In this document: one piece after another, positions 1 through 64,000 of the stretch
Numbering within the stretch: position 1 is the first letter of the stretch
Layout of the letters: each line of letters starts with the position of its first letter
Assembly: GCA_000614405.2 (NCBI GenBank)
Contig: GCA_000614405.2_3612.1
Direction: 5' to 3' (one strand)
Length of the DNA: 64,000 bases
DNA from: Escherichia coli O157:H7 str. 2011EL-2287
GTDB lineage: Bacteria; Pseudomonadota; Gammaproteobacteria; Enterobacterales; Enterobacteriaceae
Made by a program: the position numbers and the translations under genes
Notes under the pieces: model-generated
Seen by the model: only the letters and a program-made list of their open reading frames with translations
What the model was told of the DNA's origin: nothing
Databases searched by the model: none

Positions 1-13
1 GGGAAGTAAATTT

Positions 14-2077
14 ATGGCATCTGCATACAACCGTTTCGGTGAGCCAAACCCGAAAGCAACTAAGTATAAAAGTGGGGGAAGTGTGAAACGAGACTATCGT
101 GATGAAAAAGAAGTTGAAACTGTAGAGACTGTTTTAGAAAATACTAAAATTGTCCCTGTCCCACAACAAAATATCGGTCTGATGGCTGCACAATATTTTG
201 GTGTGCGATCAGCATTGTCCCAAGAAGACGGTGTGACAGTCACTGCAACATATTTCCCATATTACGACCGCTACGGAAATCTGTCTGGTTTCAAAAAGCG
301 TGACTGGACTATTCCTAAAGAGCAAAGGGGCCATTTCTCCGTTGTTGGCATCGTAAAGGCCAACTCCCAGATGTTTGGTCAAAAGCTGTGTGCATCTTCC
401 AACAACCGTAAGCAGATTAACGTTTGTGAGGGAGAAGGTGATGTTATTGCAGCATGGCAGGCTGCATATCAGATACAAGTAAAAGGGATTCTCACCAACG
501 CTAAAGCCCCGGCAAAGGTGAAGCAGTGGGCTAAAGAGGTCCAGGACGGGATCGACGCAGTTATCAACGGTGGTGATCTGGCAGGAAAACCCTGCCTGCC
601 TTTTGTTGGAATTAACTGTGGATGTGCAAACGCAGTAGATACTTTTGCAAACAATGAGAAGTTTATCCGTAGCTATGGAACAGTTGTGCTGGCAATGGAT
701 AACGATGCAGCTAACGAGGTAGAGAAGCAAAAACACGTCATTAAAGGTGTTGAGGCCACGCACAATATCGCAGCATTTTTGATGGCTGATAACGTTTACC
801 ACGTAGAATACCCTGGTGAAGTAAATGACCCTGACGGTGTAAAAGATATCCGAGACATGCTGAAGGCTAAAAAGCTGGAAGATATTGTCAACATGTTCCG
901 GCACCCTGTTAAATATGTGCCTGATGCTGTGTCGGATTTAGAAGACTTCTCTATCGAGTCTTTGCGGAAAAAGACTTCCAACGGGGTAGATATCAGTGCA
1001 GAGTTCCCAAAACTGCAAAAAATGCTAAAAGGCTTGCACAAAGGGACACTCGTAATGCTTACAGGTCCATCAGGCGGCGGTAAAACAACCGTGGCTAAAA
1101 AACTGGAACACTGTATTGCAAGATACCTAATGGACCCGACATGCCCGAAGGCCGATGACTATGAAGAGGATGATCGTCTATGCATGATCCATCTTGAGGA
1201 GGATCCAGAGGAAGCAATTAACTCCTTGTATGCAAACCAGTTAGGGTTTGATGTTAAAGAGTTTGTTGAAGATCCTAGCCAGTTTTTAACTGATCAAGAA
1301 CATGCAGAGATTCACCAATCATGGGCAAAAGCTGGAAAAATCAAAGTGTTCAAACATTTCGGGTCTATTCCAGTGGACGAGTTGATTACCAAGCTTAAGC
1401 AAATGGTCTGCCTATACCATTGTCGCTATATTGTGCTGGATCACCTGTCTATGGTAATTTCAGGGCTTAATGTTAAAGATGAGCGAAAAGAACTGGACAT
1501 GGCTATGACTCAGCTGGCTGCGTTTTGTAAGCAGTTTAACGTGTTTATCTTGGTGATCGCTCACCTCAAACGTACAGAGATTGTGCCTCCTAAGGACAAG
1601 GATGGTAACCCATTACCTTTCTGGTATCCTGTGCGAAAAGAGAATTTGCGAGGATCGGCTGGGCTTGAACAGTTGAGTTGGGTAGTCATAGGTGTCGAGG
1701 CCGAAGAAATGGTGGATCGTTCTCGTGGGCGTGTCCGTCTGGTAGGTCTTAAAAACCGTCCAGCAAAAACTTTAGGTATTGCTGACACTTTAGTTATGGA
1801 CCCACATACAGGTAAGTTCCATGATGCCAGTAATTGGTACTGGGACAAAGAAATGCAGATGTTTACAGACGGAGAAGGTGGGGAGATTGTTTGGAGACCT
1901 CAGGCCATGTTTGAGGACCAAGAGCATGCAGTTGTAGAAACACCTATGGGCAAGGTTGTAGCCGATAAGGTTGTAACTCCTACTATTAAGCCTGTTGACA
2001 CGCAGGAAGACCTCCAGTACGATGATCCATCCTCTGATCCGGTCCCCGGTTTTGAGGATGATGAAACACCTTTTTAA
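14..2077 (+). CDS. DNA primase-helicase (TOPRIM primase domain fused to DnaB/T7 gp4-like helicase); frame is open to the window edge so the N-terminus may lie upstream
   Basis: 687-aa ORF; primase motifs NVCEGEGD and VLAMDNDAAN; Walker A GPSGGGKTT; acidic C-terminal tail ending EDDETPF; GGAAG SD before ATG at 14. Confidence 0.85.
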   Translation: MASAYNRFGEPNPKATKYKSGGSVKRDYRDEKEVETVETVLENTKIVPVPQQNIGLMAAQYFGVRSALSQEDGVTVTATYFPYYDRYGNLSGFKKRDWTIPKEQRGHFSVVGIVKANSQMFGQKLCASSNNRKQINVCEGEGDVIAAWQAAYQIQVKGILTNAKAPAKVKQWAKEVQDGIDAVINGGDLAGKPCLPFVGINCGCANAVDTFANNEKFIRSYGTVVLAMDNDAANEVEKQKHVIKGVEATHNIAAFLMADNVYHVEYPGEVNDPDGVKDIRDMLKAKKLEDIVNMFRHPVKYVPDAVSDLEDFSIESLRKKTSNGVDISAEFPKLQKMLKGLHKGTLVMLTGPSGGGKTTVAKKLEHCIARYLMDPTCPKADDYEEDDRLCMIHLEEDPEEAINSLYANQLGFDVKEFVEDPSQFLTDQEHAEIHQSWAKAGKIKVFKHFGSIPVDELITKLKQMVCLYHCRYIVLDHLSMVISGLNVKDERKELDMAMTQLAAFCKQFNVFILVIAHLKRTEIVPPKDKDGNPLPFWYPVRKENLRGSAGLEQLSWVVIGVEAEEMVDRSRGRVRLVGLKNRPAKTLGIADTLVMDPHTGKFHDASNWYWDKEMQMFTDGEGGEIVWRPQAMFEDQEHAVVETPMGKVVADKVVTPTIKPVDTQEDLQYDDPSSDPVPGFEDDETPF

Positions 2078-2135
2078 TGTTTAACAAAGAGTGGGAGGGG
2101 TAGTACAACCGCCTCCCCTTTAAGGAGAACTGTAT

Positions 2136-4565
2136 ATGAGCATGTGGTCGTTCGACTTTGAGTCATCCGGTTTGCTGGAAGACCCAGATCTTTATTATCA
2201 CTGCGGCCTGTTTAAAGAGCTGAATAAGAACCGTTTTATGCTGTTCCTTCCTCTAAATGACCGCACACACTACTCCGAGGAGGATATAGAAAAGGCTAAG
2301 AACTTCATTCTGGCAAAGAAAACTCTTTATAAAGATTTTGAAGTTCGCATAGCAGATTTTTCAGAGTTGGAAGGTTGGCTTACAGGAAATTCTGACTGGT
2401 CACCAACAGCTTTGAACTGCCATAACTGCTACAGTTATGACTTTATGCTGATGGAAAGATTATCTGGTATTCATTTTGATATGTTCCGTGATCCTAAATG
2501 TATGGGGACTATCAACGATCACCAGGTTAACCTGTTTGATACGTTGGCGATGAGCCGAATCTTGTGGCCTGATCGCCCTTTACCAAAAGGTTGTCCGGAC
2601 TCTGTATTCAACCCGGTTACTAAGAAAATGCAGCCTGTTGGTCCTCACGGCCTTATGGCATGGGGCTACGCCCTTGGTAACCAGAAAGTTCAAATTGATG
2701 ACTGGCGCGATCTTCCGTTATGGAAGTATGTGGATCGTGTATTTGAGGACGTTATCATCCAGGAGCTGCTCTGGAAAGAGCTGGTAGCGGAATCAAAAGG
2801 TGTATTCTACGGCAAATCTGACATGCAGAACTTTATGTACGATCCTGCCAAAGAGAAGCCGAAAGGGTTCAAGAAGATCACCTGGAAGAACGCATTACGT
2901 CGAGGCATGTTGCAGCACTTCCTGATGGAGCTGCAGGCCCGTCAGGGTGTATACTTCGACATAGATGGAGCTATTGCTTTACGTGACCGTTGCGATGCGT
3001 GGATGAAAGAAATCGCTGATCGTGTTGAACCACAACTGCCTTTAAAAGAGCTGTTAATGTCTCAGCGGCCCAAGTTCCCTGAAAAGCCGTTTAACCAAGA
3101 TGGGACAATCTCTAATAATGGTTGGAAATGGTTAAAAGATAAGCTTGGCTATCCTGTGGACATGAGTGCTTTAGAGTTCAAAGCCCCACCTAAGCGAGCA
3201 TTTACCTCTACAGGAGATGTCAGTAAGATGGGGATAAAATGGTGTGAAGAGATGGGCTGCAAAGACCACGATAAGATGGCTGATTTCTTGAGAGGCTATA
3301 TTAAGGGCACCTCCACACCACAACCTTTACCTAAAGAGCTGATGGATCAGGCAATAAGCGATCTGCAGCAGAAGCGAATGCCTGACTGCAAGATACCTAT
3401 GAAAATCAGCAATCAGGACGATATTAAGCGATACCTGATCAGTGCTGGTTGGCTTCCGACAATGTGGAGAACTAAGGATGTAACTAAAGACAGCAAGAAG
3501 AAAGCTTTACCTGATGCAGATGTTGATGCACGAGTATATGCATATATGGACGAGCTTTTGGAGTCAGAGTATTGTGACCTAATTATCAACTTCTGGAACA
3601 AAACTGATGCTAAGTTCCAGACAACCGTGCACAAGTTCCGAAGCTTTCCTAACTCCGAAAGGATTAAAAAGGAAGTATTCGGGAAAATACGTAGAAAAGC
3701 TAGGGCACTTATTACTTCTCCGCAACTGAAAGATACGTTTGGACACCTGTGTCCGAATCTTGAAAAATTGAACGGAGAGATGGCTAAAGATATCGTCTTA
3801 TGGTTATCATTGCGAAACCGCAGATCGGTCCTTGATCCACTCAAGGAGGATAAGGTTGACACTGGTCTTCTTAATCACCCACGCTTGAAGATTGACCATA
3901 AGCTTCCTGCTAAAAGTTCTGGGCTAACAAACACTTCCAGACAGAAACACAGTATTTGTGCAAACATGCCTAAACCATCTCCTAAAGTGGTTATGGGTAA
4001 AGAGATGCGTAGTCTATGGGGTGTTCCTCCGGGATACTTTGAGATCGGTATTGACGGGTCCAACTTAGAGCAGCTTATCGGAGCTTGGGGTGCCTTTGAG
4101 TTCGACAACGGCTTGTATTATGATGTTGTAAGTAACGGGGACGCACACCAAAACAATGCTGAGGCATATACAAAAGTAGCAGGTAGAGAGGTGTCTCGTA
4201 ACGACGGTAAACCTATCACGTATGGGGTTATGTACGGGGCACAAAAAGATAAAGTTGCAGACATGCTGGATATCTCTCCAGAGTTGGGACAAAGGGTAAT
4301 CGATGCACTCTGGGATGCCAACCCTGGTCTTAAGGGGCGCAAAGAGGATCTGGAGAAATTCTGGGAAGCAACAGGTAAGAAGTTTATCTACTCTTTTGAT
4401 GGTCATGCTATCTGGACCCGATCTAAACACTCTTTACTTAATGCATACCAACAGAATGGTGGTGCATCGCTGTGTGACTTAGTTGGGATACTCATGCACC
4501 ACCAAATGGTGAAGCGTGGGTGGTACGATGAAGGTGTTCGTCGTATTATTTATTACCATAAATAA
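2136..4565 (+). CDS. DNA polymerase, family A, exon 1 (3'-5' exonuclease domain plus polymerase motifs A and B); ORF as read stops 2 codons into an intron, true exon end about 4559
   Basis: Exo I FDFESSG; motif A IGIDGSNLEQL; motif B RNDGKPITYGVMYG; ends ...RRIIYYH exactly at the His of motif C (HDE); SD AAGGAG upstream. Confidence 0.88.
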   Translation: MSMWSFDFESSGLLEDPDLYYHCGLFKELNKNRFMLFLPLNDRTHYSEEDIEKAKNFILAKKTLYKDFEVRIADFSELEGWLTGNSDWSPTALNCHNCYSYDFMLMERLSGIHFDMFRDPKCMGTINDHQVNLFDTLAMSRILWPDRPLPKGCPDSVFNPVTKKMQPVGPHGLMAWGYALGNQKVQIDDWRDLPLWKYVDRVFEDVIIQELLWKELVAESKGVFYGKSDMQNFMYDPAKEKPKGFKKITWKNALRRGMLQHFLMELQARQGVYFDIDGAIALRDRCDAWMKEIADRVEPQLPLKELLMSQRPKFPEKPFNQDGTISNNGWKWLKDKLGYPVDMSALEFKAPPKRAFTSTGDVSKMGIKWCEEMGCKDHDKMADFLRGYIKGTSTPQPLPKELMDQAISDLQQKRMPDCKIPMKISNQDDIKRYLISAGWLPTMWRTKDVTKDSKKKALPDADVDARVYAYMDELLESEYCDLIINFWNKTDAKFQTTVHKFRSFPNSERIKKEVFGKIRRKARALITSPQLKDTFGHLCPNLEKLNGEMAKDIVLWLSLRNRRSVLDPLKEDKVDTGLLNHPRLKIDHKLPAKSSGLTNTSRQKHSICANMPKPSPKVVMGKEMRSLWGVPPGYFEIGIDGSNLEQLIGAWGAFEFDNGLYYDVVSNGDAHQNNAEAYTKVAGREVSRNDGKPITYGVMYGAQKDKVADMLDISPELGQRVIDALWDANPGLKGRKEDLEKFWEATGKKFIYSFDGHAIWTRSKHSLLNAYQQNGGASLCDLVGILMHHQMVKRGWYDEGVRRIIYYHK

Positions 4566-4835
4566 CATTGTGGCTTCATAGAGTAATCTATGTCGAATAA
4601 CCTCTTTAACTGCGGGAAGCCTAAACCTTATGGCAAGGTAATCCGCAACGAAGCGCTCAAAAGAGCGAACGCTCAGAGGCCATTCCGAAAGGAAGTAGAC
4701 CAGCAAGTGCGGTCGAAATGGGAGGATTCCTGTGGTTGCTTATCATAGGAATATGAGATGGTCCGATCCTACGTGAAAACGTATGGCTATGCACGTAATG
4801 GTGCGGGGTAGCTTAACGACCTACCTGAACTATTG
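4560..4835 (+). ncRNA. putative group I self-splicing intron (no homing endonuclease ORF) interrupting the DNA polymerase gene
   Basis: 276-nt gap between pol exons; preceded by U, ends in G; contains AACUGCGGGAAG and AAUCCGCAAC resembling group I P/Q core elements; flanking exons restore YYH-DEY (motif C). Confidence 0.6.
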
Positions 4836-5189
4836 GATGAGTACCAACTTCAGGTCCCTGACACACCTAAGTATAAGACTGTGTACACCTTCGACACAAT
4901 TGAAGAACTGGAAGCATTTAAGGCAGAGCAGGAAGCCAAACTTCATGTGTTCGACGGTCATAAGTACAAAAAGGCACGCAAGGATGAAAACGGAAACGAG
5001 GTGGTTGACAGAGACGGAAACACGGTGTACGATCCTATCCTGAACGATGACGGAAAGCTTGAACTTATCTGGAGCCCTGTGGGCGAGATGGTGGTACATT
5101 GCTTCTGGCAAGCTTCTAAAATGATGGGAGTCCCGTTCCAGATCACAGGTGAATACTTGTGTGGTCGTAACTGGGGTGATTGTCACTAA
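4836..5189 (+). CDS. DNA polymerase, family A, exon 2 (motif C Asp-Glu onward to C-terminus)
   Basis: In-frame continuation DEYQL...; C-terminus GRNWGDCH matches Pol I/T7 gp5 GxNW..H terminal motif. Confidence 0.75.
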   Translation, partial: DEYQLQVPDTPKYKTVYTFDTIEELEAFKAEQEAKLHVFDGHKYKKARKDENGNEVVDRDGNTVYDPILNDDGKLELIWSPVGEMVVHCFWQASKMMGVPFQITGEYLCGRNWGDCH

Positions 5190-5238
5190 TGTAAACTATC
5201 AGCACAGGGAGGTGCTGTTGAGCAAAGAGGAGACTTTT

Positions 5239-5523
5239 ATGGTAGTAGAGCCAACAAAAACATTTACATCCATGACCATTCCTGTTATTATGCAGGTGGA
5301 GTGTGTTCAGGTATCTCAAGTGTGGCCTGGCACCAAAATCCCAACAGGGCCTGATTTCTTTCAGGTTGGGAAAGTGTACAATGTCTGGAAGGCACCAGAT
5401 TGTTACCCTTTCATTAAAGATGACCGTGGGATGCTGTGGTATCTTGGAAATGACTTGACACTGCACCTTGGGAATGCTATTATTGCAGTATTCAGACTTA
5501 ACAAGAAGGAGACCGATCAATGA
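5239..5523 (+). CDS. hypothetical protein
   Basis: ORF with SD AAGAGGAG before ATG 5239. Confidence 0.5.
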   Translation: MVVEPTKTFTSMTIPVIMQVECVQVSQVWPGTKIPTGPDFFQVGKVYNVWKAPDCYPFIKDDRGMLWYLGNDLTLHLGNAIIAVFRLNKKETDQ

Positions 5524-5747
5524 CAACTTTGGTTAAAGCTACTTTTGTAGAAGAAAAGATGACAGACCTGTCCTTCTTTAAAGAAGGAAAGACCTACGAG
5601 GTTTATTACGATAAAAATCGTGCAAACAAGATGATTAAAGACGAGGAAGGGATTGCCTGGTTTATCTCCCATCTGGCAAACGGTGAGTATCATATCTACG
5701 GAACCGCCCTGCTTGCCAAGTTTGTAGCTGTTGAAGAGGGCCTATGA
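5520..5747 (+). CDS. hypothetical protein
   Basis: ORF, ATGA overlap with upstream gene. Confidence 0.5.
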   Translation: MTTLVKATFVEEKMTDLSFFKEGKTYEVYYDKNRANKMIKDEEGIAWFISHLANGEYHIYGTALLAKFVAVEEGL

Positions 5748-5938
5748 AAGTAAAGTATCTGGCTGAGGGTATGAGTAGGTATTTCACCCTTGGTGAAGAA
5801 TATTGGCCCTTTACAAGCAACGGCGATGTCTACGTGAAAGATAATTTCGGCACGCCGTGGTTTCTGCACTCTAATGGGTTGGGATATTCCATTTACTGCG
5901 GTGCAGTGAACAACACAACTCTTGCAGAGTTCGTTTAG
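5744..5938 (+). CDS. hypothetical protein
   Basis: ORF, overlapping start/stop with neighbours. Confidence 0.45.
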   Translation: MKVKYLAEGMSRYFTLGEEYWPFTSNGDVYVKDNFGTPWFLHSNGLGYSIYCGAVNNTTLAEFV

Positions 5939-5948
5939 AGGAGGTAGG

Positions 5949-6320
5949 ATGTTAGTAAAAGGTACCCACACAGTCAAACAACGTATCGAAGTTGAGATCG
6001 ATGACTGCGAGCTGAAGCATATTTTACGGTCATGTTCTAACGTTTTGCTACTCAGTATTCTCCAGGAGCGAGCGGAGAACGAGTTCTTAAATGCATTGGC
6101 AGGCCGTCCTGGTGACTTCTGCGTGCGTAAACGTGAAGGTCATAAGTCATGGTTGTGGGAAATCGATGCCGACTGGGATTACCACAAAAATGAGGGTATA
6201 GATGAGCCTATTCGTGAACTGACGGACAAAGAGATTCAGATGTACAATGAAGTTTGTCATTGGGCAACACGCCAACAAATTTACCTCGACCCTGTGTGGC
6301 TGATTGAAAATAGCCATTGA
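5949..6320 (+). CDS. hypothetical protein
   Basis: ORF with SD AGAGGAGG before ATG 5949. Confidence 0.55.
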   Translation: MLVKGTHTVKQRIEVEIDDCELKHILRSCSNVLLLSILQERAENEFLNALAGRPGDFCVRKREGHKSWLWEIDADWDYHKNEGIDEPIRELTDKEIQMYNEVCHWATRQQIYLDPVWLIENSH

Positions 6321-6396
6321 CAAGAAGTAAGATTAGATATAAGATGCTTCACACAAACAGAGCGTTGATTTTTAAATAACTAAGGAGACTGCCAAG

Positions 6397-6651
6397 ATGA
6401 AAATTACTTTGAAGCCAGAATGCGTTGCAAATGACCGAGCTTTTAAAGATTGCACAGTCGGTGCAATTTATGAAGCAGAGTTTTGTGAGAACCCTCTGGT
6501 AAAAGCCCTTCTGGAAGAAGGGGCCCCTTTATCACAAGAAGAGATCGATGAGCTGGAAAACTCAGCACAGTGCCTTACCTTTAAAGATGATGAAGGAGAC
6601 TCTGTCTGGTGCACTGTTAATGAAGTCGTTTTTGTAAAACCTGAACATTAA
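6397..6651 (+). CDS. hypothetical protein (paralog of 6715-6987)
   Basis: ORF with SD AAGGAG; shares KP..FKDCT...KDDEGD..C motif with next gene. Confidence 0.55.
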   Translation: MKITLKPECVANDRAFKDCTVGAIYEAEFCENPLVKALLEEGAPLSQEEIDELENSAQCLTFKDDEGDSVWCTVNEVVFVKPEH

Positions 6652-6714
6652 TACTTGACAACAGCGATAGGACCTAATACAATGGTCCTATCAAAACGAA
6701 AGGGGACCACAACA

Positions 6715-6987
6715 ATGACCAAACAATACCAACGAATTAAAGCCAAGGTTAAGCCAGACTATCTGGAGAAGGACTCTGCTTTTCGGGACTGCACAGCTGA
6801 CAAAGTTTACACAGGGGCCGTCCTGTTGAACGATGAACTTGAAGTAGATATTCTTGGTAAAGAGGCCACTATTAAGGACGACCAAGGCGATTATGTTTGC
6901 TGCACCACACGGGAGCTAGAAATCTTAGAATACTTCGGTGAAATCTTCACCTCTCTTGATGATTACTTAGATGACGAGGAAGCGTAA
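6715..6987 (+). CDS. hypothetical protein (paralog of 6397-6651); start could be 6655
   Basis: ORF; SD-like AAAGGGGA before ATG 6715; paralog motifs. Confidence 0.5.
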   Translation: MTKQYQRIKAKVKPDYLEKDSAFRDCTADKVYTGAVLLNDELEVDILGKEATIKDDQGDYVCCTTRELEILEYFGEIFTSLDDYLDDEEA

Positions 6988-7376
6988 TGAAAAATATTTG
7001 GGATATTGATATCTTTGAAGCCTCTAAGCTTGACGGTGCTGATGGAGTGATTATGGTGTCTGATGGCAAGGCAACACTAACTTCCGGAGATATCATCTAT
7101 GCCTTGGACGAGCTGGCGCTTCTGAAGTCTACCGGTAACACTCTAGAGGAGCGTCTTCAAGGCTTCGCCTTCAAAGAAGGCACAAATACCGCCATGATGT
7201 GCACCACACGGACAGTTCAGGTGGGTAACGGTGTCTATATGATCATTGCTGTGTGTCCTAAATTCAGCAACGTCAACAAAGATGATACTGACGCTGTCAA
7301 CGATGTGGTTGTTCTCTTCGTTGGTGACGCTATGGCAGATCTGATGAATGCAGGAGAGGCAGCAAATGAAGACTGA
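6987..7376 (+). CDS. hypothetical protein
   Basis: ORF, coupled start. Confidence 0.5.
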   Translation: MKNIWDIDIFEASKLDGADGVIMVSDGKATLTSGDIIYALDELALLKSTGNTLEERLQGFAFKEGTNTAMMCTTRTVQVGNGVYMIIAVCPKFSNVNKDDTDAVNDVVVLFVGDAMADLMNAGEAANED

Positions 7377-7668
7377 AAACATCACCCCCGCAGGGTTCTT
7401 AAAAGTATACCGTGAACTGCTATACACTACAGAGGACAGTATTCTAGAGTATCCAGAGTATCTTTTGCTGTATAAGTATCTGCAGGAGGCTGGTGAAAAT
7501 CTGCCAGTTAGTGCAGAAGGTGGTCCGAACTGGATATACAGCGCATGGAGAAAGGTTGACATTCTCCCAGACCCAGGTAAAGATATGGTAGTTTGGCAGC
7601 TTATCAACAACATCGGGATTCCAATCTTTGATGAAGCTGTTAAAATCTATTTTGAACTTGACGATTAA
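7366..7668 (+). CDS. hypothetical protein
   Basis: ORF with SD GGAGAGG before ATG 7366. Confidence 0.5.
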   Translation: MKTENITPAGFLKVYRELLYTTEDSILEYPEYLLLYKYLQEAGENLPVSAEGGPNWIYSAWRKVDILPDPGKDMVVWQLINNIGIPIFDEAVKIYFELDD

Positions 7669-7685
7669 TATCAGGAGACCTTAAG

Positions 7686-7931
7686 ATGGCTGAAGTAGTT
7701 GCTCGCGCAGGACAGAAAGTACGTTGTGTGGAAGTAGGTTTTGGTGGCAAAGGGTGTCAAAACTTGACTCAAGGTAAGGAATACGCTGTTATTTCTGGTG
7801 GTGGCGACGAGAGTATTGTGTTCGAGGGCCACATCCTGGATGCTGAAAACTTTGAAATCTTTGACGACGATGGAGATCCGATCACCTGCCTGCTGGACGG
7901 GAATTGGGGAACTTTCGAAGTGATTGGCTAA
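7686..7931 (+). CDS. hypothetical protein
   Basis: ORF with SD AGGAGA upstream. Confidence 0.5.
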   Translation: MAEVVARAGQKVRCVEVGFGGKGCQNLTQGKEYAVISGGGDESIVFEGHILDAENFEIFDDDGDPITCLLDGNWGTFEVIG

Positions 7932-8014
7932 CAAATACCTATTGTAATTTACAGAAGGGGATGCTAAAATAGTGTCTCCTTCTATGTTGTTCAAATAAAA
8001 TCGGAGATTCCATA

Positions 8015-8380
8015 ATGGAACAAATGAACGATCAAGCGTCGGTTGCGATGAACGAGCAAGAACAACCTCAAGAATTTTTCTTAGGGTTAAGTAAAGATCA
8101 AGTGTCTCTTCTGCTAGTGCTTTCTTCTTTCATGGGAAGACTTCAGGAGCTCACACAACAGCCAGAGGCTGAACAATTATTCCAAGCTTTGCGTGAAGAA
8201 GAAAAATATCGTCGTTTGGACTATGCCTTAGGTTGGGTAGCTCAACAACGGGATATGCTGATGGCCCTCTCTGGGACCACAAGTTTTGCAATGGGCCTGT
8301 TGGCTCAAGTTCAGGACAAATTAATTCAAGCAGGGTTCGCACACACGGCAAGCACTAACGAAGAACAAGGAGACAAATAA
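8015..8380 (+). CDS. hypothetical protein
   Basis: ORF with SD GGAGA upstream. Confidence 0.5.
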   Translation: MEQMNDQASVAMNEQEQPQEFFLGLSKDQVSLLLVLSSFMGRLQELTQQPEAEQLFQALREEEKYRRLDYALGWVAQQRDMLMALSGTTSFAMGLLAQVQDKLIQAGFAHTASTNEEQGDK

Positions 8381-9606
8381 TGAGCGTTATTCAACAATTC
8401 GCTAACCCAATGAATCCGCGTGAAACTGTTTTACTAGCTCACGGCATGATTAAACGTGTTAGCATCAAGCCTATTAAAGGTGCTGATCCTACAACAGGTA
8501 TTAAAACCACTGTGTGGCAAGGTAAGAAAATTGAATCCAGCCACACCATCTCTTTACTGATTTCTGAACTGGATTCCTCTGATAACCTGCTTCAAGGTGG
8601 TGAAGAAGTCTGGATCAGCATGGGTGATAAGCTGCTTAAACCCGGTCATCAAGACTCTGTCTCTGTTAAGATTGATGACAAGTGGGAAACCGTAACGCCA
8701 GGATGGATCGTAAATATCCCTTTGAAGGCAAACGAGCATAACGGTAAGACCTATTACAAGGGCTCACTGGCTAAGATGGTTAAGCTGGGTGCAGGAGAGG
8801 CTCCAGCAGCGACTCAGCAGCAAAAACAGCAACAAGGTGCACAATCACAAGGCCAGAAGCAGAAACCTCAGCAGAATGCCAATCAGGACGTTTTACGCAT
8901 CTATGGTGATGTGACTCAGATTGTTGGCAACGTGGTTACTGTTAATGACCACAAGATTGGCGAAGGTGCTATGGTTGTAACTGATGAGCAGCTTAAAGAC
9001 CTGGTGGTAGGTGGTCGTGTTGCAGCCATTGTTGACAAAGACACCGGAAACATTATCAGTGGTTTCAAGGCCTATCCTCCTAAGGCAGAGAACGGCACTC
9101 AAGGATCTGGTGGCAAGCGTAAATCCTCTTACGACCCTATCGGTGTGGAAACGGGGCATAGCATCAATGCGTTGCAGATCATCCTGGATCGCGGGTTTAA
9201 GGTAGACGACCCACTGGGCGTGGCTAAAACACTGCACGTAGTCACCATTGAGCTTAAGAAAGAGTATGCTCAAGCCACCAACCGAACTGAAGATGAAGTA
9301 GGTGCCAGTGTCGGTAATGCGGTGTTGAACGCTTGTCGCCGTATTGACAAGAAAACGAAAGTTGATGATTTTGCAGCGGCAATTACTGCAGAAGCAAAAG
9401 ATGTCTTGACTAATCTGGCTGAACCGTTGTACGATTGGATCAAGAACGGTGCTGGGTCAACCGACCATCAAGAACCTCAGGCTGCCAAACAGGAAGCAGC
9501 TCCACAGCAAAACACTGTAGACGCTCCTCCTGTAAATGATGCGGAAGATGACCCAATGGATCAGAATCCAGCACAGTACGCCTTTGATGATGACATCCCT
9601 TTTTAA
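8380..9606 (+). CDS. ssb: single-stranded DNA-binding protein (SSB-like) with Gln-rich linker
   Basis: 408-aa ORF ending AFDDDIPF, the hallmark acidic C-terminal tail of bacterial-type SSB. Confidence 0.7.
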   Translation: MSVIQQFANPMNPRETVLLAHGMIKRVSIKPIKGADPTTGIKTTVWQGKKIESSHTISLLISELDSSDNLLQGGEEVWISMGDKLLKPGHQDSVSVKIDDKWETVTPGWIVNIPLKANEHNGKTYYKGSLAKMVKLGAGEAPAATQQQKQQQGAQSQGQKQKPQQNANQDVLRIYGDVTQIVGNVVTVNDHKIGEGAMVVTDEQLKDLVVGGRVAAIVDKDTGNIISGFKAYPPKAENGTQGSGGKRKSSYDPIGVETGHSINALQIILDRGFKVDDPLGVAKTLHVVTIELKKEYAQATNRTEDEVGASVGNAVLNACRRIDKKTKVDDFAAAITAEAKDVLTNLAEPLYDWIKNGAGSTDHQEPQAAKQEAAPQQNTVDAPPVNDAEDDPMDQNPAQYAFDDDIPF

Positions 9607-9668
9607 CAATTAGTTAACATAGCCCTGCCCGAAAGGGTGGGGCATTTTTGTATAAGGAGATCTGAAAA

Positions 9669-10085
9669 ATGACATTAGAAGATATCATTGTTAAACCTGA
9701 GAACTATGACCAATACAACCTGTCAACTCAATCTGTAGACCTCGGATGCGCCACAGTCAGTGCATGGCTGGTTAACGGAAAAGAGCTTGACGAGTGCCTG
9801 GAAGCACACATGTCGGTGAATAAATTTCTTGATGAAAATACCCACTGGATAGAGGGTGCAGGAGTATATGCTTCATGGTTGGAGAGTATGGGATTCGACT
9901 ACCAATCTGAAGAGGGGTGGTGGAGCTATTTAGCTGTCTGCCCAGAGACGCTGCAATGCTTCATGAAATATTCTGAAGATTTGGAGTACCGGGCGGTGGT
10001 TGATAGTGCCATTGCCCGTTATAGCCGTAAACCTTTTTCCCACGACATTAAAACTGTGGAAGAATTTGTTGAAGTTTTCTGTTGA
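9669..10085 (+). CDS. hypothetical protein
   Basis: ORF with SD AAGGAGA upstream. Confidence 0.5.
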   Translation: MTLEDIIVKPENYDQYNLSTQSVDLGCATVSAWLVNGKELDECLEAHMSVNKFLDENTHWIEGAGVYASWLESMGFDYQSEEGWWSYLAVCPETLQCFMKYSEDLEYRAVVDSAIARYSRKPFSHDIKTVEEFVEVFC

Positions 10086-10181
10086 CACAGGTTGAAAGGT
10101 GTGCAATTATAACTTCATATAACGGGAGGACGCGATGAACGAAGAAAACTGGGATGTATAACTAACAGGAGGCCACTGCCC

Positions 10182-10379
10182 ATGATTTATCGAATCCGTG
10201 TAAGAGAAGACGCACCAGGCTGTTACTTTGACTGGCGTGGGTGGTGGTTTCTCCACCCAATGGATGGACTCACAGATAGAATGCTGGATGCTGCCCTTTA
10301 CACAGATACCGACATAGAATATAATCTCTATCTGAAGGACGGTATAGATAACGGCCTGTTTGAAGCAATTCCTGTGTAA
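10182..10379 (+). CDS. hypothetical protein
   Basis: ORF with SD AGGAGG upstream. Confidence 0.45.
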   Translation: MIYRIRVREDAPGCYFDWRGWWFLHPMDGLTDRMLDAALYTDTDIEYNLYLKDGIDNGLFEAIPV

Positions 10380-10447
10380 GAGACTGTGATAACTATGTTT
10401 TATGATCTTCCTGTAGCGCCACCACCTGTTGAACCCGGAGAACTAAG

Positions 10448-10873
10448 ATGATCTATGAAATGCCAAAACTGATTCGTGACGATGCCCAAAACGCTCACAC
10501 CATTATTATGGGCAAACGCATGGATATTATTTGTCATAAAGATTTCTGGGAAGGAAGTTACTTCACAGAGTATTTTGGTAAACTGGACAATGGTCTGCTG
10601 ATCCAGTTCTACACCGATGCGGAAAACAATATCTGCTGGGAGTTCGAAACTGAAGATATCCATAAACTTTTCACCTTCCTCGGTATTAAGGTTGAGGCCA
10701 AGTTTGAAGAAGGTGAGTGCGACGATTGTGGATTCTACGAGGTAACAGATTTCTACCTCCCGAGCGGTGAGAACCTTTACTATGAAAGCCACTTCGGTAA
10801 CTCCAATATGCCACAGTGCTGGACTGAGTTTTTTGAAATTGCGGAAGAGGAGCTGGCATACCGTGATTATTGA
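10448..10873 (+). CDS. hypothetical protein
   Basis: ORF with SD GGAGA upstream. Confidence 0.5.
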   Translation: MIYEMPKLIRDDAQNAHTIIMGKRMDIICHKDFWEGSYFTEYFGKLDNGLLIQFYTDAENNICWEFETEDIHKLFTFLGIKVEAKFEEGECDDCGFYEVTDFYLPSGENLYYESHFGNSNMPQCWTEFFEIAEEELAYRDY

Positions 10874-11321
10874 TACTGTAGGGGGAGATCTAATCTCTCT
10901 TTTCAAGAAAGGGTCGGGCCACATGATCCACGGTTGTAACTGCTTTCACACAATGGGTGCAGGCATAGCGAAAGACATTGCCCGTGAGTTCCCTCAAGCA
11001 CTGGCAGCCGACAAAGAGACTGCTTATGGTAATCTAGACAAGCTGGGTATGTTTTCTTGTTGGGAGCATTTTGCCAAGAACAGGGCCGTATATGGAATCA
11101 ACCTGTATACCCAGTTCTACCCAGGGCCCAATGCTGAATACTTCTCAATCATGAAAGGTTTTGAGCGAGTCAACGAGGTATTCAAAGGTGTGTCATTGCC
11201 GTTCTACATTCCTAAAATCGGATGCGGTATTGGCGGTCTAAAGTGGGAACATGTAGAAGATGTAATTAATCTTGCAACCACAGATATTGATGTGGTTGTA
11301 GTAGAGTACAAAAAGTGTTGA
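10863..11321 (+). CDS. macro domain protein (ADP-ribose binding/processing), probable GTG start
   Basis: IDTVGGDLISLF...HMIHGCNCFHTMGAGIAKDIAREFP matches macro-domain core; GAGGAG SD 9 nt before GTG 10863. Confidence 0.6.
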   Translation: MIIDTVGGDLISLFKKGSGHMIHGCNCFHTMGAGIAKDIAREFPQALAADKETAYGNLDKLGMFSCWEHFAKNRAVYGINLYTQFYPGPNAEYFSIMKGFERVNEVFKGVSLPFYIPKIGCGIGGLKWEHVEDVINLATTDIDVVVVEYKKC

Positions 11322-11572
11322 CGACCATCTTCTGAGGTGATATAGTCTCCACAACAACTAAGAGAGGAGAGCACTGTGGAGACTAAAATCTTAATTCTTG
11401 CTGTGGTAGATACAACCGAAGGAGCTATATTCGAATCTGCAGGAGGGTATTTCTACCTACCATACGGAAAAAGAACTTCCGAGCCAAGTAAAGATTCAAT
11501 CCGCAAAGTGTTCCCGTGTGCTTTCTGGCTGGAGATTTTGGTATAAGATTGCAGAGGATTTGGGAGAGAATT

Positions 11573-11767
11573 ATGAGAAACAAGAAAGAGCTTTACTCTG
11601 GTGAGTGGATCAACGATCAACAGGTGGGAGAGGTAACCTGCTTCCGATGTTTTACCAGGTACAATCTTAAAACTGCACCAAAAAGTGTTCCAAAGACTGA
11701 TGGTTATTACATAAAAGAACCTTATTGCCCAAAATGTAAATGCCGATTATACTGGAGTAACCTGTAA
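11573..11767 (+). CDS. small zinc-ribbon protein
   Basis: ORF with SD GGGAGAG; two CxxC pairs (CFRC, CPKCKC). Confidence 0.5.
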   Translation: MRNKKELYSGEWINDQQVGEVTCFRCFTRYNLKTAPKSVPKTDGYYIKEPYCPKCKCRLYWSNL

Positions 11768-11830
11768 AAGATTGACATCTGAAAACTGCAGTGTATAATA
11801 TATGCATAAACTAACAGAGAGTGATGTATT

Positions 11831-12022
11831 ATGGTAATTTTTAACCGGGATGGTATCATAGTTAGACAGCACCCGTTCCTTGAATACTATCAAATTGAGC
11901 AATGGTGCTACGGGGATTGCAGTCACTCCTATGGGCAAAGTTGGGGATATCGTACAGTTTTTGAATCCACAGACCTTGACAAAGTAAGACAGAAAGTTTT
12001 AGAACTTATTAACAACAAGTGA
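11831..12022 (+). CDS. hypothetical protein
   Basis: ORF with SD GAGAG upstream. Confidence 0.4.
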   Translation: MVIFNRDGIIVRQHPFLEYYQIEQWCYGDCSHSYGQSWGYRTVFESTDLDKVRQKVLELINNK

Positions 12023-12029
12023 GTATGAT

Positions 12030-12362
12030 ATGGTAACATTAGAAAGACGTAAAGCTATCGCCGCCACACTGGCAGACATCTTTTGGGAGTGCAATTTAAA
12101 AGATACTAGATATTGTGGCGCATCTGTAGATGCATTGTTCCCACGGCCTACTATTGTTGCAATGGGCAACCTGCTCGATGTGGTATATGGAGCATGGGAC
12201 AAGGAAGGTGGATTCTATATCTGGCAACCTGACTACGGGACTTGGAAAGAGGTTAGTGGTTCTTCGGACTTCACTCCTGCAGTGGCTAAAATGGATGGCT
12301 GGAAAATCTATGTCGGTAACGACATGGAACTGAAAGGCGAAATTGTTTACTGGTTACCTTAA
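12030..12362 (+). CDS. hypothetical protein
   Basis: ORF. Confidence 0.5.
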   Translation: MVTLERRKAIAATLADIFWECNLKDTRYCGASVDALFPRPTIVAMGNLLDVVYGAWDKEGGFYIWQPDYGTWKEVSGSSDFTPAVAKMDGWKIYVGNDMELKGEIVYWLP

Positions 12363-12383
12363 GAAAGTCCAGGAGATAAAGTT

Positions 12384-12629
12384 ATGAACAAAGGGTGGAC
12401 ATTTGTAGACGGCGTTAAAAACATGCCTCTAGGAAAGTATATTGTAGCCATGGCAGATGAGAATGGCAATGTGGATTTCGGAGCTTGCGAGGTTGTTCTT
12501 GCAGGATCTGGTAACTATGTGGACAAAACCGGGATAATTAACGGTCAGTTCTACTTTGATCACAACCCTGTTGTAGCGTATATGGCTATGCCAGAGTTCA
12601 AGTTCCCAAAGGAGGGTGCAGATGTTTAA
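12384..12629 (+). CDS. hypothetical protein
   Basis: ORF with SD AGGAGA upstream. Confidence 0.5.
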   Translation: MNKGWTFVDGVKNMPLGKYIVAMADENGNVDFGACEVVLAGSGNYVDKTGIINGQFYFDHNPVVAYMAMPEFKFPKEGADV

Positions 12630-12819
12630 GCTTAAATCTGCATGGAACATCGCTGTGGGGGACGAGATCCGTATCCCAGGTGGAAAGACCATTATGAAGA
12701 TATCTCGTATCGAGTACGAAGGTGATCGTGTATTTCATATCTTTGCAGAGGATGGTCGAGAAATTTATATACAGGCAGGCTCTCACATCTATATTCGTAA
12801 GAAAGGGGACGACAAATGA
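12616..12819 (+). CDS. hypothetical protein
   Basis: ORF with SD AAGGAGGG upstream. Confidence 0.5.
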   Translation: MQMFKLKSAWNIAVGDEIRIPGGKTIMKISRIEYEGDRVFHIFAEDGREIYIQAGSHIYIRKKGDDK

Positions 12820-13145
12820 CAGAGATCATCATTTCAACTGCAGGGTATGTGTTCCTGACAATCATTGCACTGACCATTCTGGTGGTGGTATATGGAATTG
12901 TTATTCTCCCTATTCTTGAGACAATTAGTTTGTGTCGGTGTTGGAGAAAGGCTTACGGTCCACAGCCGTGGAAGGACTGGCCCCACCTGGTGCACATAGC
13001 GTTCTCTTATGCTTATGATCACGCCAGCAGTGCATGCATAACCGGGTATCACGCCCACAACTGGAGCTGGGAAGGGTTGAGGAAATGGAATGTTACAAAG
13101 ACCATACCTCTGCGCATGTACAAACCTAAAAACAAAGACAGCTGA
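12816..13145 (+). CDS. hypothetical membrane protein
   Basis: ORF; hydrophobic N-terminal segment LTIIALTILVVVYGIVILPIL. Confidence 0.5.
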   Translation: MTEIIISTAGYVFLTIIALTILVVVYGIVILPILETISLCRCWRKAYGPQPWKDWPHLVHIAFSYAYDHASSACITGYHAHNWSWEGLRKWNVTKTIPLRMYKPKNKDS

Positions 13146-13740
13146 TACTTGAAAATTCCTGGCATATCAAGTATAAGGGGGATTTCTAAAATGGATTTCC
13201 TCCTTTTGATATTTCACCGGGCCGGATATTTTAAAATTCTTAGAAAATCAGAAAATGGATCGAAAACTAAAATGGATTTTTCAGAGTAGGCGCGACAAGC
13301 TGAATAACTCATCCTATCGTTTGCACCATATTCCAGACCACCATTATAGATTTCCCGCACATGCTTACATCTCGCTACTAGAACTTCCTCCACTTACCCT
13401 TGACCTTTTATAGCAATAATCCAACCACTATCTTGAAGTTGCGGTGCAGCTTTCCAGGTACTCGATCTGTTTTTCGTTTCAAAGATTGAATTTTCTGAAA
13501 ATTTTTCTCGATAAATTTCTCAGTACTCGATCTGTTTTTCGTTTTCTGAATCGGATTTTCTGGAAATCGCTCCGGCTCTTGGCCTAAACTTTTTGGGGAC
13601 GAAATCGATTTTTCGTTTTCAGAAATGGATTTTTAAAATTTCTATATGGGAATATTTTAGTGGATACTATTTTATAGGAAATTGTTACGGAGGGTAATTA
13701 GCGTGCTAATTAAATTTATTAAATGCGAGGAGTTCTCATT
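13146..13740. repeat. ORF-free AT-rich region with iteron-like direct repeats (candidate replication origin or control region)
   Basis: AAAATGGAT(T) motif at least 4 times; 22-bp direct repeat GTACTCGATCTGTTTTTCGTTT twice (about 13459 and 13523); GATTTTCTGGAAA-type repeats; no ORF with SD. Confidence 0.5.
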
Positions 13741-13748
13741 TAGAATTT

Positions 13749-13766
13749 TGAATGATAATCATTCTC
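13749..13766 (+). promoter_or_regulatory. Fur-box-like operator 1
   Basis: TGAATGATAATCATTCTC, about 15/19 match to GATAATGATAATCATTATC consensus. Confidence 0.4.
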
Positions 13767-13865
13767 GTTTGCAGAATAACGGGCAGGCCCGGTGATTGTC
13801 TCCCGGCCCCTACTGCCCCGGCTTGTTATTATAGTAACACACAGGACAAAGAAAGCAAGAAGTTT

Positions 13866-13902
13866 TTGCATAAATTTTTAGACGATAATGATAATCGTTC
13901 TC
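13866..13902 (+). promoter_or_regulatory. sigma70-like promoter (TTGCAT-N18-GATAAT) overlapped by Fur-box-like operator 2
   Basis: GATAATGATAATCGTTCTC is 17/19 to Fur consensus and overlaps the -10 hexamer, the classic Fur-repressed architecture. Confidence 0.45.
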
Positions 13903-14164
13903 ATTTCATGCAGCGCCCATCCCCGGTGGTTGTCTCCCCCGTCACCGGTGCCTGCCGTCCTTTCGATAGGTATATTTTGCCACCTGGCGGGGCCGCTGTC
14001 AACACTTTTCAAAAAAAAAAATTTCTAACCTGATGCGCTGACCGCTGCAACCTGGCGGGGCCAGCCTGGCAGGGCCTAACTGACCAGGTAGGAGAGAATG
14101 AAGGCTTGCAAACCTGGTGGGCCTATGCTATAGGATAGGTAACAATTGAAGAGGAGGTACAAAA

Positions 14165-14341
14165 ATGGAAGGTAATATGATCCCCCTGGAAAATGTAGCT
14201 ATTAATGACGCTGAGGCTATCGCCCTGGTTGAAAAGGCTATGGCGGGAGCGTTGGAACATAAAGAAGAGTACGAAAAAATGATGGTTAACCTGGCAGGGG
14301 CGGCGGCTGGAGAATTCTACCCAAAAAATAATTTTAACTAA
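14165..14341 (+). CDS. hypothetical small protein (58 aa)
   Basis: ORF below track cutoff; strong SD GAAGAGGAGG 7 nt before ATG. Confidence 0.5.
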   Translation: MEGNMIPLENVAINDAEAIALVEKAMAGALEHKEEYEKMMVNLAGAAAGEFYPKNNFN

Positions 14342-14344
14342 TGG

Positions 14345-14373
14345 TTGACAGCTCGGACAGTTCTTGTTATTCT
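14345..14373 (+). promoter_or_regulatory. sigma70-like promoter
   Basis: TTGACA-N17-TATTCT upstream of gene at 14429. Confidence 0.5.
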
Positions 14374-14428
14374 TATCCTCGCAAGGTGAACAACACCACA
14401 CCAATTAACAGAGAGGATAAAAAAAATC

Positions 14429-14626
14429 ATGAACGCCTACGGAATTAAAGTACGTCGCAACACTCGCCAGGTGGTCACCAATCAAGTGATTTGCCGGGTG
14501 GATGTAACCATCAACAACGGGCAAGGCCTTTATAAATTTCGTCGCGGTCATAGCTATACCCTGCAACAGCTTAACCGTTGCGCCCTGACAAAAGGTCAGA
14601 TCAACCACTGGTTTAATAAAAAATAA
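14429..14626 (+). CDS. hypothetical protein
   Basis: ORF with SD GAGAGGA and own promoter. Confidence 0.55.
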   Translation: MNAYGIKVRRNTRQVVTNQVICRVDVTINNGQGLYKFRRGHSYTLQQLNRCALTKGQINHWFNKK

Positions 14627-14628
14627 TG

Positions 14629-14657
14629 TTGACATATGGTCTGACACAAAATACACT
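14629..14657 (+). promoter_or_regulatory. sigma70-like promoter
   Basis: TTGACA-N17-TACACT upstream of gene at 14690. Confidence 0.5.
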
Positions 14658-14689
14658 GAAATCGCAAAAGACACTAAGAGGATAAAATC

Positions 14690-15088
14690 ATGAAAACCAC
14701 TACCTTTAATTTTGATAATGCGGACTTTTCTTTTTCTGATGTCAAGAACTGCCGCCGTGATCGTGGATTTTACAAGGCTTATAATCTGGTGGGCCTGGAC
14801 GATGACAATAATTTGCACGAAGTAGCTGAGATCCGGTATTATGCCGCCGCCAGTGGTAACACTCACTACTGCGTGTTTTGGATTCACGACAACAAGAACA
14901 ATAAGTACGGTTATACTGGCGGCAAGGCGAGCGGTCACGGTTACGATAAAGCTAACGCAGCACTTGAGAGTGCATTAAATGCTATGGGGATCACTGCCGA
15001 CGGCTGGATCTACGAAGAAGAGTTTTTGTCGGCACTTGCTGACCACCTGGGCTATAAAAAGCACATTGTGACATGCGCCCACGAATAA
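14690..15088 (+). CDS. hypothetical protein
   Basis: ORF with SD AAGAGGA. Confidence 0.55.
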   Translation: MKTTTFNFDNADFSFSDVKNCRRDRGFYKAYNLVGLDDDNNLHEVAEIRYYAAASGNTHYCVFWIHDNKNNKYGYTGGKASGHGYDKANAALESALNAMGITADGWIYEEEFLSALADHLGYKKHIVTCAHE

Positions 15089-15094
15089 AAATCA

Positions 15095-15151
15095 TTGACA
15101 CGCTGCAAAATTTAAGTAAACTAGACACAAAAGGCGGGAATGTTTCCCGCC
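15095..15151 (+). promoter_or_regulatory. sigma70-like promoter followed by leader stem-loop GGCGGGAATGTTTCCCGCC
   Basis: TTGACA-N16-TAAACT; 7-bp GC stem in leader; not followed by a U tract. Confidence 0.5.
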
Positions 15152-15170
15152 AGCACAAAGGAAAAAGATC

Positions 15171-15575
15171 ATGAATAAGAACGTACGCCGCATCATGAAC
15201 GAACTGGCAAACGATGAAAAAATTATTGACATGCACTTAGTGAACATTTGCCGCCGTTGTGTAACCTATAACAACCGCGCCGCAAAAGCGCGTGAGATGA
15301 ACGCAAAAGGCACCTTAAAGCCCTTCCAGGTGGTGGTAAAGGCCATTAAAGATGTAGCTAATACGGCAAACCAGGTACAGGGGAACACCAACGAGAGTAC
15401 CAATATTGATCCGGCTTACATCATGAAACGGATCCGGACCTGCAAGAACAAAGAGCAAGTGTATAACGTCATAGACTGGTTGGATTCCATGGGCGACGTG
15501 GTTTATAATAGGTTTTCTGCAGCCATTGAGATCCAGCTAGACAGGTTGGACGGGAAAGTACTAAAAACTTATTGA
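15171..15575 (+). CDS. hypothetical protein
   Basis: ORF with SD AAAGGAAAAAG. Confidence 0.55.
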   Translation: MNKNVRRIMNELANDEKIIDMHLVNICRRCVTYNNRAAKAREMNAKGTLKPFQVVVKAIKDVANTANQVQGNTNESTNIDPAYIMKRIRTCKNKEQVYNVIDWLDSMGDVVYNRFSAAIEIQLDRLDGKVLKTY

Positions 15576-15577
15576 GT

Positions 15578-15622
15578 TTATTTTTAGATGGCCTTGACTC
15601 CAGGGCCATCGATAAAGTAAAC
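15578..15622 (+). repeat. about 45-bp intergenic repeat element, copy 1 (TTATTTTTAGATGGCCTTGACTCCAGGGCCATCxATAAAGTAAA)
   Basis: Near-identical copies at about 16197, 19942 and a divergent one at 16533; each directly follows a stop codon; contains imperfect hairpin and TTGACT hexamer. Confidence 0.6.
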
Positions 15623-15655
15623 TAATCTCAGTTAAGCGAAAAAGGGGGCTTTAAG

Positions 15656-15775
15656 ATGGGCACTACACGCCAATACACAAAGGTAACTATTATCGTCTGC
15701 GTTGTCGGTTACATCCTGGCGCAAATGTTAATGAGTAGCGCTAACAGTTTTGCAAAATTTTTCTTAAATTTTTAA
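15656..15775 (+). CDS. hypothetical small hydrophobic peptide (39 aa)
   Basis: ORF below cutoff; SD AAAGGGGG; hydrophobic core VTIIVCVVGYILAQML. Confidence 0.35.
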   Translation: MGTTRQYTKVTIIVCVVGYILAQMLMSSANSFAKFFLNF

Positions 15776-15854
15776 TTGACAAGCTAACTTAGATCGGTAT
15801 ACTTAAACCCGTAAACGGGAAAACTTCCCAGAACACACAAAAGGAGAAAACACC

Positions 15855-16196
15855 ATGACCACTATGACCGCCGCAGAAAAAGCTATTCAGGTTGCCGCAC
15901 TGAAAAAACAGATCGCAGACCTTGAGAACAAGATCGATACCTTTGAAATCGACGAGGACAAGTACGACGAAAACTATGATGAATGGTTAGACGAGATCTA
16001 CGGAGAAATCATGATCGGAAACATTTCTTTTCTTCCGTCGCGTATCCTCAAGGAGCTAGATCCTATCGCTTACCGCTGCGGATTTAGCGACTACATCGAC
16101 AGCCTGGATATTGAGGACGATGAAGAATACCAGGAATTACAGACAGAGTTAGAAGAAGCAAAAGAAGAGCTTGCGGAGCTGGAAGAAAACGAGTAA
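15855..16196 (+). CDS. hypothetical acidic protein
   Basis: ORF with SD AAGGAGAAAA and upstream TTGACA promoter plus hairpin. Confidence 0.55.
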   Translation: MTTMTAAEKAIQVAALKKQIADLENKIDTFEIDEDKYDENYDEWLDEIYGEIMIGNISFLPSRILKELDPIAYRCGFSDYIDSLDIEDDEEYQELQTELEEAKEELAELEENE

Positions 16197-16244
16197 GATT
16201 ATTTTTAGATGGCCTTGACTCCAGGGCCATCAATAAAGTAAACT
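16197..16244 (+). repeat. about 45-bp intergenic repeat element, copy 2
   Basis: See copy 1. Confidence 0.6.
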
Positions 16245-16285
16245 TTATACTGTTAACACTGAACTAATGCATAGGAGTTAAAACC

Positions 16286-16531
16286 ATGGCAGCACTAATC
16301 ACCAAATATTATGCCCCTACCAACACCAAAAGCGCCCGTATCATGGTAAAAGGCTTCGGACGTAAAAAGGTTTACACCTGGGATTATGCCTTAGACACGG
16401 AAGACAACTACACCAACGCGATGACAGATTTTATTAATGAGCTGAACACGCGGATCTTGACAAATTATAAAATTACCGATATTGCCTATATAGGGGAAGG
16501 CGGGATCTGTTTTGTCGGTATCGTCAAATAA
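16286..16531 (+). CDS. hypothetical protein
   Basis: ORF with SD AGGAG. Confidence 0.55.
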   Translation: MAALITKYYAPTNTKSARIMVKGFGRKKVYTWDYALDTEDNYTNAMTDFINELNTRILTNYKITDIAYIGEGGICFVGIVK

Positions 16532-16532
16532 G

Positions 16533-16580
16533 CTGTTTTTTCGGTGGTCCTGGTAGCAGGGCCATCTATAAAGATAGTTT
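16533..16580 (+). repeat. intergenic repeat element, divergent copy 3
   Basis: GGTGGTCCTGGTAGCAGGGCCATCTATAAAGATAG resembles copies 1, 2 and 4. Confidence 0.4.
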
Positions 16581-16606
16581 ATCAACACAATGAAAGGAGA
16601 AAGTAC

Positions 16607-16960
16607 ATGATCAGCGGGGCAAGTTTTATTATTGGCGCTATTGCTACGGCTTTAATTGTAAACAAGATCCAATCTAAAAACGAAAAAGAGAGCAACGCGC
16701 TCACAGAATACCCATTTTGGGTATTCAACGACAATGAAGACTACATTATCAAGTACAAGAATGAGAAGGGCGACCAGGTAACACCGCGACCGATCCCGGC
16801 TTACAAGATGCAAGAAACACTATACCGCCTAAAGGCTGGAGGCGCAAAAATCGTAGACTTTTGGGGATATGATTGCAAGGATCAGGAGGTTATAAAGCGC
16901 CGTATCCGGGCTATTCAGGCCAATATTGAAGTTAGCAAGGGGGGAATATATGAAGATTAA
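16607..16960 (+). CDS. hypothetical membrane-anchored protein
   Basis: ORF with SD AAAGGAGAAAG; N-terminal hydrophobic segment. Confidence 0.55.
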   Translation: MISGASFIIGAIATALIVNKIQSKNEKESNALTEYPFWVFNDNEDYIIKYKNEKGDQVTPRPIPAYKMQETLYRLKAGGAKIVDFWGYDCKDQEVIKRRIRAIQANIEVSKGGIYED

Positions 16961-17147
16961 TTTTGAGAAGATTGTAAAGCGATCTCATGATTCCGAAGAG
17001 CTGCCGGAACGACGCCAGCGTAACAATAAACTGAATAAGCCGAAAAGATTTGGGAAGATCTGGCGAAATCACTATGATCGCAAATTACCCAGCCTGCTTT
17101 TGGAACGTGAACGACAAGCGGAACGATACCGCCACAAAGACAAATAG
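16950..17147 (+). CDS. hypothetical basic protein
   Basis: ORF with SD AAGGGGGG. Confidence 0.45.
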   Translation: MKINFEKIVKRSHDSEELPERRQRNNKLNKPKRFGKIWRNHYDRKLPSLLLERERQAERYRHKDK

Positions 17148-17155
17148 CAACCAAC

Positions 17156-17182
17156 GCCCCGCCATTGTGCGGGGTTTTTTAT
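17156..17182 (+). terminator. rho-independent terminator
   Basis: GCCCCGC-loop-GCGGGG hairpin followed by TTTTTTAT. Confidence 0.7.
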
Positions 17183-17393
17183 TTCTATCCTACGAATAGC
17201 GCCCCTGGTTGGCCCCACAAACGCCACAAAAGCCCCTACCTATGCAATCCCCTTTATTAACCTGAAAACATCACCCAGGGCCGTTTTATGGTGTTAAAAA
17301 ATATCATTGACAGTGATTTTATTTAAAGCTTGACACCTTGGAATAGTCCGGATATACTAACCACATCAAAGCAAGAAGGAAGGAGTAAACGCC

Positions 17394-17654
17394 ATGCGTA
17401 AATTAAAAAATTTTGATAAAGTTGATGTTGTCCTGAATAATTTTTACTACTGCAATAACAAGGCCATTTGGTGGCGTGATAGTTCCACCGATAAAGTCAA
17501 GGCGCGCTTTCTCCAGGGGCACTGGCAAGGCCGTCCAGTGATTAAAATCATGGGGCAATTGGTAGCGTTTAAAAATTGCCGCCGTGTTGATGACGTTGAA
17601 GAGATTTTAAGCATTTTGCGCCACAATAATTTAAAAAATAGTGTTGACAAGTAA
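17394..17654 (+). CDS. hypothetical protein
   Basis: ORF with SD GAAGGAAGGAG; upstream TTGACA-N17-TATACT promoter. Confidence 0.55.
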   Translation: MRKLKNFDKVDVVLNNFYYCNNKAIWWRDSSTDKVKARFLQGHWQGRPVIKIMGQLVAFKNCRRVDDVEEILSILRHNNLKNSVDK

Positions 17655-17700
17655 ATCTCGATAAGTATACTTAAACACACAGGCGGGAAAACTTCCCGCC
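17644..17700 (+). promoter_or_regulatory. sigma70-like promoter followed by leader stem-loop GGCGGGAAAACTTCCCGCC
   Basis: TTGACA-N16-TATACT; GC hairpin near predicted transcript start. Confidence 0.55.
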
Positions 17701-17728
17701 ACTAACAAAGAAAATAGGAGAAAATATC

Positions 17729-18352
17729 ATGACCACCGTTAACATTACCACAGGTTACAATTTATCTTTCGACGTGCTGACCGATGAACAAAAAGAAAAA
17801 GCTATTGAAATGGTCCGCGAAAGAGAAGAACACAGCGGGGATAACTTTTTTGCAGAAAGTGTAATTGAAGACTATAAAGAACATATCTTTCCAGAGTATG
17901 GCCTTGAAGATACCAAGGTACATTGGTCCGGCTTTTGGTGCCAGGGCGACGGCGCGTCAATCAGTGCGGAAAACGTGGATTTAGAAAAATTCTTGCGTAA
18001 AGTCAAGTCTCTGACTAAATTCCGCTCAATTCGTCACTTGTTCGGCACAATGCACGATGGCGAGCTATCCGCAAGTGTTGAGCGTGATCCATATAGCCGC
18101 TATAGTCACGAAAATACTGTGAGCGGGTACATCGATACTACATGGCTAGACCTGACAGCCAAGCAAGAAAGTAAGGTTGAAGAGCTGGAAGAGTTGATCA
18201 CCGAGAACGTACGGGAACTATCCCGCAAGGTTTACGTAGACCTGGAGCAAGCTTATCTTGAACAATTTACTACCGAAAACCTGATCGGCCTTATCGAGGC
18301 CAATGATTGGCGGTTTGATGTGGATGAATATGGAGAGATGAGTTTTTCATAA
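17729..18352 (+). CDS. hypothetical protein
   Basis: 207-aa ORF with SD ATAGGAGAAAA. Confidence 0.6.
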   Translation: MTTVNITTGYNLSFDVLTDEQKEKAIEMVREREEHSGDNFFAESVIEDYKEHIFPEYGLEDTKVHWSGFWCQGDGASISAENVDLEKFLRKVKSLTKFRSIRHLFGTMHDGELSASVERDPYSRYSHENTVSGYIDTTWLDLTAKQESKVEELEELITENVRELSRKVYVDLEQAYLEQFTTENLIGLIEANDWRFDVDEYGEMSFS

Positions 18353-18442
18353 ATAAAGTGTTGCAATAATCTAAAAACCTGCTATATTAAAACTCAAGGG
18401 GCAAGACGTTTGCCCCCCACACAAAACAAAGAGGAAAACATC

Positions 18443-18823
18443 ATGAAAAACACTACTAAAGCTATTGACACCGTCATGTTTAACCTGGTTACCTTTCGCG
18501 AGGATATGAAAGATCTTCCACGTGAAACAGTGTGCGATCACATTGAAAACTATCGCAAACTAATCAAAGAGTTGCCTTTAAAACGTGATCAGTATGCGGC
18601 TAACGCCATGCTTAATGCCATGATCAAAAAGATGATCCAGTGTGATTTAACTCTGGCCTATGACTATGCGGGTGGTCGTTTTGCAGTATACAATCAGCCC
18701 GTGCCCGGTATGGGCACCACCGAAGAATTGCACGCGTTAAATCTGAAGCAAGATGTATGGGATAACATGCCCCGCGTGGTGGTGTGGGCAGAAAGCGGAA
18801 AGATTTACGGCGATAATTTTTAA
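18443..18823 (+). CDS. hypothetical protein
   Basis: ORF with SD AAGAGGAAAA. Confidence 0.55.
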   Translation: MKNTTKAIDTVMFNLVTFREDMKDLPRETVCDHIENYRKLIKELPLKRDQYAANAMLNAMIKKMIQCDLTLAYDYAGGRFAVYNQPVPGMGTTEELHALNLKQDVWDNMPRVVVWAESGKIYGDNF

Positions 18824-18887
18824 TCAGGTAACAGGCGGCATATTTGCCGCCTTATTGTTAAACAGAGTTGCAAAAGAGGTACATAGA

Positions 18888-19259
18888 ATGGAATTTATTA
18901 TTTTGGCTGTAGTAGTTGCCTTGTTCAACGCCTGGATAGCTGGCAAAATAGGTAGATCCGCTTTTCTATGGTTTGTTATATCTATTTTCCTGGGAGTGGT
19001 TGCAACCATTGTACTAGTTATCCTTGCAATTGTTGACAAGGATAATAATAAGAAGGGTAAAGTATTTTCCGACCTGTATGACGCCCAAACTTTTGTTAAC
19101 GCCTATTATAGTGATCTTCCGGTCTCCTTGCGCTGCAGCCTGGCGCAACAAGTTTTTGATGAGGCTAAAACCAGAGATCAAGCCCATGAGATATGTTTAA
19201 CTGAGGCGGATCGCCTATTTGAGAGGAATAGAAAATATGTGGGCCAGCCGTTTAAATAA
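18888..19259 (+). CDS. hypothetical membrane protein (two predicted TM helices)
   Basis: ORF with SD AAAGAGG; hydrophobic N-terminal half. Confidence 0.55.
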   Translation: MEFIILAVVVALFNAWIAGKIGRSAFLWFVISIFLGVVATIVLVILAIVDKDNNKKGKVFSDLYDAQTFVNAYYSDLPVSLRCSLAQQVFDEAKTRDQAHEICLTEADRLFERNRKYVGQPFK

Positions 19260-19482
19260 TACCACGTTAATTAATCCCTTTAATGAAGATTTGAAGCCAG
19301 CCGCCTGGCGTGATGGATTCAATAACGAACGCTTTATTTTCAGGCCTGATCTTGAGGAATTTTATAACAATGGATCGAACAACGACAGAGATAATTTTTC
19401 TTGTGATGTGCGTGGTGATGGTACTCCTGGGGGACATTGTAAACCACGTCACTACTACCAGGAGGAAAGGGGGAGACGATGA
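19237..19482 (+). CDS. hypothetical protein
   Basis: ORF with SD GAGAGGAA. Confidence 0.45.
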   Translation: MWASRLNNTTLINPFNEDLKPAAWRDGFNNERFIFRPDLEEFYNNGSNNDRDNFSCDVRGDGTPGGHCKPRHYYQEERGRR

Positions 19483-19598
19483 CAACCAAGGATAAGCCCC
19501 GCACCGATAAGGTGCGCCAGGTTATGGTATGGCTTGAGATCATCGCCCTTGAAATATTGTTAGGGGTAGGAATGTACTTTATTGCTATAAGTAACTGA
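19479..19598 (+). CDS. hypothetical small membrane peptide (39 aa)
   Basis: ORF below cutoff; SD GGAGGAAAGGGGGAG; ATGA overlap with upstream stop; hydrophobic C-terminal half. Confidence 0.4.
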   Translation: MTTKDKPRTDKVRQVMVWLEIIALEILLGVGMYFIAISN

Positions 19599-19602
19599 TA
19601 AC

Positions 19603-19630
19603 GCCCCCGATCATGGGGGCTTAACTTTTT
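19603..19630 (+). terminator. rho-independent terminator
   Basis: GCCCCCGA-loop-GGGGGC hairpin followed by T-rich tract. Confidence 0.6.
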
Positions 19631-19737
19631 CAAAAAATTTTTCTTCCAGGGTGTTGCAATCTGGTCCGCAATATGGATAATAACAATCAACGGGGAAACA
19701 TCCCCACCAACACAAAAACCAGAAAGGAGAAACAAAA

Positions 19738-19938
19738 ATGAGCAACAATATCCGCGTTATTAACTTCAAAAAAGAAGAAAAAATTGCCGTGCTGATTGAC
19801 GGTCAAGAAATCTTCAAGGGCGACTATGAAGATCATCAAACGGCGATTAGTATCACTCGCGTGATTGGTTACCATAATTTTTACCCCCAAGGCGCTGAGG
19901 CGGCGGTTAAACGAATCAAAGAGATTGTAGGCCTGTAA
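19738..19938 (+). CDS. hypothetical protein
   Basis: ORF with SD AAAGGAGAAA; upstream TTGCAA-N16-GATAAT promoter and GGGGAAACATCCCC hairpin. Confidence 0.55.
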   Translation: MSNNIRVINFKKEEKIAVLIDGQEIFKGDYEDHQTAISITRVIGYHNFYPQGAEAAVKRIKEIVGL

Positions 19939-19941
19939 AAT

Positions 19942-19988
19942 TTATTTTTAGATGGCCTTGACTCTAGGGCCATCAATAAAGTAAATTT
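19942..19988 (+). repeat. about 45-bp intergenic repeat element, copy 4
   Basis: See copy 1. Confidence 0.6.
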
Positions 19989-20031
19989 AAACCCTGTTAA
20001 AATACCACGCAGTTAACAAGGAGTGATAGAC

Positions 20032-20331
20032 ATGTTTATCCAGGCTAATAATCTTTATTTCTTTGATGGTCAGATCGTAGATGGTGTGGAAGTGGAGATC
20101 ACTGGGTGCCCTGGTGGTCAGGCTATGACTTTTCGGAATAATGCCTTTGATGATTCTCATATCGTTATGAGAATGGAAGTTACAAAGCTGGACGACAAGA
20201 AAACGCTCATTGACTATTCCGTGAAAGATCATCCAGACTACCACATGATCTATGGTGATTTGTGCATTGTTGACCGTGACAAGGTGGGCGGCATTGTGAT
20301 CGCTATTGTGAACGATGTTTTCTCTGTATAG
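20032..20331 (+). CDS. hypothetical protein
   Basis: ORF with SD AAGGAG before ATG 20032 (GTG 20023 alternative). Confidence 0.5.
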   Translation: MFIQANNLYFFDGQIVDGVEVEITGCPGGQAMTFRNNAFDDSHIVMRMEVTKLDDKKTLIDYSVKDHPDYHMIYGDLCIVDRDKVGGIVIAIVNDVFSV

Positions 20332-20389
20332 TTCCGGCAAATGATGCAAAATAAGGCCCCTAGCAGGGCCTGCAGCGATATAATCACAT

Positions 20390-20423
20390 AAAGGCCATGC
20401 GGTTGCATGGCCTTTATTATTTT
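20390..20423 (+). terminator. rho-independent terminator
   Basis: AAAGGCCATGC-GGTT-GCATGGCCTTT hairpin followed by ATTATTTT. Confidence 0.7.
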
Positions 20424-20552
20424 GGCGTTACAACGGCCTCCAAGGCGCTTAAAAATTTTTTAAAGAAGTACTTGCATCAAGCCCTACAATATGGATAATA
20501 GTACGTGTCAGGGGGCGGCCCCCAATCATTAACAGAAACAGGAGTTAAAACT

Positions 20553-20837
20553 ATGGCTATTGTTACCGCTGGCGATGTAGTAGAAATGGAAGCAAAATAC
20601 TTAAAAGCGGGTATGCATATCCTGCGCAACGATCTTGAACTGGTCTTGACAATGGTTGACTATAACCCAGGGCAAGATTATCCAAGTGTTGACTACTTTT
20701 TTGAGTATGTTGATGAAGAGTTGAAAGAGGATGAGGCCTATTGCGGTGAGTTCTGCAACTTCTTTTGTCCTGATGAGGTTGTAAAGGTTATCTATCAACC
20801 TGGCGTAGCTTTCCCGCTGCACGCTATCAATAAATAA
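20553..20837 (+). CDS. hypothetical protein
   Basis: ORF with SD ACAGGAG; upstream TTGCAT-N16-GATAAT promoter and GGGGGCGGCCCCC hairpin. Confidence 0.55.
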   Translation: MAIVTAGDVVEMEAKYLKAGMHILRNDLELVLTMVDYNPGQDYPSVDYFFEYVDEELKEDEAYCGEFCNFFCPDEVVKVIYQPGVAFPLHAINK

Positions 20838-20899
20838 ACCTGGCGGGGCCGAAAAGGCCTCCGCCTGAAATTATGAAAAATAAAAAGAGGCAAACTATC

Positions 20900-21130
20900 A
20901 TGATGGAACAAATTAAACGCGCTGAGGCTATTAATGGCAATGTGATCTATTTTGTCAGCAATAACGAAAAAGGCGTACCATATGCGGCGGTAATAGTACA
21001 GCCTGACGGCGATTATTGGTTTACTGTGTACGGCGCTTACTCTTTTGGGCGTCCAGTGCATGATAAAATTTTGAAAGTAGCGAACCCTACCGGGAAGAAT
21101 ATCACAGCAGAAAAATTTTTTGAAAAATAG
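20900..21130 (+). CDS. hypothetical protein
   Basis: ORF with SD AAAGAGG. Confidence 0.5.
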   Translation: MMEQIKRAEAINGNVIYFVSNNEKGVPYAAVIVQPDGDYWFTVYGAYSFGRPVHDKILKVANPTGKNITAEKFFEK

Positions 21131-21185
21131 TTGACATGGCCTTATAAGACTGTAGAATATAAATCAAAGGGGGCAACAAGCCCCA
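21131..21185 (+). promoter_or_regulatory. sigma70-like promoter followed by leader stem-loop
   Basis: TTGACA-N16-TAGAAT, then GGGGGCAACAAGCCCC hairpin and CACAAAGAGGA leader. Confidence 0.55.
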
Positions 21186-21210
21186 CCAACCACAAAGAGG
21201 ATAAAAAATC

Positions 21211-21390
21211 ATGGCTATTATTGCAAAGACTGAGATCGTAGGCTTAGATTCTATTCTCCTCGCATATGAGGAAGCTATAGAAATGTATGTGGTTTCCTAT
21301 GGTGAATATATCCGTGAATATAAATCTATTGATCTGGCTTTTGAATGTTATATTCGCCAGGTTAATAAAGCGTACGATGATTATCGTTAA
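21211..21390 (+). CDS. hypothetical protein (59 aa)
   Basis: ORF below cutoff; SD AAAGAGGATAAAA; own promoter. Confidence 0.5.
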   Translation: MAIIAKTEIVGLDSILLAYEEAIEMYVVSYGEYIREYKSIDLAFECYIRQVNKAYDDYR

Positions 21391-21480
21391 AATAGCTTGA
21401 CAACAAACAACCATCTAACAAAGCATAATACATAAGGCGGTGGAATGGTCCGCCACCTGGAACAAGAAGAGGAAAACAAG

Positions 21481-21585
21481 ATGAAACAGAAATTAATTGA
21501 TGCGGTGATCCTGGTTATTGCCCTGGGTATTGGCCTGATTGCAACCATGTCTAATATGATCTTGTCTTCCAACGGTATCGGGTGA
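21481..21585 (+). CDS. hypothetical small membrane peptide (34 aa)
   Basis: ORF below cutoff; SD AAGAGGAAAA; hydrophobic. Confidence 0.4.
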   Translation: MKQKLIDAVILVIALGIGLIATMSNMILSSNGIG

Positions 21586-21594
21586 GGTTGGCAA

Positions 21595-21810
21595 ATGATC
21601 ACTAACAAAACAGGCAAAACAGAATTTTTACGCAACTTACAGATCGGCAAGCCTGAGATCTGGTATTGCACTAAAACACCACGTGACGAAATGAAAGACT
21701 TCACCGCCACGCTGCAACGGGTAAAGATATCCATCACGCAGAAAAAGGCCTTATTAGTGGTGGAAGGTGAGATCCCCCAAACCGTTGTTATAGTTGAGCG
21801 TACAGCATAG
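21595..21810 (+). CDS. hypothetical protein
   Basis: ORF with SD GAGG upstream. Confidence 0.5.
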   Translation: MITNKTGKTEFLRNLQIGKPEIWYCTKTPRDEMKDFTATLQRVKISITQKKALLVVEGEIPQTVVIVERTA

Positions 21811-21901
21811 TTTAATTTATACCGATACCCGAAAATTAACCAACAAAGCATAAACAGGCGGTTACCGCCGCCTTAAACGTAGCAGAAAGAGGATAGACAC
21901 A

Positions 21902-22186
21902 ATGAAAAAGATGATCGCAGCGGTTGCCCTGGTTGTTGGACTTAATGCGCCTGTAATGGCTAAAGAGCTGGCAAAAGAGGTTAATCTAACGGATATTCAT
22001 GCCGTCAATCAAATCGGGGTTACTTATCGCTTATGCCTTGCCGCTAAAACTTTCCAGGACGGCACGACAGAGTACTACGGATTCGAGGGTATCCGGTGCG
22101 GTGAGCTTGCTCGCGACCTTAAGGAAGATCCAGACCTGGAAGATCTGCCCATCACCGTAAACGGTAAAGCTTACGTAAACCGTTAA
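21902..22186 (+). CDS. hypothetical secreted or periplasmic protein
   Basis: ORF with SD AAAGAGGA; N-terminal signal-peptide-like MKKMIAAVALVVGLNAPVMA. Confidence 0.55.
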   Translation: MKKMIAAVALVVGLNAPVMAKELAKEVNLTDIHAVNQIGVTYRLCLAAKTFQDGTTEYYGFEGIRCGELARDLKEDPDLEDLPITVNGKAYVNR

Positions 22187-22188
22187 CC

Positions 22189-22323
22189 ATGAGAAAGATA
22201 ATCATCACCTTGGGGATTGTGGCGGGATCGCTGGCGCTCTTTCCCATTATGGTTAGGTATGTGCTGATCAGTATTGTCCTGGTAGTCAGTGATCTATTGG
22301 AAACGGTTGGCACCTTGTTTTAA
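22189..22323 (+). CDS. hypothetical small membrane peptide (44 aa)
   Basis: ORF below cutoff immediately after upstream stop; hydrophobic; weak SD. Confidence 0.3.
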   Translation: MRKIIITLGIVAGSLALFPIMVRYVLISIVLVVSDLLETVGTLF

Positions 22324-22342
22324 AGAGCGATAAAAAAAAAAA

Positions 22343-22534
22343 ATGAATGTCGAACAAGTTAGAAAGGTATTGGCGGTACTGCGTTATCATAATCATAGAA
22401 AGGTCATAGACGATCCTGATTATGTCGATTCAAACCTGGAAGAGGATACACTACAAGCCATAAGTAACATGCAAGAATTGCTAAAGCGCATGACAGAGAA
22501 AAACCGACCGGACTACATAGGCGAAAAAATATAA
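22343..22534 (+). CDS. hypothetical protein
   Basis: ORF. Confidence 0.45.
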   Translation: MNVEQVRKVLAVLRYHNHRKVIDDPDYVDSNLEEDTLQAISNMQELLKRMTEKNRPDYIGEKI

Positions 22535-22549
22535 TATTTATAAACTACA

Positions 22550-22580
22550 AAACAGGGCTTGCAATGGTCCTGTTTTTTGT
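22550..22580 (+). terminator. rho-independent terminator
   Basis: CAGGGC-loop-GTCCTG hairpin followed by TTTTTTGTT. Confidence 0.65.
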
Positions 22581-22744
22581 TATACTTATTCCACGGCAGG
22601 CACCTGGCGACGGGGGAGACAATCACCGGGCCTGCCTGTCATATAAGAACTATAAAAACCGTTGACATCTGCCATGGGGTGGGGTAACATTTATCTTGAA
22701 GGGGCAAAAGTGCCCACACAACACCCAGGAGAGAGGAAAACATT

Positions 22745-23017
22745 ATGTCAAGCTGGATTAATCAAGAAGTCGAATCACGTTTTAATGCTATATGGGATCT
22801 CATCGAAAAAGAGGACGGAACATCAAGCCCCTACCTCAACAATTTGGAATTCCATTTTGTGGAAGCGATGAACGCAGAACATGATCACGAAGGTGGCGCA
22901 GATGAGTTCGCTAAAGGTTATGGCTTTAACAATGCCAACGAAATGATCGAGGCGGTAGTACTCCAGGCTGAGGAAGATTATCAATTAAAAACGCTTGAAT
23001 TCTGCCGCCGTAAGTAA
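22745..23017 (+). CDS. hypothetical protein
   Basis: ORF with SD AGGAGAGAGGAAAA; upstream TTGACA promoter and hairpin. Confidence 0.55.
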   Translation: MSSWINQEVESRFNAIWDLIEKEDGTSSPYLNNLEFHFVEAMNAEHDHEGGADEFAKGYGFNNANEMIEAVVLQAEEDYQLKTLEFCRRK

Positions 23018-23077
23018 TAAGATAATGACACGGGCCAAAAGGCCCACTAATCAGAACCACACAAAGAGAGAAAGAAA

Positions 23078-23296
23078 ATGACAACCCGTAAAATTAAAGT
23101 TGTTTGCATTGAATCGACTGGGGGCGCTTTTGTAGTTGGTCAGGAATATAATGCGGTTTTAATGGGTACGGATTGGAAGGTTAAAGGCCTTAATGGTTAC
23201 GAGTACGGCACTACTTGCGGCTTGCGTGGTCGAATCGGATACGTGAGTTTAGACAATAAAGAAAAATTTGTTTTCGACACCCTTGTGAGTAAATAG
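23078..23296 (+). CDS. hypothetical protein
   Basis: ORF with SD AAAGAGAGAAAG; GGGCCAAAAGGCCC hairpin in leader. Confidence 0.5.
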   Translation: MTTRKIKVVCIESTGGAFVVGQEYNAVLMGTDWKVKGLNGYEYGTTCGLRGRIGYVSLDNKEKFVFDTLVSK

Positions 23297-23373
23297 CATG
23301 AATTGCTAAAAACTGATCTGCGAACTGCTGTATTATCAACTAATCAAAACGAACCACATAAAGAGGAAACATC

Positions 23374-23637
23374 ATGAAACGTCTGGATCAGCTTAAACTA
23401 GTTCAGTACATGGCCTACAAAGTTCTTGAAGTCCAAAAAGGTAGCAAAAAAGAGGTTTGCGAGAAAGCTTATAAGATCTTTACCCGCAAAAAAGATGACT
23501 GGATGCTACGCCAGACCAAAAAGGCTGACATCTTGGGGTACCTGGAAGAAGAGATCCGCCTTGAAGAGCAAGAAGAGATCCGCCGCAGTGAAGCAGATTA
23601 TCAGGCAGCCTGGGAAAACTGGATGAATAACAAATAA
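23374..23637 (+). CDS. hypothetical protein
   Basis: ORF with SD AAAGAGGAAA. Confidence 0.5.
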   Translation: MKRLDQLKLVQYMAYKVLEVQKGSKKEVCEKAYKIFTRKKDDWMLRQTKKADILGYLEEEIRLEEQEEIRRSEADYQAAWENWMNNK

Positions 23638-23782
23638 TACAACAAGTTACATGGTCAGGGGGGCAATAAAGCCCCTTGATCACATAAAAATTATGCTATC
23701 CTTATTGACAAGGATCGGCAGTTTTGCTATATTCTTTTTTAAAGGGAAGTTGTAAGAAAATTAACTAAGAGGTAAAAACACC

Positions 23783-24202
23783 ATGAACATTAAATCTAAT
23801 AATCCGGCATATAGCTTTGATAACGCTTTTTGTCACGGTCCGGCGGCGAAAGGATTCGAAATCGATGGTAAACTAATTATTGTCAATGTTGACGGGGAAG
23901 AGGTTGCAGTATATCCGGTGGCAGACGTAAAAAGCCGTTTACAATGCCGCATTGATGTTACCGCCTATCAGCTTGATCCGGTCCGCATAGTTGCCCTGGT
24001 CCTGGAAGAAGAAATTAAAGCCATGCACCATAGCAACAGGTTTATTGGTGACGCTCAGGATAATATGAAGGTGTGCCGCCATAAAGTTAATGAAGTGCTT
24101 AAAGAGTACGGCTATAAAGATCTTATGATCAAACGTGATGAAAAATTCCGGTACCGTAACGACCTGGCAAATCGGATTTTTGAAATATACGAATCATTAT
24201 AA
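23783..24202 (+). CDS. hypothetical protein
   Basis: ORF with SD AAGAGG; upstream TTGACA-N17-TATATT promoter. Confidence 0.55.
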   Translation: MNIKSNNPAYSFDNAFCHGPAAKGFEIDGKLIIVNVDGEEVAVYPVADVKSRLQCRIDVTAYQLDPVRIVALVLEEEIKAMHHSNRFIGDAQDNMKVCRHKVNEVLKEYGYKDLMIKRDEKFRYRNDLANRIFEIYESL

Positions 24203-24220
24203 TTTTTTAACTGAATTATC

Positions 24221-24246
24221 AAGGGGCTTAGGCCCCTTTCTTTTTG
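24221..24246 (+). terminator. rho-independent terminator ending the plus-strand gene array
   Basis: AGGGGC-TTAG-GCCCCT hairpin followed by TTCTTTTTG. Confidence 0.7.
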
Positions 24247-25156
24247 TCTGATCTTCCCCCTACCATAAACGGCCCTACCTGGCAAGTGGAATAATTGACG
24301 AGCCATCAACCCCACACACTGTACAAATATACATGGAAAATAACTATTGCATAATTTTTCATTGTGTGGTAGCAAGTCCATTTTTACCCGTTTTCTCTCC
24401 CAAAAGTGCACGTAATGCCGCTATTGCACAAATTTTAACCTGATGCACATCTCCAATATCTTGTCAACAACTAAAAATCTTTATAAGTCATACACTTACA
24501 CAGCATCGAAAGCGTGTTCTACGCGAAAAATCGAGTATAACTATAGCCGCCAGATCTCAGAATTCACGTACGCACGCCATTCTATAGCCTGCAAAGTATT
24601 TATTCCAACCACAGAATAACGGAATAGTCAATACCTGCATAAAATAATTATTCGTGTAAACTGCATAACATAAATCAGCTCAGGTGTCAACATTTTTCGT
24701 AAACAGTCCGAAATTATCACGATGAGTTATCATAAACAGAGAAATCTTTAGTCGTCTAATGTTTACTGTACATTACTATATTGACTGGAATCATTAGATG
24801 ACTAATAGAAAGATAAGAAATAATTAACAATACAATTATTTTATCTGTAACAATAAGGCAACTATGCAAACGAATGGCATGGCGCGACGGAGTCGCGACA
24901 TAATATAAAAGCAGTAACCATCACCCCCGTGATAGTTTGTCTGCAATCTATTAATCAGATCATAGTTGCCTTGTATTTAGTTAATCATGACATAACAAGC
25001 AAGGCAACTATAGATCTGCTAATAGTTGCCCTGCTTTTATATTATGTCATAGAAACACCCGAAGGGGTGACCAAAGGTCACCTGGCATAGCCAGTGAAAT
25101 ATTGTAAACAAGTTAATTATTGTCATGCAAACGAATGGCATGGCTTATCATCTCTG

Positions 25157-25350
25157 TGTAAACAGTTTGTTTGTAAACAGTTTATACGTGAACAGTTAAC
25201 TATGTAAACTATTGAGAATGTAAACAGTAAAGGAAGTGAATAGTAAGCGAGTGAATATTAATAGCGTGAATAGTGACAGCGTAAACAGTCAGGCATGTCA
25301 ATTAAGTCTAAAGTGTCAAAGGTGTCATATTATGTCACCATTATGTCAGA
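25157..25350. repeat. array of short degenerate tandem direct repeats (GTAAACAGT / GTGAATAGT units, then TGTCA units)
   Basis: About 9 units of GT(A/G)AA(C/T)AGT at 12-17 bp spacing, then about 6 TGTCA repeats; no coding potential. Confidence 0.6.
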
Positions 25351-25609
25351 CAAGTTTTTCTCCTCTTTGTCAAGTGCTGCATGAAAATTTACAATCTGGT
25401 ATGGTAGCATTTTTGCGGCCCTGTTTACATTCAGTTGTGTATGTATAAGCCTTGTTGTGTGGGCGTTTAGACGTCTAGACGGTTGGAAGTCTACAGGTCA
25501 ATATCTAATCTATTGGTTGCTAACTATATCCCACACAAATAGTAAGAAATATAATTGTTATGTGTGTAAACTGTAACTCATGTTATCAATCCCTGTATGG
25601 ATCGCCAGT

Positions 25610-25637
25610 GGTGCGCATAATGGGTATTATGTTAAAT
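25610..25637 (+). other. dif: dif-like XerC/XerD site-specific recombination site
   Basis: GGTGCGCATAA-TGGGTA-TTATGTTAAAT: both 11-bp arms identical to E. coli dif as recalled, 2 differences in the 6-bp central region. Confidence 0.7.
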
Positions 25638-26765
25638 TGCCCGTAATGATAACAGTTCTCACAATGATAGGTATTCTCATTCACCCCACAAGATAGGTTG
25701 CAAATGTTGTGCCACTGTGTGAACGGCCTCACCTATTAATTTGCCTCACTGCCTCGATATTTGAGAATTATTATAAGAATGAGAAGTATTCCCATTCCGT
25801 CCGCCTGGCAGCACTCCTGTCGGTCAGGTCAAAATCGTGGTAGAATTGGGCCTATTCAGATATTTCTGGCTGACTCTTCAGGTCTGTGTGGGAAAAGCCA
25901 ACCTCTCCGGCGGGGCAGGGGGAGGTCAATTAAAAAATTTACGTGGTGTATGAAGCGCTCTTCAGGTAAGGCAGGTATTATGGGATGAAACCCTCTTCAG
26001 GCAATGATATTTGTGGGTGTGATATTTGCTGGAAAGCCAGATATGACGGGACTCCCGGCGGGGCAGGGGTAGTACAGACAGGGAAAATATGGGGATGTAG
26101 TTGGGTGAATTGATCGGGCAGGTAGAGTATGGAATATGTTACAAGTATGTTAAATATGGAGGTTGAATATCTGTAGGATTTGTGTGTAAAATCAAAGACT
26201 TAAGGGGTGTTGTGGTATTTTCTATAAATAATTCAAGTTTAATAGGCAATATTTGTCTCTATCCGCTTTGTGTGGTAAACAGATTCAGATTAGATTGGTT
26301 TACAAGTGTATACATAATATACAAATTAAAGATACAAGAAACCCCCCTCCCCCCTTCGGCTACCATTCACCTTTTCCTCTGACTGGTACTTAAACACTTA
26401 TTCAGACTCTTCAGGTTATCACCCATATATCATATGGCAGTGACTGGTGTCCTCCGGCCCCTCTTTCGTCACCCGTCCGCTTCGCCATGCTAATGCCATA
26501 GCTAATGGTTCGGTTGTTCACCCTGTTCACTCAGGTGTATCTCTATACCCCTTCAAACCGAAGAGAACAGAAAACCCGAATTACTCGGTAAAAGAAAAGA
26601 GAAGAACTTAATTTTATCAGGATAGGCAAGAATGTCAAGGCATGACTGCTCACTAAACAAGCAAACAGTCATGTGTGGGAGGTAAGTGATTGTGGTGGTA
26701 GGAAATTTAGTTGAAAGATGTGTTATAGGTGCTTCCAGCACTTTAGCCGGGCAGCTAATTGTGTG

Positions 26766-26981
26766 TCAGTCCAGCGGTTCATCCTCTACTTCACTGAAAT
26801 CAATGTTCATGGTCTCTTCCCAACCATCGATCTCAGCACAAGAGTGGAGTTCTTTAGGGTTTACTCCCAAAGCCTCAGCAACAGAGTCTATATTTAACAC
26901 CTCTGGCAGGTATGATTCATCGAATTCAAGGTAAATCAGGCCACGAGTGTTGTCAGCTCCACCAAATATTTCTATCTTCAT
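26766..26981 (-). CDS. hypothetical acidic protein
   Basis: ORF; last gene of the minus-strand transcription unit. Confidence 0.5.
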   Translation of the reverse strand: MKIEIFGGADNTRGLIYLEFDESYLPEVLNIDSVAEALGVNPKELHSCAEIDGWEETMNIDFSEVEDEPLD

Positions 26982-27102
26982 AAAATCTCCTCTGGGAATG
27001 AAAGTGTGAACAGGGTTTTATACGTTCTAATGCACAGGAATTATACACGTTTGCCTCTTCAGGCCATGCTTTAGCATGAGGAACCTGTGTGGGCTCGGTG
27101 CT

Positions 27103-27516
27103 TCATAGTCTACCACCTCTGAACTCTTCGTGCTCAGGCATAATAGAGAACCAGATATCTACGATGTCCTCCCACGTCAGGTCATCAGCCTCAGGATCTG
27201 TCTGGGACGAAGATGAAGAGTCCTCAGAATCTAAGTTTTCCTCTTTAACTGGCTCATCCAAGGGACATATGGTCACTCCTTCGGATGTCTCTTCAGATGC
27301 ATGTGTGTTGATCATGTTCCACCCGTGAGTATTCCGGCAACAGCCGCTATGGAAGTAATGATCATCAGGATCACCACTAAAACTTCGGACAATGTTCTCA
27401 TTGTGTATTCCATATTCTCCAAATGATGTGTGGATATTATCACTGGAGCGGCAATGTGTCAACAGAAACGCCGCGAGGGTTTGGTTAAAATCCGAGCGTA
27501 TGGTGATTTGGGTCAA
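27103..27516 (-). CDS. hypothetical acidic protein (start uncertain; internal ATG at 27315 has better SD)
   Basis: ORF; Ser/Asp/Glu-rich. Confidence 0.4.
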   Translation of the reverse strand: MTQITIRSDFNQTLAAFLLTHCRSSDNIHTSFGEYGIHNENIVRSFSGDPDDHYFHSGCCRNTHGWNMINTHASEETSEGVTICPLDEPVKEENLDSEDSSSSSQTDPEADDLTWEDIVDIWFSIMPEHEEFRGGRL

Positions 27517-27675
27517 AACGGACGTGCGTTCTCGCTACGCTCGAAAAAGAGAGTTGTTTGTAGGAAGCTCTTAAACGCTCTGTAAGGAGATTATCTGTCC
27601 AAGGTATGCAATCGTGCACCAGATAAAGAAAAGGACGCCACAGAGCGTCCTAGGTGTCTTAAATTTGATATTTTG

Positions 27676-27987
27676 CTATACCCATGAGGGCTTATCAAGG
27701 TTGGAGTAGCTAAAAGGTGTCAAAAGGTGACTGTCAAAATCTCTCAAACTATCCAAATCTTTTTCCTCGTCCTGACACCATCTGTGCCTACATTTATTGT
27801 TGTAGTGCATAGAATGCATAGCGTTCTGCAACTTAACAGGCACAATTGATTCAGGAGTAGTTAGTATTGTTGGGTATGCCAGAACCACCTCAAACAGTGG
27901 AAACACATCGAAACTAAAATCTACCTCTGCAGAGGTTGATGGCATGTAGGAGTATTTAGCCGTCTTTGTAGACATAATCCACCTCAC
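27676..27987 (-). CDS. hypothetical protein
   Basis: ORF, coupled to upstream gene. Confidence 0.5.
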   Translation of the reverse strand: MRWIMSTKTAKYSYMPSTSAEVDFSFDVFPLFEVVLAYPTILTTPESIVPVKLQNAMHSMHYNNKCRHRWCQDEEKDLDSLRDFDSHLLTPFSYSNLDKPSWV

Positions 27988-28310
27988 ACAGGTTTGATAA
28001 TACCTTCACCGAATAACTCTTCATATCTAATCTTATCCGGATCCCACTCCTGGATAATTTCGAAGACAATATCCAACCCTGGGATAATCACTTCTCCAGT
28101 GTCAAGTTTGGCAAGAACAAAACCAGAAGGCTGAATGGTTTCCCAGTTGCGACGATTGGAATAGAAGACCTCGAAAATATCACCGACCTTGATCTGTTGA
28201 TCAAGATGTTCAAGGTTCTCTTTCATGTAGACGCAGCGTATTTTTCGTGCAGGCCATAGACCACCTGCATCGCGTTCATTCAATTCTTTTACAGTGATCG
28301 GTATACTCAT
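27984..28310 (-). CDS. hypothetical protein
   Basis: ORF with SD GGAGA. Confidence 0.55.
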   Translation of the reverse strand: MSIPITVKELNERDAGGLWPARKIRCVYMKENLEHLDQQIKVGDIFEVFYSNRRNWETIQPSGFVLAKLDTGEVIIPGLDIVFEIIQEWDPDKIRYEELFGEGIIKPV

Positions 28311-28330
28311 CTCAAATCTCCTTCATAGAT

Positions 28331-28362
28331 AGTAAAAAGAGGGGCCCAAGCCCCTCTCTTTG
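28331..28362 (-). terminator. rho-independent terminator-like hairpin (minus strand)
   Basis: AGAGGGGC-TTGG-GCCCCTCT followed by TTTTTAC on minus strand. Confidence 0.5.
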
Positions 28363-28365
28363 TCA

Positions 28366-28671
28366 TTATTCTACAGAGCGTTTGAACAGAATGTCTGCCT
28401 CGGACATGTGCTCAACCTCTTCTTCGATTTTAGCTCGACGTTTTTCAGCCTCATATCGAATATCGAACTCGGTAGCCACCAGAGATTTGATGAATTTAGG
28501 AGAATACAGATGATCCTGCTTCTCAACAAGAATGATATCCTTGATGGCATCTTTCAGATCTTTAATCTGAAGTTGGAGTTCCACCAGTTCTTCGATTGTT
28601 TTGCGAAGGCGATCACGCTCTGCAGTGTCAGAAGGAAGAGAGGTGAACAGTTCAACTTTAGATTTAGCCAT
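28366..28671 (-). CDS. hypothetical protein
   Basis: ORF with SD AGGAGAC. Confidence 0.55.
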   Translation of the reverse strand: MAKSKVELFTSLPSDTAERDRLRKTIEELVELQLQIKDLKDAIKDIILVEKQDHLYSPKFIKSLVATEFDIRYEAEKRRAKIEEEVEHMSEADILFKRSVE

Positions 28672-28699
28672 AGTAAGAGTCTCCTTATGTTGTTTTAAA

Positions 28700-28951
28700 T
28701 TAACGTTCTACAAAAATACCGTTCAGTTCAATAACCAGGAATTTCTGGTCTTCACTATCGTCTCGTGCCAGCACCTCACAGACGTATCGGTCATCCCCAT
28801 CATCATCGCAGTCAAATACAAGACTGAGGACTTTATCATGATAAACCTTCGCCACTACCGCCTCGTAAGTATTGCCGATTGTGAATCCAAGATAATCTCC
28901 GATGCATTTGACAACAACATGGTCGCCAGCATTCAAGTCAATCTTCGTCAT
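28700..28951 (-). CDS. hypothetical protein (ORF extends to 29017; ATG 28951 has SD AGGAG)
   Basis: ORF. Confidence 0.5.
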   Translation of the reverse strand: MTKIDLNAGDHVVVKCIGDYLGFTIGNTYEAVVAKVYHDKVLSLVFDCDDDGDDRYVCEVLARDDSEDQKFLVIELNGIFVER

Positions 28952-29106
28952 TACTGCGCTCCTTGGGTAATAATACTGTATGTAAAACTTTAACCAGAGA
29001 TGTGAATAACGCCCCAAAACACACCGATAGCGCTAAAACAGACAAGGCCATCATTAAAGCTTCAGTAAAATCTGTCATTCCTCACCTCTTGTTAGTCACT
29101 ATACTA

Positions 29107-29370
29107 TCATTTATCCTTACCGTCAAGAACTTTTTTAAATCTTTCAGGGATATCTCCCGTTCTTAGATAGTTCATGACCTCACAAGGTTCCCACTTGAAT
29201 TTCTTACAAAGCAGGGCGGCTGATATTGTCTCATTGCGAAAAGAAAGGATATTAATATCCCATTCTGAGAACCCCAACTTCCGAAGGGTAGCTACAGAAA
29301 TCCTCACCGCAACCCAGCAGCAAAAACATGCAACAAACGCCACTGCTATAACCCACATCAGGATGTTCAT
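29107..29370 (-). CDS. hypothetical membrane protein
   Basis: ORF; N-terminal TM segment ILMWVIAVAFVACFCCWVAV. Confidence 0.5.
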   Translation of the reverse strand: MNILMWVIAVAFVACFCCWVAVRISVATLRKLGFSEWDINILSFRNETISAALLCKKFKWEPCEVMNYLRTGDIPERFKKVLDGKDK

Positions 29371-29459
29371 ACAAGCACCTCACTGAAATACAAGACACAG
29401 TGTTAAGGTTACTGACCAGCAAATAATTAACAGTGCCGTTGCAACCTTGGCAAGATTTA

Positions 29460-29747
29460 TCATAGTGCCTCTAAGATTTCATATCCTTCGGGTCGGAATA
29501 CAAGCCACTCCGTGGCTCCGTTTGGTCGATACGCTTTATACAGAACAACCTGATCTCGGCACATGCACATAGCTACATAGTTTTCATCCACACCTGCAGC
29601 CTGCATTGCAGCTTCTTCTCCGGCAACTGCTTTGCTTACAACCTCCTTGGTAGGCAGGTGTGCGATCAGCTCGTCACCATCATTAATTCCAAAATGGCTG
29701 AGCTCTCCATTGGTATCTTTAATCTTAATCTTAACCAGATCTTTCAT
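29460..29747 (-). CDS. hypothetical small acidic protein
   Basis: ORF in tightly coupled operon. Confidence 0.5.
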   Translation of the reverse strand: MKDLVKIKIKDTNGELSHFGINDGDELIAHLPTKEVVSKAVAGEEAAMQAAGVDENYVAMCMCRDQVVLYKAYRPNGATEWLVFRPEGYEILEAL

Positions 29748-30076
29748 TAGTCTTCCTCCAGGTTCAAAGGCCCTAAGATTTCATATGCCAGATTAGAAGT
29801 TACCAGAGGGTCTTCTGCATCTTTAGTATTATACCACCCGTGAATAACCAGAGTCCCACTCTGTTTCATATCCAACTGGAACTGTTCTGCAGTTTCCTCA
29901 TCCATCTCTAAGATCTCCATGAGGTATTTGATGTTAGGAAGGTATGCAGCTGTTACAGTTCCCTCCACCAAACCTTCGGGCCAACCTACATCTGGATGAC
30001 AAGTAGGAACCAGGTTGGTCAGCTTAATGGTGTACGCTTTTTCTGCACGAGCCTTCAGTAACGGGTCAATCTTCAT
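29747..30076 (-). CDS. hypothetical small acidic protein
   Basis: ORF; start/stop overlap with neighbours. Confidence 0.5.
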   Translation of the reverse strand: MKIDPLLKARAEKAYTIKLTNLVPTCHPDVGWPEGLVEGTVTAAYLPNIKYLMEILEMDEETAEQFQLDMKQSGTLVIHGWYNTKDAEDPLVTSNLAYEILGPLNLEED

Positions 30077-30426
30077 TATTCGTCCTCCTCTTCGGTGCCT
30101 GCTTCCAGTAATAAGTTAAGAATATCTTCTGCACAAGGCTCATAGAACTCTTGGCCTTCATTATCGATGATTTTGTAGTCATCTCCACGAATAATCAGAG
30201 GATCACTCTCAAAATTATCGAGACCTTTAACAACGACAACACGATCGATTGCCATCATTGTAAGAACTTTATCAACATCTTCCTCTGCTACACCATACTG
30301 CAGCAGAATGTCTTTGGTAGGAGGAACAGCATCCACCACAACACCGTTACCAAAACCTTCCGGCAATTTAGATAAAATATCTTCCGGAACCGCATTCACA
30401 TCAAAACCGGTAATTTCTACTTTCAT
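30076..30426 (-). CDS. hypothetical small acidic protein
   Basis: ORF; start/stop overlap. Confidence 0.5.
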   Translation of the reverse strand: MKVEITGFDVNAVPEDILSKLPEGFGNGVVVDAVPPTKDILLQYGVAEEDVDKVLTMMAIDRVVVVKGLDNFESDPLIIRGDDYKIIDNEGQEFYEPCAEDILNLLLEAGTEEEDE

Positions 30427-30687
30427 TTACAGCACCTCTTCGTCGACTACTTCATAAAAATGGCTTGGGATTGCAATAGCGTTCTCACCTTCACCTACAA
30501 ACACAGTTCCGTCAAGAATCAACATCATAAGAATTTCTGGAATATCCTCTTCCGGAACGTTGCCAAAACCTTTAATCAGCGTGTAGGTTGGAAGATTTAC
30601 CTCTAAGATGTCACCATCTTTAGAACGGAAATCTACACCGTCCTGAATCTCTGCCGTTTCAAGGTTTTTCAATTTAATCTTCATCAA
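30427..30687 (-). CDS. hypothetical small acidic protein (MKIKL family)
   Basis: ORF with SD CAGGAGAC; minus-strand TTGACA-N17-AATAAT promoter upstream. Confidence 0.55.
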   Translation of the reverse strand: MMKIKLKNLETAEIQDGVDFRSKDGDILEVNLPTYTLIKGFGNVPEEDIPEILMMLILDGTVFVGEGENAIAIPSHFYEVVDEEVL

Positions 30688-30763
30688 TCGGTCTCCTGTC
30701 TTGTTAAGATGAAGGTATTATTTCACACAGGGTTGGCGTTGTCAACACCTGTGTGCAAGAAAA

Positions 30764-31159
30764 TTACTGAAACAGTGCGGATAAATTACCTTCTGGTGGA
30801 AACTTATCTGCCAAAAACGGTGTTAGCACAGTAGCCTTCTGAAGATCTGGGGTCCACTCGTTGTTCAGAACATCCCAGTAGTACGCAATGTTGCTGTGTG
30901 GGTGCCGCATTACGAACTTTTTCCCTTCGTAGTCATCTGAAACCTCTACAGAAGAAATAACAACAGAATCTTCAAGGGTTTCTTCATAGAAAGATCCACC
31001 TTCAAATTTCCAACGAGATGCAAGAGCCCCTGCCTTGAACGCTGCAGATAACGGACTGTCGGCAAGAACATACATTTCTTGCACTCTGTCGCTGCGATCT
31101 TTGCTTCTTACGTTGTATACAGTATCTGAGCTATACTCAACACGGTATAGTCTTACCAT
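30764..31159 (-). CDS. hypothetical protein (paralog of 32970-33368)
   Basis: ORF; shares H(P)..YW....W(T)P motif with 32970-33368. Confidence 0.55.
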   Translation of the reverse strand: MVRLYRVEYSSDTVYNVRSKDRSDRVQEMYVLADSPLSAAFKAGALASRWKFEGGSFYEETLEDSVVISSVEVSDDYEGKKFVMRHPHSNIAYYWDVLNNEWTPDLQKATVLTPFLADKFPPEGNLSALFQ

Positions 31160-31491
31160 TACCGCACCTCCTCAATAACTTCCACATCTGAACCTACCAC
31201 AAATGCAAAAGGACAGGTTTCATGAAAGACATCCGGATCGCCGCCAAGCTTGCTAACAATTTCTCCACCACTAATAAACACAAGCTCACCGATATTCATC
31301 AGATTGCTGAAATAGTATCCATAATGATTAAAGAATGCAGCAGGGTCAGGTAAACTAGTAGCCTCAAGTTCTACATCGTTTGAGATTACTTTCTTATCAT
31401 AACCTCTCGCCTTCTGAGATGCAAGATCTGCAGAATCTTCAGGCGACCGGAGATGCACAGGAATTGTTTCACCAATAAATCGTACTTTCAT
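31159..31491 (-). CDS. hypothetical small acidic protein (MKV family; ORF extends to 31518)
   Basis: ORF; SD GGGTGAG before ATG 31491. Confidence 0.5.
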   Translation of the reverse strand: MKVRFIGETIPVHLRSPEDSADLASQKARGYDKKVISNDVELEATSLPDPAAFFNHYGYYFSNLMNIGELVFISGGEIVSKLGGDPDVFHETCPFAFVVGSDVEVIEEVR

Positions 31492-31495
31492 ATTC

Positions 31496-31759
31496 TCACC
31501 CAACAACCATAGCTTCAAAAGGAGTCATGAACGAATAAACGGCATCATCATCTGCTTCAGGGAATGCTCCCAAAGACTTCATGTCTGAGCCCTTGACAAA
31601 TACAAGGTTTTGATCAAAAGCTTCTTGGGGATCAATCCGATACATATCTCGTAGAATATCGCTTACCTCCTCATCAAGAGGTGAGTATGCTGTGCACGTT
31701 TTTCCGATCAAGCTTTGAGAATCAGGGTATCCACCTGAAGTTTTAAAATAAACAATCAT
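31496..31759 (-). CDS. hypothetical small acidic protein (paralog family, KGSDMKSLGA motif)
   Basis: ORF. Confidence 0.5.
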   Translation of the reverse strand: MIVYFKTSGGYPDSQSLIGKTCTAYSPLDEEVSDILRDMYRIDPQEAFDQNLVFVKGSDMKSLGAFPEADDDAVYSFMTPFEAMVVG

Positions 31760-31854
31760 ATAGTATCACCTCTGGCAAGAGATGGGGATTCCTTTCCCAC
31801 AAATAATTACAAACTTTTCTTTTTATTGAGAGAAGTATGCTAATCCAAGCAGGA

Positions 31855-32124
31855 TTACTCTTCTACAATCTCATACACATCAGGAGTTACAATCAACTCT
31901 TCTCCGTTACCCGGTGCAACAAACACCACCAAGCCTTCAGGTGTGTGCTTTTTAGCCATCTCGATAACATCTTCCCGCAGAGCTGGCTCCATCAGATCAA
32001 AACCTTCACCCAGGGCATCACGAACCACCTTCATATAGTCCACTGGTTGTGCTTCAACAATCATGCCTTCAACCAGTCCACAGTTTTTGTCTGCCAGCTC
32101 AGTTTTGAATAATTTAATTTTCAT
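31855..32124 (-). CDS. hypothetical small acidic protein (MKIKL family)
   Basis: ORF with SD GAGGAGAC. Confidence 0.55.
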   Translation of the reverse strand: MKIKLFKTELADKNCGLVEGMIVEAQPVDYMKVVRDALGEGFDLMEPALREDVIEMAKKHTPEGLVVFVAPGNGEELIVTPDVYEIVEE

Positions 32125-32150
32125 TTAGAGGTCTCCTCAATTATTTGATA

Positions 32151-32252
32151 TTAATAGCCGTAACCTAACACATTAACTACAATTGCGATTGCAAACATAA
32201 TTTCAAAGCATGCAATCTCTACATTTGGGACTAATTTCTTAATCACACCCAT
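32151..32252 (-). CDS. hypothetical small hydrophobic peptide (33 aa)
   Basis: ORF below cutoff; SD GAGGTG 7 nt upstream. Confidence 0.3.
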   Translation of the reverse strand: MGVIKKLVPNVEIACFEIMFAIAIVVNVLGYGY

Positions 32253-32261
32253 TGTAGCACC

Positions 32262-32579
32262 TCATTCTCCAAAGTCAATCTTTACTTTGCCTTTCCCCTT
32301 ACCTTTCTTTCCACCACATTTAGCCAGCTGACGTGCTGCAACATCTACCATACGGTCAGTTGCCTCGTAAGCATCACTGCCTTTAGCTTTGGCAATAACT
32401 TCTTTTCCAGAATTGTCAAAAATGAACGCCATAACTTCCTGGTGATCATTTTCAACTTTTACACTCACACGTGCATAGTTGGCAGAGGGGTGCAAACGCT
32501 CCAGCTTAGACATTTTGTGGGAAATGAAAGACACCATACCTTCAGTGATTTCTACGTTGCCAGTGATTTCAATTTGCAT
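32262..32579 (-). CDS. hpf: ribosome hibernation promoting factor homolog (HPF/YfiA/RaiA family)
   Basis: MQIEITGNVEITEGMVSFISHKMSKLERL...VSVKVE...DAYEATDRMVDVAARQLAK aligns along its length with E. coli HPF (MQLNITGNNVEITEALREFV...KLARQLTK); SD AAGGAAC. Confidence 0.75.
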   Translation of the reverse strand: MQIEITGNVEITEGMVSFISHKMSKLERLHPSANYARVSVKVENDHQEVMAFIFDNSGKEVIAKAKGSDAYEATDRMVDVAARQLAKCGGKKGKGKGKVKIDFGE

Positions 32580-32626
32580 AACGTGTTCCTTTTAAAGAAG
32601 AGGGAATAACTCTCTCTTTGAAAACA

Positions 32627-32655
32627 ATAATACTATAGCTGAAGCGTTGTGTCAA
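32627..32655 (-). promoter_or_regulatory. sigma70-like promoter for the HPF homolog (minus strand)
   Basis: TTGACA-N17-TATTAT on minus strand about 50 nt upstream of the hpf start. Confidence 0.5.
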
Positions 32656-32661
32656 CAGTTT

Positions 32662-32952
32662 TTACAGATTGTTGTCGATAGTATTTAAAATATCCACAGC
32701 AAGATCTGCCATTTTTCGAACATACTCTGCAAACTCAACAGAATCCTTGATCAAAGAATTTACAGGGTCGTACCCTAGAGCGTTCAAAATGGCTGCAGCA
32801 TCTACAACCTTTTCATCATTTGCAAAGATCTCTCCGTCAAACTTATAGGTCCATTTTGAGTCAATCTTGGCAGGGCATGGCTGGTCCATGCTTGTTACAC
32901 CATCGTCTTTAACCTCTCCTGCGTTATCAATATTCAGAACTAAATCCATCAT
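32662..32952 (-). CDS. hypothetical protein
   Basis: ORF. Confidence 0.5.
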   Translation of the reverse strand: MMDLVLNIDNAGEVKDDGVTSMDQPCPAKIDSKWTYKFDGEIFANDEKVVDAAAILNALGYDPVNSLIKDSVEFAEYVRKMADLAVDILNTIDNNL

Positions 32953-32969
32953 AGTGGCACCTCACTGTT

Positions 32970-33368
32970 TCAGTTTAGCTTTTCTTCAACAACCCCATAG
33001 CTCGGGGCAGAGTCAAGAGCTTTTTGGTTTAAAAGTGGTGTAGCAGAATCTGCAAACGGTGTCCAAGTTTTTGTTCTGGCATTCCAGTAATGCTTCACTC
33101 TGGAATCTGGATGCACTATAACAAAAACTTTTTCACTTGTCAACACATTAATTTCTTCTACACCCTTGCTGATAATTTCTCCGTCATAGCCCCCAGTCTG
33201 GTATCCTTCGTACCAGGTTCTTGCATAGGCATAGCCAGCCTGCCAGCATGCAGCCTCCTCCGAGGTGGAGACTACGTAGAAGTCTTTCTCAAATTCTGGA
33301 ATACGCCCTTGCTTTACGCTCCAAGCTCCGCGAATTTTCATTGTAACTTTAAACAGTTTATTTTTCAC
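32970..33368 (-). CDS. hypothetical protein (paralog of 30764-31159)
   Basis: ORF; VIVHPDSRVKHYWNARTKTWTP versus VMRHPHSNIAYYWDVLNNEWTP. Confidence 0.55.
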   Translation of the reverse strand: MKNKLFKVTMKIRGAWSVKQGRIPEFEKDFYVVSTSEEAACWQAGYAYARTWYEGYQTGGYDGEIISKGVEEINVLTSEKVFVIVHPDSRVKHYWNARTKTWTPFADSATPLLNQKALDSAPSYGVVEEKLN

Positions 33369-33380
33369 AACGGTTACCCA

Positions 33381-33635
33381 TCACAGCTCTACAATATCTG
33401 CATCTGACCCTACCCCAAAGGCATAATAGGACTCTTCCCCGAAATAATATTCAGGTGCACCAGCGGTGATCAGGTCTGATCCCAAGATAAACACCACGTT
33501 GTGGCCTACATAACTGTGATGTTGCCGCACAGGATCATCCCACGGCAACCCTTCAAAGTATACCGCAGGAACGACCTTTCCATTCAGGAAGGATTGTCCC
33601 AAGTAGACGTTAGAATCAAGAATTTTAACCTTCAT
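33381..33635 (-). CDS. hypothetical small acidic protein (MKVK family)
   Basis: ORF; MKVKILDSNVYLGQ...SDLITAGA. Confidence 0.55.
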   Translation of the reverse strand: MKVKILDSNVYLGQSFLNGKVVPAVYFEGLPWDDPVRQHHSYVGHNVVFILGSDLITAGAPEYYFGEESYYAFGVGSDADIVEL

Positions 33636-33852
33636 GATCGTCCTCCACTACCTCTACATCCTCACCTAGGGCAAAGTTGTAGGTCCACTGACTGTCAAAG
33701 CATTCCTGAGATGCACCAGCGGCAATAAGATCTGCTCCTTTTATTTTTAAAAGGTCAGGGTAATCTTCGTTAGGGACAGCAGTAAACACTTTTCCTACTA
33801 AAGGCTCCTGACCAATATAGAAGCTTGAATCTAAAACTTTAACTTTCATCAA
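33625..33852 (-). CDS. hypothetical small acidic protein (MKVK family)
   Basis: ORF; MMKVKVLDSSFYIGQ...ADLIAAGA. Confidence 0.55.
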   Translation of the reverse strand: MMKVKVLDSSFYIGQEPLVGKVFTAVPNEDYPDLLKIKGADLIAAGASQECFDSQWTYNFALGEDVEVVEDDHEG

Positions 33853-34136
33853 CGGTCTCCATCAGGTGGTTGTGGGACGTAAACACTGTTACGAATATCG
33901 TCCGCAGTATAGTAATAAGTGTCTCCAACCCTATCTCTGGCTGCAATGTACTCTGCTATACCAATAAGTGCCATTGATTTGGTGGCGTATCTTCCCCACT
34001 CGTTAGCTCCCCAGTAGAATTTAGACCAATAGGGAATAAGACCGAACAAATATACCTTTTGACGAACTTCCCAGTAAGTGCCTTTCCCGACAAGTTTAAA
34101 CTCAACTTCACCACTGTTAATCTTTTTCATTATCAA
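33849..34136 (-). CDS. hypothetical protein
   Basis: ORF, ATGA-type coupling. Confidence 0.5.
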   Translation of the reverse strand: MIMKKINSGEVEFKLVGKGTYWEVRQKVYLFGLIPYWSKFYWGANEWGRYATKSMALIGIAEYIAARDRVGDTYYYTADDIRNSVYVPQPPDGDR

Positions 34137-34429
34137 TCTCCCTCTACCGTGGTCGGATTGTCAGTAATAAATTGAGCATTAGCTGGAGGTACGCCTGACA
34201 TTTTCCACACGACCATAAGTTTGTAACCAGGCACTCTATTAAGCGCAGATCGAGTAGAGTTTGTGCACGTATACTTTCGCTTTCCAAACCCGTTCTCCAT
34301 CATAATCCAGTACCCAGTATCTTTGTCACCAGGTATTGGTAGACCACCTTCATCAACCCACTGAATGGACCACGGCACGATGGCTACAGCTTTATATTTA
34401 AACTTTTTAAACCACTCAAAAAGTTTCAT
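34133..34429 (-). CDS. hypothetical protein
   Basis: ORF. Confidence 0.5.
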   Translation of the reverse strand: MKLFEWFKKFKYKAVAIVPWSIQWVDEGGLPIPGDKDTGYWIMMENGFGKRKYTCTNSTRSALNRVPGYKLMVVWKMSGVPPANAQFITDNPTTVEGD

Positions 34430-34524
34430 AATTCAGCCTCGCATAGACATAATCACTATAAACAGGCAAACAATGAATCCGAATGCCACGCCACCCATAA
34501 ACGTTAATATTGATGCAATCATAG

Positions 34525-34710
34525 TCAATCAGCCTCGCTTGGCAACTCTTCCACCTTAACATGCCGAAAAGTGTTACCGTAATGGTTGATCCATGACATC
34601 AGCTCACTTTCTTGCTCTTCCTCTGGAATGAACTCTCGAATACTGACAAGTTTTAAGAAAACCCAATCACAATCTGCACCCATTCTACCAGACAGACAAT
34701 AGTGCTTCAT
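34525..34710 (-). CDS. hypothetical protein
   Basis: ORF. Confidence 0.4.
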   Translation of the reverse strand: MKHYCLSGRMGADCDWVFLKLVSIREFIPEEEQESELMSWINHYGNTFRHVKVEELPSEAD

Positions 34711-34729
34711 AAAAACCCTCCATCCTGGT

Positions 34730-34930
34730 TTAGAATACTGCCTCTTTTAATGATCCAAGGCGCAGCAGGTGTGAAATCTGATCCACATTCATGGTAGATT
34801 CAATCTCCTCTCCTTTGAAAGGTTCTCGGCAAAACAGTACTACATTCGGGTTTTCGCTACGCACTATATAATACAGATCGTTCAAATCATTCTCATAGTA
34901 GGTATTAAATTTAAGAATTTTGTCACTCAT
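34730..34930 (-). CDS. hypothetical protein
   Basis: ORF. Confidence 0.45.
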   Translation of the reverse strand: MSDKILKFNTYYENDLNDLYYIVRSENPNVVLFCREPFKGEEIESTMNVDQISHLLRLGSLKEAVF

Positions 34931-35184
34931 TTTCTACTCCTCTTCTTAGATTTTTGGGGAGAAACGCTTTCTGCAATACGAGACAAACGTTCTTCTGAAG
35001 CCTTGCCTATTCCAGGTTTTTTGAGTGGATTATCTTTATGACCACAATCCAATTGGATATCGGATACCTCTCCAACCTTGTAAGTCAATTCTAGCAAAAG
35101 GTTGTCGTCCTTGTCAAATGTTCTTACGATAAATTTTTTATCGTTCTCCTGAACTTCATATCTGGTACCTGCAGTATACAGCAT
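34927..35184 (-). CDS. hypothetical protein
   Basis: ORF. Confidence 0.45.
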   Translation of the reverse strand: MLYTAGTRYEVQENDKKFIVRTFDKDDNLLLELTYKVGEVSDIQLDCGHKDNPLKKPGIGKASEERLSRIAESVSPQKSKKRSRK

Positions 35185-35199
35185 GGTGCGATATCCAGA

Positions 35200-35547
35200 T
35201 CATTGAGCCTCCTTCTGCTGCAACAGCATTAACTCTTTGTTAGAGATCTTTACTGCTGTTTTTATTGTTCCATCTTTACGGAACCACGACCAGAACTCTA
35301 CAGTGTCTCCACTATCAAGCAAAGCATGCCCATGGTAGAAGTCTTTGTCCTTGGACAGTTTCTCATCTATGTCTGCATCGACACATTCGTGATCCATAGC
35401 ATTTTGCCTGAATGCATCGGTTATGCCAATGCACGCCTTGCTCTCAAGACTGGCATATCCGATATCTTTTAATTCAGTTTCCCAAACCCAGAACCCTATA
35501 AAAGCCACAACAGCTACCCACATTAATATCGATTTAATCTTTGACAT
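35200..35547 (-). CDS. hypothetical membrane-anchored protein
   Basis: ORF; N-terminal TM segment ILMWVAVVAFIGFWVW. Confidence 0.5.
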   Translation of the reverse strand: MSKIKSILMWVAVVAFIGFWVWETELKDIGYASLESKACIGITDAFRQNAMDHECVDADIDEKLSKDKDFYHGHALLDSGDTVEFWSWFRKDGTIKTAVKISNKELMLLQQKEAQ

Positions 35548-35607
35548 TCTCTCTACCTCTTTCTTAATTTGTTTAATTATGGCACATCCTTTGTGCCTTG
35601 TTGCACA

Positions 35608-36069
35608 CTACTTAGACAACAGTTCAAAATAGTGCAAAATTAACAGAAGTTGAATTACGCCTAGCACAACGGCAAGTATGTTAATCTTAGAATCAAAAAA
35701 CTTCTTAACTTTTACCCTAAAAGGCTCCTTGATGTCCTTTACGATCCTATTTATAGATGATTTCATATCCCTGATTACCATCCTAAACATTAGAGACGGA
35801 TCTTCCTTCTCTGTAACAGAATCGAAAACATACTCTCTTCGGTCATAAGGACCTCCAGATCTGCGTATTAACCTCTCCACAGAGACCTCGTACGACACAC
35901 CTGTAACGTAATCATCTATGATAAGTAGTGACGGGTCTTTATCGTCCAAGGGTATTAAAGTTATCTTTCCAGATTTTGTTAAAATTTCTCCTTTTTCAAG
36001 CAAGGTGTACCAATGCTCTCTACCAAGATTGTTGAGGCACGTTTTTACATATTTAACAAACATCGTCAC
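35608..36069 (-). CDS. hypothetical protein
   Basis: ORF. Confidence 0.5.
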   Translation of the reverse strand: MTMFVKYVKTCLNNLGREHWYTLLEKGEILTKSGKITLIPLDDKDPSLLIIDDYVTGVSYEVSVERLIRRSGGPYDRREYVFDSVTEKEDPSLMFRMVIRDMKSSINRIVKDIKEPFRVKVKKFFDSKINILAVVLGVIQLLLILHYFELLSK

Positions 36070-36269
36070 CCCTCATCGCACGTCTGATATAACCACTCTA
36101 TGAAATCTTGATACCATTCGCCCTCTGAGCGCTCCGTAGGCCAATAATCTTCACCCTCTCGTGCATTAAAATCTGAGTATTCAACTTTCCACTCCTTTAC
36201 CAGCTCGTGGAGAAGGTTTTCAGCCTGCTCTAAAGATTTATTTTTTGCCATTGCTGTCTCCTTTTTCAA
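36066..36269 (-). CDS. hypothetical protein
   Basis: ORF with SD AGGAGAC. Confidence 0.45.
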   Translation of the reverse strand: MKKETAMAKNKSLEQAENLLHELVKEWKVEYSDFNAREGEDYWPTERSEGEWYQDFIEWLYQTCDEG

Positions 36270-36470
36270 GATAGTTATACATCAGAACTGCACCACCTAA
36301 AATGGCTACCAGTAACAATACCCCAGATAGCATCTCAATAAACATGGCTTGAAACACTGGAAGGTCTCCCTAAATTAACGCACCATTTTAAATACATGCT
36401 CTTTTCCCATAAAGGTGCCTGGCTAAGATCTGCGTAGAACGCAATCTCTTTAAGAACAGTATAAACAGTT

Positions 36471-36707
36471 TTAGGTGCGGTCTCCATCCCTACTCTCCTT
36501 TTTCTCCTTACGGATATTCTTGTAGTAATCAACTAGGCACATTATTACAATGAAGATAACAATAGGCCAAAAAGGTGCAGCAGTGATGATGGTGATAAAA
36601 TCATCAAACTTCACCTTTCGTCTAGCTACGATGCATACACCTGTCAAGAATACCGCTGTTATAACGGCTATTACCAGGTAACCTATTAGCACAGCATTTA
36701 TACTCAT
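36471..36707 (-). CDS. hypothetical membrane protein
   Basis: ORF; two hydrophobic segments. Confidence 0.5.
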   Translation of the reverse strand: MSINAVLIGYLVIAVITAVFLTGVCIVARRKVKFDDFITIITAAPFWPIVIFIVIMCLVDYYKNIRKEKKESRDGDRT

Positions 36708-36738
36708 TAGTCCTCCCTTTTGTAGGTTAAATTATATA

Positions 36739-37272
36739 CTACAGATGGTTGCTTATGGTGTCAAGAAAATTATCTCGTTCTTTCTCGGAGTTTTCACGGG
36801 TGTAGCTGAAAAACATATCTAGAATAACCTTATTGATATATTCCAGCTCCTCTGTGTTCAGGTACTTAGCAGGATCTACAATGACATCCCAAATATCATA
36901 CAGACCACACTCATGATATCCATAACGCCACTCAATTGTCAAGCTGAGCGGCAAATCTTTACCGTCACAAACAACCTTCCATCTACATATGTTGGTATCT
37001 GGGCGTATCTGTGCACGGTATACCTGTACAAAATCCAATTTGAATTTGAGGTATTCGTCATGCAATTTAAGCACAAAGCTCTCGATTTGTGGAGACACTT
37101 TTGCAGCAAACTGTGCGTATTTGTATTTGCACTGGATGATCTTTCTGCGTTTTGCAGTTAAATTTTTTGCCGCCAGTTGTTCTTCAGTGTATCTCCACCT
37201 ACGATCAACAAACGCAACAGGGTCTTTGTCCCCATAGAGGTCTTCCCAGTTAATCAGAAGCATACCTGTCAC
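36739..37272 (-). CDS. hypothetical protein
   Basis: 177-aa ORF. Confidence 0.5.
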   Translation of the reverse strand: MTGMLLINWEDLYGDKDPVAFVDRRWRYTEEQLAAKNLTAKRRKIIQCKYKYAQFAAKVSPQIESFVLKLHDEYLKFKLDFVQVYRAQIRPDTNICRWKVVCDGKDLPLSLTIEWRYGYHECGLYDIWDVIVDPAKYLNTEELEYINKVILDMFFSYTRENSEKERDNFLDTISNHL

Positions 37273-37502
37273 TCCTCCACAACTTCAAGGCCTTTACCGC
37301 CTCGCTCTGGCAGATTACTTAAAGATAGGTAATACATATAATCAGGAGAGATCCTGCCAGACTCTGCACCTGCAGATAGTAAATCTTTTCCCTTAACCAT
37401 GACAACATTATCGTTTGCAGATAGTCGTTTTGCTTCCACAATTTTACCAACGCAGTCAACCAAGGAAGGGTACCCTAAATCTGTAAGAAATTTAACTTTC
37501 AT
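37269..37502 (-). CDS. hypothetical small acidic protein (MKVK family)
   Basis: ORF; MKVKFL...GKDLLSAGA...EVVEE. Confidence 0.55.
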   Translation of the reverse strand: MKVKFLTDLGYPSLVDCVGKIVEAKRLSANDNVVMVKGKDLLSAGAESGRISPDYMYYLSLSNLPERGGKGLEVVEE

Positions 37503-37541
37503 GCTACCTCCTACTTCTACCGTCCCTGGTAAGATAAATTA

Positions 37542-37940
37542 TTACTGAACAAAGCGCGGAGCTGGGAAGGATAACTCTTCTAAAGAGAAGATTTCATTCC
37601 CCACAATCCATGTTGCAGGATCATCTGGGTTGACTGGATAGATAATCATCACCTCGTCAGTGTTACATACCCGCTTTTTACCTGTGGAGTCATCAGCAAC
37701 CAGCATGCGCGGTTCTTCAGAAATGCACAGGTAGCCTCCTCGGCCCACTGTTCCTTCCACAGGGTCTTGCCCTTTGATCACGATGATTATCTTCTCTCCT
37801 GAGGCGATATTACCTTGCACACTCACCGTTTGACCAACCTTGGATGTGCCAATCTTAGTGACTTCGAACATTACATCCCGAATTACTGTTGCATAATCGC
37901 CAGACACTTTCTTACCTTCTTTAGTGATCTCAATCTTCAT
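37542..37940 (-). CDS. hypothetical protein
   Basis: ORF. Confidence 0.5.
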   Translation of the reverse strand: MKIEITKEGKKVSGDYATVIRDVMFEVTKIGTSKVGQTVSVQGNIASGEKIIIVIKGQDPVEGTVGRGGYLCISEEPRMLVADDSTGKKRVCNTDEVMIIYPVNPDDPATWIVGNEIFSLEELSFPAPRFVQ

Positions 37941-38209
37941 ACACTGGGCTCCTTAAATGAATCTATGTAATCAATTAAATCCCAAGCATCCCTATGACCT
38001 GTCAGAGGGTATACTTCTCCAAGAGGGATCATAGCAATAAGTCTATCAAAAACCCAATCTGGACGCAACATTTTATGGTGATACTCCCACTCACCTTCTA
38101 CAGACTTTTTCTGAGTGATCAGGATCTCTGTGTAGTGTTTCGCCTGTCTTGAGTAGATTGAGAATGACTTGTACATAAATGGCCCCCTCTTGTTGAAAAC
38201 AAAATACAC
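37937..38209 (-). CDS. hypothetical protein
   Basis: ORF. Confidence 0.5.
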   Translation of the reverse strand: MYFVFNKRGPFMYKSFSIYSRQAKHYTEILITQKKSVEGEWEYHHKMLRPDWVFDRLIAMIPLGEVYPLTGHRDAWDLIDYIDSFKEPSV

Positions 38210-38211
38210 TA

Positions 38212-38526
38212 CTACCAGGTCACTGTCAAGTAGGCAACCGTGTTATTTTTCTCTGGAGAGATGCCAACAACATCTACCTGTAGACCTCCTGCCCTCAAAT
38301 CCCCAACAATATGCGGGAAGTAATCTGAGAGATGCGAGGGTAGATTTATCGAAAATCCGCATCCCAGAAAGCCTGCTAACGCTTTATTTTGTATCTCCCC
38401 TACAATCGCATCATAAATGGAGTTAAGCTCGTCAGGGAGCGTTACAGGACGTTTTAGCGCTAACTGGTGTAATTTGTCCTTAGCACTCATTTTCATTTCA
38501 GGTCTACCTCTGGTGGTGCCAACCAC
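38212..38526 (-). CDS. hypothetical protein
   Basis: ORF overlapping the end of the upstream methyltransferase gene. Confidence 0.45.
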   Translation of the reverse strand: MVGTTRGRPEMKMSAKDKLHQLALKRPVTLPDELNSIYDAIVGEIQNKALAGFLGCGFSINLPSHLSDYFPHIVGDLRAGGLQVDVVGISPEKNNTVAYLTVTW

Positions 38527-39026
38527 ATAAATGGCGGCAAGCCTAAACGGTTTTTCTTATCCCACACAAAATATGCATATGCTTGCCCGTCAGTTCTGCC
38601 ATTTGATTGAAATGACGGACGCTTAGATATTGTGATCACAGTGGTAGGTGCATTATCAAGCCACCATTCAAATCTGGCTTTGCTTTCCAGAAAATTAAGA
38701 CGTAAAAGCATAATAACTACGTCAGCATCTTTCAACGCCTTGTCTACAAACTCACGAGCCAAGCTGTATGGTGGGTTGGTGATAATACAGTCAACATGGT
38801 TGTATTCTGTATTCAGATAGTCAACACCTTCTTGGATTTCTCCCCATGCAGATCCTAACGGCATACGGGAGTAGAACACACCTGAGGCACTATTCCTGCA
38901 AGGCTCTAAGTAGGTCCAGTCTTCTGGGAACGGAATAAGGTCATACAGCCCTTCTGCACACCACTCCGGTGTCACATACTCATCGTAGGCGTTACGTTGT
39001 TCATCAGGTTTTCTAGCACAAGTCAT
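38493..39026 (-). CDS. DNA methyltransferase (N6-adenine or N4-cytosine class)
   Basis: Catalytic motif IV ITNPPY. Confidence 0.7.
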   Translation of the reverse strand: MTCARKPDEQRNAYDEYVTPEWCAEGLYDLIPFPEDWTYLEPCRNSASGVFYSRMPLGSAWGEIQEGVDYLNTEYNHVDCIITNPPYSLAREFVDKALKDADVVIMLLRLNFLESKARFEWWLDNAPTTVITISKRPSFQSNGRTDGQAYAYFVWDKKNRLGLPPFMWLAPPEVDLK

Positions 39027-39047
39027 GCAAATCTCCAGATCATAAAA

Positions 39048-39067
39048 GCCCTCCGAAGAGGGCTTTA
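39048..39067 (-). terminator. terminator-like hairpin after the ClpP-like gene (minus strand)
   Basis: AAGCCCTC-TTCG-GAGGGCTT followed by TTATGATC on minus strand. Confidence 0.4.
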
Positions 39068-39077
39068 GAATTAATGT

Positions 39078-40127
39078 TTAAACTTCTTCGACAATTCCTG
39101 CACCCAGGATTTTTTCATTGAGCTCTTTTGCTGTTTTAATAATATTATCTACCAGACGCTTGCGAGTCTTATCTTTCACCTTAACCTCTTCACCGCCGTT
39201 CAGAGTAGTCTTCAATTGAGACAGAATATCCTGAAGTTCAACGACAGAGAATCTCTGCAGATCTTCTGAAGTAATCTCACCCAGGGCAATTCGGACGGTC
39301 TCGCCACTTTCCATCTGCAGATTCAGGAACACAGTGTGAACATCACCTTTCGAACCACCCGCTTTTGCAGATTCAACAGCATGAACTAACTCATCTAAAG
39401 ATGTGCACTGGTGAATCTCCGGAAGACCTGCTTCACCTAACACGCCTTCTTCATCACCTTTTGCCAGAAGCTTTTTCGGTTTTTGTCCGTTCTGGATGCG
39501 TTGTATGTTGCCTTCATCCAGAATAATAGCTCCAGTGCGTGCTGCCAGCTCTTCTCCGTCCAACCACACTTCGCCACCAGCTGTGATGGATGCGATCTCA
39601 TCTTCTGTCAGCACCCCACCGTAGTATTTTTCGATTAAGCGTTCGAAACGTTTTTTCCAGTAGCTGACCTGAGTATTCATGTTCACACCGTTACCATAAG
39701 TGCCACCTTGGTAGTAGTGGAACATAAACTCTGTGTCCGGAGCCACAGTGCGTTCTTTGCAACCCAGCCATAAGATTGTTCCCGCAGAGCAGCACATCCC
39801 TTCAGCATGTGCAACAACGCTTGCCTGAGACTCGCGGAATGCCTGCAGATAAGCCATTGCAATGTGCACGCAACCCCCAGGACTATTGATGATCACCCGA
39901 ATGCTTTCTTCCGGCTGAGCCATACGGATCGTCTGCAGACGAGACATATGATCTTGTAAGTCTTCCAAATCGTCGATATAAAGAACGTGGTCAACAACTG
40001 GTGTTGGGTAGCTGTATGTTTCCATAATACCACCCGGCATACCGAACATTTTATTACTCATAGGTTCGAAACCGTTCTGTTTTTCTTTCATGCCGTGTAC
40101 CATGGTGCTACGAGGTGTTAAATTCAT
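39078..40127 (-). CDS. ClpP-family serine protease homolog with about 150-aa C-terminal extension
   Basis: INSPGGCVH motif and ClpP-like Ser (CCSAGT) context; 349 aa. Confidence 0.65.
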   Translation of the reverse strand: MNLTPRSTMVHGMKEKQNGFEPMSNKMFGMPGGIMETYSYPTPVVDHVLYIDDLEDLQDHMSRLQTIRMAQPEESIRVIINSPGGCVHIAMAYLQAFRESQASVVAHAEGMCCSAGTILWLGCKERTVAPDTEFMFHYYQGGTYGNGVNMNTQVSYWKKRFERLIEKYYGGVLTEDEIASITAGGEVWLDGEELAARTGAIILDEGNIQRIQNGQKPKKLLAKGDEEGVLGEAGLPEIHQCTSLDELVHAVESAKAGGSKGDVHTVFLNLQMESGETVRIALGEITSEDLQRFSVVELQDILSQLKTTLNGGEEVKVKDKTRKRLVDNIIKTAKELNEKILGAGIVEEV

Positions 40128-40187
40128 GAGAAATCCTTAATATTGGAAGTTGAAAGCTATTTATTTAAACCTGATTCACATTTACCT

Positions 40188-40499
40188 TTATTTAGCAATC
40201 ACTATAGAGTACTTACGATTGTCAGAAGCATCGCAGCTCAATGATTGCCAGTCTACCACATACCACGTATCATTGTCAACAATCACTTTATCGCCTGTTC
40301 TGTAGCAGGTGCTGCTTTCAATAATCCGAGACTCGATAAAGAATCTGTGTCGGCGCTCACGTAGCAACGCTAAGTTGATTATATTGCCACCACTGTCCTT
40401 GATCCATACATTCTTGGATCCTTTATATGCCAGAATTGTCTCGCCGTTATAGACAAACAGGCAGTATATTTTATTTAGTTTCTCTTGTATTGTGGCCAT
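40188..40499 (-). CDS. hypothetical protein
   Basis: ORF. Confidence 0.5.
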   Translation of the reverse strand: MATIQEKLNKIYCLFVYNGETILAYKGSKNVWIKDSGGNIINLALLRERRHRFFIESRIIESSTCYRTGDKVIVDNDTWYVVDWQSLSCDASDNRKYSIVIAK

Positions 40500-40602
40500 A
40501 CTATCTCCTTCTCCTTGTCTTGTCCGATAATAATATCTAAAGCTTACCTGTTTGTCAACAACTGTTTTAGATATTTAAGGGTGGAATAACCACCCTTCTG
40601 TA

Positions 40603-41391
40603 TTACTCGGAAACAGGGGTCCAAATATGATTTGCACGATCCTCTATAAGATTGAGAGCAATCTGACGACCCAACCCGGAACGAACGACATCGTCTGGAC
40701 TATCAAAGCTGATCATTCCAACCTCGGGATCTGGATGACGAGTAAAGAAATCCGTCACCCATGCAAGGCCAGATTTACCAGGGATGTCACGTTGACTATT
40801 ATCGCCCATAATTACAAGGGTGGCCTGATCAGAGATCCTTGTAATAATTGACAACATTTCTTCAGGGTTAGTTTGCTGTGCCTCGTCAATCAGGACAAAG
40901 CATCGCTCATCGAAACTACGACCACGAATGCTTTCAACTTCACAAATCTCGATACGGCTGTTCTGACCATCTCCCAGCATTGCGGCAAAAGCACCTTTGC
41001 CAACACGACGACAAATAGTGTCCATCATGCTTCGAAGATAGGGCCACAGTTTTTGCATTGCATTCCCTGGTTTAAATCCTGAAGTCTTTCCTGTCTGAAC
41101 GTAAGGACGTGCAACAATGATCTTATCAATCTCGTTCTTACGCAGAAGATCACCTGCATATGCAGATGCCATGAATGTCTTACCGGATCCAAACACACCG
41201 TTTACAATAATAATCTTACGTGACCCTAGATAATCAAGATACTTTTGCTGCTTCTTATTCATTGGTCGGAGAGCTGGAGCAGTGTGCTCTCTTTCGTCAG
41301 CAAATTTCTCAGCAGCCTTACGCAGGCGATCAGATTTGCGAGCCTCTCTAGCTTCATCACGCATGCGTTTTGTTTCTTTAGCTCGACCCAT
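40603..41391 (-). CDS. phoH: PhoH-like ATPase
   Basis: Walker A GVFGSGKTFMA; Walker B-like VLIDEAQ; 262 aa. Confidence 0.75.
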   Translation of the reverse strand: MGRAKETKRMRDEAREARKSDRLRKAAEKFADEREHTAPALRPMNKKQQKYLDYLGSRKIIIVNGVFGSGKTFMASAYAGDLLRKNEIDKIIVARPYVQTGKTSGFKPGNAMQKLWPYLRSMMDTICRRVGKGAFAAMLGDGQNSRIEICEVESIRGRSFDERCFVLIDEAQQTNPEEMLSIITRISDQATLVIMGDNSQRDIPGKSGLAWVTDFFTRHPDPEVGMISFDSPDDVVRSGLGRQIALNLIEDRANHIWTPVSE

Positions 41392-41429
41392 GTTGGGACT
41401 CCTTTCAGATTGAGATGTGCCAAGTACTT

Positions 41430-41780
41430 TTACTGCAACAGTTTTTCAATAGCCGCTTCCATGCTGCTTGCAACAGCCTGAACTCGGATATTCATCTCTT
41501 CTTGGTGGATCAGCTCCTTAAGCTCTTTAATGGTAAATTCTTTAGAGAAACCTTCCACCATAATCTTGTGTAAGGCTTCTTGCGTGTCTACTTGCAAGAA
41601 CTTTTCCAGTTTGTTGGCAGAGGCTTCTAAATCAGCCCGAATGCGAGGGTCATCTGTGCGATTCAGCATTAGGCGTAAGCCATCAAGATTAGTAGAAATA
41701 GCGTCTGCATGTTGAGTAACTAACCGTGGCAAAATGAGATCTACAAACTTATTAGCCAAATCGATACGTTCTTGTGTCAC
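41430..41780 (-). CDS. hypothetical protein
   Basis: ORF. Confidence 0.5.
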   Translation of the reverse strand: MTQERIDLANKFVDLILPRLVTQHADAISTNLDGLRLMLNRTDDPRIRADLEASANKLEKFLQVDTQEALHKIMVEGFSKEFTIKELKELIHQEEMNIRVQAVASSMEAAIEKLLQ

Positions 41781-41954
41781 TGTTGCACCCCCTCTTCATC
41801 CTCATGATGTTTCTTTTCACGCTTGTGTTTTTTCTTGAGCTCAAGCGCAATTTCTTTTTTGTACGCCTTCTTCAAGGCTTTTTTAGCCATTTGGCACCTC
41901 CTCTGCTTTCATTTTACGATAATTATACCTATCTAAACAAAGCTTTGTCAACAG

Positions 41955-42428
41955 CTAGTCTACCTGGACCCAACCGCCTGATACTTTTTTAAACATTCTT
42001 TGGTTATCACTGCCTCGGAACGGTTTCTTGGTTGGTAAATCTTTTACATACTTACCGTCAATGATGATATCAGCCAGTTTAAGAACATCACTAGAGATAT
42101 GGTCAAATGTGAACCCAGTATATACAAGAATAGTTTTCTTGTCACCAAATTTTTCCTTAATTTTCTCCATCAGGCTAATAATATCTGGCTCATTATAGTA
42201 TGCTAAGGGTTCTCCACCCAGCAGAGAGATACCGCACACAGACGGGTTATCTAAATCTGACAAGATTTTTTGCAAGTCTTCTTCAGTAAACTCTCTTCCC
42301 TTATCTTTTGACCAAAATGCCTGATTAAAGCAACCAGGGCAAGCGTGTGGGCACCCAGATACCCACAAGGCAGTTCTAATACCTGGCCCTTCGGTGTAAG
42401 ATATTTCTGTGTATCCGGCAATATTCAT
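41955..42428 (-). CDS. nrdG: anaerobic ribonucleotide reductase activating protein (radical SAM)
   Basis: CPHACPGC radical-SAM cysteine motif; 157 aa; adjacent to nrdD. Confidence 0.8.
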   Translation of the reverse strand: MNIAGYTEISYTEGPGIRTALWVSGCPHACPGCFNQAFWSKDKGREFTEEDLQKILSDLDNPSVCGISLLGGEPLAYYNEPDIISLMEKIKEKFGDKKTILVYTGFTFDHISSDVLKLADIIIDGKYVKDLPTKKPFRGSDNQRMFKKVSGGWVQVD

Positions 42429-42541
42429 AGATACTCCGCATCACATTTAGGGCAATGCCAAATAAAATCGTCCAGTGCCTTGCACCAACGAAGATTGCAA
42501 CGACAACCACACTTGCAAATTTTATAAATACCTGTAGACAT
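42425..42541 (-). CDS. small cysteine-rich protein (38 aa, 8 Cys) translationally coupled to nrdG
   Basis: ORF below cutoff; strong SD AGGAGG 6 nt before ATG; stop overlaps nrdG start (ATGA); CKCGCRC...C...CPKC. Confidence 0.5.
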   Translation of the reverse strand: MSTGIYKICKCGCRCNLRWCKALDDFIWHCPKCDAEYL

Positions 42542-42604
42542 ACTGTACCTCCTAGCTCACTGTGTGTCAATAATATGCCACATCCTTGTGGCTTTTGTCA
42601 AGTA

Positions 42605-43867
42605 TCAGCAACCACAACTTCCGTAGTGCTTAACCCGTTCTATAACTTCCGCTTGCTTACCTTTATTGTAAGGACGGGAGTTTGGACTAGACAGGTACCC
42701 GGATACACGTCTGATCACACTGATCGTTCCCTCTTCATGGTTTCCACACTCTGGGCATACGAATCCCTTAGCTGTTGCACTGAACTCACCAGAGAAACCA
42801 CACTTAAGACATTTATCCACAGGCTGGTTGATACCAAAATACATAATGTGTTTATATCCAAAATCAACAAGAGCTTCCAAAGCATCTAAGTTGTTTTTCA
42901 GATTTGGTGTCTCTACGTATCCGATGTTGCCACCAGAGGAGATCATAGCAAAACCTTCCTCATACGCCCACTTATCAAAAGGAGAGCTATTGATCCATAC
43001 TGGCTGATGGAAACTGTTGGTGAGATATTCATGCTCGTGCTTCAACACTTCAGGATATTCACGATCCAGACAGGTTGCAGCTTTATAGCATAGACTCTCA
43101 GAAGGGGTGCCGTACAAGCTAAACGCTAGTCTACTTTCCTTCTTGTATCGCTCACAAGCATCTCTCATGTGCTGAAGTATTCCAAGAGCTAAAGCCTTGT
43201 CACCCTCCCTGCCCAAAATCTGACAGGTTTCATACACACCAATATACCCAATACTGATGGAAGCGTACCCGTCATAGAAGAGTTTATCAATACTCTCTTC
43301 AGGATCCAGGCGAGCAAGAGCGCCTTCACACCACATGATAGGGTTCTGCCCTGCCTTTGTTCCTTTTAGACGGTTAACCCTTACAAGGTGAGCCTCGTAT
43401 GCAAGATCCAGGTATTCGTCAAGAACTGCAAAGAAATCAACACCTTCCGTTTTAGCTTTTGCCGCAATCATTGGCAGGTTAAGGCTAACAACGCCTAAGT
43501 TAAATCTGCCAAGGTATTTCTCCTCGCCTGTTTCCAAGTCATTATATTTGCTAAGAAAACTCCGGCAACCCATGCTCGTTACTTTACCATCTGTCGAGCC
43601 TGTCACTTTACGATTTAGTGGAACAGAAACAAAGTCAGGATAAATCCGCTCTGCAGAGCATTCCAGAGCTAATCGTTTCAAATCATAGTTAGGATCTCCA
43701 GGGTTCATGTTGACACCCTCTTCTAGGAAGAACAGCACTTTAGGGAACACAGGTGTGATACGTTCTTCACCAAGACCCATTTTGTGGACTTTCAAGTAAT
43801 TTTTGGTAATCATTCTACCAAAGACCGAGGTATCCAGTCCTAAACTTAATGTGATAAAAGGGGTTTG
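42605..43867 (-). CDS. nrdD: anaerobic ribonucleoside-triphosphate reductase, exon 2 (C-terminal part with glycyl-radical and Zn-ribbon motifs)
   Basis: Frame open upstream of first ATG (43813) back to 43867, encoding QTPFITLSLGLDTS; glycyl radical motif RRVSGYL; CxxC...CxxC ribbon. Confidence 0.8.
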   Translation of the reverse strand, partial: QTPFITLSLGLDTSVFGRMITKNYLKVHKMGLGEERITPVFPKVLFFLEEGVNMNPGDPNYDLKRLALECSAERIYPDFVSVPLNRKVTGSTDGKVTSMGCRSFLSKYNDLETGEEKYLGRFNLGVVSLNLPMIAAKAKTEGVDFFAVLDEYLDLAYEAHLVRVNRLKGTKAGQNPIMWCEGALARLDPEESIDKLFYDGYASISIGYIGVYETCQILGREGDKALALGILQHMRDACERYKKESRLAFSLYGTPSESLCYKAATCLDREYPEVLKHEHEYLTNSFHQPVWINSSPFDKWAYEEGFAMISSGGNIGYVETPNLKNNLDALEALVDFGYKHIMYFGINQPVDKCLKCGFSGEFSATAKGFVCPECGNHEEGTISVIRRVSGYLSSPNSRPYNKGKQAEVIERVKHYGSCGC

Positions 43868-44124
43868 CGGTCCCCACCCTTATGTTTCCACAAGGCCAGA
43901 CTATCTCTTGCCTGAAATCACACCGTGTGATTCTTAATCAGACCTCTGCGTTTCGGAATCTTCCATAATCCCTACACCAAAAGGTTAGTCGTTACAACCG
44001 CCTCACTCCTTGTGAAGCTAGTCACGGGATTGGCATAGCTTGAGCCTTAGCGTTCCCCGTTAGCCAGCGATCAGCTGACCCCTCATACTGAGGTTAGCAG
44101 AGTTTTAAAACGGCCAGTTTGTTA
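43868..44124 (-). ncRNA. putative group I intron interrupting nrdD
   Basis: 257-nt gap between nrdD halves; follows U of GGU, ends in G; minus-strand segments resemble group I core elements (AAGAGAUAGUCUGG, AACGACUAACC). Confidence 0.55.
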
Positions 44125-44985
44125 ACCGTTGACAGAAGTTAACGTATTGATTTGATAGAGCAAAGTCTGCATGCTGTCAAATACGTCTTTATCTGTCATT
44201 TGCATTGCAACAGTCTCAGCATCTGGCAACCAATGTTCTTGGCAAAATTTAAGGTTCTTCTCATAGGTCGCTTCAGCATACTGTGCCAGATAATGATCAA
44301 TATGGCTCATAGTCTGACCCCCATATTGAGCACTAGCTACTGCACTAGAGATTTGGCTAAGGATTGTTGTTGCAACCCCTATTGACTTCGGCTTACTGAC
44401 ATGGGCGTTACCAATGTTGAATCCGTTTTCCAACATATCTGGATAATTTACCAAACAACAGTTTGTTAACGGACTGATCAAGTAGTCAAGATCATGCACA
44501 TGGATGAAGCCTTTATTGTGCTCTTCTGAGACACGGTCTGGCAGGATCTGTGTTGATGCAAGGTGTTTGCTAAGGATGCCTGCAAGCAGGTCACGATGAG
44601 TGTGTACATGATTGGTAGGCTTATTTGCGTTTTCTTTTGTAAATTCATCACAAGTGCGATCCAAGAAGCCACTAATATCTGCAAGCAGTTTTCCACCTGC
44701 CTCTCTGTTATTATCTCTTGTCTGCCTATACTGGATGTATTCTCTGGCTGCACATTTTAAACCCATATCCATAAGAGCGTCTTCAACAAGGATATGGATA
44801 TTTTTTACAGAGATCGTGCACTGGTCGATTGGTAGATTGTTAGCAACAACTTCATTAACCGCGCAGGCGATCCGGTAAGCTTCTTCTTCAGTATGTCCAG
44901 ACTCAAGTAAGGCGGACTCTGCCGCCTTGATCACCTTAATTCCGTTATAGAACTCTTCTCTACCGTCCCGTTTTACAACTTTCAC
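44122..44985 (-). CDS. nrdD: anaerobic ribonucleoside-triphosphate reductase, exon 1 (N-terminal part; ORF as read includes intron-encoded stop, exon end about 44125)
   Basis: 287-aa ORF ending ...YQINTLTSVNG, a conserved NrdD motif that continues as QTPF in exon 2. Confidence 0.8.
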   Translation of the reverse strand: MKVVKRDGREEFYNGIKVIKAAESALLESGHTEEEAYRIACAVNEVVANNLPIDQCTISVKNIHILVEDALMDMGLKCAAREYIQYRQTRDNNREAGGKLLADISGFLDRTCDEFTKENANKPTNHVHTHRDLLAGILSKHLASTQILPDRVSEEHNKGFIHVHDLDYLISPLTNCCLVNYPDMLENGFNIGNAHVSKPKSIGVATTILSQISSAVASAQYGGQTMSHIDHYLAQYAEATYEKNLKFCQEHWLPDAETVAMQMTDKDVFDSMQTLLYQINTLTSVNG

Positions 44986-45260
44986 TTTTTCTCTCCAAAA
45001 CCATTCTTAACAAAAGAGATGAAATCGTCAGCACCGCCTATATGGACACTGTCAAGATCGCTCTCTAAGAAGATCTGCGGCAACGTTCTAGGGACGATTG
45101 GACTACACTTCTCAATAAGCTCTTCTTTTGTATAGCCCTCGCCAAGTGTCTTATATACAAAAGGCAGATCTTTGCTGACTGCAAATTCTTTTGCTCTTAC
45201 ACAATGTGGGCAGTTATCTTTACCGTAAATGATAAAGAAAAAAGATTTTTCACAGCTCAT
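44982..45260 (-). CDS. glutaredoxin/NrdH-like redoxin
   Basis: CPHC active-site motif; 92 aa; adjacent to nrd genes. Confidence 0.7.
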   Translation of the reverse strand: MSCEKSFFFIIYGKDNCPHCVRAKEFAVSKDLPFVYKTLGEGYTKEELIEKCSPIVPRTLPQIFLESDLDSVHIGGADDFISFVKNGFGEKK

Positions 45261-45263
45261 ATA

Positions 45264-46352
45264 TTAAAACTCCCAAATTTCTTCTTCAGCGTCGTTAACA
45301 GTTGTGTTGACGCGGTAGTCGGTGTTCGACATTTCCTGGTTAGCCGTCTGTTGCAATGAAGGTTTCATCCACACCTGCATAAACGGTAGCGGGTCCTTTG
45401 TTGGCGGCACAAAGTCTTTGTCAATGCCGTAGTAATCATAAATCGGTGAGCAGTTATAGTCAACCCATTCTTTAAGCAACGGTGAGTTAAGACCTATAAT
45501 CGCTCTTCCTTCGCTGAAAATATAGTCACTCCAACCGTACTCTTTGGTTCGTACTTCATCAAGAATCTCTTTTAACTCCCCTTTTATCTCAAGGAAGCTT
45601 TTCTCCCATGCTGGATCATTAAGCAGGATATCAATGATGGCAAAATCACCTTTCGAGTGTAGCATTTCGTCAAGCATGATTTTTTGAACAAGCTGCGCCA
45701 CCTGAACAAAAATACCCTGTTCAGCTACTGCGAAAGTGCATGCAAAACTTGCAATAAACTCAATACTTTCCAGGGCTAAAAGTGCAAAAAGCGCTCTAAG
45801 AATGCATTTCCGCACAATATCTTCTTCAACACTAGAAGGATCCAGTCGGTATTTTGCACCAATAACCTCAAGCTCTTGCATGTATTTGACAATAACGCCA
45901 GATCTGCTCAGAACGTTTTGGTTTTCCTGAATCTCTTCTATAATCTCACGGGCATTGGGGAGGCATTGTCTAACAATCTCTGAGTAAGTTAGTGCGTGAA
46001 GAACTTCAATCTCTGACTGTTTCATCAATAGAGTGAAAAGCTCACTATTAGTGATGAATGGTGAAAAGAGGCAGATGATTGATCTTGCCGCAACGCTATC
46101 AGCTTCCCATTGCCACATCAAGGTCTGCACCATCACATCATAAGTTGACTTGGAGCATGTTACAAAATCTGAAATAGATTGCGACAAATCCACTTCATCC
46201 TCTGCCCAGTCTTGTTCTTTTTGTTTTTTGTACAGTTCGAACAGTTGTGGATATTTTTTGTTGATAGAGTCGTACATACCCATTTGCTGTCCCAGAAACA
46301 GTGGATAGTCACCAGTTTTATGAGCGGTGTTCTCAGCATTAAATACAGCCAT
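45264..46352 (-). CDS. nrdB: ribonucleoside-diphosphate reductase beta subunit
   Basis: 362-aa ORF adjacent to nrdA; acidic C-terminal tail ending EEIWEF. Confidence 0.8.
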   Translation of the reverse strand: MAVFNAENTAHKTGDYPLFLGQQMGMYDSINKKYPQLFELYKKQKEQDWAEDEVDLSQSISDFVTCSKSTYDVMVQTLMWQWEADSVAARSIICLFSPFITNSELFTLLMKQSEIEVLHALTYSEIVRQCLPNAREIIEEIQENQNVLSRSGVIVKYMQELEVIGAKYRLDPSSVEEDIVRKCILRALFALLALESIEFIASFACTFAVAEQGIFVQVAQLVQKIMLDEMLHSKGDFAIIDILLNDPAWEKSFLEIKGELKEILDEVRTKEYGWSDYIFSEGRAIIGLNSPLLKEWVDYNCSPIYDYYGIDKDFVPPTKDPLPFMQVWMKPSLQQTANQEMSNTDYRVNTTVNDAEEEIWEF

Positions 46353-46391
46353 TATTCTAACCTCTAAAATGGGGCCGAAGCCCCTTTAAAA

Positions 46392-48707
46392 TTATAGTGC
46401 ACAGCTTTCGCAATACGGATCTTCAACTGAACTATCTGCAATCAAAGGATAGTTCTTTCTGGTTTCATCTTCAGCCTGTTTCTTGGCATGAAGTTCCTCT
46501 GCCAAGGAGTCACCAGCACCAACCCTAGAGTTTAAATAATACCATGTCTTCATCCCGAATTTAGTGGCACGGATAAGGTACCCTAGCTGCTCCTTCATTG
46601 AAATTTTACCATCTTTCAACTTGGTGTAGTCTATGTATAAATCCGCGCTGATTGCCTGACCTGTGAATTTTTGAATCACAGCATACATATCGATCATGTC
46701 GTTAGTATCAACGTCCCAAGCCGAGGTGTAATACTCTTTCAACTCATCATAGTCAGGAACGATAAACAGCACCTGCCCTTGTGGCGATTTTTTAAAGATA
46801 ATGTGCTCACGGACAGGATAAACCCCATTAGTGGTGTTTGTTGCCAGCGAAGAGCTTTCATTAGGCATATATGCTTCAAGAACGCTATTACGTAGCCCAC
46901 CATTTTCAATGATTTCTTTACGTAACCCTTCCCAATCCTGTTTAAGAGAAGGATCTTTCACCACACTATCGACCTCTTTGTTATAAGTGTCGATTGGTAA
47001 CCAACCTTCTGGATATTTTGTTTTATACATCCACTCGCAGACACCACGCTCTTTTGCCAACCGTAAACTTGCCTTATGCAAGCTGTAGCTGTGAAGTTCT
47101 GCAAGATCGTGAACAAGCTGTTTACTTTCAGGGGATCCGTAAGTAACCTTGTGGCTGGCAATAAAATGTGCAACATTGGTAAGGCCAACCCCGATGGATC
47201 TGCGTTTTTTAACAGTGCTCTCCATATTTTCATACGGATATGTCATGATTTCCATAACATTGTCAATCATAAGCACCGTGTAATATGCAACATCCTCATA
47301 CTCCTCTGGGGTAACCCTTCCAGCTACAAGGGATGACAGGAAGCACAATGCAACTTCGCCATCATCAACATCGTGCTTGAAGATATTACGCATATCTGAA
47401 TAGCCTTTTGTCGGGAGGGCTATTTCTGCACACAGGTTACTTGAATAGATCACATCTTTAAAAGGTGTATGTCTATTCATCTCGTCTGTCCAGTATACGA
47501 ACAGCCTTCCAACCTCAGTACGCTGCGTGAGCAGTTCAACAGCAAGATCTCTAGCTCGGATCCATGTTTTAGGAATACTGTCATCTTTAGCGATACGATC
47601 AACCTCTGCATCAAACTCCTCCATAGACATGGTGAAGATACCTTCATGCAGTTGAGGCGCGTGCTTATAAGAAACAAGCATCCAATCTAAATTCTTAGCC
47701 ACACGGTTGATAAACGACCTATTAATACCTATAGAGTAGTCCATGGTGTTGATTCTTTTTGAAGCAACAGTCATAGGGTTTCTCAAACGGATTAGCTCAT
47801 CAATCTGCGGGTCTAGTGCAAGGAATGATACTGTTGCAGAACCGCCACGTGATTGTTGTCTGTTCTCCTTAACCCCAGCATCAATACCTCGATAATATGG
47901 AATCTTACCCATGTGTTTAATAGTGTTACCACGAACACCATCGCCTGCAGATCTTGATGATAAATAGTAGCCGATACCTGCTTGGTTAACCGTCATTGTG
48001 TACGCAACTTCACGTGCCACACCAATAGATTTTGCTGTATCATCAGCTTTTATTACACAACAAGATGCATACCCTGTCTTACCTGTGCGCAGCCCGTTTA
48101 AGTACGGTGTCGGGGCATTGATCTTTAAGTCGGATAGATAAGTGTATAATTTTACAACATCGTTGATACGACGTTCTTTCGGCATATTCTTCATGACAGC
48201 CATTGCTATTCCCATAAACATCATCTGGGGAGATTCAAACAAGGTGTCTTTAAGAGTATCCTTGATCCCGTATTTGTCGCGAAACTGTTTAAGGACTGCA
48301 TAGCCATAACCGAGATCTTTACTGTGGTCAATAACAGCGTCTAAAGTGTTTAGCTCGGTAAAGCTATAGCCCATATCCTCCCAATACCCTTTCTCAACCA
48401 TGGTATTGTAAAATGATGGTAAGGAAGGGATCTTTGTAAACCCCCCAAAAGCCTCTTTATAAATCTGACCAATAAGAACACGACCAGCCATACGGGAATG
48501 TGCTTCGTCTTTACGGCTAACACAGGAGTCTATGATAGCTTGGTTAACTTCTTTGGTTGTACATCCATCATACAGTCGTTTGTATGCATCCAGTGCAATG
48601 TGTGACCAATTGCCGTTACCGTCGTCACCGAAAATAGCGGCCTTATTTAAACGTTCTGGATCGAATGCCACTTCACATCCGTTGCTTTTAATTACCTTGG
48701 TGATCAA
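46392..48707 (-). CDS. nrdA: ribonucleoside-diphosphate reductase alpha subunit
   Basis: 771-aa ORF (E. coli NrdA is about 760 aa); C-terminal Cys pair (YCESCAL). Confidence 0.85.
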   Translation of the reverse strand: MITKVIKSNGCEVAFDPERLNKAAIFGDDGNGNWSHIALDAYKRLYDGCTTKEVNQAIIDSCVSRKDEAHSRMAGRVLIGQIYKEAFGGFTKIPSLPSFYNTMVEKGYWEDMGYSFTELNTLDAVIDHSKDLGYGYAVLKQFRDKYGIKDTLKDTLFESPQMMFMGIAMAVMKNMPKERRINDVVKLYTYLSDLKINAPTPYLNGLRTGKTGYASCCVIKADDTAKSIGVAREVAYTMTVNQAGIGYYLSSRSAGDGVRGNTIKHMGKIPYYRGIDAGVKENRQQSRGGSATVSFLALDPQIDELIRLRNPMTVASKRINTMDYSIGINRSFINRVAKNLDWMLVSYKHAPQLHEGIFTMSMEEFDAEVDRIAKDDSIPKTWIRARDLAVELLTQRTEVGRLFVYWTDEMNRHTPFKDVIYSSNLCAEIALPTKGYSDMRNIFKHDVDDGEVALCFLSSLVAGRVTPEEYEDVAYYTVLMIDNVMEIMTYPYENMESTVKKRRSIGVGLTNVAHFIASHKVTYGSPESKQLVHDLAELHSYSLHKASLRLAKERGVCEWMYKTKYPEGWLPIDTYNKEVDSVVKDPSLKQDWEGLRKEIIENGGLRNSVLEAYMPNESSSLATNTTNGVYPVREHIIFKKSPQGQVLFIVPDYDELKEYYTSAWDVDTNDMIDMYAVIQKFTGQAISADLYIDYTKLKDGKISMKEQLGYLIRATKFGMKTWYYLNSRVGAGDSLAEELHAKKQAEDETRKNYPLIADSSVEDPYCESCAL

Positions 48708-48934
48708 TTTGCTTCCTCCACTTCACTAACGTATTTATCAAGGCAGGTATCAGTATCTTGCTGGATAAAAGTATCCTCTTCTACAGAGATATTTATAATT
48801 TTACCTGTATACTCGTCATAATAAACATCATCATACATTTTAATATCGTTTGTCAGGCCGTTGAACCAAAGCCAACCAACATATTCTGCCCGACTTGCAA
48901 AACCAAGATCCTTCCACTTGGAGTTATGGCTCAT
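48704..48934 (-). CDS. hypothetical protein (ORF extends to 49012; ATG 48934 has SD AAGGTGGTG)
   Basis: ORF. Confidence 0.45.
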   Translation of the reverse strand: MSHNSKWKDLGFASRAEYVGWLWFNGLTNDIKMYDDVYYDEYTGKIINISVEEDTFIQQDTDTCLDKYVSEVEEAN

Positions 48935-48944
48935 CTTCACCACC

Positions 48945-49445
48945 TTAGCTTTCAATACCGAATAATTTTTCCAGGCGATGCAGATCTTCAAAATTGAAAG
49001 GTTCATCAACAATATGAATATCTTCAGCCTTTTCAGATTGTTTTGTATACTTTCTTACATTAACACGATCCTCTACGGGGATATCATACGGGAGATCTTG
49101 AACAAGCATTGCCTCACCAGGTGCTTTATCCACATCTAAAATATCTACACCGTTATACATTTGCGGGTATCTAAAGTCTGCACGCATAACACCAGCAAAT
49201 ACATCTGCCTTTCGATAATGTGTTGGCTTATTTTTGCATCGAACGTTTTTTCCACGAAGAACATCAATACTTTTTAAATCAAACCCTACGGCAAAGAGTG
49301 CAGCTCGGAGACCGTTTCGTGTGCGAACGTTAAACCCGGGAACGGTAGATAGGAAATCTAAAGTAACTGAAATAAATGTCTTTTTAGGAATCATAACATT
49401 ACTCATATCTGTCTCCATTTCTGGCTCACTAACAAAGTGAGCCAT
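48945..49445 (-). CDS. hypothetical protein
   Basis: 166-aa ORF. Confidence 0.55.
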   Translation of the reverse strand: MAHFVSEPEMETDMSNVMIPKKTFISVTLDFLSTVPGFNVRTRNGLRAALFAVGFDLKSIDVLRGKNVRCKNKPTHYRKADVFAGVMRADFRYPQMYNGVDILDVDKAPGEAMLVQDLPYDIPVEDRVNVRKYTKQSEKAEDIHIVDEPFNFEDLHRLEKLFGIES

Positions 49446-49504
49446 TATTATAGATTATCTAATACTATTAGTCAACACAAAAATTACCTATCGCTGTGAT
49501 AGGA

Positions 49505-50488
49505 TTAACCTTTCACGAAGTGGTTATTAAGCAGTTGTCTGTGCTGAACCCACCCACAAAAGTTGGCAGACCAGAATTTACCATCACGATCTTGATGGGT
49601 TACACCTTCCTGCCAAGTACTGATGTCTTGTGTGATTTCACATGAAGACAGGTAGTAGTTTAAACGTTCCATTGCGTTATCGTGATCCATAGGTGTTGCC
49701 TGGTGCTCGTAAGGGCTTGCATGAATACGATCCCCACCAATCAATTTTTTAGCCACACTGTCTGCCTTTTCAAACGTGCTGTCAATATTTCGATAAGATA
49801 CTTGTGCACAGCAACTAGCACTGATAGACAGAGCTTCTTTAGTATCGAGGATGCAGAGCTTTCCTTCTGTGTCACGTACAGCGTAGTTAAACTCTCCGTC
49901 CAAATAAACGTGCTCTACATATGGGGTGTGCCATTGACCCGGTTTAAGGATCTCAGGGGTGCTATTCACAAGAGCTTCCCACATGCAATTAGCCAACATC
50001 TGAATCGTAGGATCCGCATCGTGCCAGCAACGGAGGTGGAAAAAATTATTCCACTCGGTGCTTGTTACAACTGTTTTCATGCGTTGAAAAGGCTCCACTA
50101 AGCGGTTACATACTTGCTTATGGTAACCAGCAAGGGCGAACTTCTCTGCATGCCAAGCGGCGTTTTTTGCAGCTTCTTTCCAAAATTCTTCAGGAGTTAA
50201 CTCCATGTCAGTGTACTCTACACGGATCTTTTGATCGTGTTCTCCACCATCTTCCATCCCTCGCTTATTTACACCGAAGCGAACTGGCATTGCCGGATTC
50301 TCCACAATCTGTTGCAGCATCTTGCCGACAGGCACTGCACGGGAAGACATGGCGTTTCGGCTGAACACTCGATGTGTCATAAGCTCTGAGTGAATAATTC
50401 GAGGATACTCTAGCTCAAAAGTGGTGATACGCTTACCTTTCTCGGAAATGCTGTCAGCAATGATCTTTGCAGTGCACAGTTTTAGCAT
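49505..50488 (-). CDS. thyX: ThyX-family protein (flavin-dependent thymidylate synthase-like)
   Basis: THRVFSRNAMSSRA matches ThyX signature RHRxxSxNxxSxR; 327 aa is longer than canonical ThyX. Confidence 0.6.
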   Translation of the reverse strand: MLKLCTAKIIADSISEKGKRITTFELEYPRIIHSELMTHRVFSRNAMSSRAVPVGKMLQQIVENPAMPVRFGVNKRGMEDGGEHDQKIRVEYTDMELTPEEFWKEAAKNAAWHAEKFALAGYHKQVCNRLVEPFQRMKTVVTSTEWNNFFHLRCWHDADPTIQMLANCMWEALVNSTPEILKPGQWHTPYVEHVYLDGEFNYAVRDTEGKLCILDTKEALSISASCCAQVSYRNIDSTFEKADSVAKKLIGGDRIHASPYEHQATPMDHDNAMERLNYYLSSCEITQDISTWQEGVTHQDRDGKFWSANFCGWVQHRQLLNNHFVKG

Positions 50489-50688
50489 TATTTAGCTCTC
50501 CTTGTTTTAATTTTGGAAATTTCGTCTGGGTTTATGTTAGCCTTAAATGCAAGGTATCTGTTGAACATATCGGAGCACATGTCTTGGGTGATCCTGGAGG
50601 CATACACCAGCTTGCCACCCAGATCATATACCTCCAGCCAGTCACCGTATCTGACTACAGGATCGCCACCTTTAGAACATCTGCCCAT
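50488..50688 (-). CDS. hypothetical protein
   Basis: ORF. Confidence 0.45.
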   Translation of the reverse strand: MGRCSKGGDPVVRYGDWLEVYDLGGKLVYASRITQDMCSDMFNRYLAFKANINPDEISKIKTRRAK

Positions 50689-50689
50689 T

Positions 50690-51283
50690 TCAAATACCTT
50701 CTAAAAACTTTCCTATTTTATACCAGCTATTAGTGGTATAGTCAACACTGACCTTTAACTCCTCGAATTGCTCATAAGGTGTGTCTTTTAGGATTTTAAT
50801 AACTTCAGGTCGTGAAGCGAATTGGTTCAGGTATTCATGCCTGTCGTCAATTATAACATCTACAGCCACATTACCTTTGAAATGTGTGGCGTAGAAGCCG
50901 TGACCCTGGGTGTGATCATCCAGATCCATAAAATCACTGGTCCAACGCTTTAAGAACCTTGATTTAGATGCAAGGTGACCTTTCTTGCATACCGAGATAA
51001 ATGCGAGCTTGTGACCGCGAGCCACCAAATCTTTCATAACCTCAATAGCCCCCTCTTCAGGCTTAAGGAAGTCGTAGAGGAACGGATCACTCCAGAAATC
51101 AAAAGGTCCTATGATGTTTTCTTTGGGGCGATCAGGCCAATACTTTGACAGATCGTAATACATCAGCCCATTAGAAGGTTTAACGACTGTCTTACTGGCT
51201 GGACCATACAAACGCTCCAACCACTCCCACCATGCTGTTCCTGAATCTACCAGTGTCAAATCTACATCAATTCCGATTAACAT
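50690..51283 (-). CDS. HAD-superfamily phosphatase (putative 5' nucleotidase)
   Basis: N-terminal HAD motif I IGIDVDLTLVD. Confidence 0.55.
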   Translation of the reverse strand: MLIGIDVDLTLVDSGTAWWEWLERLYGPASKTVVKPSNGLMYYDLSKYWPDRPKENIIGPFDFWSDPFLYDFLKPEEGAIEVMKDLVARGHKLAFISVCKKGHLASKSRFLKRWTSDFMDLDDHTQGHGFYATHFKGNVAVDVIIDDRHEYLNQFASRPEVIKILKDTPYEQFEELKVSVDYTTNSWYKIGKFLEGI

Positions 51284-51891
51284 TCTTCTTGGGCCTCTTT
51301 AGCATCAATATACTTGCACACAATCTCCGATGCACATTCCCAAGGTGCACCTTCAGGATTTACAACATCGAACTCAATCCCTTTTATTCCGTTCTTTTCC
51401 AGACTTAGATAGGTTCTGGAATCATTTCCCCAGTCATATCCGACACGGTGAATACGGAACAACAACAGATCTCCACCTGTGCTGTATGCGTACTCACTAA
51501 GGCATGCCAGCTCCTCTTTGAATCCACCATCGGAGTAAACAACAACCCCTTTACCTTTAGGGAAATCTTTCTTCAAGGATGTGACTGCGGCCTTACCGAA
51601 AGCATCTTCACCAAAGATAGGTTTAATCAGATTTTCACTACAATGGATCATCCACTCTCGCGGAGAAACATGCTTACCGTCTATCATTAAGAAAGGGCAA
51701 GGCTCTTCTTTGTAGTGGCGGTCATAAAGTGCATTCCAGAGTTGAGGAGTTACACCAGCTGCCTTAATTGCCACGCTGAAGAGCATCTCCTTAACCTCAC
51801 GATGGTGTGAGTTAGGAATAGCTTCCAACAAGAGATCTGCAATGTGATCCTTACCACTGCTGGGTGGGGCGTTAAGAACAATAATATCCAT
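51277..51891 (-). CDS. putative deoxynucleoside monophosphate kinase (P-loop kinase)
   Basis: N-terminal P-loop LNAPPSSGKD; nucleotide-metabolism neighbourhood. Confidence 0.5.
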   Translation of the reverse strand: MDIIVLNAPPSSGKDHIADLLLEAIPNSHHREVKEMLFSVAIKAAGVTPQLWNALYDRHYKEEPCPFLMIDGKHVSPREWMIHCSENLIKPIFGEDAFGKAAVTSLKKDFPKGKGVVVYSDGGFKEELACLSEYAYSTGGDLLLFRIHRVGYDWGNDSRTYLSLEKNGIKGIEFDVVNPEGAPWECASEIVCKYIDAKEAQEEC

Positions 51892-52094
51892 TAAAAACCT
51901 CCGTGGTATTCTTCAACTGCATCAATAATACTTTTACACTTATCTACCAGCTCGTTAGCCACTACAGCATCGTCTTCCCAAACAGCCTCCTCAATCTGAT
52001 CAAGCAATGATCGCATCTTACTCATCATTTCTGGGATAAAGTTTTCTGAAAAGCTGTCTGGAATTGTTAACTCTAGTGTCATTTCGGTCTCCAA
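51891..52094 (-). CDS. hypothetical protein
   Basis: ORF. Confidence 0.45.
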   Translation of the reverse strand: METEMTLELTIPDSFSENFIPEMMSKMRSLLDQIEEAVWEDDAVVANELVDKCKSIIDAVEEYHGGF

Positions 52095-52109
52095 TCATAC
52101 TATGCGTTA

Positions 52110-52568
52110 TTAGAAGTTTGTTTTTACACGTCCCTTCTCATCAACCTCGTTGTTAGCTAAAAGCGTTACAAAGTCTGTGAAACGAACATGAAGAACCCTT
52201 TTCTTATCAAGGTATCCTAAAGCCACCCCTGAGAAATTTAGCATCAAAGGGGCTAAAGAAGCTCTGGCACTGAAATGCTGTTGTTCTACCCTTCCAACAC
52301 CCTTAGTGTAGGATGGGTTAAGATTGTAAGTTCTGAATCCCAGTTTTGTTGGAGCTTTAGAATTAAAAACGACTTTATAGCGTTTCTTACTCAACTTATG
52401 CTCCAGGATAAGCATTCCCTTATCACCTTTGATAAGTTGAAAATCTGTAAAGTGCTCTTTTAAGACGAAAGGTAGTGCCAGTCCCATCGCCTGTCCTCTT
52501 TGTACCGCTGTCTCACCAAAAGCTTTTGCATCAGTAAGTTCTTTGGTCAAGTCTATGCTTTTGATCAT
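52110..52568 (-). CDS. hypothetical protein
   Basis: ORF. Confidence 0.5.
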   Translation of the reverse strand: MIKSIDLTKELTDAKAFGETAVQRGQAMGLALPFVLKEHFTDFQLIKGDKGMLILEHKLSKKRYKVVFNSKAPTKLGFRTYNLNPSYTKGVGRVEQQHFSARASLAPLMLNFSGVALGYLDKKRVLHVRFTDFVTLLANNEVDEKGRVKTNF

Positions 52569-53379
52569 ACCTGGTCTCCAAAATGTATTGTAGTTCTTTC
52601 TTACCTATACTCTTCATTCCAGCAGTCTTACCTGCTTCTTCTTGAAAAGAAGAATAGCATTCAGCAAACACTCTGTCAACACCGTTAACTAAAGATTTTA
52701 TGAAATATGTTGATTCTTCAGATTTTGGGTCATCATCCCCCAATACTTTTCCAGCATTATACCCAACACGTCTTACACAGAAGTCGTAGTCATCTGGTGT
52801 GCTAAAAGAAAATAACTTATTCTCTCCAATCTCTACAGGATCCCTATTGCACGCCTTTTTCTCCCAAATTTGGAAAACACATGGCACGTCATAAGGTTTG
52901 CCATTAAGTAAAAACGAATTCTTAGGGCACCTTTCGCTGTAGACAAGGTGCATCGACATGTCCAGTTTGTTTGCAAAAAATATTTTTTCAAATGTCCGTG
53001 GCAAGATGAAGGCTATAGCCCCTCCAAGCTCTAGCAATGATGCACAATGGTTAAAGAATTTGCAAGCTAAGGATGAATTCTTGCCAAATGGTGGGTTACC
53101 TATGAAGACATCTGCCTTGGGATGCACCTCCAAGAAGTTTGCCTGAATGCACGGTGTTGGTCCTTCAAATTCAGGATCTGGTACTAAATCGTACGACAGT
53201 ATCTCTGAAAATAGTTTTGAAAAAGAACCCCTTCCAGCAGAAGGCTCAACGTATGCACAATTCCCATACTTATCTTTTACTTTACCAACAAGATATTCTG
53301 CATACTCAGGGTTTGTGTAGTATTTGTCGTTGGACTCTTTCTTGCTCAAAGTGCCTCCAAAAGGAAAAGGGAGGCGCAA
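52531..53379 (-). CDS. DNA N6-adenine methyltransferase
   Basis: SAM motif VEPSAGRGSF and catalytic motif IGNPPFG. Confidence 0.7.
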   Translation of the reverse strand: MRLPFPFGGTLSKKESNDKYYTNPEYAEYLVGKVKDKYGNCAYVEPSAGRGSFSKLFSEILSYDLVPDPEFEGPTPCIQANFLEVHPKADVFIGNPPFGKNSSLACKFFNHCASLLELGGAIAFILPRTFEKIFFANKLDMSMHLVYSERCPKNSFLLNGKPYDVPCVFQIWEKKACNRDPVEIGENKLFSFSTPDDYDFCVRRVGYNAGKVLGDDDPKSEESTYFIKSLVNGVDRVFAECYSSFQEEAGKTAGMKSIGKKELQYILETRYDQKHRLDQRTY

Positions 53380-53394
53380 GCCTCCCTATAATTG

Positions 53395-54378
53395 TTAGAT
53401 TATCTGAATCAGGGTATTTTTCATTTCTTCTCTGGTGCGGATGTTGTTACGGTCACGAACAACAGATCCACAACCTTCGCAGCGGTATGTTTTAAATGCA
53501 CTCAGTTGAGTATACGCCAAAGCTTCTTCCTCGTGAAGGTGTTCTCCACCACAGCGTGGGCAACGAACTTTTGGCTCCTCATCCTGGTAGTACAATGACA
53601 TGTTGGGGTGCTGCTTAGCAAACGGGCGAGCCAGCAAATACAGGCCTTCCAGAGATAGGATATCGCCAACATTGTACTCCCGCATCTGTTTAAACGCCTC
53701 AAGATCACCGTGAACACACTTGATCCACATTTCAAATGTGTGGTCAATCAGTTTCTGTCGGGCAAGTTGGAAGTATTTGCATGCATACTCCAAAGTGTTT
53801 GCATTCAAACGGAATGCCTTCTTGATCATTTTAAGGGTGTCAACCTCTTTGTAGGGGCTTGTTGGAGGCAATCCGTGAAATGCAAATCGTTGGTTGGCCC
53901 ACCCACAGTCAAAACCTGAATTGTGGGCTACTGCGACATCACATTTATCCAGATAATACCACAAATCCTGAATCAATTCGAGATCATTGTGAATATCCTC
54001 ATCCCACATTTTGTAATCAGGAAGAGCGCAGTCAACCACACTAGGACTGTCTAACCACTTACCTGCGAAAGTTAGCATGTAGGGCATAATTTCAATACCG
54101 CAGGTTTGAATGTTGGTCTTATAGTGCCCAAAGAACCAGCCGTTTGTTGGAGATGTCTCTGTATCATACACCCAAACTTTAGCACCTTTGTGCTCTTCAA
54201 GGAAGCGCTCCGTTGCTTCTCCTACAATCTCTGACATATTCTCTTGTGCACGTTTAAGCTGTAGTCGGATCCAGCTCTCACGTGACTCACGGCCTAAAAA
54301 TTCACGAGCAATTTGTCTATTAGTGTATCCCTGTTGCTTTAGTGTTAAAATTTGCTCAAGAGTTAACTTTGTCATCAT
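53395..54378 (-). CDS. DEDD-family 3'-5' exonuclease with N-terminal HTH and C-terminal zinc ribbon
   Basis: Exo motifs VYDTETS and AHNSGFD; CPRCGG...CEGCG. Confidence 0.65.
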   Translation of the reverse strand: MMTKLTLEQILTLKQQGYTNRQIAREFLGRESRESWIRLQLKRAQENMSEIVGEATERFLEEHKGAKVWVYDTETSPTNGWFFGHYKTNIQTCGIEIMPYMLTFAGKWLDSPSVVDCALPDYKMWDEDIHNDLELIQDLWYYLDKCDVAVAHNSGFDCGWANQRFAFHGLPPTSPYKEVDTLKMIKKAFRLNANTLEYACKYFQLARQKLIDHTFEMWIKCVHGDLEAFKQMREYNVGDILSLEGLYLLARPFAKQHPNMSLYYQDEEPKVRCPRCGGEHLHEEEALAYTQLSAFKTYRCEGCGSVVRDRNNIRTREEMKNTLIQII

Positions 54379-54390
54379 CGTTAAGATTCC

Positions 54391-54612
54391 TTAGTAAAAC
54401 TGAAGAATGTCTTTTAAAGCGAAGTCACGATATTCGCCCTTGTCTACATCGAAGGCACGCATCAACCACTGCTCTTCTTTATGATACTCTGTAGAGCCAA
54501 ACCATAAATTAGGCTCAGTAACGCAGCGATCTGCAACAACACCTTTCCAGTTACGGTATTTCATCCTGATCAGAACTGAATCGCAAGGATTGAATACCTT
54601 TTTCATCCCCAT
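54391..54612 (-). CDS. hypothetical protein
   Basis: ORF. Confidence 0.45.
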   Translation of the reverse strand: MGMKKVFNPCDSVLIRMKYRNWKGVVADRCVTEPNLWFGSTEYHKEEQWLMRAFDVDKGEYRDFALKDILQFY

Positions 54613-55156
54613 AGAAATCTCTCTCCTCAGTTTTCTTTATAAACTCCTGCATGTAGAACTCAATAGCCTCATGCTTGGTGCACTCCGGATTAATGACAAG
54701 ATTGAGATCTGATTCTGCTCGTGCAATGATCGTAGCTTTAGAGCATCTCCTCAAGAACTTTGTCATATCATCTCTGTAGTTTTTGTGGAGCGGGAAGTCG
54801 CTGTAGTCTTTCTCCAAATAGTCAGCCATCCGGCGCAACGCCTCTGATAAACTGCAATCTGTATACTCGTTACAGTATTTCATCCAGTATTTAAGCACAT
54901 ACCCCTCAAAGGTATTAGTGCATTGGGACAAAACACCCCTGCAACGACCAGTCAGATGGTCATGATCCAAACAAGGCTTACGAAGTGGCTCGCACAAGAT
55001 AGGATCAAGACCATCCTGCTCCTCTGACAATTCTTTTCGAAAGTTGGCTATGTCCTTAGAATCTTTTAACCACCCGTTATGAACGGGGGCTTTGACAGCT
55101 TTCTTTCTTATTTTACGCTTTGCGATAATCCCTCCAGATGCGCCCTGCCTATCCAA
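54551..55156 (-). CDS. HNH-motif nuclease-like protein
   Basis: CEPLRKPCLDHDHLTGRCRGVLSQCTN resembles HNH core. Confidence 0.5.
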   Translation of the reverse strand: MDRQGASGGIIAKRKIRKKAVKAPVHNGWLKDSKDIANFRKELSEEQDGLDPILCEPLRKPCLDHDHLTGRCRGVLSQCTNTFEGYVLKYWMKYCNEYTDCSLSEALRRMADYLEKDYSDFPLHKNYRDDMTKFLRRCSKATIIARAESDLNLVINPECTKHEAIEFYMQEFIKKTEERDFYGDEKGIQSLRFSSDQDEIP

Positions 55157-55737
55157 TAAGCATCTGCGAGATCGGCCTTACCTTGTACCAAATTGATCCC
55201 ATCTAGGAACCCAGGTTCAGATACTTCGCAGGCCTTAACCATCAACTTTTTATCCATCGTAACAGGTTTCTTCACAGTATGCTCTTTACCTGTCTTTTTG
55301 TCAAGCTTTTTCTTCTCCTCGAAAGCAAGTTCCTCAGGAAGATGACCACGAGCAAACTTTTTGGCAGTTGTTGGTGTCACTGTGTGGACCTTAAACAGGC
55401 CGTCATTTTCACAATCAGCTAAGGCATCCCAAAGCATAACTTCAAGACCGTAAAACAACCCAGCCAGTTCACGTGTGGCATCCCCGCGTGATCCAAAGGA
55501 AAGCCCTTCCATAACTACAGTGTCAACGCCGTGCGTGTGGATATAATATCTGACCTGTTTGCAGATCCAGTCAATACGCTCAGCAGCTGTTGCAAAAGAA
55601 ACCGTCCCTGGTTTCTTCTCTTTTGCAGATGAGCTTTGAGTTCGTAACACAACCTTATGAACAGGCTTTCCATCGTCCCATACAACGCAAGCTGTGTGTG
55701 TCAACGACTGGTCTATGGATAATAGACGCTCTCTCAT
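55108..55737 (-). CDS. RuvC-like Holliday junction resolvase
   Basis: LSIDQSLTHTACVV (RuvC motif I-like), VVMEG, ADLADAYWIGRAH (catalytic Asp/His region). Confidence 0.6.
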   Translation of the reverse strand: MRERLLSIDQSLTHTACVVWDDGKPVHKVVLRTQSSSAKEKKPGTVSFATAAERIDWICKQVRYYIHTHGVDTVVMEGLSFGSRGDATRELAGLFYGLEVMLWDALADCENDGLFKVHTVTPTTAKKFARGHLPEELAFEEKKKLDKKTGKEHTVKKPVTMDKKLMVKACEVSEPGFLDGINLVQGKADLADAYWIGRAHLEGLSQSVK

Positions 55738-56069
55738 GCTTCCTCATCCTCCTCTCCTTCATCAGGAGCATAAGCCTTATCTTTGAACAGGACGAGAGAG
55801 CAAAGCTTAACATCTGTTTCCACACTGGTGAACATGCATAACCGCTCTCCCTCAATCAGCTCACAATCCTCTTTTAAAACAGCAGACCATACACGGTCAT
55901 CTGCGTAATCATCCGTGTACAGGATATATGAAATGGTGTCATCTTCATACAACCGCCACATACCTGTGGCAACAATAAATGTATTTTTTGTTTTAATGGT
56001 CCCTGTTGTATGATCATCCTCAAAAACAGCTTCCATAATTGCATTATCTACAGAATTTTTAGTCATCAA
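55734..56069 (-). CDS. hypothetical protein
   Basis: ORF. Confidence 0.5.
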   Translation of the reverse strand: MMTKNSVDNAIMEAVFEDDHTTGTIKTKNTFIVATGMWRLYEDDTISYILYTDDYADDRVWSAVLKEDCELIEGERLCMFTSVETDVKLCSLVLFKDKAYAPDEGEEDEEA

Positions 56070-57205
56070 ATTGCTCCAACATTTCTAAGAACGTTAACAA
56101 GTTTTGTTTGATCATTGAATGTTCGCTTCATATACAAACAGTCAAAAATTATACTCATCCATTGACCTACGGAGATTCTACGATCAATACCATTGAAGTC
56201 AGTATACTTAACAACACCTTTCGGGAACCACTTCTTGTACTGATCAATAATAGCCACCCACATCTCCTTTGGAGTGCTGCACTGAGACAGTAGGTAGAAT
56301 GCTGAGGCATCTCCGAACTTACCCTTACCGATAAGTCCTTGATACGGCTTGATGTTGTCAGCAGAGTCACCACACAGCATTTGGTATCCGAAGAACAGCA
56401 TTCCGTAACCACCAACCTCTCCATTAGGCTTCATGAAGATGTTCCCCATACCGTTATCGATCAGCATAGGGGTTTCCCTTACAAAATCTCCCTTATCGTT
56501 TCGCATGGGATCGAACACAAGCCCCGGTAGTGTTCTTTGGTCCTTATCAATAGAGATAATAAACTTGTTGAACTTACCTGTTTTTTGGTAGTGGTTCCAA
56601 CCTTCAAATTGCTGGATAGCTAACCAGTCATCAGCCTCGATACCGTTGATCACTTGAGCATTATACTGCTTTTGGAGATACTGTCTTGCATCTCCAAGCA
56701 GCAGTGGTCGAAGAGTATTGTTACGGTTGGCTTTGTATCTTTCCGGCATTGGAAGATCTAGTCTGAAGTTACCTGTGCCTCCCAACACCCCGACACATCG
56801 CTCTTCCGGAATACCAAGATAGTTAAGAACTGCATTTGCCTTACATTTTATTGTGTGCAAGCAGTTCTCTACAGGGTCAGGTGTTTGGATATCCAAGACA
56901 TCAAAATCTTCACGTGTCCACGGAATAAACTCCTTACCAGACTTTTTACATGCGGCTTCACGGTTGGTATTCTCAGCTTTTAGCCAACCACCAACGGTGT
57001 TCTTCTGCCGCCCCCAGAACTCTGTTCGTGTTTTAAACATCTTCTTACGTCCGGAGGCTTTGTGTGTTACCTCAATTGTCCTTTTTTCACAACTTGCTGC
57101 AGCTTGATATGCAACCTGATCGAAGTCATAATAAACTATAGCGTCAGGTTCAAGAAGATCAGCCAGACAATCTATGGACTCAATAAGTGGATATTCTCTA
57201 CTCAA
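56066..57205 (-). CDS. 5'-3' exonuclease / flap endonuclease (T4 RNase H / T5 D15 family)
   Basis: GIEADDWLA and LCGDSADNI motifs typical of FEN-family nucleases. Confidence 0.75.
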   Translation of the reverse strand: MSREYPLIESIDCLADLLEPDAIVYYDFDQVAYQAAASCEKRTIEVTHKASGRKKMFKTRTEFWGRQKNTVGGWLKAENTNREAACKKSGKEFIPWTREDFDVLDIQTPDPVENCLHTIKCKANAVLNYLGIPEERCVGVLGGTGNFRLDLPMPERYKANRNNTLRPLLLGDARQYLQKQYNAQVINGIEADDWLAIQQFEGWNHYQKTGKFNKFIISIDKDQRTLPGLVFDPMRNDKGDFVRETPMLIDNGMGNIFMKPNGEVGGYGMLFFGYQMLCGDSADNIKPYQGLIGKGKFGDASAFYLLSQCSTPKEMWVAIIDQYKKWFPKGVVKYTDFNGIDRRISVGQWMSIIFDCLYMKRTFNDQTKLVNVLRNVGAI

Positions 57206-57506
57206 AGACCCTCCTGTTAGTTATTCTGCAAGATGGTTGGATGCTGTAATGGAATGCATCATCACTCTCTGCAATAAGTGACTCAACATCCCAATACTTT
57301 TCAAAAAGGAACGGATTAGACCCCCAGTGGTGGGTTATTTTCATCAAGGAGTCTGGTATCATATAACCACAGAGCTTAATTACATCGCCAGGTTGAATTG
57401 TGTTTTCATGAAGGTTGCTTGCCTTCTTCAGAATCATACCTTTATGATTCTCGTTTGCATACAACTGGACAATATCTTTATCTTCAACAATAAAAATTTT
57501 AAGCAT
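57198..57506 (-). CDS. hypothetical protein
   Basis: ORF. Confidence 0.5.
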   Translation of the reverse strand: MLKIFIVEDKDIVQLYANENHKGMILKKASNLHENTIQPGDVIKLCGYMIPDSLMKITHHWGSNPFLFEKYWDVESLIAESDDAFHYSIQPSCRITNRRVFE

Positions 57507-57565
57507 ACCTAGTTCTCCTAGTTTATAGATATCTGACCGATAATATCAGATTAATAACACTTTTG

Positions 57566-57859
57566 TCAAGACTTTTTAGTCTTTCTTGGAGAGCTTTTTG
57601 TTGATCTTTTCCTTTTGTGGTAGATTCCAAGTGCAGCGTTTTCTTGGGCGCACGTTTTAACAGTTCTCAGACAAGAGCTTTCAGCTTTAGGCAGGTTTAA
57701 CTCCCACCAACCAAGCCAGTAAAGTTCTGATTCAGACAACTGCTCAGATTCAGCCTTCCGATACAAGGCTTGCATACCCCTGATGATATCGTCCAGAGGT
57801 GTATCGAATACAAAAGCTGTCTTATCGAATTTCTCTTTTACAGATCTCTTAGCCATCAA
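57566..57859 (-). CDS. hypothetical basic protein
   Basis: ORF. Confidence 0.5.
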   Translation of the reverse strand: MMAKRSVKEKFDKTAFVFDTPLDDIIRGMQALYRKAESEQLSESELYWLGWWELNLPKAESSCLRTVKTCAQENAALGIYHKRKRSTKSSPRKTKKS

Positions 57860-58313
57860 GGTAACCCTCTATCCACGAAAAGTCAGTCTTCCATTCTGGA
57901 ACTTTACTAAGCTCACGCCACTCTGCAAAGCAGTCTCGGTAATACGCCTCTGCCATACCTTTGGTGATCTTATTCACCTTAGCCAACTGATTAACTGCCT
58001 GAGCATACTTTCCACGGATATTTGCTAACCCAGGATGCACCGATGTGTGACAATCTGGGCACAACGCTATCAGTCCGACAAGCCGGATCACTCCCTCTTC
58101 GAAAGTGTAAAGTTCATGACACTCCACTGGATGTTTGCTGCCTTTACCGCCGCACACCTCGCAAGTGTAGTTTGCCTCTCTGTAGCACTTCTTACGGATC
58201 TTATCCCACTCACTCTTCTTCACAGCGTTTCGGAGGTTATTATACCAAGCTGTTTCTGGGATCAGTTGCACAATAAGCCTGCGTTCAGACCTCATTAAAC
58301 GTCCGTCTTCCAC
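57849..58313 (-). CDS. HNH endonuclease
   Basis: CEVCGG...H..ECHEL...ALCPDCH HNH zinc-finger nuclease motif. Confidence 0.65.
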   Translation of the reverse strand: MEDGRLMRSERRLIVQLIPETAWYNNLRNAVKKSEWDKIRKKCYREANYTCEVCGGKGSKHPVECHELYTFEEGVIRLVGLIALCPDCHTSVHPGLANIRGKYAQAVNQLAKVNKITKGMAEAYYRDCFAEWRELSKVPEWKTDFSWIEGYLDG

Positions 58314-58322
58314 GTATCCCCC

Positions 58323-58544
58323 TTATTCAAAGAAATGGGTGCGAGGGCAGGAACCTGCCTCGCCTTGTTTCACAAGCTCGTAGAGCTCACCTTGGCTTGT
58401 CTCATAAAGGCAAATACGTTTACCATTGTCCCGATACACATCGACAAGATACGCTGTTTCACCCGCAAACACGACACCACAGGCCAGACATGCTGCCATG
58501 AACAAAATTGCCAACAGAAAATCTTTCATGGTTAAACACTCCAT
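58323..58544 (-). CDS. small secreted or lipoprotein-like protein downstream of the endolysin
   Basis: Signal-peptide-like N-terminus MKDFLLAILFMAACLAC with Cys after hydrophobic core. Confidence 0.5.
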   Translation of the reverse strand: MECLTMKDFLLAILFMAACLACGVVFAGETAYLVDVYRDNGKRICLYETSQGELYELVKQGEAGSCPRTHFFE

Positions 58545-58592
58545 AACATTTTATGAGGTAACAATACCACGTCCGTGTGGTTATGTCAATGA

Positions 58593-59063
58593 TCAATCCA
58601 GGACAACACCGCCTGCCTTTTTAAACACCTCGATCAACTTCTCGATCTTCTGTTCATGCTGACCATATCCAGCGCCGGGTAACGAAGCCCAGCGGGAACG
58701 GCATTTGCGGATAGCTTCGTGGATACGCCCTTCGTCAATGTCGGCGAGAGCCTTGCACTCACGGATCAGTTGCAACGCAATCTTGTCCTGACTGGCAGGG
58801 CCAAAATCTGGTAATCCTAACTGTTTCATGTAGTGTTTAGCAAACTTCTCCAAAACCTGGTAACGCCCAGCAGCGGAGGAGGTAAGTTTAGCATTTAGCT
58901 TAACGTAAACACCCGGATGCTTGCTGTAATCGCTGAACAGCTTGCCGCCGACTATGACATCGTACCCCCGATCCTTGGTAGGTTGTCTACCATTATCTGT
59001 TCCTTCCGAATATGCGATCATATCCAAGAAAGCTTTTCGTTGAACATTTTTATCAAGTTTCAT
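58593..59063 (-). CDS. endolysin, lambda R-like lytic transglycosylase
   Basis: QRKAFLDMIAYSEGTDNGRQPTKDRGYDVIVGG...GRYQ...WASLPGAGYGQHE closely matches phage lambda R as recalled. Confidence 0.85.
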   Translation of the reverse strand: MKLDKNVQRKAFLDMIAYSEGTDNGRQPTKDRGYDVIVGGKLFSDYSKHPGVYVKLNAKLTSSAAGRYQVLEKFAKHYMKQLGLPDFGPASQDKIALQLIRECKALADIDEGRIHEAIRKCRSRWASLPGAGYGQHEQKIEKLIEVFKKAGGVVLD

Positions 59064-59187
59064 TTTTCATACTCTCCAGTTTACTCATAACTAACCCGAT
59101 CAACAACACTGCATAGTGTGGTTATGTAGGTGCCAATTGAAAAACCATCATTCAATTGGCTACCGTTACCTACTAAACCATCCTACA

Positions 59188-60471
59188 TCATTCCAGAACC
59201 TCCCAAGTGTCTGGGTTAACATTTCGGACGCAGATACCGACAGGGAATTGGTAGTTGTTGTCTTCTGTCCTTGCTTGATATTTGAAGGTGACAAACTTGC
59301 CGATCATTTCCTGCATCCTGTCATAGCTACGCTCCTCGTGCGTGCCTTTCATCTTCATTTTAACAACAACACCTTCCTTGTCAACACAGATAAGAACACC
59401 TTCATCATTCTTATCTTTCTCAACGTCAATAACTTTCACCTCTGCGTCGTTGAACTTTTTCCATTTCAATGCTTCAGATGTTCGCTGACCATACTCATAT
59501 TTACCACAGAAGTTACGCATAATGGTACCTTCATATCCCTCAGACATAAATATACCAACAGACTCTTCGCACCGATCAACTGTGTATGCAATCTCTGCAT
59601 CAACAACCTTAATATGATCAAGCATCAAAGAAGCAATAGCACCATTTGCCTCCATAAGATCCTTACAGCGTCCAGACTCTGTTTCAGGATCCCACCACAC
59701 CTTATCGCTAGGAATATCGAAAATATGATACTCTAAGTCGTAGCTGCAGTACCCTCCGTAACGCAAATCATCACGAACAGGCTCAACATCAACAGGAATG
59801 TCCATCTTGTTGAAGTTTTTGTATGTTGCTAAACCTGCTTTAATCGCAGCCTGACGGCGTTTTTTATCTGCCTTGTAGTCTTTATCGATCTCGGCCTGAA
59901 TTTCTTCCTGTGTGCGCCACCGTTTAGCAAGAGACACTATTTTCTGCAGAGGCAGACCATGAATATAGAGCTCTCCGTCGAGCTGTTTAATCCCGGTGGT
60001 TAGGTGGAAAGAGCGAAGTTGCTCCAGAAGCTTCCCTTGAATAGGGTAGGACTTATTACCACGGGAAATAAATTTAGGCTCACCATTCTGGAAAACAACA
60101 AGTAGACGAAGGCCATCTAACTTACGCAAGATCCAGCAAGGTAATTTAAGTGCCTTGCCACGCTTCAGGTAGTCATGCACCAACATGGGTAAAAGATCAA
60201 CACCTTGCTCACAATCTTCCATACTCTCCACGTACCCGAGTCGGACCTGTTTTTCCCACTTACTGATCGCTTCCAGCTCGGCCTGTTGCTCAGCTGTAGT
60301 TTCATTAGCGCGACCCACGTTCTTAGGTGTGCAGATCGTCTCTTTGTATTGCAGTTTACCATCAAGCTTGCCAAACTCTACGATAACCTTATCACCATCC
60401 GTGAATACTTTCCACTGTTGGTAGCTGCCATCTTTGTTCAGTGCGTACAGTGTTGTTTTGATCTGATGCAT
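59188..60471 (-). CDS. ATP-dependent DNA ligase
   Basis: Nucleotidyltransferase motif I KLDGLR, motif IV EGTIMR, motif V KWKKF; 427 aa. Confidence 0.7.
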   Translation of the reverse strand: MHQIKTTLYALNKDGSYQQWKVFTDGDKVIVEFGKLDGKLQYKETICTPKNVGRANETTAEQQAELEAISKWEKQVRLGYVESMEDCEQGVDLLPMLVHDYLKRGKALKLPCWILRKLDGLRLLVVFQNGEPKFISRGNKSYPIQGKLLEQLRSFHLTTGIKQLDGELYIHGLPLQKIVSLAKRWRTQEEIQAEIDKDYKADKKRRQAAIKAGLATYKNFNKMDIPVDVEPVRDDLRYGGYCSYDLEYHIFDIPSDKVWWDPETESGRCKDLMEANGAIASLMLDHIKVVDAEIAYTVDRCEESVGIFMSEGYEGTIMRNFCGKYEYGQRTSEALKWKKFNDAEVKVIDVEKDKNDEGVLICVDKEGVVVKMKMKGTHEERSYDRMQEMIGKFVTFKYQARTEDNNYQFPVGICVRNVNPDTWEVLE

Positions 60472-60740
60472 TACTCGGCCTCTTCCTTAAAAATGTTAAA
60501 CATCTCTTCTTTACTCATTACCAGCCAGTCCCCCATAAAATCAACAAGCCAATCACCCTGGTACAAGACTAGGTTACCAAACGGCTCTACAAGCTCACAC
60601 ATGCGACGAAGATCTCTGGTCCGAACAGGTGACGATGTAAACACACCTGTATCAATCCACCGTTGCAGATCAGATACTGATGAAGAGCTTCCGTCAAACT
60701 GGTGTGCTTCTACAGGTTTAGCAAGATTAAATAATGGCAT
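60471..60740 (-). CDS. hypothetical protein
   Basis: ORF. Confidence 0.5.
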   Translation of the reverse strand: MPLFNLAKPVEAHQFDGSSSSVSDLQRWIDTGVFTSSPVRTRDLRRMCELVEPFGNLVLYQGDWLVDFMGDWLVMSKEEMFNIFKEEAE

Positions 60741-61035
60741 TGCAGTCCTCCTTATCTAATAGGTCTTTTATCGGGTAAACAAGCAGGTGTGGATCGTAAT
60801 AATTTATAGTTTTATTCTGCCACACTATGAACTTAATTACAACTAAATTTACCACATCTTTATCTCCATGTAGTCCAACACACAGATTTGTCCATATTTT
60901 GTGGTTGAATACTTTGCTGTCGATGTAGATTTTAGTGTCAAACTTATCCTCTATCCTGCCTATGAGTTTAACCAACTCTTTCATCTGATCCCCAAACACA
61001 GCATCGTTTTCAAGATCTCTAGAGTGCTTGTACAT
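60727..61035 (-). CDS. hypothetical protein
   Basis: ORF. Confidence 0.5.
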   Translation of the reverse strand: MYKHSRDLENDAVFGDQMKELVKLIGRIEDKFDTKIYIDSKVFNHKIWTNLCVGLHGDKDVVNLVVIKFIVWQNKTINYYDPHLLVYPIKDLLDKEDCNAII

Positions 61036-61097
61036 AACTAACTACCTCACTGCATACTTTCCATAATAAGTAAAGCCGGGTAATCCCGGCTATGTTG

Positions 61098-61811
61098 TTA
61101 AATATACTCTGTTACATCCTTGAAGCTCGAAGGCTTCATGATCTTACCTTTACTGTCAAGGAATATGATAACTTTATTACCGTTGTAGAATTCTTCCTTG
61201 GCAACAAAACCTTCATATCGACCATCAAAGCGTCGTTCAAGATCTTTAATCTCCAACTCGATTAGTTGTTCAGCAGGCATATCTGCACTGGCACCGTGTG
61301 AATACCGTAGATGGTTGACCCGTGCAAACTTGCTGTCATTCGATTTGAGAACCTTACGCATCATCCCGCACACATCGCCGCGAAGCTGGAACAGTAAAGC
61401 TGTTGACAACTCCGCTAAGCGGTAAGCTGACGCTCTTTGCTTAGATGTGTTTTTAGCAGCGATCAGTGTATCATAGAACTCACCGATCTTGAACTTAAGA
61501 CCTCGTGGATTATCAAACAGGTTTGACCACTTTTCGTGATTGTCATTAACAAGATAAGCGGCATAACTTGTGACAACGTGAAGATCGCAGGCCTCTTTTA
61601 GCAGGTGATCTCCACCATCACCTTTCTCCAGCTCTTCCAAAACTTCATTGAACTCTTCCTCAATGAAGCTAAGCTGTAATTCGAACGGTGTGTATGATTT
61701 TTTCACTTTAGCTGCCACACGGTTCCAGTTTTCCACCCAGTTGGCAGACCAAAGGTAGTTTTCAGGTTGGGACAGTTTTTCCAGGTTGTCAATTAATTTG
61801 GTATTCAGCAT
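61098..61811 (-). CDS. hypothetical protein (possible MazG-like NTP pyrophosphohydrolase)
   Basis: Glu-rich SFIEEEFNEVLEELEKGD segment weakly resembling MazG/HisE metal-binding helix. Confidence 0.4.
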   Translation of the reverse strand: MLNTKLIDNLEKLSQPENYLWSANWVENWNRVAAKVKKSYTPFELQLSFIEEEFNEVLEELEKGDGGDHLLKEACDLHVVTSYAAYLVNDNHEKWSNLFDNPRGLKFKIGEFYDTLIAAKNTSKQRASAYRLAELSTALLFQLRGDVCGMMRKVLKSNDSKFARVNHLRYSHGASADMPAEQLIELEIKDLERRFDGRYEGFVAKEEFYNGNKVIIFLDSKGKIMKPSSFKDVTEYI

Positions 61812-61824
61812 TAAAGGTCTCCTT

Positions 61825-62586
61825 TTAAAGTTCCATAAAGTTTTCTACGGTCTCAATGAATGTTTTATCAGAGAAAGCGTCAACCGCCCCGTTAAACCAA
61901 ACTGGGATGCCGCGATCCTCATACTGGTAAATATCACTACGTGAAATGCCATTCTCCTCTAGATGCTGTGAGTCGTATTTGTTAACGATCAGCAGTTTGG
62001 TTCCCTTATTGCAGGCAGGGAATAGTTCCCAGTTAAAATTGATAACTGTGTTGGAACAACCTACAAGGATAACCATATCATTGCTAGTGAGAGAAGTCAA
62101 CAGGTCATACATGTCTGTATACTTCGGAGCTACTTCTCCGAAGAACACCACATTAGGCTTAACCCAGATATACTTTCCTGCATCTACCTCAGAGTATCCA
62201 ATGTCCCTAATGACGTTACTTCCTTCATCGTCCTCATAGACTATTTCTGGCAAATACCCGTGGACATGTAGAATATCTTCATGTTTTACACCAGCACGCT
62301 CCAGCAAATCATCTACATTGGTGGTAAGATTGATCACACGGCCAGGCCAGCGGGAATACCACTCAGCGATCCGGAGATGCGCAAGGTTAGGATCAACACT
62401 GCCCAGAGCTACACGGCGTGCATTGTAAAAGTCATGCACCTTATAGTAGTTCTTGGCAAAGGTGTGGATGTTGCACACCTCATCGATGCTGAAATTCTCC
62501 CACATTGCAGTGCTACCAGATCGGAAAGTGGGAATACCAGATTCAGCGCTCAAACCAGCACCGGAGATAATAATCAGTCGTCGCAT
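61825..62586 (-). CDS. Sir2 (sirtuin) family NAD-dependent protein
   Basis: GAGLSAESGIPTFRS, TTNVDDL and HG motifs of the sirtuin Rossmann fold; no obvious zinc-ribbon Cys pairs. Confidence 0.75.
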   Translation of the reverse strand: MRRLIIISGAGLSAESGIPTFRSGSTAMWENFSIDEVCNIHTFAKNYYKVHDFYNARRVALGSVDPNLAHLRIAEWYSRWPGRVINLTTNVDDLLERAGVKHEDILHVHGYLPEIVYEDDEGSNVIRDIGYSEVDAGKYIWVKPNVVFFGEVAPKYTDMYDLLTSLTSNDMVILVGCSNTVINFNWELFPACNKGTKLLIVNKYDSQHLEENGISRSDIYQYEDRGIPVWFNGAVDAFSDKTFIETVENFMEL

Positions 62587-62594
62587 AAGTGTCC

Positions 62595-62975
62595 TCAGTA
62601 GATGTTTTGTTTAATCTCTATTCCAAACTTTTTAAACGAGTCAGCTGCAAGCATGAATTTACGAGCCGCTGATGGATTAGAAGTATGCACGAAAATCTTC
62701 ACGTTGTCAACTACAGGAGGCTTACCAAATACAAATTTTTCCTCTAACATGCAGAAACAGTCGTACCCTTCGAAGACTTCTCCTAAATCGCTGTCAAAAT
62801 GCCACTCAGAAACGCGCCTGTAGAGCTTTCTATTATCGTTAATAAAATCCATGAACTCAGAAGAGTTCTTCAGCCAAAGAGCATCTTGGATTCCGTAATT
62901 TGACGGATCTCTCAAGTCATCCAGCCACACAATCAACTTCTTCATTGCATATAGTCCTCGTTGTGAAAATAGCAA
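62595..62975 (-). CDS. hypothetical protein
   Basis: ORF. Confidence 0.5.
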   Translation of the reverse strand: MLFSQRGLYAMKKLIVWLDDLRDPSNYGIQDALWLKNSSEFMDFINDNRKLYRRVSEWHFDSDLGEVFEGYDCFCMLEEKFVFGKPPVVDNVKIFVHTSNPSAARKFMLAADSFKKFGIEIKQNIY

Positions 62976-63877
62976 TCAAGTATCTCACGGCGTTCCTGCT
63001 CCAGGAGGCAGTTCCACACATCTTCTGTGTAATTGCTACGAATGAAGTTTACCATTCCGTAAAACTCTTCGTCAATACGTTTAAAGATATCATCATCCCA
63101 AATCTTCCAAGCTTTACCCCTCATTACGGCCTTCCGTGCCAAATAGTATGGAGACTTGATCTTCAGCTGCAGGTCATAAGGGTAGTAAGGCTTACGGATC
63201 ATATACCCTTCGCCCATTGTTTCTGCAGCTAATTCTTTTGCATAGCTGAACGGGATTTCACGCACAGTGTGAGGACGTTTTGCACCAAGGTATTTGGCAA
63301 TCCCATCTAAAGCTGCTTCTGGTAGCATTATTCCAGAATCATTATATCTGCAACCTATCAAATATGCGCCATGGTCTTCTTGAACAATATGCGGATCTGA
63401 AGGGTGACAAATTTCAAACATGAATGTCATGTTTTCATTGCCCATAACCTTCTTGATAAGATCTAAATTACCACATTGCTCTTGGATGGTTTCCTTTGCA
63501 AGGTTACAATATGGAGAATCAAGAGACCCGGTTGTTGAGAACAATAGGTCACCTTTATGAGATGATACCACACCAAGGAATCCGTTCTTTTTCTCTACCG
63601 CCGTCACAAGCTTATTGTCAGGCAGGTTGGTGGAGTTTTCTCCCAAGTTAAACACTTTTGTGAAGGGCCATGCCACAACATTCCCTTCATTACCTACAAC
63701 AATGCCTCGGCACTCCAGCAAACGAGGAGACAAATGCCATAAATTGTTGTAAAATACTTTTCTGGCATATTTATAGATCTTTAATCCAAGATCTGGGTAA
63801 TATCTGCTGGTTACAAGACCTTTGTCAACTAGGTCGTCTGCATTAAAATACTTCATCATGCGTTCCTCATTTGTCAT
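62942..63877 (-). CDS. RNA ligase-like nucleotidyltransferase (Rnl family)
   Basis: Motif I EKKNGF, motif IV EGYMIRK, motif V LKIKSPYY. Confidence 0.55.
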   Translation of the reverse strand: MTNEERMMKYFNADDLVDKGLVTSRYYPDLGLKIYKYARKVFYNNLWHLSPRLLECRGIVVGNEGNVVAWPFTKVFNLGENSTNLPDNKLVTAVEKKNGFLGVVSSHKGDLLFSTTGSLDSPYCNLAKETIQEQCGNLDLIKKVMGNENMTFMFEICHPSDPHIVQEDHGAYLIGCRYNDSGIMLPEAALDGIAKYLGAKRPHTVREIPFSYAKELAAETMGEGYMIRKPYYPYDLQLKIKSPYYLARKAVMRGKAWKIWDDDIFKRIDEEFYGMVNFIRSNYTEDVWNCLLEQERREILDCYFHNEDYMQ

Positions 63878-63920
63878 TTTGTCAGTCTATCCTGCCACAC
63901 AAATAACCTGGTGTCAACAC

Positions 63921-63949
63921 TTGAAATTAACAAAACAGTTGGGTATACT
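63921..63949 (+). promoter_or_regulatory. sigma70-like promoter (divergent from minus-strand operon)
   Basis: TTGAAA-N17-TATACT upstream of ATG 63978. Confidence 0.4.
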
Positions 63950-63977
63950 ATCGTTGAAATTAAAACGGAGGATTACT

Positions 63978-64000
63978 ATGTCTAAAATGCTATATATCGT
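63978..64000 (+). CDS. hypothetical protein, 5' fragment (continues beyond window)
   Basis: ATG preceded by SD ACGGAGGA; truncated by window end. Confidence 0.4.

Follow-up and report, generated by a model that had tools for sequence, protein, structure and literature searches.

Evidence for a compact IA2-type group I intron without an endonuclease gene at motif C of the DNA polymerase gene in an rV5-like coliphage

How is an intact DNA polymerase obtained from a gene that is interrupted within its catalytic motif C? The stretch of DNA analysed here (64,000 nucleotides, hereafter the window) belongs to an rV5-like coliphage of the genus Vequintavirus and carries a family A DNA polymerase gene at 2136..5189 that is interrupted by a 276-nt insert at 4560..4835 (all features are on the plus strand unless indicated). 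Exon 1 (2136..4559, 808 codons), whose ATG is preceded by the strong ribosome-binding site AAGGAG, contains the three motifs recognized in the initial annotation, namely the exonuclease motif FDFES (2151..2165), motif A GIDGSNLE (4047..4070) and motif B GKPITYGVMYGA (4206..4241), and its last codon is the His codon CAU (4557..4559). In exon 2 (4836..5189, 117 codons plus the stop codon at 5187..5189), the first two codons, GAU GAG, encode the Asp-Glu of motif C, and the frame runs from DEYQL through GRNWGDCH. The insert separates the His codon of motif C from its Asp codon (YYH/DEYQL, the slash marking the junction), is preceded by U4559 and has G4835 as its last base.

The initial annotation, which proposed a group I-like intron splitting the polymerase at motif C, had correctly described both ends of the coding sequence, with a first ORF ending two codons after RRIIYYH, and the 276-nt gap following a U and ending with a G. 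Two details need amending: exon 2 had been placed in another frame and the product predicted at about 926 aa, whereas both exons share a single frame (276 = 92 x 3) and the joined product is 925 aa, with the His-Asp-Glu of motif C intact. The ORF 2136..4565 terminates with RRIIYYHK, and the single frame across the insert reads RRIIYYHK-stop...stop...stop...stop-LNDLPELLDEYQLQV, the insert containing four stops in this frame. The alignment of the joined protein with T7 gp5, suggested as a check at the outset, is continuous across the junction (E 7e-16); it places YYHDEYQL opposite WVHDEIQV, in register at the motif C Asp-Glu, with His808/Asp809 aligned to T7 H653/D654. The Pfam DNA_pol_A match of the joined protein also spans the junction, with a score of 31.9, slightly below the curated cut-off of 34.3. 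The predicted spliced junction is ...UAUUACCAU/GAUGAGUAC..., giving the predicted junction peptide IIYYHDEYQLQVPDTPK.

The boundaries of the insert are set by natural alleles that lack it. Intron-less sister phages (EduardKellenberger, rV5_ev156 and at least 12 further records) carry a 2778-nt CDS with the predicted junction, reading ...TATTACCAT/GATGAGTACC... at this site. Deleting 4560..4835 regenerates this uninterrupted allele base for base (CAT/GAT), with the same 925-aa protein, and the edges are unique to the base, as shifting the deletion by 1 nt either way fails to give the sister sequence. The nature of the insert was addressed with the Infernal scan that the initial annotation had recommended. 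The Rfam group I intron model RF00028 aligns with it over model positions 1-253 of 253 and scores 64.7 bits, above the gathering score of 50. With E 4e-14 in a search of the whole window, this match is far beyond chance, and no other match in the window reaches gathering level.

We then built a P1-P10 secondary structure by hand, including the P7 pseudoknot, and tested it on six homologues, then on 11. With six homologues, the structure is 96.9% paired and 29 of the 75 pairs show compensatory changes, compared to 34-42% paired and 1-5 compensatory pairs in slid controls; none of 500 shuffles matches the real structure. With 11 homologues, the values are 94.2% and 36 compensatory pairs (4-13 in slid controls). 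Note that the MAFFT alignment of the 11 sequences had P4 offset by one column in five rows, which was corrected by hand before counting. Pairing reaches 90-100% in each of the helices P3, P4, P7 and P8, all four of which show compensatory changes, and the minimum free energy fold of the single sequence recovers P1-P6a, P7.1, P7.2 and P8-P9.2. In the RNAalifold consensus, the 3′ strand of P7 was instead paired to the 3′ splice junction, and the canonical covarying pseudoknot was used in its place.

In this structure, P1 (4556..4573) pairs CCAU/AA (4556..4561) with UUGUGG (4568..4573), part of the internal guide sequence (4566..4573); its six pairs are invariant and 100% paired in 11 homologues, and include the U4559.G4570 wobble at the 5′ splice site. 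The P2 hairpin CAUAGA-GUAA-UCUAUG (4577..4592) has 6/6 pairs with compensatory changes among the 11 homologues. The 5′ strand of P3 (4601..4606) pairs with 4720..4725 (100% paired, 3 compensatory pairs). P4 pairs 4611..4616 with 4642..4647 and encloses a short P5/P5a (4619..4639); it accounts for the segments resembling P and Q core elements that had been spotted in the initial annotation. P6/P6a (4648..4672) is minimal here and starts with an A.C mismatch. Across endonuclease-carrying and endonuclease-less introns P6a is only 53% paired, and its pairs are not comparable, as expected at the endonuclease insertion point. The P7 5′ strand (4676..4682; G, bulged A4677, GGCCA) pairs with UGGUCC (4759..4764) in a pseudoknot with the guanosine-binding site; it is 100% paired with 2 compensatory pairs, a U-A pair being replaced by C-G in the window. 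P7.1 (UUCC-GAAA-GGAA, 4683..4694) and P7.2 (GACCAGCAAGUGCGGUC, 4698..4714; 100% paired, 2 compensatory pairs) are joined by a GUA linker (4695..4697), followed by the 3′ strand of P3 and by the P8 hairpin (4726..4752; 100% paired, 5 compensatory pairs). P9.0 (GAU 4765..4767 with AUU 4832..4834) encloses P9 (4768..4786), P9.1 (4790..4805) and P9.2 (4806..4826), and the final base, G4835, is the omega-G. A P10 of only 4 bp, adjoining the P1 strand, is proposed from the sequence between exon 2 GAUG (4836..4839) and CAUU (4566..4569), without covariation support.

The RF00028 score, the U.G wobble in P1, the omega-G, the covarying P3-P8 core and the restored frame all point to a group I intron, and the arrangement of P7.1 and P7.2 between P7 and the P3 3′ strand, joined by G-U-A, is the signature that defines subgroup IA2 (PMC3428280). 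We therefore conclude, with a probability of about 95%, that 4560..4835 is a compact group I intron of the IA2, self-splicing type, without an endonuclease gene, residing in the essential polymerase gene. The whole gene would be transcribed into a single RNA in which the intron folds as P1-P9.2. A free guanosine held in P7 would attack the bond 3′ of U4559, and the released 5′ exon would then attack after G4835, positioned by P9.0 and P10. CAU would be joined to GAU in an mRNA for the 925-aa polymerase with its motif C complete. Translation of unspliced RNA would yield no more than an 809-aa product, without the catalytic Asp-Glu, because an in-frame UAA (4563..4565) lies two codons into the intron; ribosomes on such RNA would stop there, ahead of the ribozyme core. 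An early stop of this kind (AAAUAA or AAGUAA) recurs in every homologue examined other than the Avunavirus intron, where a stop occurs a few codons later.

Could the insert be a decaying remnant that has lost its endonuclease, with an impaired ribozyme that splices poorly or only with the aid of proteins, and acting mainly as a brake on polymerase expression? It has no endonuclease gene, its P5, P6 and P7.1 are short compared to the 328-842-nt relatives, and it scores lower with RF00028 than the rest of the endonuclease-less set (64.7 versus 71-91 bits for the same-site homologues). However, the Vibrio phage versions, of 253-254 nt, are shorter still and yet score higher, indicating that small size is not decay. 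The core helices are all intact (97-100% paired), the intron is 100% conserved in 19 records with exons that differ by 1-4%, and the phages that carry it grow, the polymerase being essential. We thus regard decay as very improbable, and intact group I splicing as the preferred interpretation.

Retention of the insert in the RNA, with polypeptides of 809 and about 118 aa assembling after translation as for the split NrdA of Aeromonas phage Aeh1, would fit the many GenBank records that list two separate 'DNA polymerase' CDSs, and phage gene splits that do not involve splicing do exist (discussed in PMC7344957). Yet exon 2 has neither a ribosome-binding site nor an ATG or GTG start, and its only candidate start is a TTG within the intron (4833). 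Promoter and terminator signals in the intron do not rise above the shuffled background either, so that independent expression of exon 2 was rejected. The catalytic Asp-Glu would also lie at the extreme N-terminus of the separate peptide, the complete group I core kept by covariation would be pointless in an unspliced RNA, and the homologous intron of phage CB7 does splice (PMC7344957). Taken together, these points make an assembly of two polypeptides barely credible. An intein is ruled out because of the four in-frame stops, and translational bypass or frameshifting by same-frame exons separated by stops and an insert that constitutes a full group I ribozyme.

The initial annotation also stated that the gap has no ORF. 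Strictly, an ATG ORF of 52 codons is present at 4590..4748, which the rV5 RefSeq record lists as a 'hypothetical protein'; the statement holds only loosely, although this ORF is spurious. It overlaps the ribozyme from P2 to P8, is not preserved in homologous introns, and its product has no Pfam match and no similarity to four intron HNH proteins, which also led us to reject it as an endonuclease remnant. The 276-nt intron does not encode the homing endonuclease expected of a homing intron. A tblastn search with the four HNH proteins gave no match in the window, and no free-standing endonuclease that could act in collaborative homing was found near the polymerase gene within these 64 kb, which represent only part of the genome. 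Separately, a second, weaker-scoring group I intron is located in nrdD (43868..44124, minus strand).

Related introns occupy the same site in other Vequintavirinae, in Pakpunavirus and in Vibrio phages, many with an HNH gene in P6. Within Vequintavirus, presence of the intron is polymorphic: at least 14 records are intron-less, 24 have the 276-nt intron, about 31 have an HNH-carrying intron, with a 168-aa HNH gene in P6 in the sibling alleles, and a few have an endonuclease-less form of 328-329 nt. The window copy represents a lineage without endonuclease, found in the genus alongside intron-less and endonuclease-carrying alleles. The 276-nt sequence occurs at 100% identity in 19 phage records and at 99.6% in a further 4; all of these phages have been isolated and are viable. 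The intron of phage Aya differs by 7 substitutions, mostly in loops or preserving pairs. The intron is 100% identical across genomes whose flanking exons differ by 1.1-3.8%, with the nearest exon SNPs at +18 and -55 nt from the splice sites. A possible, rather speculative reading is that the 276-nt allele, rather than being carried along passively, is now sweeping through the Vequintaviruses, either immune to the HNH endonuclease of a rival intron or mobilised in trans by it. It would spread by recombination in mixed infections because the intron destroys the target site of the rival allele's HNH endonuclease, and would act as an immunity allele in a competition of intron versus intron.

Little of this is new biology, as the exact intron is already annotated; the practical value lies in annotation. 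In many deposited genomes of Vequintavirinae, Pakpunavirus and Vibrio phages, the polymerase is still annotated as two separate genes, accompanied by small ORFs that are spurious. Such records, including the truncated 775-aa enzyme of rV5, could be mended with the base-exact boundaries, the IA2 class and the fold. With three alleles at one site (no intron, intron without and with endonuclease), Vequintavirus, a well-sampled genus of easily grown E. coli phages, also provides a convenient natural setting in which the homing cycle and the competition between introns can be studied.

Group I introns in phage polymerase genes have reportedly been known since SPO1 (1990), and at the motif C site since PhiI and W31 (2004). 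The finding is correct but already known for sister phages, in records and in print: LL12 (MH491969), rV5 (NC_011041), RudolfGeigy (MZ501102) and others carry the same 276 nt, 100% identical, at the same site. The LL12 record reads 'intron-interrupted gene; intron splice site predicted based on homology', the LL12 paper reports a predicted intron disrupting the DNA polymerase gene (PMC6658697), and the BASEL phage records join the two exons as one CDS; none of these sources classifies or folds the intron, or supports it by experiment. The intron was overlooked in the rV5 paper and in the RefSeq record, which have a polymerase of 775 aa and small ORFs instead. More broadly, the polymerase introns of SPO1, SP82, Bastille and Pf-WMP3 and the td, nrdB and nrdD introns of T4 interrupt conserved, critical parts of DNA-metabolism genes and, as in the window, are often of subgroup IA2 and often have an early in-frame stop (PMC3428280, PMC3984707). 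They differ in location, the SPO1-type polymerase introns lying at 674-676, in the finger subdomain, and the T4 introns in other genes. The introns of the T7-like phages PhiI and W31 are reported to interrupt the His of His-Asp-Glu, site 881 when numbered after E. coli Pol I, which would correspond to the His/Asp site of the window; they are self-splicing, of subgroup IA2 with P7.1/P7.2 (PMC3428280), and have an HNH gene in P6a, like the endonuclease-carrying relatives of the window intron. In contrast, the window copy has no endonuclease gene, and the myovirus polymerase gene in which it resides encodes only a distant relative of T7 gp5. In Pectobacterium phage CB7, the homologous intron is inserted at the same H/DE site, between CB7_51 and CB7_49 (YYHK-stop, then ...LLDEYQLEV), and matches the window intron by blastn with 75% identity over 73% of the latter. 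It is longer (687 nt), its 127-aa HNH gene is a distant relative of those in the other introns (35-38% identity in partial alignments), its P4-P6 region differs and is unalignable with that of the window, and the CB7 gene has a second intron upstream. For this homologue, splicing at motif C was demonstrated by RT-PCR and sequencing (PMC7344957), and we infer that the polymerase transcript of the phage studied here is spliced likewise.

The 5′ part of the polymerase gene is an 809-aa ORF on the plus strand (2136..4565), with a strong ribosome-binding site (AAGGAG) upstream of its ATG and the C-terminus ...VRRIIYYHK*, and a second plus-strand ORF, running to 5189 and ending in GRNWGDCH*, contains DEYQLQV from position 4836. 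A 276-nt insert, preceded by a U and closed by a G, separates the His codon (CAU, 4557..4559) from the Asp codon (GAU, 4836..4838), exactly as the initial annotation had delimited it. That annotation also had coding resume in another frame and predicted a spliced product of about 926 aa, and here it needs correcting: 276 is divisible by 3, the exons share one frame (RRIIYYHK*..*..*..*LNDLPELLDEYQLQV, with four in-frame stops inside the insert), and the CDS made up of 2136..4559 and 4836..5189 is 2778 nt long and encodes a 925-aa protein (junction region ...RRIIYYHDEYQLQV...). We found neither a ribosome-binding site nor a proper start codon for exon 2, and no promoter- or terminator-like signal above background in the insert, so both exons would be carried on one transcript and the enzyme made only after splicing.

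With the last 235 residues of the 925-aa protein as tblastn query, we recovered an uninterrupted 705-nt match of 98-100% identity in rV5_ev156, EduardKellenberger, bov10K2, nomine and B9-1, whose DNA reads ...TATTACCAT|GATGAGTACC... within a polymerase CDS of 2778 nt; a 40-nt probe spanning the junction retrieved 14 intron-less records. By sequence comparison, the exon junction is set independently by these intron-less sister phages. The suggested alignment of the joined protein with the T7 gene 5 polymerase (gp5) runs through the junction (E 7e-16), with GIDGSNLE opposite T7 GIDASGLE at motif A and YYHDEYQL opposite WVHDEIQV at motif C, where the catalytic carboxylates are Asp654/Glu655 in T7 and Asp882/Glu883 in Klenow. 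The Pfam DNA_pol_A match (residues 620-822) likewise crosses the junction.

The segment 4560..4835 is a group I intron, as initially proposed. The Rfam group I model (RF00028) aligns along its entire length with 4550..4785 and scores 64.7 bits, against a gathering score of 50 bits (E 4e-14 for the 64-kb window), and is the sole Rfam family above threshold in the window. Five introns at the same site in other phages, all without endonuclease gene (JLBYU08, 329 nt; HMD-6, 328 nt; Avunavirus 18-1-2, 317 nt; Vibrio phages K470 and 10AMN, 254 and 253 nt), score 71-91 bits. On the alignment of these homologues, RNAalifold recovered P1-P6, P7.2, P8, P9, P9.1 and P9.2 with 28 compensatory pairs. When the canonical structure, including the P7 pseudoknot and P9.0, was written by hand and its pairs counted on the alignment, 96.9% of cells were paired and 29 of 75 pairs showed changes on both sides, the covariation score being 0.414 versus 0.185 ± 0.018 in shuffles (reached by none of 500); with partners slid by 1-3 columns as a control, pairing was 34-42%, with 1-5 such pairs. 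Within this structure, P7 is paired throughout (100%) and includes two compensatory pairs. Adding five endonuclease-carrying introns, their endonuclease loop excised, gave 94.2% pairing and 36 compensatory pairs, versus 4-13 in slid controls; the only helix to fail was P6a, which is the endonuclease insertion point. Folding the single sequence yields the same helices (MFE -88.4 kcal/mol, z = -2.7).

In the window, P1 contains the splice-site wobble U4559.G4570, and P7 is separated from P3′ by P7.1 (UUCC-GAAA-GGAA), GUA and P7.2, an arrangement used as a signature of subgroup IA2 (PMC3428280). For P9.0, GAU 4765..4767 is able to pair with AUU 4832..4834, immediately 5′ of the terminal G, and a predicted P10, without covariation support, can form between the guide CAUU 4566..4569 and GAUG at the start of exon 2. 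There is also an invariant 7-base complementarity between 4761..4767 (GUCCGAU; P7 3′ strand plus J7/9) and 4832..4838 (AUUGGAU; last intron and first three exon bases), which RNAalifold picked in place of P7 and three pairs of which are the proposed P9.0. The remaining pairs may be an alternative pre-splicing pairing or a coincidence, the latter being conceivable because both sides are otherwise constrained.

By the standard group I pathway, guanosine would attack after U4559 and the 5′ exon would then attack after G4835, while the UAA two codons into the intron would halt ribosomes before they unfold the ribozyme; an early in-frame stop is kept in nearly all homologous introns. For the Pectobacterium phage CB7, splicing of the intron between CB7_51 and CB7_49 was established by RT-PCR and sequencing (PMC7344957), and we checked that this intron occupies the same H|DE site, between the His and Asp codons. 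From the intact covarying core, the viable isolates with an identical intron and the CB7 result, we infer that the window's intron splices. A decaying, poorly splicing intron is unlikely, since the core is intact and conservation of the sequence is perfect. A polymerase made as two polypeptides from an unspliced insert is very unlikely, given the missing translation signals of exon 2, the covarying core and the splicing of the CB7 homologue. The in-frame stops, together with the ribozyme match, rule out an intein, a frameshift and bypass.

Across the polymerase gene, the window shares 98.5% identity with Escherichia phage RudolfGeigy and 96-98% with rV5/V5, LL12, PDX and about 110 other Vequintavirus records, which makes it a genome segment of an rV5-like E. 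coli myovirus. About 15 'Campylobacter phage' records (MG065635-MG065690; host given as C. jejuni, status UNVERIFIED) share 96-97.5% identity with the window's Vequintavirus across this gene and are placed by NCBI under Vequintavirus; their host attribution looks doubtful. The intron is already known: the GenBank record of LL12, whose intron is identical, labels the polymerase 'intron-interrupted gene; intron splice site predicted based on homology', the LL12 paper likewise reports a predicted intron interrupting it (PMC6658697), and the BASEL collection, whose methods define intron boundaries by comparison, joins the exons in RudolfGeigy and HeinrichReichert. It was missed in the rV5 paper, which described a 775-aa polymerase and introns in the terminase only, and rV5 RefSeq (NC_011041) gives the polymerase as two CDSs plus small ORFs, the 'hypothetical proteins' rv5_gp222 and gp221 (window 4590..4748 and 4783..5043) lying inside or across the intron. 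Split annotations also occur in JLBYU08, HMD-6, CR9, CB7, SSE121, SPA01 and Vibrio phages. In our literature search, no paper was found that classifies this 276-nt intron, describes its fold or demonstrates its splicing by experiment.

The RudolfGeigy annotation also gives nrdD (class III anaerobic ribonucleotide reductase) as a join. On the minus strand of the window, the exon 1 ORF (44985..44125) ends in ...TLTSVNG followed by UAA, exon 2 starts at 43867 with QTPFITL..., and the 257-nt insert (43868..44124) follows a U and ends in G. Its score with the group I model is 29.4 bits (E 2.4e-5 when 1 kb is searched), under the Rfam threshold of 50, and the whole-window scan missed it for that reason. 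An uninterrupted junction, SVNGQTPFITL, is present at 100% identity in MaxTheCat, indicating two group I introns in the window. Elsewhere on the plus strand, the primase-helicase (14..2077) ends in ...FEDDETPF, and a 408-aa 'hypothetical protein' (8380..9606), without Pfam hit, has a low-complexity Gln-rich middle and ends in ...FDDDIPF. These acidic, Phe-terminated tails resemble the C-termini by which T7 gp4 and gp2.5 dock on the polymerase, and the product of ORF 8380..9606 may be an unannotated single-strand DNA-binding protein. About 2.5 kb (about 24200..26700) without annotated gene in the RudolfGeigy counterpart separates rightward and leftward gene blocks and holds two short 15-nt tandem arrays (25158..25209 and 25236..25282); in LL12, a terminal repeat has been predicted within non-coding DNA where transcripts converge (PMC6658697).

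Within Vequintavirus, at least 14 records have no intron, 24 carry the window's 276-nt form (19 at 100%, four at 99.6%, one at 97.5%), about 31 an 842-nt intron with a 168-aa HNH gene, and a few its 328-329-nt endonuclease-less derivatives. Judged from its sequence, the 276-nt intron forms a lineage of its own, more compact than the 842-nt type, with short P5, P6 and P7.1 and only the two ends in common. Compared with RudolfGeigy, rV5, LL12 and D1, the intron shows no difference and the exons 1.1-3.8%, the nearest exon SNPs lying at -55 and +18 nt; compared with Aya, seven intron sites (2.5%) differ, most in loops or pair-preserving, against 5.8-10.2% in the exons. This is only suggestive of recent exchange between co-infecting phages, and ribozyme constraint could explain part of it.

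Introns at this site, after ...(Y/S/A)YH and before DE(Y/F/A/I)..., occur in Vequintavirus, Avunavirus, Seunavirus (SSE121), Certrevirus (CB7, CR9), the unclassified Vequintavirinae phage A5-4, Pakpunavirus (Pseudomonas phage SPA01) and Vibrio phages. In many of them the P6 stem encloses an HNH gene whose start codon lies within or beside that stem, and the HNH proteins of HeinrichReichert, CR9 and SPA01 are 48-56% identical to each other. In some relatives the polymerase gene holds a further upstream intron that follows the end of an HNH gene (18-1-2, record L009, 14..217, group I model score 47.5 bits; CB7, record L012, 1..370). The CB7 gene is described with two HNH-carrying introns (PMC7344957). 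In its H|DE intron (L012 701..1387), the usual P4 3′ strand and P6 (AAUCCGCAGCGAAG...AACGUUCAGAG) were not found, ...UAAUCC runs directly into UCAGAG, and the HNH gene belongs to another type; the core of this intron may be organised differently. The T7-like phages PhiI and W31 have introns described as lying at site 881 in E. coli numbering, with the HNH gene in P6a (PMC3428280), which would correspond to the codon and architecture seen in this family.

Follow-up and report, generated by a model that had tools for sequence, protein, structure and literature searches.

How rV5-like phages begin to copy their DNA is the question raised by this locus. The window, a stretch of 64,000 nucleotides, belongs to an rV5-like coliphage (Vequintavirus). 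In the rV5 genome paper, skew analysis failed to place an origin, and the literature has none defined for these phages (PMC3606486). Our search of the literature on rV5-like phages found nothing relevant on iterons, an origin or Fur boxes. An earlier note on this DNA had described an ORF-free, AT-rich cluster of iterons at 13146–13740, next to replication genes, and read it as a replication origin. We find that the gene-free gap does not end at 13740 and extends to 14164; the flagged stretch is the left two-thirds of a 1-kb region. The segment 13146–14164 is best explained as a single control region of rV5-like phages that is conserved, does not code for protein and acts in cis; it is approximately 1 kb in length and is referred to as the hub. 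We regard the hub as the best candidate for the replication origin of the phage. Its parts are collected in Table 1.

Table 1. Parts of the hub, with positions counted from the first letter of the window.
Feature	Position	Strand	Details
Short-repeat cluster	13146–13290	none	GATACTT/GATATTT at 13144, 13208, 13225; AAAATGGAT at 13188, 13252, 13269
Fast-evolving spacer	13291–13454	none	small ORFs on both strands that are not consistent with one another; one is 13214–13393 (-), 59 aa
Three long direct-repeat units	13451–13650	none	A 13451–13515, B 13516–13589, C 13590–13650; 65–74 bp
Hairpin with U-rich run	13590–13625	+	terminator-like on the + strand only; 15-bp stem including G.U pairs
AT-rich candidate unwinding element	13624–13723	none	least stable DNA nearby; 8-2-8 palindrome TAATTAGCGTGCTAATTA at 13695–13712
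Fur box 1	13748–13766	none	TTGAATGATAATCATTCTC, 15/19 to GATAATGATAATCATTATC
GC-rich hairpin 1	13781–13818	-	core CGGTGATTGTCTC, just downstream of the P1 start; -21.6 kcal/mol, z only -0.7
Predicted promoter P1	13831–13858	-	-35 TTGCTT (13858–13853), 16-nt spacer, TGT-extended -10 TACTAT (13836–13831), start ~13824
Fur box 2	13884–13902	none	GATAATGATAATCGTTCTC, 17/19 to consensus GATAATGATAATCATTATC
GC-rich hairpin 2	13910–13956	-	core CGGTGGTTGTCTC
Predicted promoter P2	13974–14022	-	-35 TTGACA (14002–13997), 17-nt spacer, TG-extended -10 CAAAAT (13979–13974), start ~13967
Variable right gap edge	14006–14164	none	indels; four CCTGGCGGGG-type repeats (13981, 14049, 14063, 14111)

The flagged stretch is indeed AT-rich, with a GC content of 0.36 against 0.429 for the window and of 0.32 over 13455–13750. 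Small open reading frames are present mechanically in the gap, and several GenBank records annotate them inconsistently. Among seven Vequintaviruses, the variable columns of the gap ORFs are distributed over the three codon positions without bias (24/25/20, 23/20/25, 8/9/11 and 9/6/10). Third positions hold 45 of 65, 51 of 79 and 44 of 55 variable columns in the flanking genes, which is a strong bias. Meanwhile, the reading frames of the spacer at 13291–13454 are disrupted in rV5, HMD-6 and slur16, and tblastn matches of the gap across genera are spread over all six frames. The missing codon-position bias, the broken frames and the six-frame hits rule out small proteins in the gap; small ORFs exist there and are not genes, and the description of the region as ORF-free holds in this sense. 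The PHROG matches phrog_35702 and phrog_14993 merely echo earlier annotation of the same gap ORFs.

The repeats are real, unique within the 64 kb and non-coding. The short-repeat cluster includes two imperfect 26-nt copies lying 81 bp apart (13144–13169 and 13225–13250). Every sequence feature that had been described was found where it had been placed, with one reservation about a count: because the region holds just three exact copies of AAAATGGAT, the reported 'at least four' is reached only if one mismatch is allowed, with GAAATGGATT at 13621–13630 as the fourth. The whole window has four exact copies, against 1.45 expected. The 22-bp direct repeat GTACTCGATCTGTTTTTCGTTT occurs exactly twice, as reported (13458–13479 and 13523–13544), and these copies and a degenerate third lie inside the 65–74-bp units. 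Apart from one two-mismatch match, the core CTCGATCNNTTTTTCG is absent from the rest of the 64 kb, and its three hits were reached in none of 100 shuffles. The ATTTTCTG(G)AAA-type repeats were likewise recovered, as ATTTTCTG(G)AAAT palindromes at 13490–13502 and 13555–13567, a count equalled in 0/100 shuffles. A host or plasmid source, or a satellite with the same iterons, was rejected for lack of matches in E. coli or species-representative genomes, and a plasmid source of the repeats was rejected since the only plasmid match is one mis-filed phage genome.

Comparing the hub among the seven Vequintaviruses by mean pairwise identity revealed two well-kept blocks. The identity is 0.88 over 13146–13290, 0.72 over 13291–13454, 0.94 over 13455–13650, 0.965–0.969 over 13748–14005 and 0.67 over 14006–14164. 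With the flanking genes at 0.90–0.97, the segments 13455–13650 and 13748–14005 are at or above their level, and the spacer and the right edge are the lowest of the hub.

The same architecture is shared by phages GAP31, 4MG, PVP-SE1, Mydo, VIK251, CB7 and Hena1, and also by anhysbys with different long repeats. The flanking proteins of those phages have no homologue in the window, and the hub parts keep their order in at least six other genera despite the different flanking genes. At the left gap edge of GAP31, 4MG, PVP-SE1, Mydo and Hena1, two to three copies of GATATTT are followed by one to three copies of AAATGGNTTT, and the GATATTT copies are spaced by 12 bp in Seunavirus and Mydovirus. 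In Seunavirus, Mydovirus, Certrevirus and Henunavirus, the homologous non-coding region has units with the core GGTNCTCGATC at the matching place; homologous units in five other genera combine this core with TTTTTC and A6T5-6 tracts. The core GGTNCTCGATC is present in three to six copies, in most genera three at 67–76 bp spacing. GAP31 has three copies of a 62-nt unit, and CB7 has six copies of CCGG(G/T)TCTCGATC at 20–32 bp spacing. In the Erwinia phage Hena1, the core is changed in concert to GACTTGAG across the units. The initial description of an iteron cluster in AT-rich non-coding DNA is thus correct and is strengthened by the comparison with other phages. Judged by this pattern of variation, the repeat cores appear to behave as protein-binding iterons do, and a protein may bind them. 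A pseudo-ToxI antitoxin mimic like that of phiTE was also considered and rejected: the ToxI-type locus sits elsewhere in phiTE, and the hub repeats have no evident likeness to the 36-nt ToxI repeats.

Immediately to the right of the stretch first described, two canonical Fur boxes had been missed, and with them a tandem pair of predicted sigma70 promoters that read leftward. P2 was called by the tool scan with 10/12 matches and the TG present, and its orthologues in GAP31, Mydo and PVP-SE1 read TTGCAA-17-TATATT or TATAGT. A minus-strand T-run (14021–14011) just upstream of its -35 is UP-element-like, and the length of this A/T run differs among phages. P1 was read directly from the sequence, a looser scan giving only an overlapping TTGCTT-19-TATAAT; its -35 is weak, with matches at 3/6 positions, and the tool scan made no P1 call in this window; both points count against the origin model. 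Hexamers orthologous to those of P1, their spacers having diverged, are seen in PVP-SE1, GAP31, 4MG, Mydo, CB7, Hena1 and anhysbys, and the tool scan called P1 orthologues in GAP31, Mydo and PVP-SE1. A series of sigma70 promoters, mostly on the minus strand, is present in the gap of every genus scanned, with 7 found against 3.0, 3.4 and 2.3 expected. We infer that P1 and P2 fire. Hairpin 2 with box 2 is a tandem duplicate of the module formed by hairpin 1 and box 1, offset by 134–136 bp, and the promoter-plus-hairpin module appears once more at 22559–22636 (+), ahead of an ordinary gene at 22745. As exceptional structures, the two GC-rich hairpins were rejected, folding no better than shuffles. 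No convincing terminator for leftward transcripts was found; a candidate at 13142–13177 was rejected as a weak hairpin (z = +0.7).

The identification of the hub boxes as canonical Fur boxes is solid at the sequence level. Fur box 1 has an identity of 0.965 among Vequintaviruses and is the sole part of the gap seen by blastn in distant genera. To its left, at 13729–13745, lies a half-box-like GAGTTCTCATTTAGAA. The chance expectation is 0.02 boxes per 64 kb at up to three mismatches, 1.06 Mb of unrelated viral contigs gave no hits at up to two mismatches, and hubs across the genera carry one to three canonical boxes. At least 120 genomes contain the exact palindrome AATGAGAATCATTCTCATT, which is the form of PVP-SE1 and Hena1, among others, and across bacterial phyla it precedes genes for FeoB, FTR1, TonB-dependent receptors and Fur. 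Of ten ORFs tested next to the bacterial copies, nine are clearly iron genes (FTR1, FeoA/B, TonB-dependent receptors, Fur), the tenth encoding an ABC-transporter ATPase; this context rules out a phage-specific operator in place of a Fur box. At least 120 viral contigs carry the exact palindrome, compared with 0 for a composition-matched control; an earlier viral scan by a 15-base core pattern gave mostly chance hits and is excluded from the counts. Fur would be expected to bind the hub boxes. Like Fur-regulated E. coli promoters of the fhuA/ryhB type, the hub has 19-bp boxes at 15–17/19, and Fur box 1 and the E. coli K-12 fhuA promoter have the 16-mer ATAATCATTCTCGTTT in common. Unlike in those promoters, the boxes belong to a virulent phage, lie 58–83 nt past the predicted leftward starts and not clearly over a -10 or -35, and are followed by no iron gene.

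In other phages a promoter reads into 58 of 129 Fur-box sites, compared with 47 of 223 controls, and the distance from the -10 to the box is mostly 8–13 nt. Because they are plain promoter-proximal operators in many phages, Fur boxes by themselves are no argument for an origin, and this typical placement speaks for a transcriptional boundary or regulatory hub that has no role in replication. Such a boundary would end the upstream rightward operon and provide strong early promoters together with operator arrays for Fur and a phage factor; the factor would time the neighbouring modules, with the repeats as operator or architectural sites, as in the phi29 p4/p6 control region. The density of promoter-like sites in the gap, the terminator-like hairpins on the + strand and the recurrence of the promoter-plus-hairpin module before an ordinary gene are consistent with it. 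However, there is no gene for the leftward promoters to serve and the terminator stems of the units are AU-rich and weak, while the approximately 200 bp of repeats and AT-rich segment at 94% identity and the cross-genus order of four repeat families are left unexplained. We consider a purely regulatory role unlikely, though a serious alternative.

Taken together, the Fur boxes and the tandem leftward promoters suggest a phage origin that is activated by transcription or, as alternatives, a locus with a purely transcriptional role or one that makes a non-coding RNA. In the last case, the product of the hub would act as RNA, either a leftward one of approximately 0.7 kb from P2/P1/P0, or a rightward one from a promoter at a Fur box, or both. 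For Seunavirus, Mydovirus and Certrevirus, the product would be a rightward Fur-repressed sRNA of approximately 215 nt that runs to a conserved terminator, and the units would be RNA modules, for example protein-binding hairpins. Weak + strand promoters overlap both Fur boxes (TTGAAT-18-CAGAAT at 13748–13777 and TTGCAT-18-GATAAT at 13866–13895) in the classic Fur-repressed layout, but the -10 is without its essential A in Mydo-like and CB7-like phages. About 215 nt downstream, a terminator-like + strand hairpin GUUAGCCCCGCC..GUGGGGUGGCG with a U-rich run is present in four genera, and its pairs differ only by U.G to C-G changes and two double changes; in this window, however, the terminator segment is swapped for the duplicate hairpin. 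The C/U-rich CCACCUUCC segment is conserved and looks like an anti-Shine-Dalgarno seed.

The folding of the repeats bears on the same reading. On the + strand, the hairpin in unit C reaches -14.5 kcal/mol (z = -3.4), compared with -4.2 kcal/mol (z = -0.4) on the - strand; given this strand-specific hairpin with its U-run, at least some of the array might work at the RNA level or terminate transcription. In PVP-SE1, Hena1, GAP31 and Mydo, the repeat block outfolds shuffles on its minus strand (z -2.5 to -3.9), whereas the block of Vequintavirus and Phapecoctavirus folds no better than shuffles. A single conserved RNA fold for the box-promoter segment was rejected as weak on either strand, the RNAalifold consensus giving -17 and -19 kcal/mol over 317 columns with a covariation term of about -0.5. 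The pair-count test is marginal, with 5 of 500 shuffles scoring at least as high as the real alignment, within the stated false-positive range of the tool. Rfam 15 gave no match at the gathering score and only chance-level hits (E >= 0.7). Moreover, the concerted change of the 11-bp core across units suits protein-DNA recognition better than RNA structure. A non-coding RNA locus, likewise a serious alternative, seems rather unlikely.

We tentatively favour a transcription-activated lytic origin that is gated by host Fur and follows the logic of the T7 primary origin and T4 oriE; this model is more apt than the plasmid-type oriV that had been proposed. We speculate that P2 (near 14002–13974) and P1 (near 13858–13831) fire leftward, against the flanking genes, and that each transcript crosses a G-rich hairpin and a Fur box. 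The transcripts would next reach the least stable AT-rich DNA and then the three repeat units. A putative phage protein would bind the repeated cores (GGTACTCGATC), the DNA would be bent or opened by the A/T tracts, and replication could then pass to the T7-like primase-helicase and PolA. In this way host RNA polymerase would activate or prime a lytic origin, and host Fur, bound on the DNA that separates the promoters from the AT-rich part, would make this transcription depend on the iron status of the cell.

Several features agree with an origin. At least three direct repeats lie in non-coding DNA, and they adjoin an AT-rich candidate unwinding element at 13624–13723, which ranks second for low stability among the 100-bp stretches of the 64 kb by nearest-neighbour free energy. 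The promoters, as predicted from sequence, are aimed into this AT-rich DNA 100–200 nt downstream. A gp4-type primase-helicase and PolA give the phage a T7-like replisome. On the other hand, the replication genes said to adjoin the repeats are 9–13 kb away (primase-helicase 14–2077, DNA polymerase 2136–4565), and no SSB gene was identified. The suggested search for a Rep initiator revealed none among the proteins near the hub, in the window or in other genera; the neighbouring proteins, all function-unassigned, have no initiator-like or DNA-binding domain in this window or in the other genera, although a novel initiator might be among them. Within the hub we found no conserved DnaA box, the single 7/9 match (13659–13667) varying among Vequintaviruses, and by eye no IHF boxes. 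GATC is not enriched, with 3 sites in 1 kb against 5.8 per kb; a Dam/GATC cluster, considered for the likeness of the iterons to the oriC 13-mers (GATCTnTTnTTTT), was rejected because GATC is under-represented and missing from the Hena1 units. No skew inversion occurs at the hub, GC skew being positive on either flank. The iteron and AT-rich part of the earlier origin reading thus stands, with no initiator, conserved DnaA box or skew switch to go with it. We infer from the arrangement of the parts that replication may start at the hub.

In the T7 primary origin, two tandem promoters (phi1.1A/1.1B) stand ahead of an AT-rich segment; T4 oriE and oriF combine a promoter with an unwinding element, oriE also having iterons. 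Similarly, the tandem promoters of the hub aim into low-stability AT-rich DNA near direct repeats, in a phage with a T7-type replisome. Unlike those of T7 and T4, the predicted hub promoters are of the host sigma70 type and oppose the surrounding genes, and Fur boxes separate them from the AT-rich part. With the iteron origins of lambda and plasmids (P1 oriR, RK2 oriV, pSC101), the hub shares direct repeats beside AT-rich DNA, variation in copy number and spacing, and concerted change. It differs from them in having no Rep/O-type initiator gene nearby and no conserved DnaA or IHF boxes. Iteron origins have contiguous units of approximately 20 bp, whereas the hub units measure 65–76 bp in most genera. 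A spacing of this kind is unusual for iterons and is counted against an origin.

The comparison with T5 brings in one more reading, in which the hub is a cis-acting packaging (pac) or DNA-entry site like the T5 repeat regions with their injection stop signal. Like T5 R1-R3, the hub is about 1 kb of non-coding direct and inverted repeats whose order is kept across genera. The conserved untranslated repeat regions of T5-like phages, which hold their order while the flanking ORFs vary, are ascribed to DNA injection and not to replication (10.1101/866236), and the Fur-box palindrome also lies inside them. Headful packaging, if used by rV5-like phages, would demand a pac site. However, T5 R1-R3 belong to a fixed terminal repeat with DnaA-box arrays, whereas the rV5 genome is reported to be circularly permuted with no fixed ends (PMC3606486), so that an entry stop at a set distance from an end makes little sense, and the hub has no conserved DnaA box. 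No terminase gene is near the hub, and the hub has no cluster of GATC or of another known pac-type motif. A packaging or entry site is therefore highly improbable.

Our findings show that the hub is a family-wide non-coding module, which annotators filled with spurious ORFs. The hub, with its exact limits and named parts, offers a candidate for the undefined origin of these phages that can be put to the test. rV5-like phages count among the coliphages isolated most often and are candidates for therapy. The boxes, conserved across at least seven genera and present in many other virulent phages, suggest that lytic phages may read host iron status via Fur. With copies in the T5 LTR repeat regions and in more than 100 uncultured viral contigs, the Fur-box device appears to be widespread and unrecognised. 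That Fur boxes set between tandem promoters and an origin let iron status gate phage replication or a phage non-coding RNA, as a device widespread in lytic phages, is a bold and rather doubtful proposal. If it is confirmed, phage behaviour would be affected in iron-poor settings such as the gut and infected tissue, and iron or fur would be a simple handle on phage gene expression.

The gene-free kilobase at 13146–14164 (referred to as the hub) lies in phage DNA sharing 94–99% identity with many E. coli rV5-like myoviruses (Vequintavirus: PDX, FFH2, WalterGehring, rV5). The earlier note had ended the ORF-free gap at 13740; the stretch is non-coding as proposed, but the gap reaches 14164. Among seven Vequintaviruses, third codon positions hold 45/65, 51/79 and 44/55 variable columns in the flanking genes, and variation in all gap ORFs is even over codon positions (e.g. 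24/25/20, 23/20/25, 9/6/10). Gap reading frames are interrupted in some phages, cross-genus similarity is spread over all six frames, and the small ORFs annotated in the gap differ between GenBank records, two PHROG families only reflecting such annotation. The hub is non-coding. To its right, ORF 14165–14341, annotated in relatives, lacks third-position bias (10/14/16), has gaps in 12 columns and may therefore be no real gene.

Two sets of database records touch on this phage group. GenBank MG065635–MG065690 (H1, H2, H5–H10) carry the name 'Campylobacter phage' and list C. jejuni as host; at 95–99% identity to E. coli phages of the rV5-like or phi92-like type, they look mislabelled or contaminated. 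The PLSDB entry CP057073.1, listed as a 137.6-kb 'plasmid' of a cattle-faecal E. coli, is the genome of an rV5-like phage (96.5% identity in the gap).

Among Vequintaviruses, conserved and variable segments alternate along the gap (see table), and this identity pattern points to two non-coding islands under purifying selection. The variable right end carries four CCTGGCGGGG-type repeats and an A-run (14011–14021) whose length differs among phages. The replication genes do not adjoin the repeat cluster as had been claimed: primase-helicase and DNA polymerase lie 9–13 kb off, with small genes of unknown function between, and the polymerase gene is split by a group I intron.

Features of the hub, its surroundings and related loci (identities are mean pairwise values within Vequintavirus)
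Feature	Position	Strand	Details
gp4-type primase-helicase	14-2077		upstream of hub
Family A DNA polymerase	2136-4565		upstream of hub; interrupted by group I intron
Group I intron	4550-4785		Rfam RF00028, 64.7 bits; end of polymerase ORF
Hub segment	13291-13454		identity 0.72
Repeat units	13455-13650		identity 0.94
Hub segment	13748-14005		identity 0.965-0.969
Hub segment	14006-14164		identity 0.67
Flanking genes			identity 0.90-0.97
Predicted Fur box 1	13748-13766		15/19 of E. coli consensus
Predicted Fur box 2	13884-13902		17/19 of E. coli consensus
Putative promoter P1	13858..13831	minus	TTGCTT-16-(TGT)TACTAT; read by eye
Putative promoter P2	14002..13974	minus	TTGACA-17-(TG)CAAAAT; strong, promoter scan
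Third promoter and GC-rich hairpin module	22559-22636	+	TTGCAA-16-TATACT, then GGCAGG...CCTGCC
Fur box to conserved terminator (~215 nt)	L135 1515-1760; L134 1523-1770; L004 2490-2735	+	other genera
Small gene (~61-63 aa)	L135 1817-2008; L004 2794-2976; L134 1826-2011	minus	other genera
Fur-box palindrome in DT57C	6.8-7.7 kb		T5-like phage

All sequence features that the earlier note listed at 13146–13740 are present. The 22-bp direct repeat occurs as two exact copies (13458–13479, 13523–13544) inside three units of 65–74 bp, and the ATTTTCTG(G)AAAT type occurs twice; of the 'at least four' AAAATGGAT copies, three are exact and the fourth has one mismatch. In the 64 kb searched, these motifs are essentially confined to this stretch. 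The context is AT-rich (GC 0.36), and only one other 100-bp stretch of the window is less stable than 13624–13723. The least stable and most AT-rich stretch lies at 24639–24855, followed at 24925–24950 by CACCCCCGTGATAGTTTGTCTGC, a sequence that is similar to the hairpin core CGGTGATTGTCTC and may be a degenerate fourth copy.

In distant relatives, blastn detects only ~13710–13860 of the gap. The same part order can nevertheless be read in the gaps of Seunavirus (PVP-SE1, GAP31, 4MG), Mydovirus (Mydo, VIK251), Certrevirus (CB7), Henunavirus (Hena1) and Phapecoctavirus (anhysbys). GATATTT (two to three copies, 12-bp spacing in Seunavirus and Mydovirus) is followed by one to three AAATGGNTTT; next come two to three TTATCTCAAA, a family not seen in Vequintavirus, and long repeat units that combine a core GGTNCTCGATC with a run of TTTTTC, a short palindrome and a tract of A6T5-6. 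The remaining parts are AT-rich palindromes (one to three), GC-rich sequence and hexamers resembling those of promoters. Most genera have three long units at 67–76 bp spacing; CB7 has six 13-nt copies at 20–32 bp spacing in their place, the Hena1 core is altered in concert to GACTTGAG, and the long repeats of Phapecoctavirus are unrelated to the others. The hub-flanking proteins of other genera have no homologue in the window, so conservation of the hub does not depend on its neighbours. Three loci of other genera carry, at the hub's right end, a small leftward gene under a separate sigma70 promoter; in GAP31 this gene matches Pfam DUF7170, and no homologue was found in the window. The pseudo-ToxI repeats of phiTE were rejected as a counterpart, being located elsewhere in that genome.

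The AT-rich palindromes are predicted Fur boxes, and the identity of the motif is settled at the sequence level. The pattern, allowing ≤2 mismatches, has 0 matches in 1.06 Mb of unrelated viral contigs, and box 1 has a 16-mer in common with the E. coli K-12 fhuA promoter. The perfect palindrome AATGAGAATCATTCTCATT of PVP-SE1 and Hena1 is present in at least 120 bacterial genomes of many phyla. Nine of 10 ORFs just downstream are clearly iron genes (FTR1 permease, two FeoB, FeoA, three TonB-dependent receptors, two Fur-family regulators), the tenth being an ABC-transporter ATPase. Among IMG/VR loci (L176–L290), at least 120 viral contigs carry AATGA(G/T)AATCATTCTC(A/G)TTT, sometimes in 2–3 copies, versus 0 for a composition-matched control. 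A sigma70-like promoter reads into 45% of these sites versus 21% of control positions, usually with 8–13 nt from -10 to box. The palindrome is also present in the left-terminal-repeat untranslated repeat regions of T5-like phages (L181, L218, L221, L236, L245, L247; DT57C), of which a detailed analysis does not mention Fur (10.1101/866236).

Both putative promoters, like their counterparts in the other genera, point leftward, opposing the flanking genes, and transcripts from them would cross a GC-rich hairpin and a Fur box before reaching the AT-rich segment and repeats. P2 has a UP-like T-run just upstream on the minus strand; at P1, a looser scan listed only an overlapping TTGCTT-19-TATAAT reading. 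At the orthologous positions of seven other phages, good -35 and -10 hexamers are kept and the spacer has diverged. The GAP31, Mydo and PVP-SE1 gaps each have 4–5 predicted minus-strand promoters (totals of 7 found versus 3.0, 3.4 and 2.3 expected), and in the anhysbys gap 12 sites are predicted versus 3.9 expected, the minus strand holding 7 of them. The third module (hairpin core GAGACAATCACCG, z = -2.9) lacks a Fur box and lies in the 5' leader of an ordinary gene starting at 22745, overlapping the upstream gene's terminator; this placement fixes the polarity of the module. That the hub is purely transcriptional seems unlikely to us.

It is doubtful that the hub is an RNA locus. Each Fur box overlaps a weak predicted promoter on the + strand, which makes a Fur-repressed rightward sRNA of ~215 nt a coherent model for Seunavirus and Mydovirus; in the window it is poorly supported. 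The best-supported RNA element is a + strand terminator-like stem of other genera with wobble-compatible variation; the overall test is marginal, and the stem is absent from the window. Repeat unit C forms a hairpin followed by a U-run on the + strand only (z = -3.4), and the minus-strand repeat block folds better than shuffles in four genera, but no better in Vequintavirus; Rfam has no match for the hub, and the consensus structures that RNAalifold derives from 17 sequences are weak for either strand. The ~215-nt segment of Seunavirus, Mydovirus and Certrevirus could be a Fur-repressed phage sRNA. It includes an invariant, anti-Shine-Dalgarno-like ACCGGCGATCCACCTTCC stretch, and the window has a second hairpin and box copy in its place.

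Published work on rV5-like phages yielded no description of the hub repeats or Fur boxes. In the rV5 genome paper a 'non-coding' box is drawn, the genome is reported as circularly permuted, and skew analysis failed to locate the origin (PMC3606486). A packaging or entry site is very improbable.

The replication origin proposed in the earlier note stands as a tentative reading, with somewhat less than even chances. Its repeats do lie beside low-stability AT-rich DNA, but neither an initiator, nor host-factor boxes other than Fur in the hub, nor a skew signal was found, the repeat unit length is atypical, and comparable repeat regions in T5 can serve another purpose (10.1101/866236). On the other hand, a DNA-level nucleoprotein site is favoured by several repeat families in fixed order, an 11-bp core changed in concert, a low-stability segment with predicted promoters directed into it, and a gene-free kilobase conserved family-wide. 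Given the T7-type replisome, the closest working model would be an origin activated by transcription, like T4 oriE or the primary origin of T7.

Follow-up and report, generated by a model that had tools for sequence, protein, structure and literature searches.

Textbook accounts place Fur boxes in bacterial promoters and at a few toxin genes of prophages; in the classical arrangement, the operator overlaps the −35 or −10 of the repressed promoter. The enterobacterial operators at fepA-fes, fepB-entC, fecI, and iucA follow a 19-bp consensus with a 7-1-7 inverted repeat, often with several sites adjacent or overlapping, and the phage boxes described here resemble them in these respects. In contrast to those operators, which cover −35/−10 sequences, the phage boxes stand 50 to 150 bp downstream of the sole conserved promoter, mostly in a 29-bp phase, and belong to a virulent phage. 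RyhB, PrrF, and the Fur-regulated stx1 promoter likewise have a Fur box by a short non-coding stretch, and stx1 of Shiga-toxin prophages is a precedent for a phage-borne Fur operator; however, the phage cassette lacks a Fur box over its conserved promoter, a canonical terminator, an Rfam match, and a conserved fold, and its infection is lytic. Operators of a host repressor placed downstream of the transcription start, possibly in series, are reminiscent of roadblock repression (PurR at purB, CcpA, CodY, and experimental lac repressor), whereas a roadblock by Fur is one that we purely infer here, and we know of no established mode of Fur action that uses downstream operator placement or a roadblock. 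T4-type PeSL are likewise repeated early modules of promoter and GC hairpin that occur in either orientation and recombine. Within the same subfamily, the rV5-like phage ΦTE carries pseudo-ToxI non-coding repeats that mimic a type III antitoxin (PMC3475682), likewise a functional non-coding locus but one that differs in sequence and logic. In the literature that could be searched, we found no description of Fur sites or of regulation by iron for rV5-like phages, or of Fur boxes in strictly lytic phages. Fur operators on mobile elements being already known, what appears to be new is their arrangement: virulent phages with a conserved cassette in which operators for host Fur are phased and follow a promoter.

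The DNA analyzed (64,000 nt, hereafter the window) comes from the genome of an rV5-like myovirus, a Vequintavirus. Positions 13400–14700 are 96 to 99% identical to Escherichia phages bov10K2, MaxBurger, rV5_ev168, and PDX; records labeled “Campylobacter phage” are also 96 to 99% identical over this interval. Inside the early gene block, and flanked by rightward early genes, lies a gap without ORFs (13146–14164) that has been left empty or given mutually inconsistent small ORFs, depending on the annotator. None of ten flanking genes has a known function by Pfam or PHROGs. On the map of the rV5 genome paper, an unlabeled “non-coding” box appears without discussion (PMC3606486). The stretch is best explained as two tandem copies of a regulatory cassette conserved in rV5-like phages, with a third, box-less copy at 22.6 kb (Table 1).

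Table 1. Positions of operators, elements, promoters, and repeats of the cassettes and their surroundings in the window.
Feature	Position	Strand	Sequence and remarks
Three AT-rich repeats of ∼52 nt, iteron-like	13451..13641	none	leftward downstream of the Fur boxes
Palindrome	13695–13712		TAATTAGCGTGCTAATTA
Degenerate third Fur box	13721..13741	none	AAATGCGAGGAGTTCTCATTT; 5/21 mismatches to phage consensus; 21.7 bits
Fur box 1 (proximal operator)	13750..13770	none	GAATGATAATCATTCTCGTTT; 30.0 bits, phage-box matrix
Element copy 1	13773..13810	−	17-mer at 13788–13804; minus-strand GGGAGACAATCACCGGGCCTGCCCGTTATTCT; nhmmer E=2e-11; conserved across genera
Opposite-strand promoter, cassette 1	13828..13858	−	TTGCTT-N19-TATAAT; weak in this genus
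Rightward promoter of the original prediction	13866..13895	+	TTGCAT-N18-GATAAT; overlaps Fur box 2
Fur box 2	13886..13906	none	TAATGATAATCGTTCTCATTT; 30.8 bits; part of the tandem second cassette copy
Element copy 2	13908..13944	−	17-mer at 13922–13938; profile E=5e-6
Opposite-strand σ70 promoter, cassette 2	13974..14002	−	TTGACA-N17-CAAAAT, TG before −10; 10/12
GC-rich repeats	13978–13994, 14046–14062	+	TGC(C/A)ACCTGGCGGGGCC; within the 13982..14076 repeat region
Two-mismatch variant of the 13-mer	14064–14076	+	variant of ACCTGGCGGGGCC; pattern search
Third exact 13-mer	20838–20850		ACCTGGCGGGGCC; in intercistronic hairpin
Terminator hairpin with embedded promoter, upstream of copy 3	22549..22586	+	−35 TTGCAA (22559–22564) in loop; −10 TATACT (22581–22586) after T-run
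Element copy 3	22608..22645	+	17-mer at 22614–22630; hairpin 22595–22636; profile E=1e-9

The original prediction had proposed two Fur-box-like sites matching the 19-bp consensus at about 15/19 and 17/19, and all of the sequences that it named were found at, or within a few bases of, the positions given for them. Box 1 matches the Fur consensus GATAATGATAATCATTATC at 15 of 19 positions (13748–13766) and box 2 at 17 of 19 (13884–13902). These agreements are above chance, as 0.02 matches are expected in shuffled sequence at up to three mismatches, and four window sites, boxes 1 and 2 among them, were found at up to four mismatches against 0.3 expected. The two boxes have an exact 16-mer in common (AATGATAATCNTTCTC, at 13751 and 13887), and the box-plus-element units to which they belong form a tandem duplication of 134 to 136 bp. 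The degenerate third box lies 29 bp from box 1, which is the −70 position of the second box in other genera. A second cluster of Fur-like boxes was detected by the phage-box matrix at 25644–25797, in another gene-free region.

By sensitive search, which gave roughly 250 homologous regions, only 13748–13806 (box 1 plus element) of the gap still aligns outside Vequintavirus. Matches to this segment were obtained in Mydovirus (Proteus and Klebsiella phages), Certrevirus (Cronobacter and Pectobacterium), Seunavirus (Salmonella), Phapecoctavirus (phAPEC8, ukendt), unclassified Vequintavirinae (W70, ABPH49), and one Aeromonas phage, and arrays of boxes with the element occur in Vequintavirinae, Stephanstirmvirinae, and one Aeromonas phage. 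The number of boxes per phage ranges from one to five by scan, and up to ∼6 by eye in the phAPEC8-like contigs L133 and L137; Vequintaviruses have only two to three good boxes per genome. In nearly every lineage examined, the proximal box starts 41 to 43 bp before the GGTG of the element, and further boxes follow at −70, −99, and then −128 or −137, mostly 29 bp apart. The remainder of those loci has few Fur-like matches, and these are weaker.

To compare the phage boxes with host operators, a matrix was built from 34 distinct 21-mers of 14 phage lineages, with no E. coli data in the model, and scanned over two 50-kb pieces of E. coli K-12 (600000–649999 and 4490000–4539999). The phage consensus is AAATGAGAATCATTCTCATTT, a 7-1-7 palindrome in which GAGAAT is commoner than GATAAT. 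In the first piece, the best four matches (17.2, 17.0, 13.8, and 13.3 bits; next 8.0) fall in the fepB-entC (twice), fepA-fes, and fepD-entS intergenic regions. In the second, the two leading scores belong to the fecI promoter (22.7 bits) and to the intergenic region between fecR and fecA (16.7 bits; next 9.4). The fepB-entC, fepA-fes, fepD-entS, fecI, and fecA sites are classical Fur operators, and the fecI operator (ATATGAGAATGGTTATCATTA) differs from the copy-3 box of Cronobacter phage CR8 at 2 of 21 positions. The earlier suggestion that the boxes are Fur-type operators is thus borne out by the arrays kept across phage genera and by the recovery of known E. coli Fur operators with this matrix. 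Judged from these comparisons, the window and its relatives probably carry Fur-type operators that are under selection in this phage group.

Beside the boxes lies an element of ∼32 nt, which reads GAGACAAWCACCGGnnCTGCCCGYTATTC on the opposite strand and is conserved in sequence to near invariance. Its 17-mer CCCGGTGRTTGTCTCCC is present exactly three times in the window (on the plus strand in copies 1 and 2 and on the minus strand in copy 3), with 0.14 occurrences expected, and a profile search of the 64 kb returned these three copies only; the inverted third copy, predicted earlier to lie in a hairpin, was confirmed there. A scan of one genome for each of 185,579 bacterial species gave five exact-pattern matches, all in unrelated MAGs, which we take as chance level; in the form given above, the element is absent from these genomes and thus phage-specific, and a host origin was rejected. 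An IMG/VR scan with a 16-mer yielded mostly one chance match within prophage coding sequence. One unrelated phage contig (L092) has an intergenic 22-nt match that may be real. By eye, the element fits no site for IHF, CRP, FNR, IscR, MntR, σ54, or σE/FecI and no T7 promoter; the fecA promoter has only GATTGTC in common with it, at the wrong spacing. In a comparison of the element with the ToxI repeat, GGTGATT was common to both and no other similarity was seen.

The stretch is non-coding, in line with the original remark that no SD-led ORF follows either proposed promoter for more than 250 nt. An ORF that starts inside box 1 is interrupted at codon 8 (Mydo) or codon 24 (SSE121), and its ATG is not preceded by a Shine-Dalgarno sequence. 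Translated similarity (tblastn) is confined to one segment of ∼60 nt, where it appears in every frame of both strands. Annotation as a protein-coding gene (ORF 198 in rV5, bas54_0102 in MaxBurger) was rejected, given the frame broken in relatives and the similarity in all frames.

A product in the form of an iron-regulated small RNA or leader, as originally envisaged, was not supported by tests of RNA structure. Rfam gave nothing at the gathering threshold in the window, nor at E values up to 1 to 5 in the region and six related loci. Covariation of the element was assessed with RNAalifold on 16 lineages, which gave three to four consensus pairs on either strand and no conserved fold. Single-sequence folding z-scores averaged −0.85 on both strands of 16 cassettes, and since they are equal and weak on both, folding is unable to assign the strand. 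Local hairpins form in every copy, with partners and register that differ between lineages. No canonical intrinsic terminator follows either 13.8-kb copy on either strand. On these fold, Rfam, and terminator results, and on the lack of conservation of box-overlapping promoters (below), a structured RNA of the RyhB/PrrF small-RNA, riboswitch, or leader type was rejected.

A σ70-like promoter is present on the strand that reads the element in all three window copies and in most lineages, with scores of 9 to 10.5 of 12; such promoters arise by chance at a rate of ∼0.12 per 113 nt. Transcription from it would pass through the element first and the Fur boxes next. Its −10 ends 25 to 30 nt from the element core in 12 of 17 cassettes, and all of these −10 hexamers have A2 and T6, two positions that were a condition of the promoter scan. 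Hexamers and spacing are conserved between lineages as the spacer sequence drifts. The −10 of cassette 2 is CAAAAT, CACAAT, or CATAAT in relatives, always with A2 and T6. At the position of the cassette-1 promoter, other phages have TTGACA-N16-TATTAT (L044), TTGCAA-N17-TATATT (CR3, Mydo), or TTGACG-N17-CATAAT (PcCB7V), and TTGACC-N17-GATAAT is a further opposite-strand example among the lineages. Promoter-like hexamers also overlap the boxes in this genome, but without conservation; the conserved promoter lies 50 to 85 nt upstream on the other strand. Any RNA that carries the element is most likely the complement of the one proposed earlier, with the Fur boxes downstream of its start.

The third copy adds an independent instance of the same order of parts. 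In the window, its element starts 28 nt after the −10, points in the direction of the early genes, has the opposite orientation to copies 1 and 2, and lacks a Fur box. At the homologous site of CR8, SPLA5a, and DU_PP_I, a terminator-promoter precedes GGGGGAGACAAACACCGGACCTGCCCGCTATTCAG, after which come one or two Fur boxes, all oriented like the genes, with the terminator-promoter layout seen also in CR8 (TTGACT / TATCCT) and SPLA5a (TTGTTT / TATTCT). Because the same order recurs at this site in the three phages, the unit is taken to be promoter, element, and Fur boxes, and in at least two genera it occupies two genomic sites, in opposite orientations, ∼9 to 10 kb apart. Window copy 3 has lost its boxes. 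As it nonetheless retains promoter and element, the element has a Fur-independent role. In phage AlexBoehm, an exact deletion from the copy-1 core to the copy-2 core leaves one hybrid cassette, so that one copy can be dispensed with, and the cassette behaves as a recombining module. Three copies in two orientations, a promoter at each (embedded in a terminator at copy 3), and the inter-core deletion in AlexBoehm are features that PeSL also display. However, T4 belongs to an unrelated phage family, and its PeSL have no sequence similarity to the cassette and contain neither a 32-nt element nor Fur operators; as there is no sequence relation, the comparison is one of analogy rather than membership.

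On the strand opposite to that considered originally, the cassette comprises a host σ70 promoter, the element ∼20 nt after the predicted start, and then one to five Fur operators, mostly in a 29-bp phase. In an iron-replete cell, Fe2+-Fur on operators in the path of the polymerase would block or attenuate elongation (roadblock repression), and several operators in series would withstand trains of polymerases; in an iron-starved cell, the transcript would continue past them. At 13.8 kb, this transcript would run leftward through the palindrome into the AT-rich iteron region, and from the copy-3 site it would run rightward toward the next early genes, so that part of the early phage program would be coupled to host iron status. 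A roadblock is favored because of the order of the parts, the phased operators in the polymerase path, and the absence of a conserved promoter beneath the boxes. Several observations count against it. Counted from the predicted start, the operators begin ∼50 nt downstream in the 13.8-kb copies and ∼85 nt downstream in the copy-3 type, the copy-1 promoter is weak in this genus, and the box-overlapping sequences ATTAAA-N17-TAGAAT and TTGCAT-N18-GATAAT do exist in this genome. Downstream of the 13.8-kb copies, no conserved ORF and no terminator were found for the leftward product. Fur-assisted termination at the hairpin was set aside for its unconvincing geometry, in which the polymerase would still enclose the 3′ arm. 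An iron-sensing cassette in which Fur blocks elongation from the conserved promoter is thus a tentative reading of the sequence, somewhat short of an even chance. Slightly more tentative is a broader proposal, in which the phage group would recruit host Fur to gate early transcription or adjacent origin-like firing by iron, or would soak up Fur, with the 32-nt element as the site of a partner.

Three other explanations were weighed against an elongation block. As originally proposed, the boxes would occlude rightward σ70 promoters, and iron starvation would release short RNAs or a long leader for the genes from 14165. The candidates for such promoters are TTGCAT-N18-GATAAT at box 2 and TTGAAT-N18-CAGAAT or ATTAAA-N17-TAGAAT at box 1. 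Promoter-like hexamers do overlap the boxes in this genome, and overlap with a promoter is the canonical Fur arrangement. The proposal is also attractive because copy 1 is perfectly complementary to copy 3: the rightward RNA would carry CCCGGUGRUUGUCUCCC and could pair over 17 nt with copy 3 as transcribed rightward with the early genes. In two genera, the two members of the inverted pair lie ∼9 to 10 kb from each other. Moreover, several stem positions are G-U on the plus strand and A-C mismatches on the other. The promoters themselves fare less well in comparison. TTGCAT-N18-GATAAT is present under box 2 as described, but its −10 is GATAAC in four of the five Vequintavirus relatives that retain copy 2, and it is regarded as a candidate rightward promoter for this lineage alone. 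In the copy-1 equivalent, TTGAAT-N18-CAGAAT, 6 of the 17 sequences aligned are without −11A or −7T (CGGAAT, CTGAAT, GAGAAC, or TAAATA). CAGAAT is instead part of the element (GAATAGCGGGCAGG), since it is kept in the copy-3 cassettes of CR8 and SPLA5a despite a 30-nt insert before the Fur box, where it cannot belong to a box-spanning promoter. Beyond the genus, the TAGAAT that overlaps box 1 is not kept. A canonical intrinsic terminator is likewise lacking, and plus-strand folds, with z-scores of −0.2 and −0.9, do not surpass those of shuffles. Occlusion of rightward promoters is accordingly judged unlikely.

Titration of Fur is another possible use of the boxes. Replicated phage genomes, in hundreds of copies, would sequester the few thousand Fur molecules of the cell and derepress host iron uptake and RyhB; the iron would feed iron-dependent phage enzymes such as ribonucleotide reductase, and the adjacency of promoter and element would be inherited linkage. 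Titration by multicopy Fur boxes is established as the basis of the FURTA assay, and the phage boxes are nearer to the ideal palindrome than most host sites. Their variable number, the second gene-free cluster, and the lack of a promoter that consistently overlaps them are also consistent with titration. However, pure decoys require neither a fixed distance between proximal box and element nor a 29-bp phase, the few good boxes of Vequintaviruses fit it poorly, and host transcription may already be off once copy number is high. These points make titration somewhat less probable again than occluded rightward promoters. Finally, the palindromes may not be Fur's at all and may be operators of a dimeric phage regulator or part of an origin or packaging architecture that includes the iterons, with convergent likeness to Fur boxes. 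Such a reading would fit the iteron-like repeats and GATC-centered palindromes that adjoin the boxes in an AT-rich gene-free region, the preference for GAGAAT over GATAAT, and a position relative to promoters that is atypical for Fur. It is difficult to reconcile with a phage-only matrix that puts known Fur operators first, by a wide margin, in 100 kb of E. coli, with the near identity of the fecI operator and the CR8 box, with the absence of a GC-skew switch at 13.5 kb, and with retention of the motif in phages of Escherichia, Salmonella, Klebsiella, Cronobacter, Pectobacterium, Proteus, and Aeromonas, bacteria whose Fur boxes are alike. We consider a non-Fur use of the palindromes the least probable of these explanations.

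With the cassette conserved across a whole group of genera, its carriers probably sense host iron status or interfere with it. If host Fur binds the boxes, rV5-like phages would sense or manipulate iron, and no other nutrient is as limited in the gut and in infected tissue, their intended sites of action; Vequintavirinae, Stephanstirmvirinae, and their relatives are virulent, infect enterobacteria, and feature in therapy collections. Burst size, timing, or host takeover would then be predicted to differ with iron, and the conserved 1-kb “empty” region that is now filled with spurious ORFs would have a function. The finding also directs attention to the conserved 32-nt element as a putative ligand site.

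Additional repeats surround the cassettes. The AT-rich repeats on the leftward side look like protein-binding iterons and are possibly an origin, with no skew signal there; other genera have equivalent repeats with GATC-centered palindromes such as CTCGATCGAG. A replication origin at 13.5 kb was rejected for want of a GC-skew switch at this position, the sole switch being at ∼27 to 28 kb, where it tracks gene orientation. On the rightward side, a motif had been predicted to recur at about 13985, 14050, 14112, and 20840. Exact copies of ACCTGGCGGGGCC start at 13982, 14050, and 20838, whereas the copy near 14112 is a 12-nt variant (ACCTGGTGGGCC). At up to two mismatches, six matches to the 13-mer were found against 0.56 expected, and both 17-mers of the form TGC(C/A)ACCTGGCGGGGCC are present also in the diverged relative L044.

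A matrix scan of the window detected another cluster of Fur-like boxes besides those at 13.8 kb, at 25644-25797. With the weight matrix built from phage boxes only, the boxes of this cluster scored 12.7-22.1 bits, as compared to a median of ~12 bits for shuffle maxima. The cluster lies inside a larger gene-free, ORF-poor region (about 24620-27500), which also carries the repeats CTCTTCAGG and CCGGCGGGGCAGGGG, and its conservation is limited to Vequintavirus. Several GenBank records of related phages start or stop no more than a few hundred bases from window 25560-25860, and this second non-coding region may thereby hold the physical ends of the genome or its terminal repeats.

Features of the window by position
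Feature	Position	Sequence or detail
Group I intron	4550-4785 (+)	Rfam RF00028, 64.7 bits, E=4e-14
Three AT-rich direct repeats	13451-13641	~52 nt each, containing GTACTCGATCTGTTTTTCG
18-bp palindrome	13695-13712	TAATTAGCGTGCTAATTA
Ends of related-phage records	near 25560-25860	e.g. bov10K2 at base 1; HdK5, YN3, ECP2309 and A13b near last bases
Fur-like box	25644	TAATGATAACAGTTCTCACAA
Fur-like box	25662	CAATGATAGGTATTCTCATTC
Fur-like box	25777	GAATGAGAAGTATTCCCATTC

The tandem cassettes at 13.8 kb are a site of homologous recombination in a related phage. Relative to window 13797-13930, AlexBoehm carries an exact 134-bp deletion whose junction falls within the shared core (GGTGA/TTGTCTC, with the slash at the junction), and this deletion is the product of recombination between the two cassettes. 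Beside the cassettes lie AT-rich direct repeats, which have equivalents in other genera, there with a GATC-centred palindrome, CTCGATCGAG; the repeats and their equivalents look like protein-binding iterons. Over the same 13.8-kb region, 16-18 GenBank records of “Campylobacter phage” with C. jejuni as stated host exhibit 96-99% identity to rV5-like phages of E. coli, and the host label of these records looks doubtful.

To the right of the cassette, phage CR3 contains a very conserved GC-rich block (about 1640-1720 of the compared sequence L125; CTACCGGCGATCCACCTTCC...GGTATGTTAGCCCCGCCTTTnCGCCGTGGGGTGGCG), with equivalents in five other compared sequences (L123, L124, L126, L148 and L149). The CR3 block is preceded by a promoter, TTGCAA-N17-TACAAA, and by a pair of CTTTACA repeats. 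The block had no match in Rfam and may constitute a leader RNA for the rightward early genes; the corresponding position of the window is occupied by ACCTGGCGGGGCC repeats.

A 22-nt identity to element copies 2 and 3, CCCCGGTGATTGTCTCCCCCGT, was observed at 461-482 of an IMG/VR contig (L092) from an unrelated phage, for which no relative was found in the phage collection. This match is intergenic, co-directional with the genes and downstream of a TATAAT, and the sequence displayed no notable fold. Within the window itself, most early genes at 20500-23100 share one layout, in which a TTGACA-type promoter is followed by a short 5′-terminal GC hairpin, a CACAAC-rich spacer and a Shine-Dalgarno sequence. 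This repeated cassette organization is reminiscent of the promoter-early stem-loop (PeSL) cassettes of T4.
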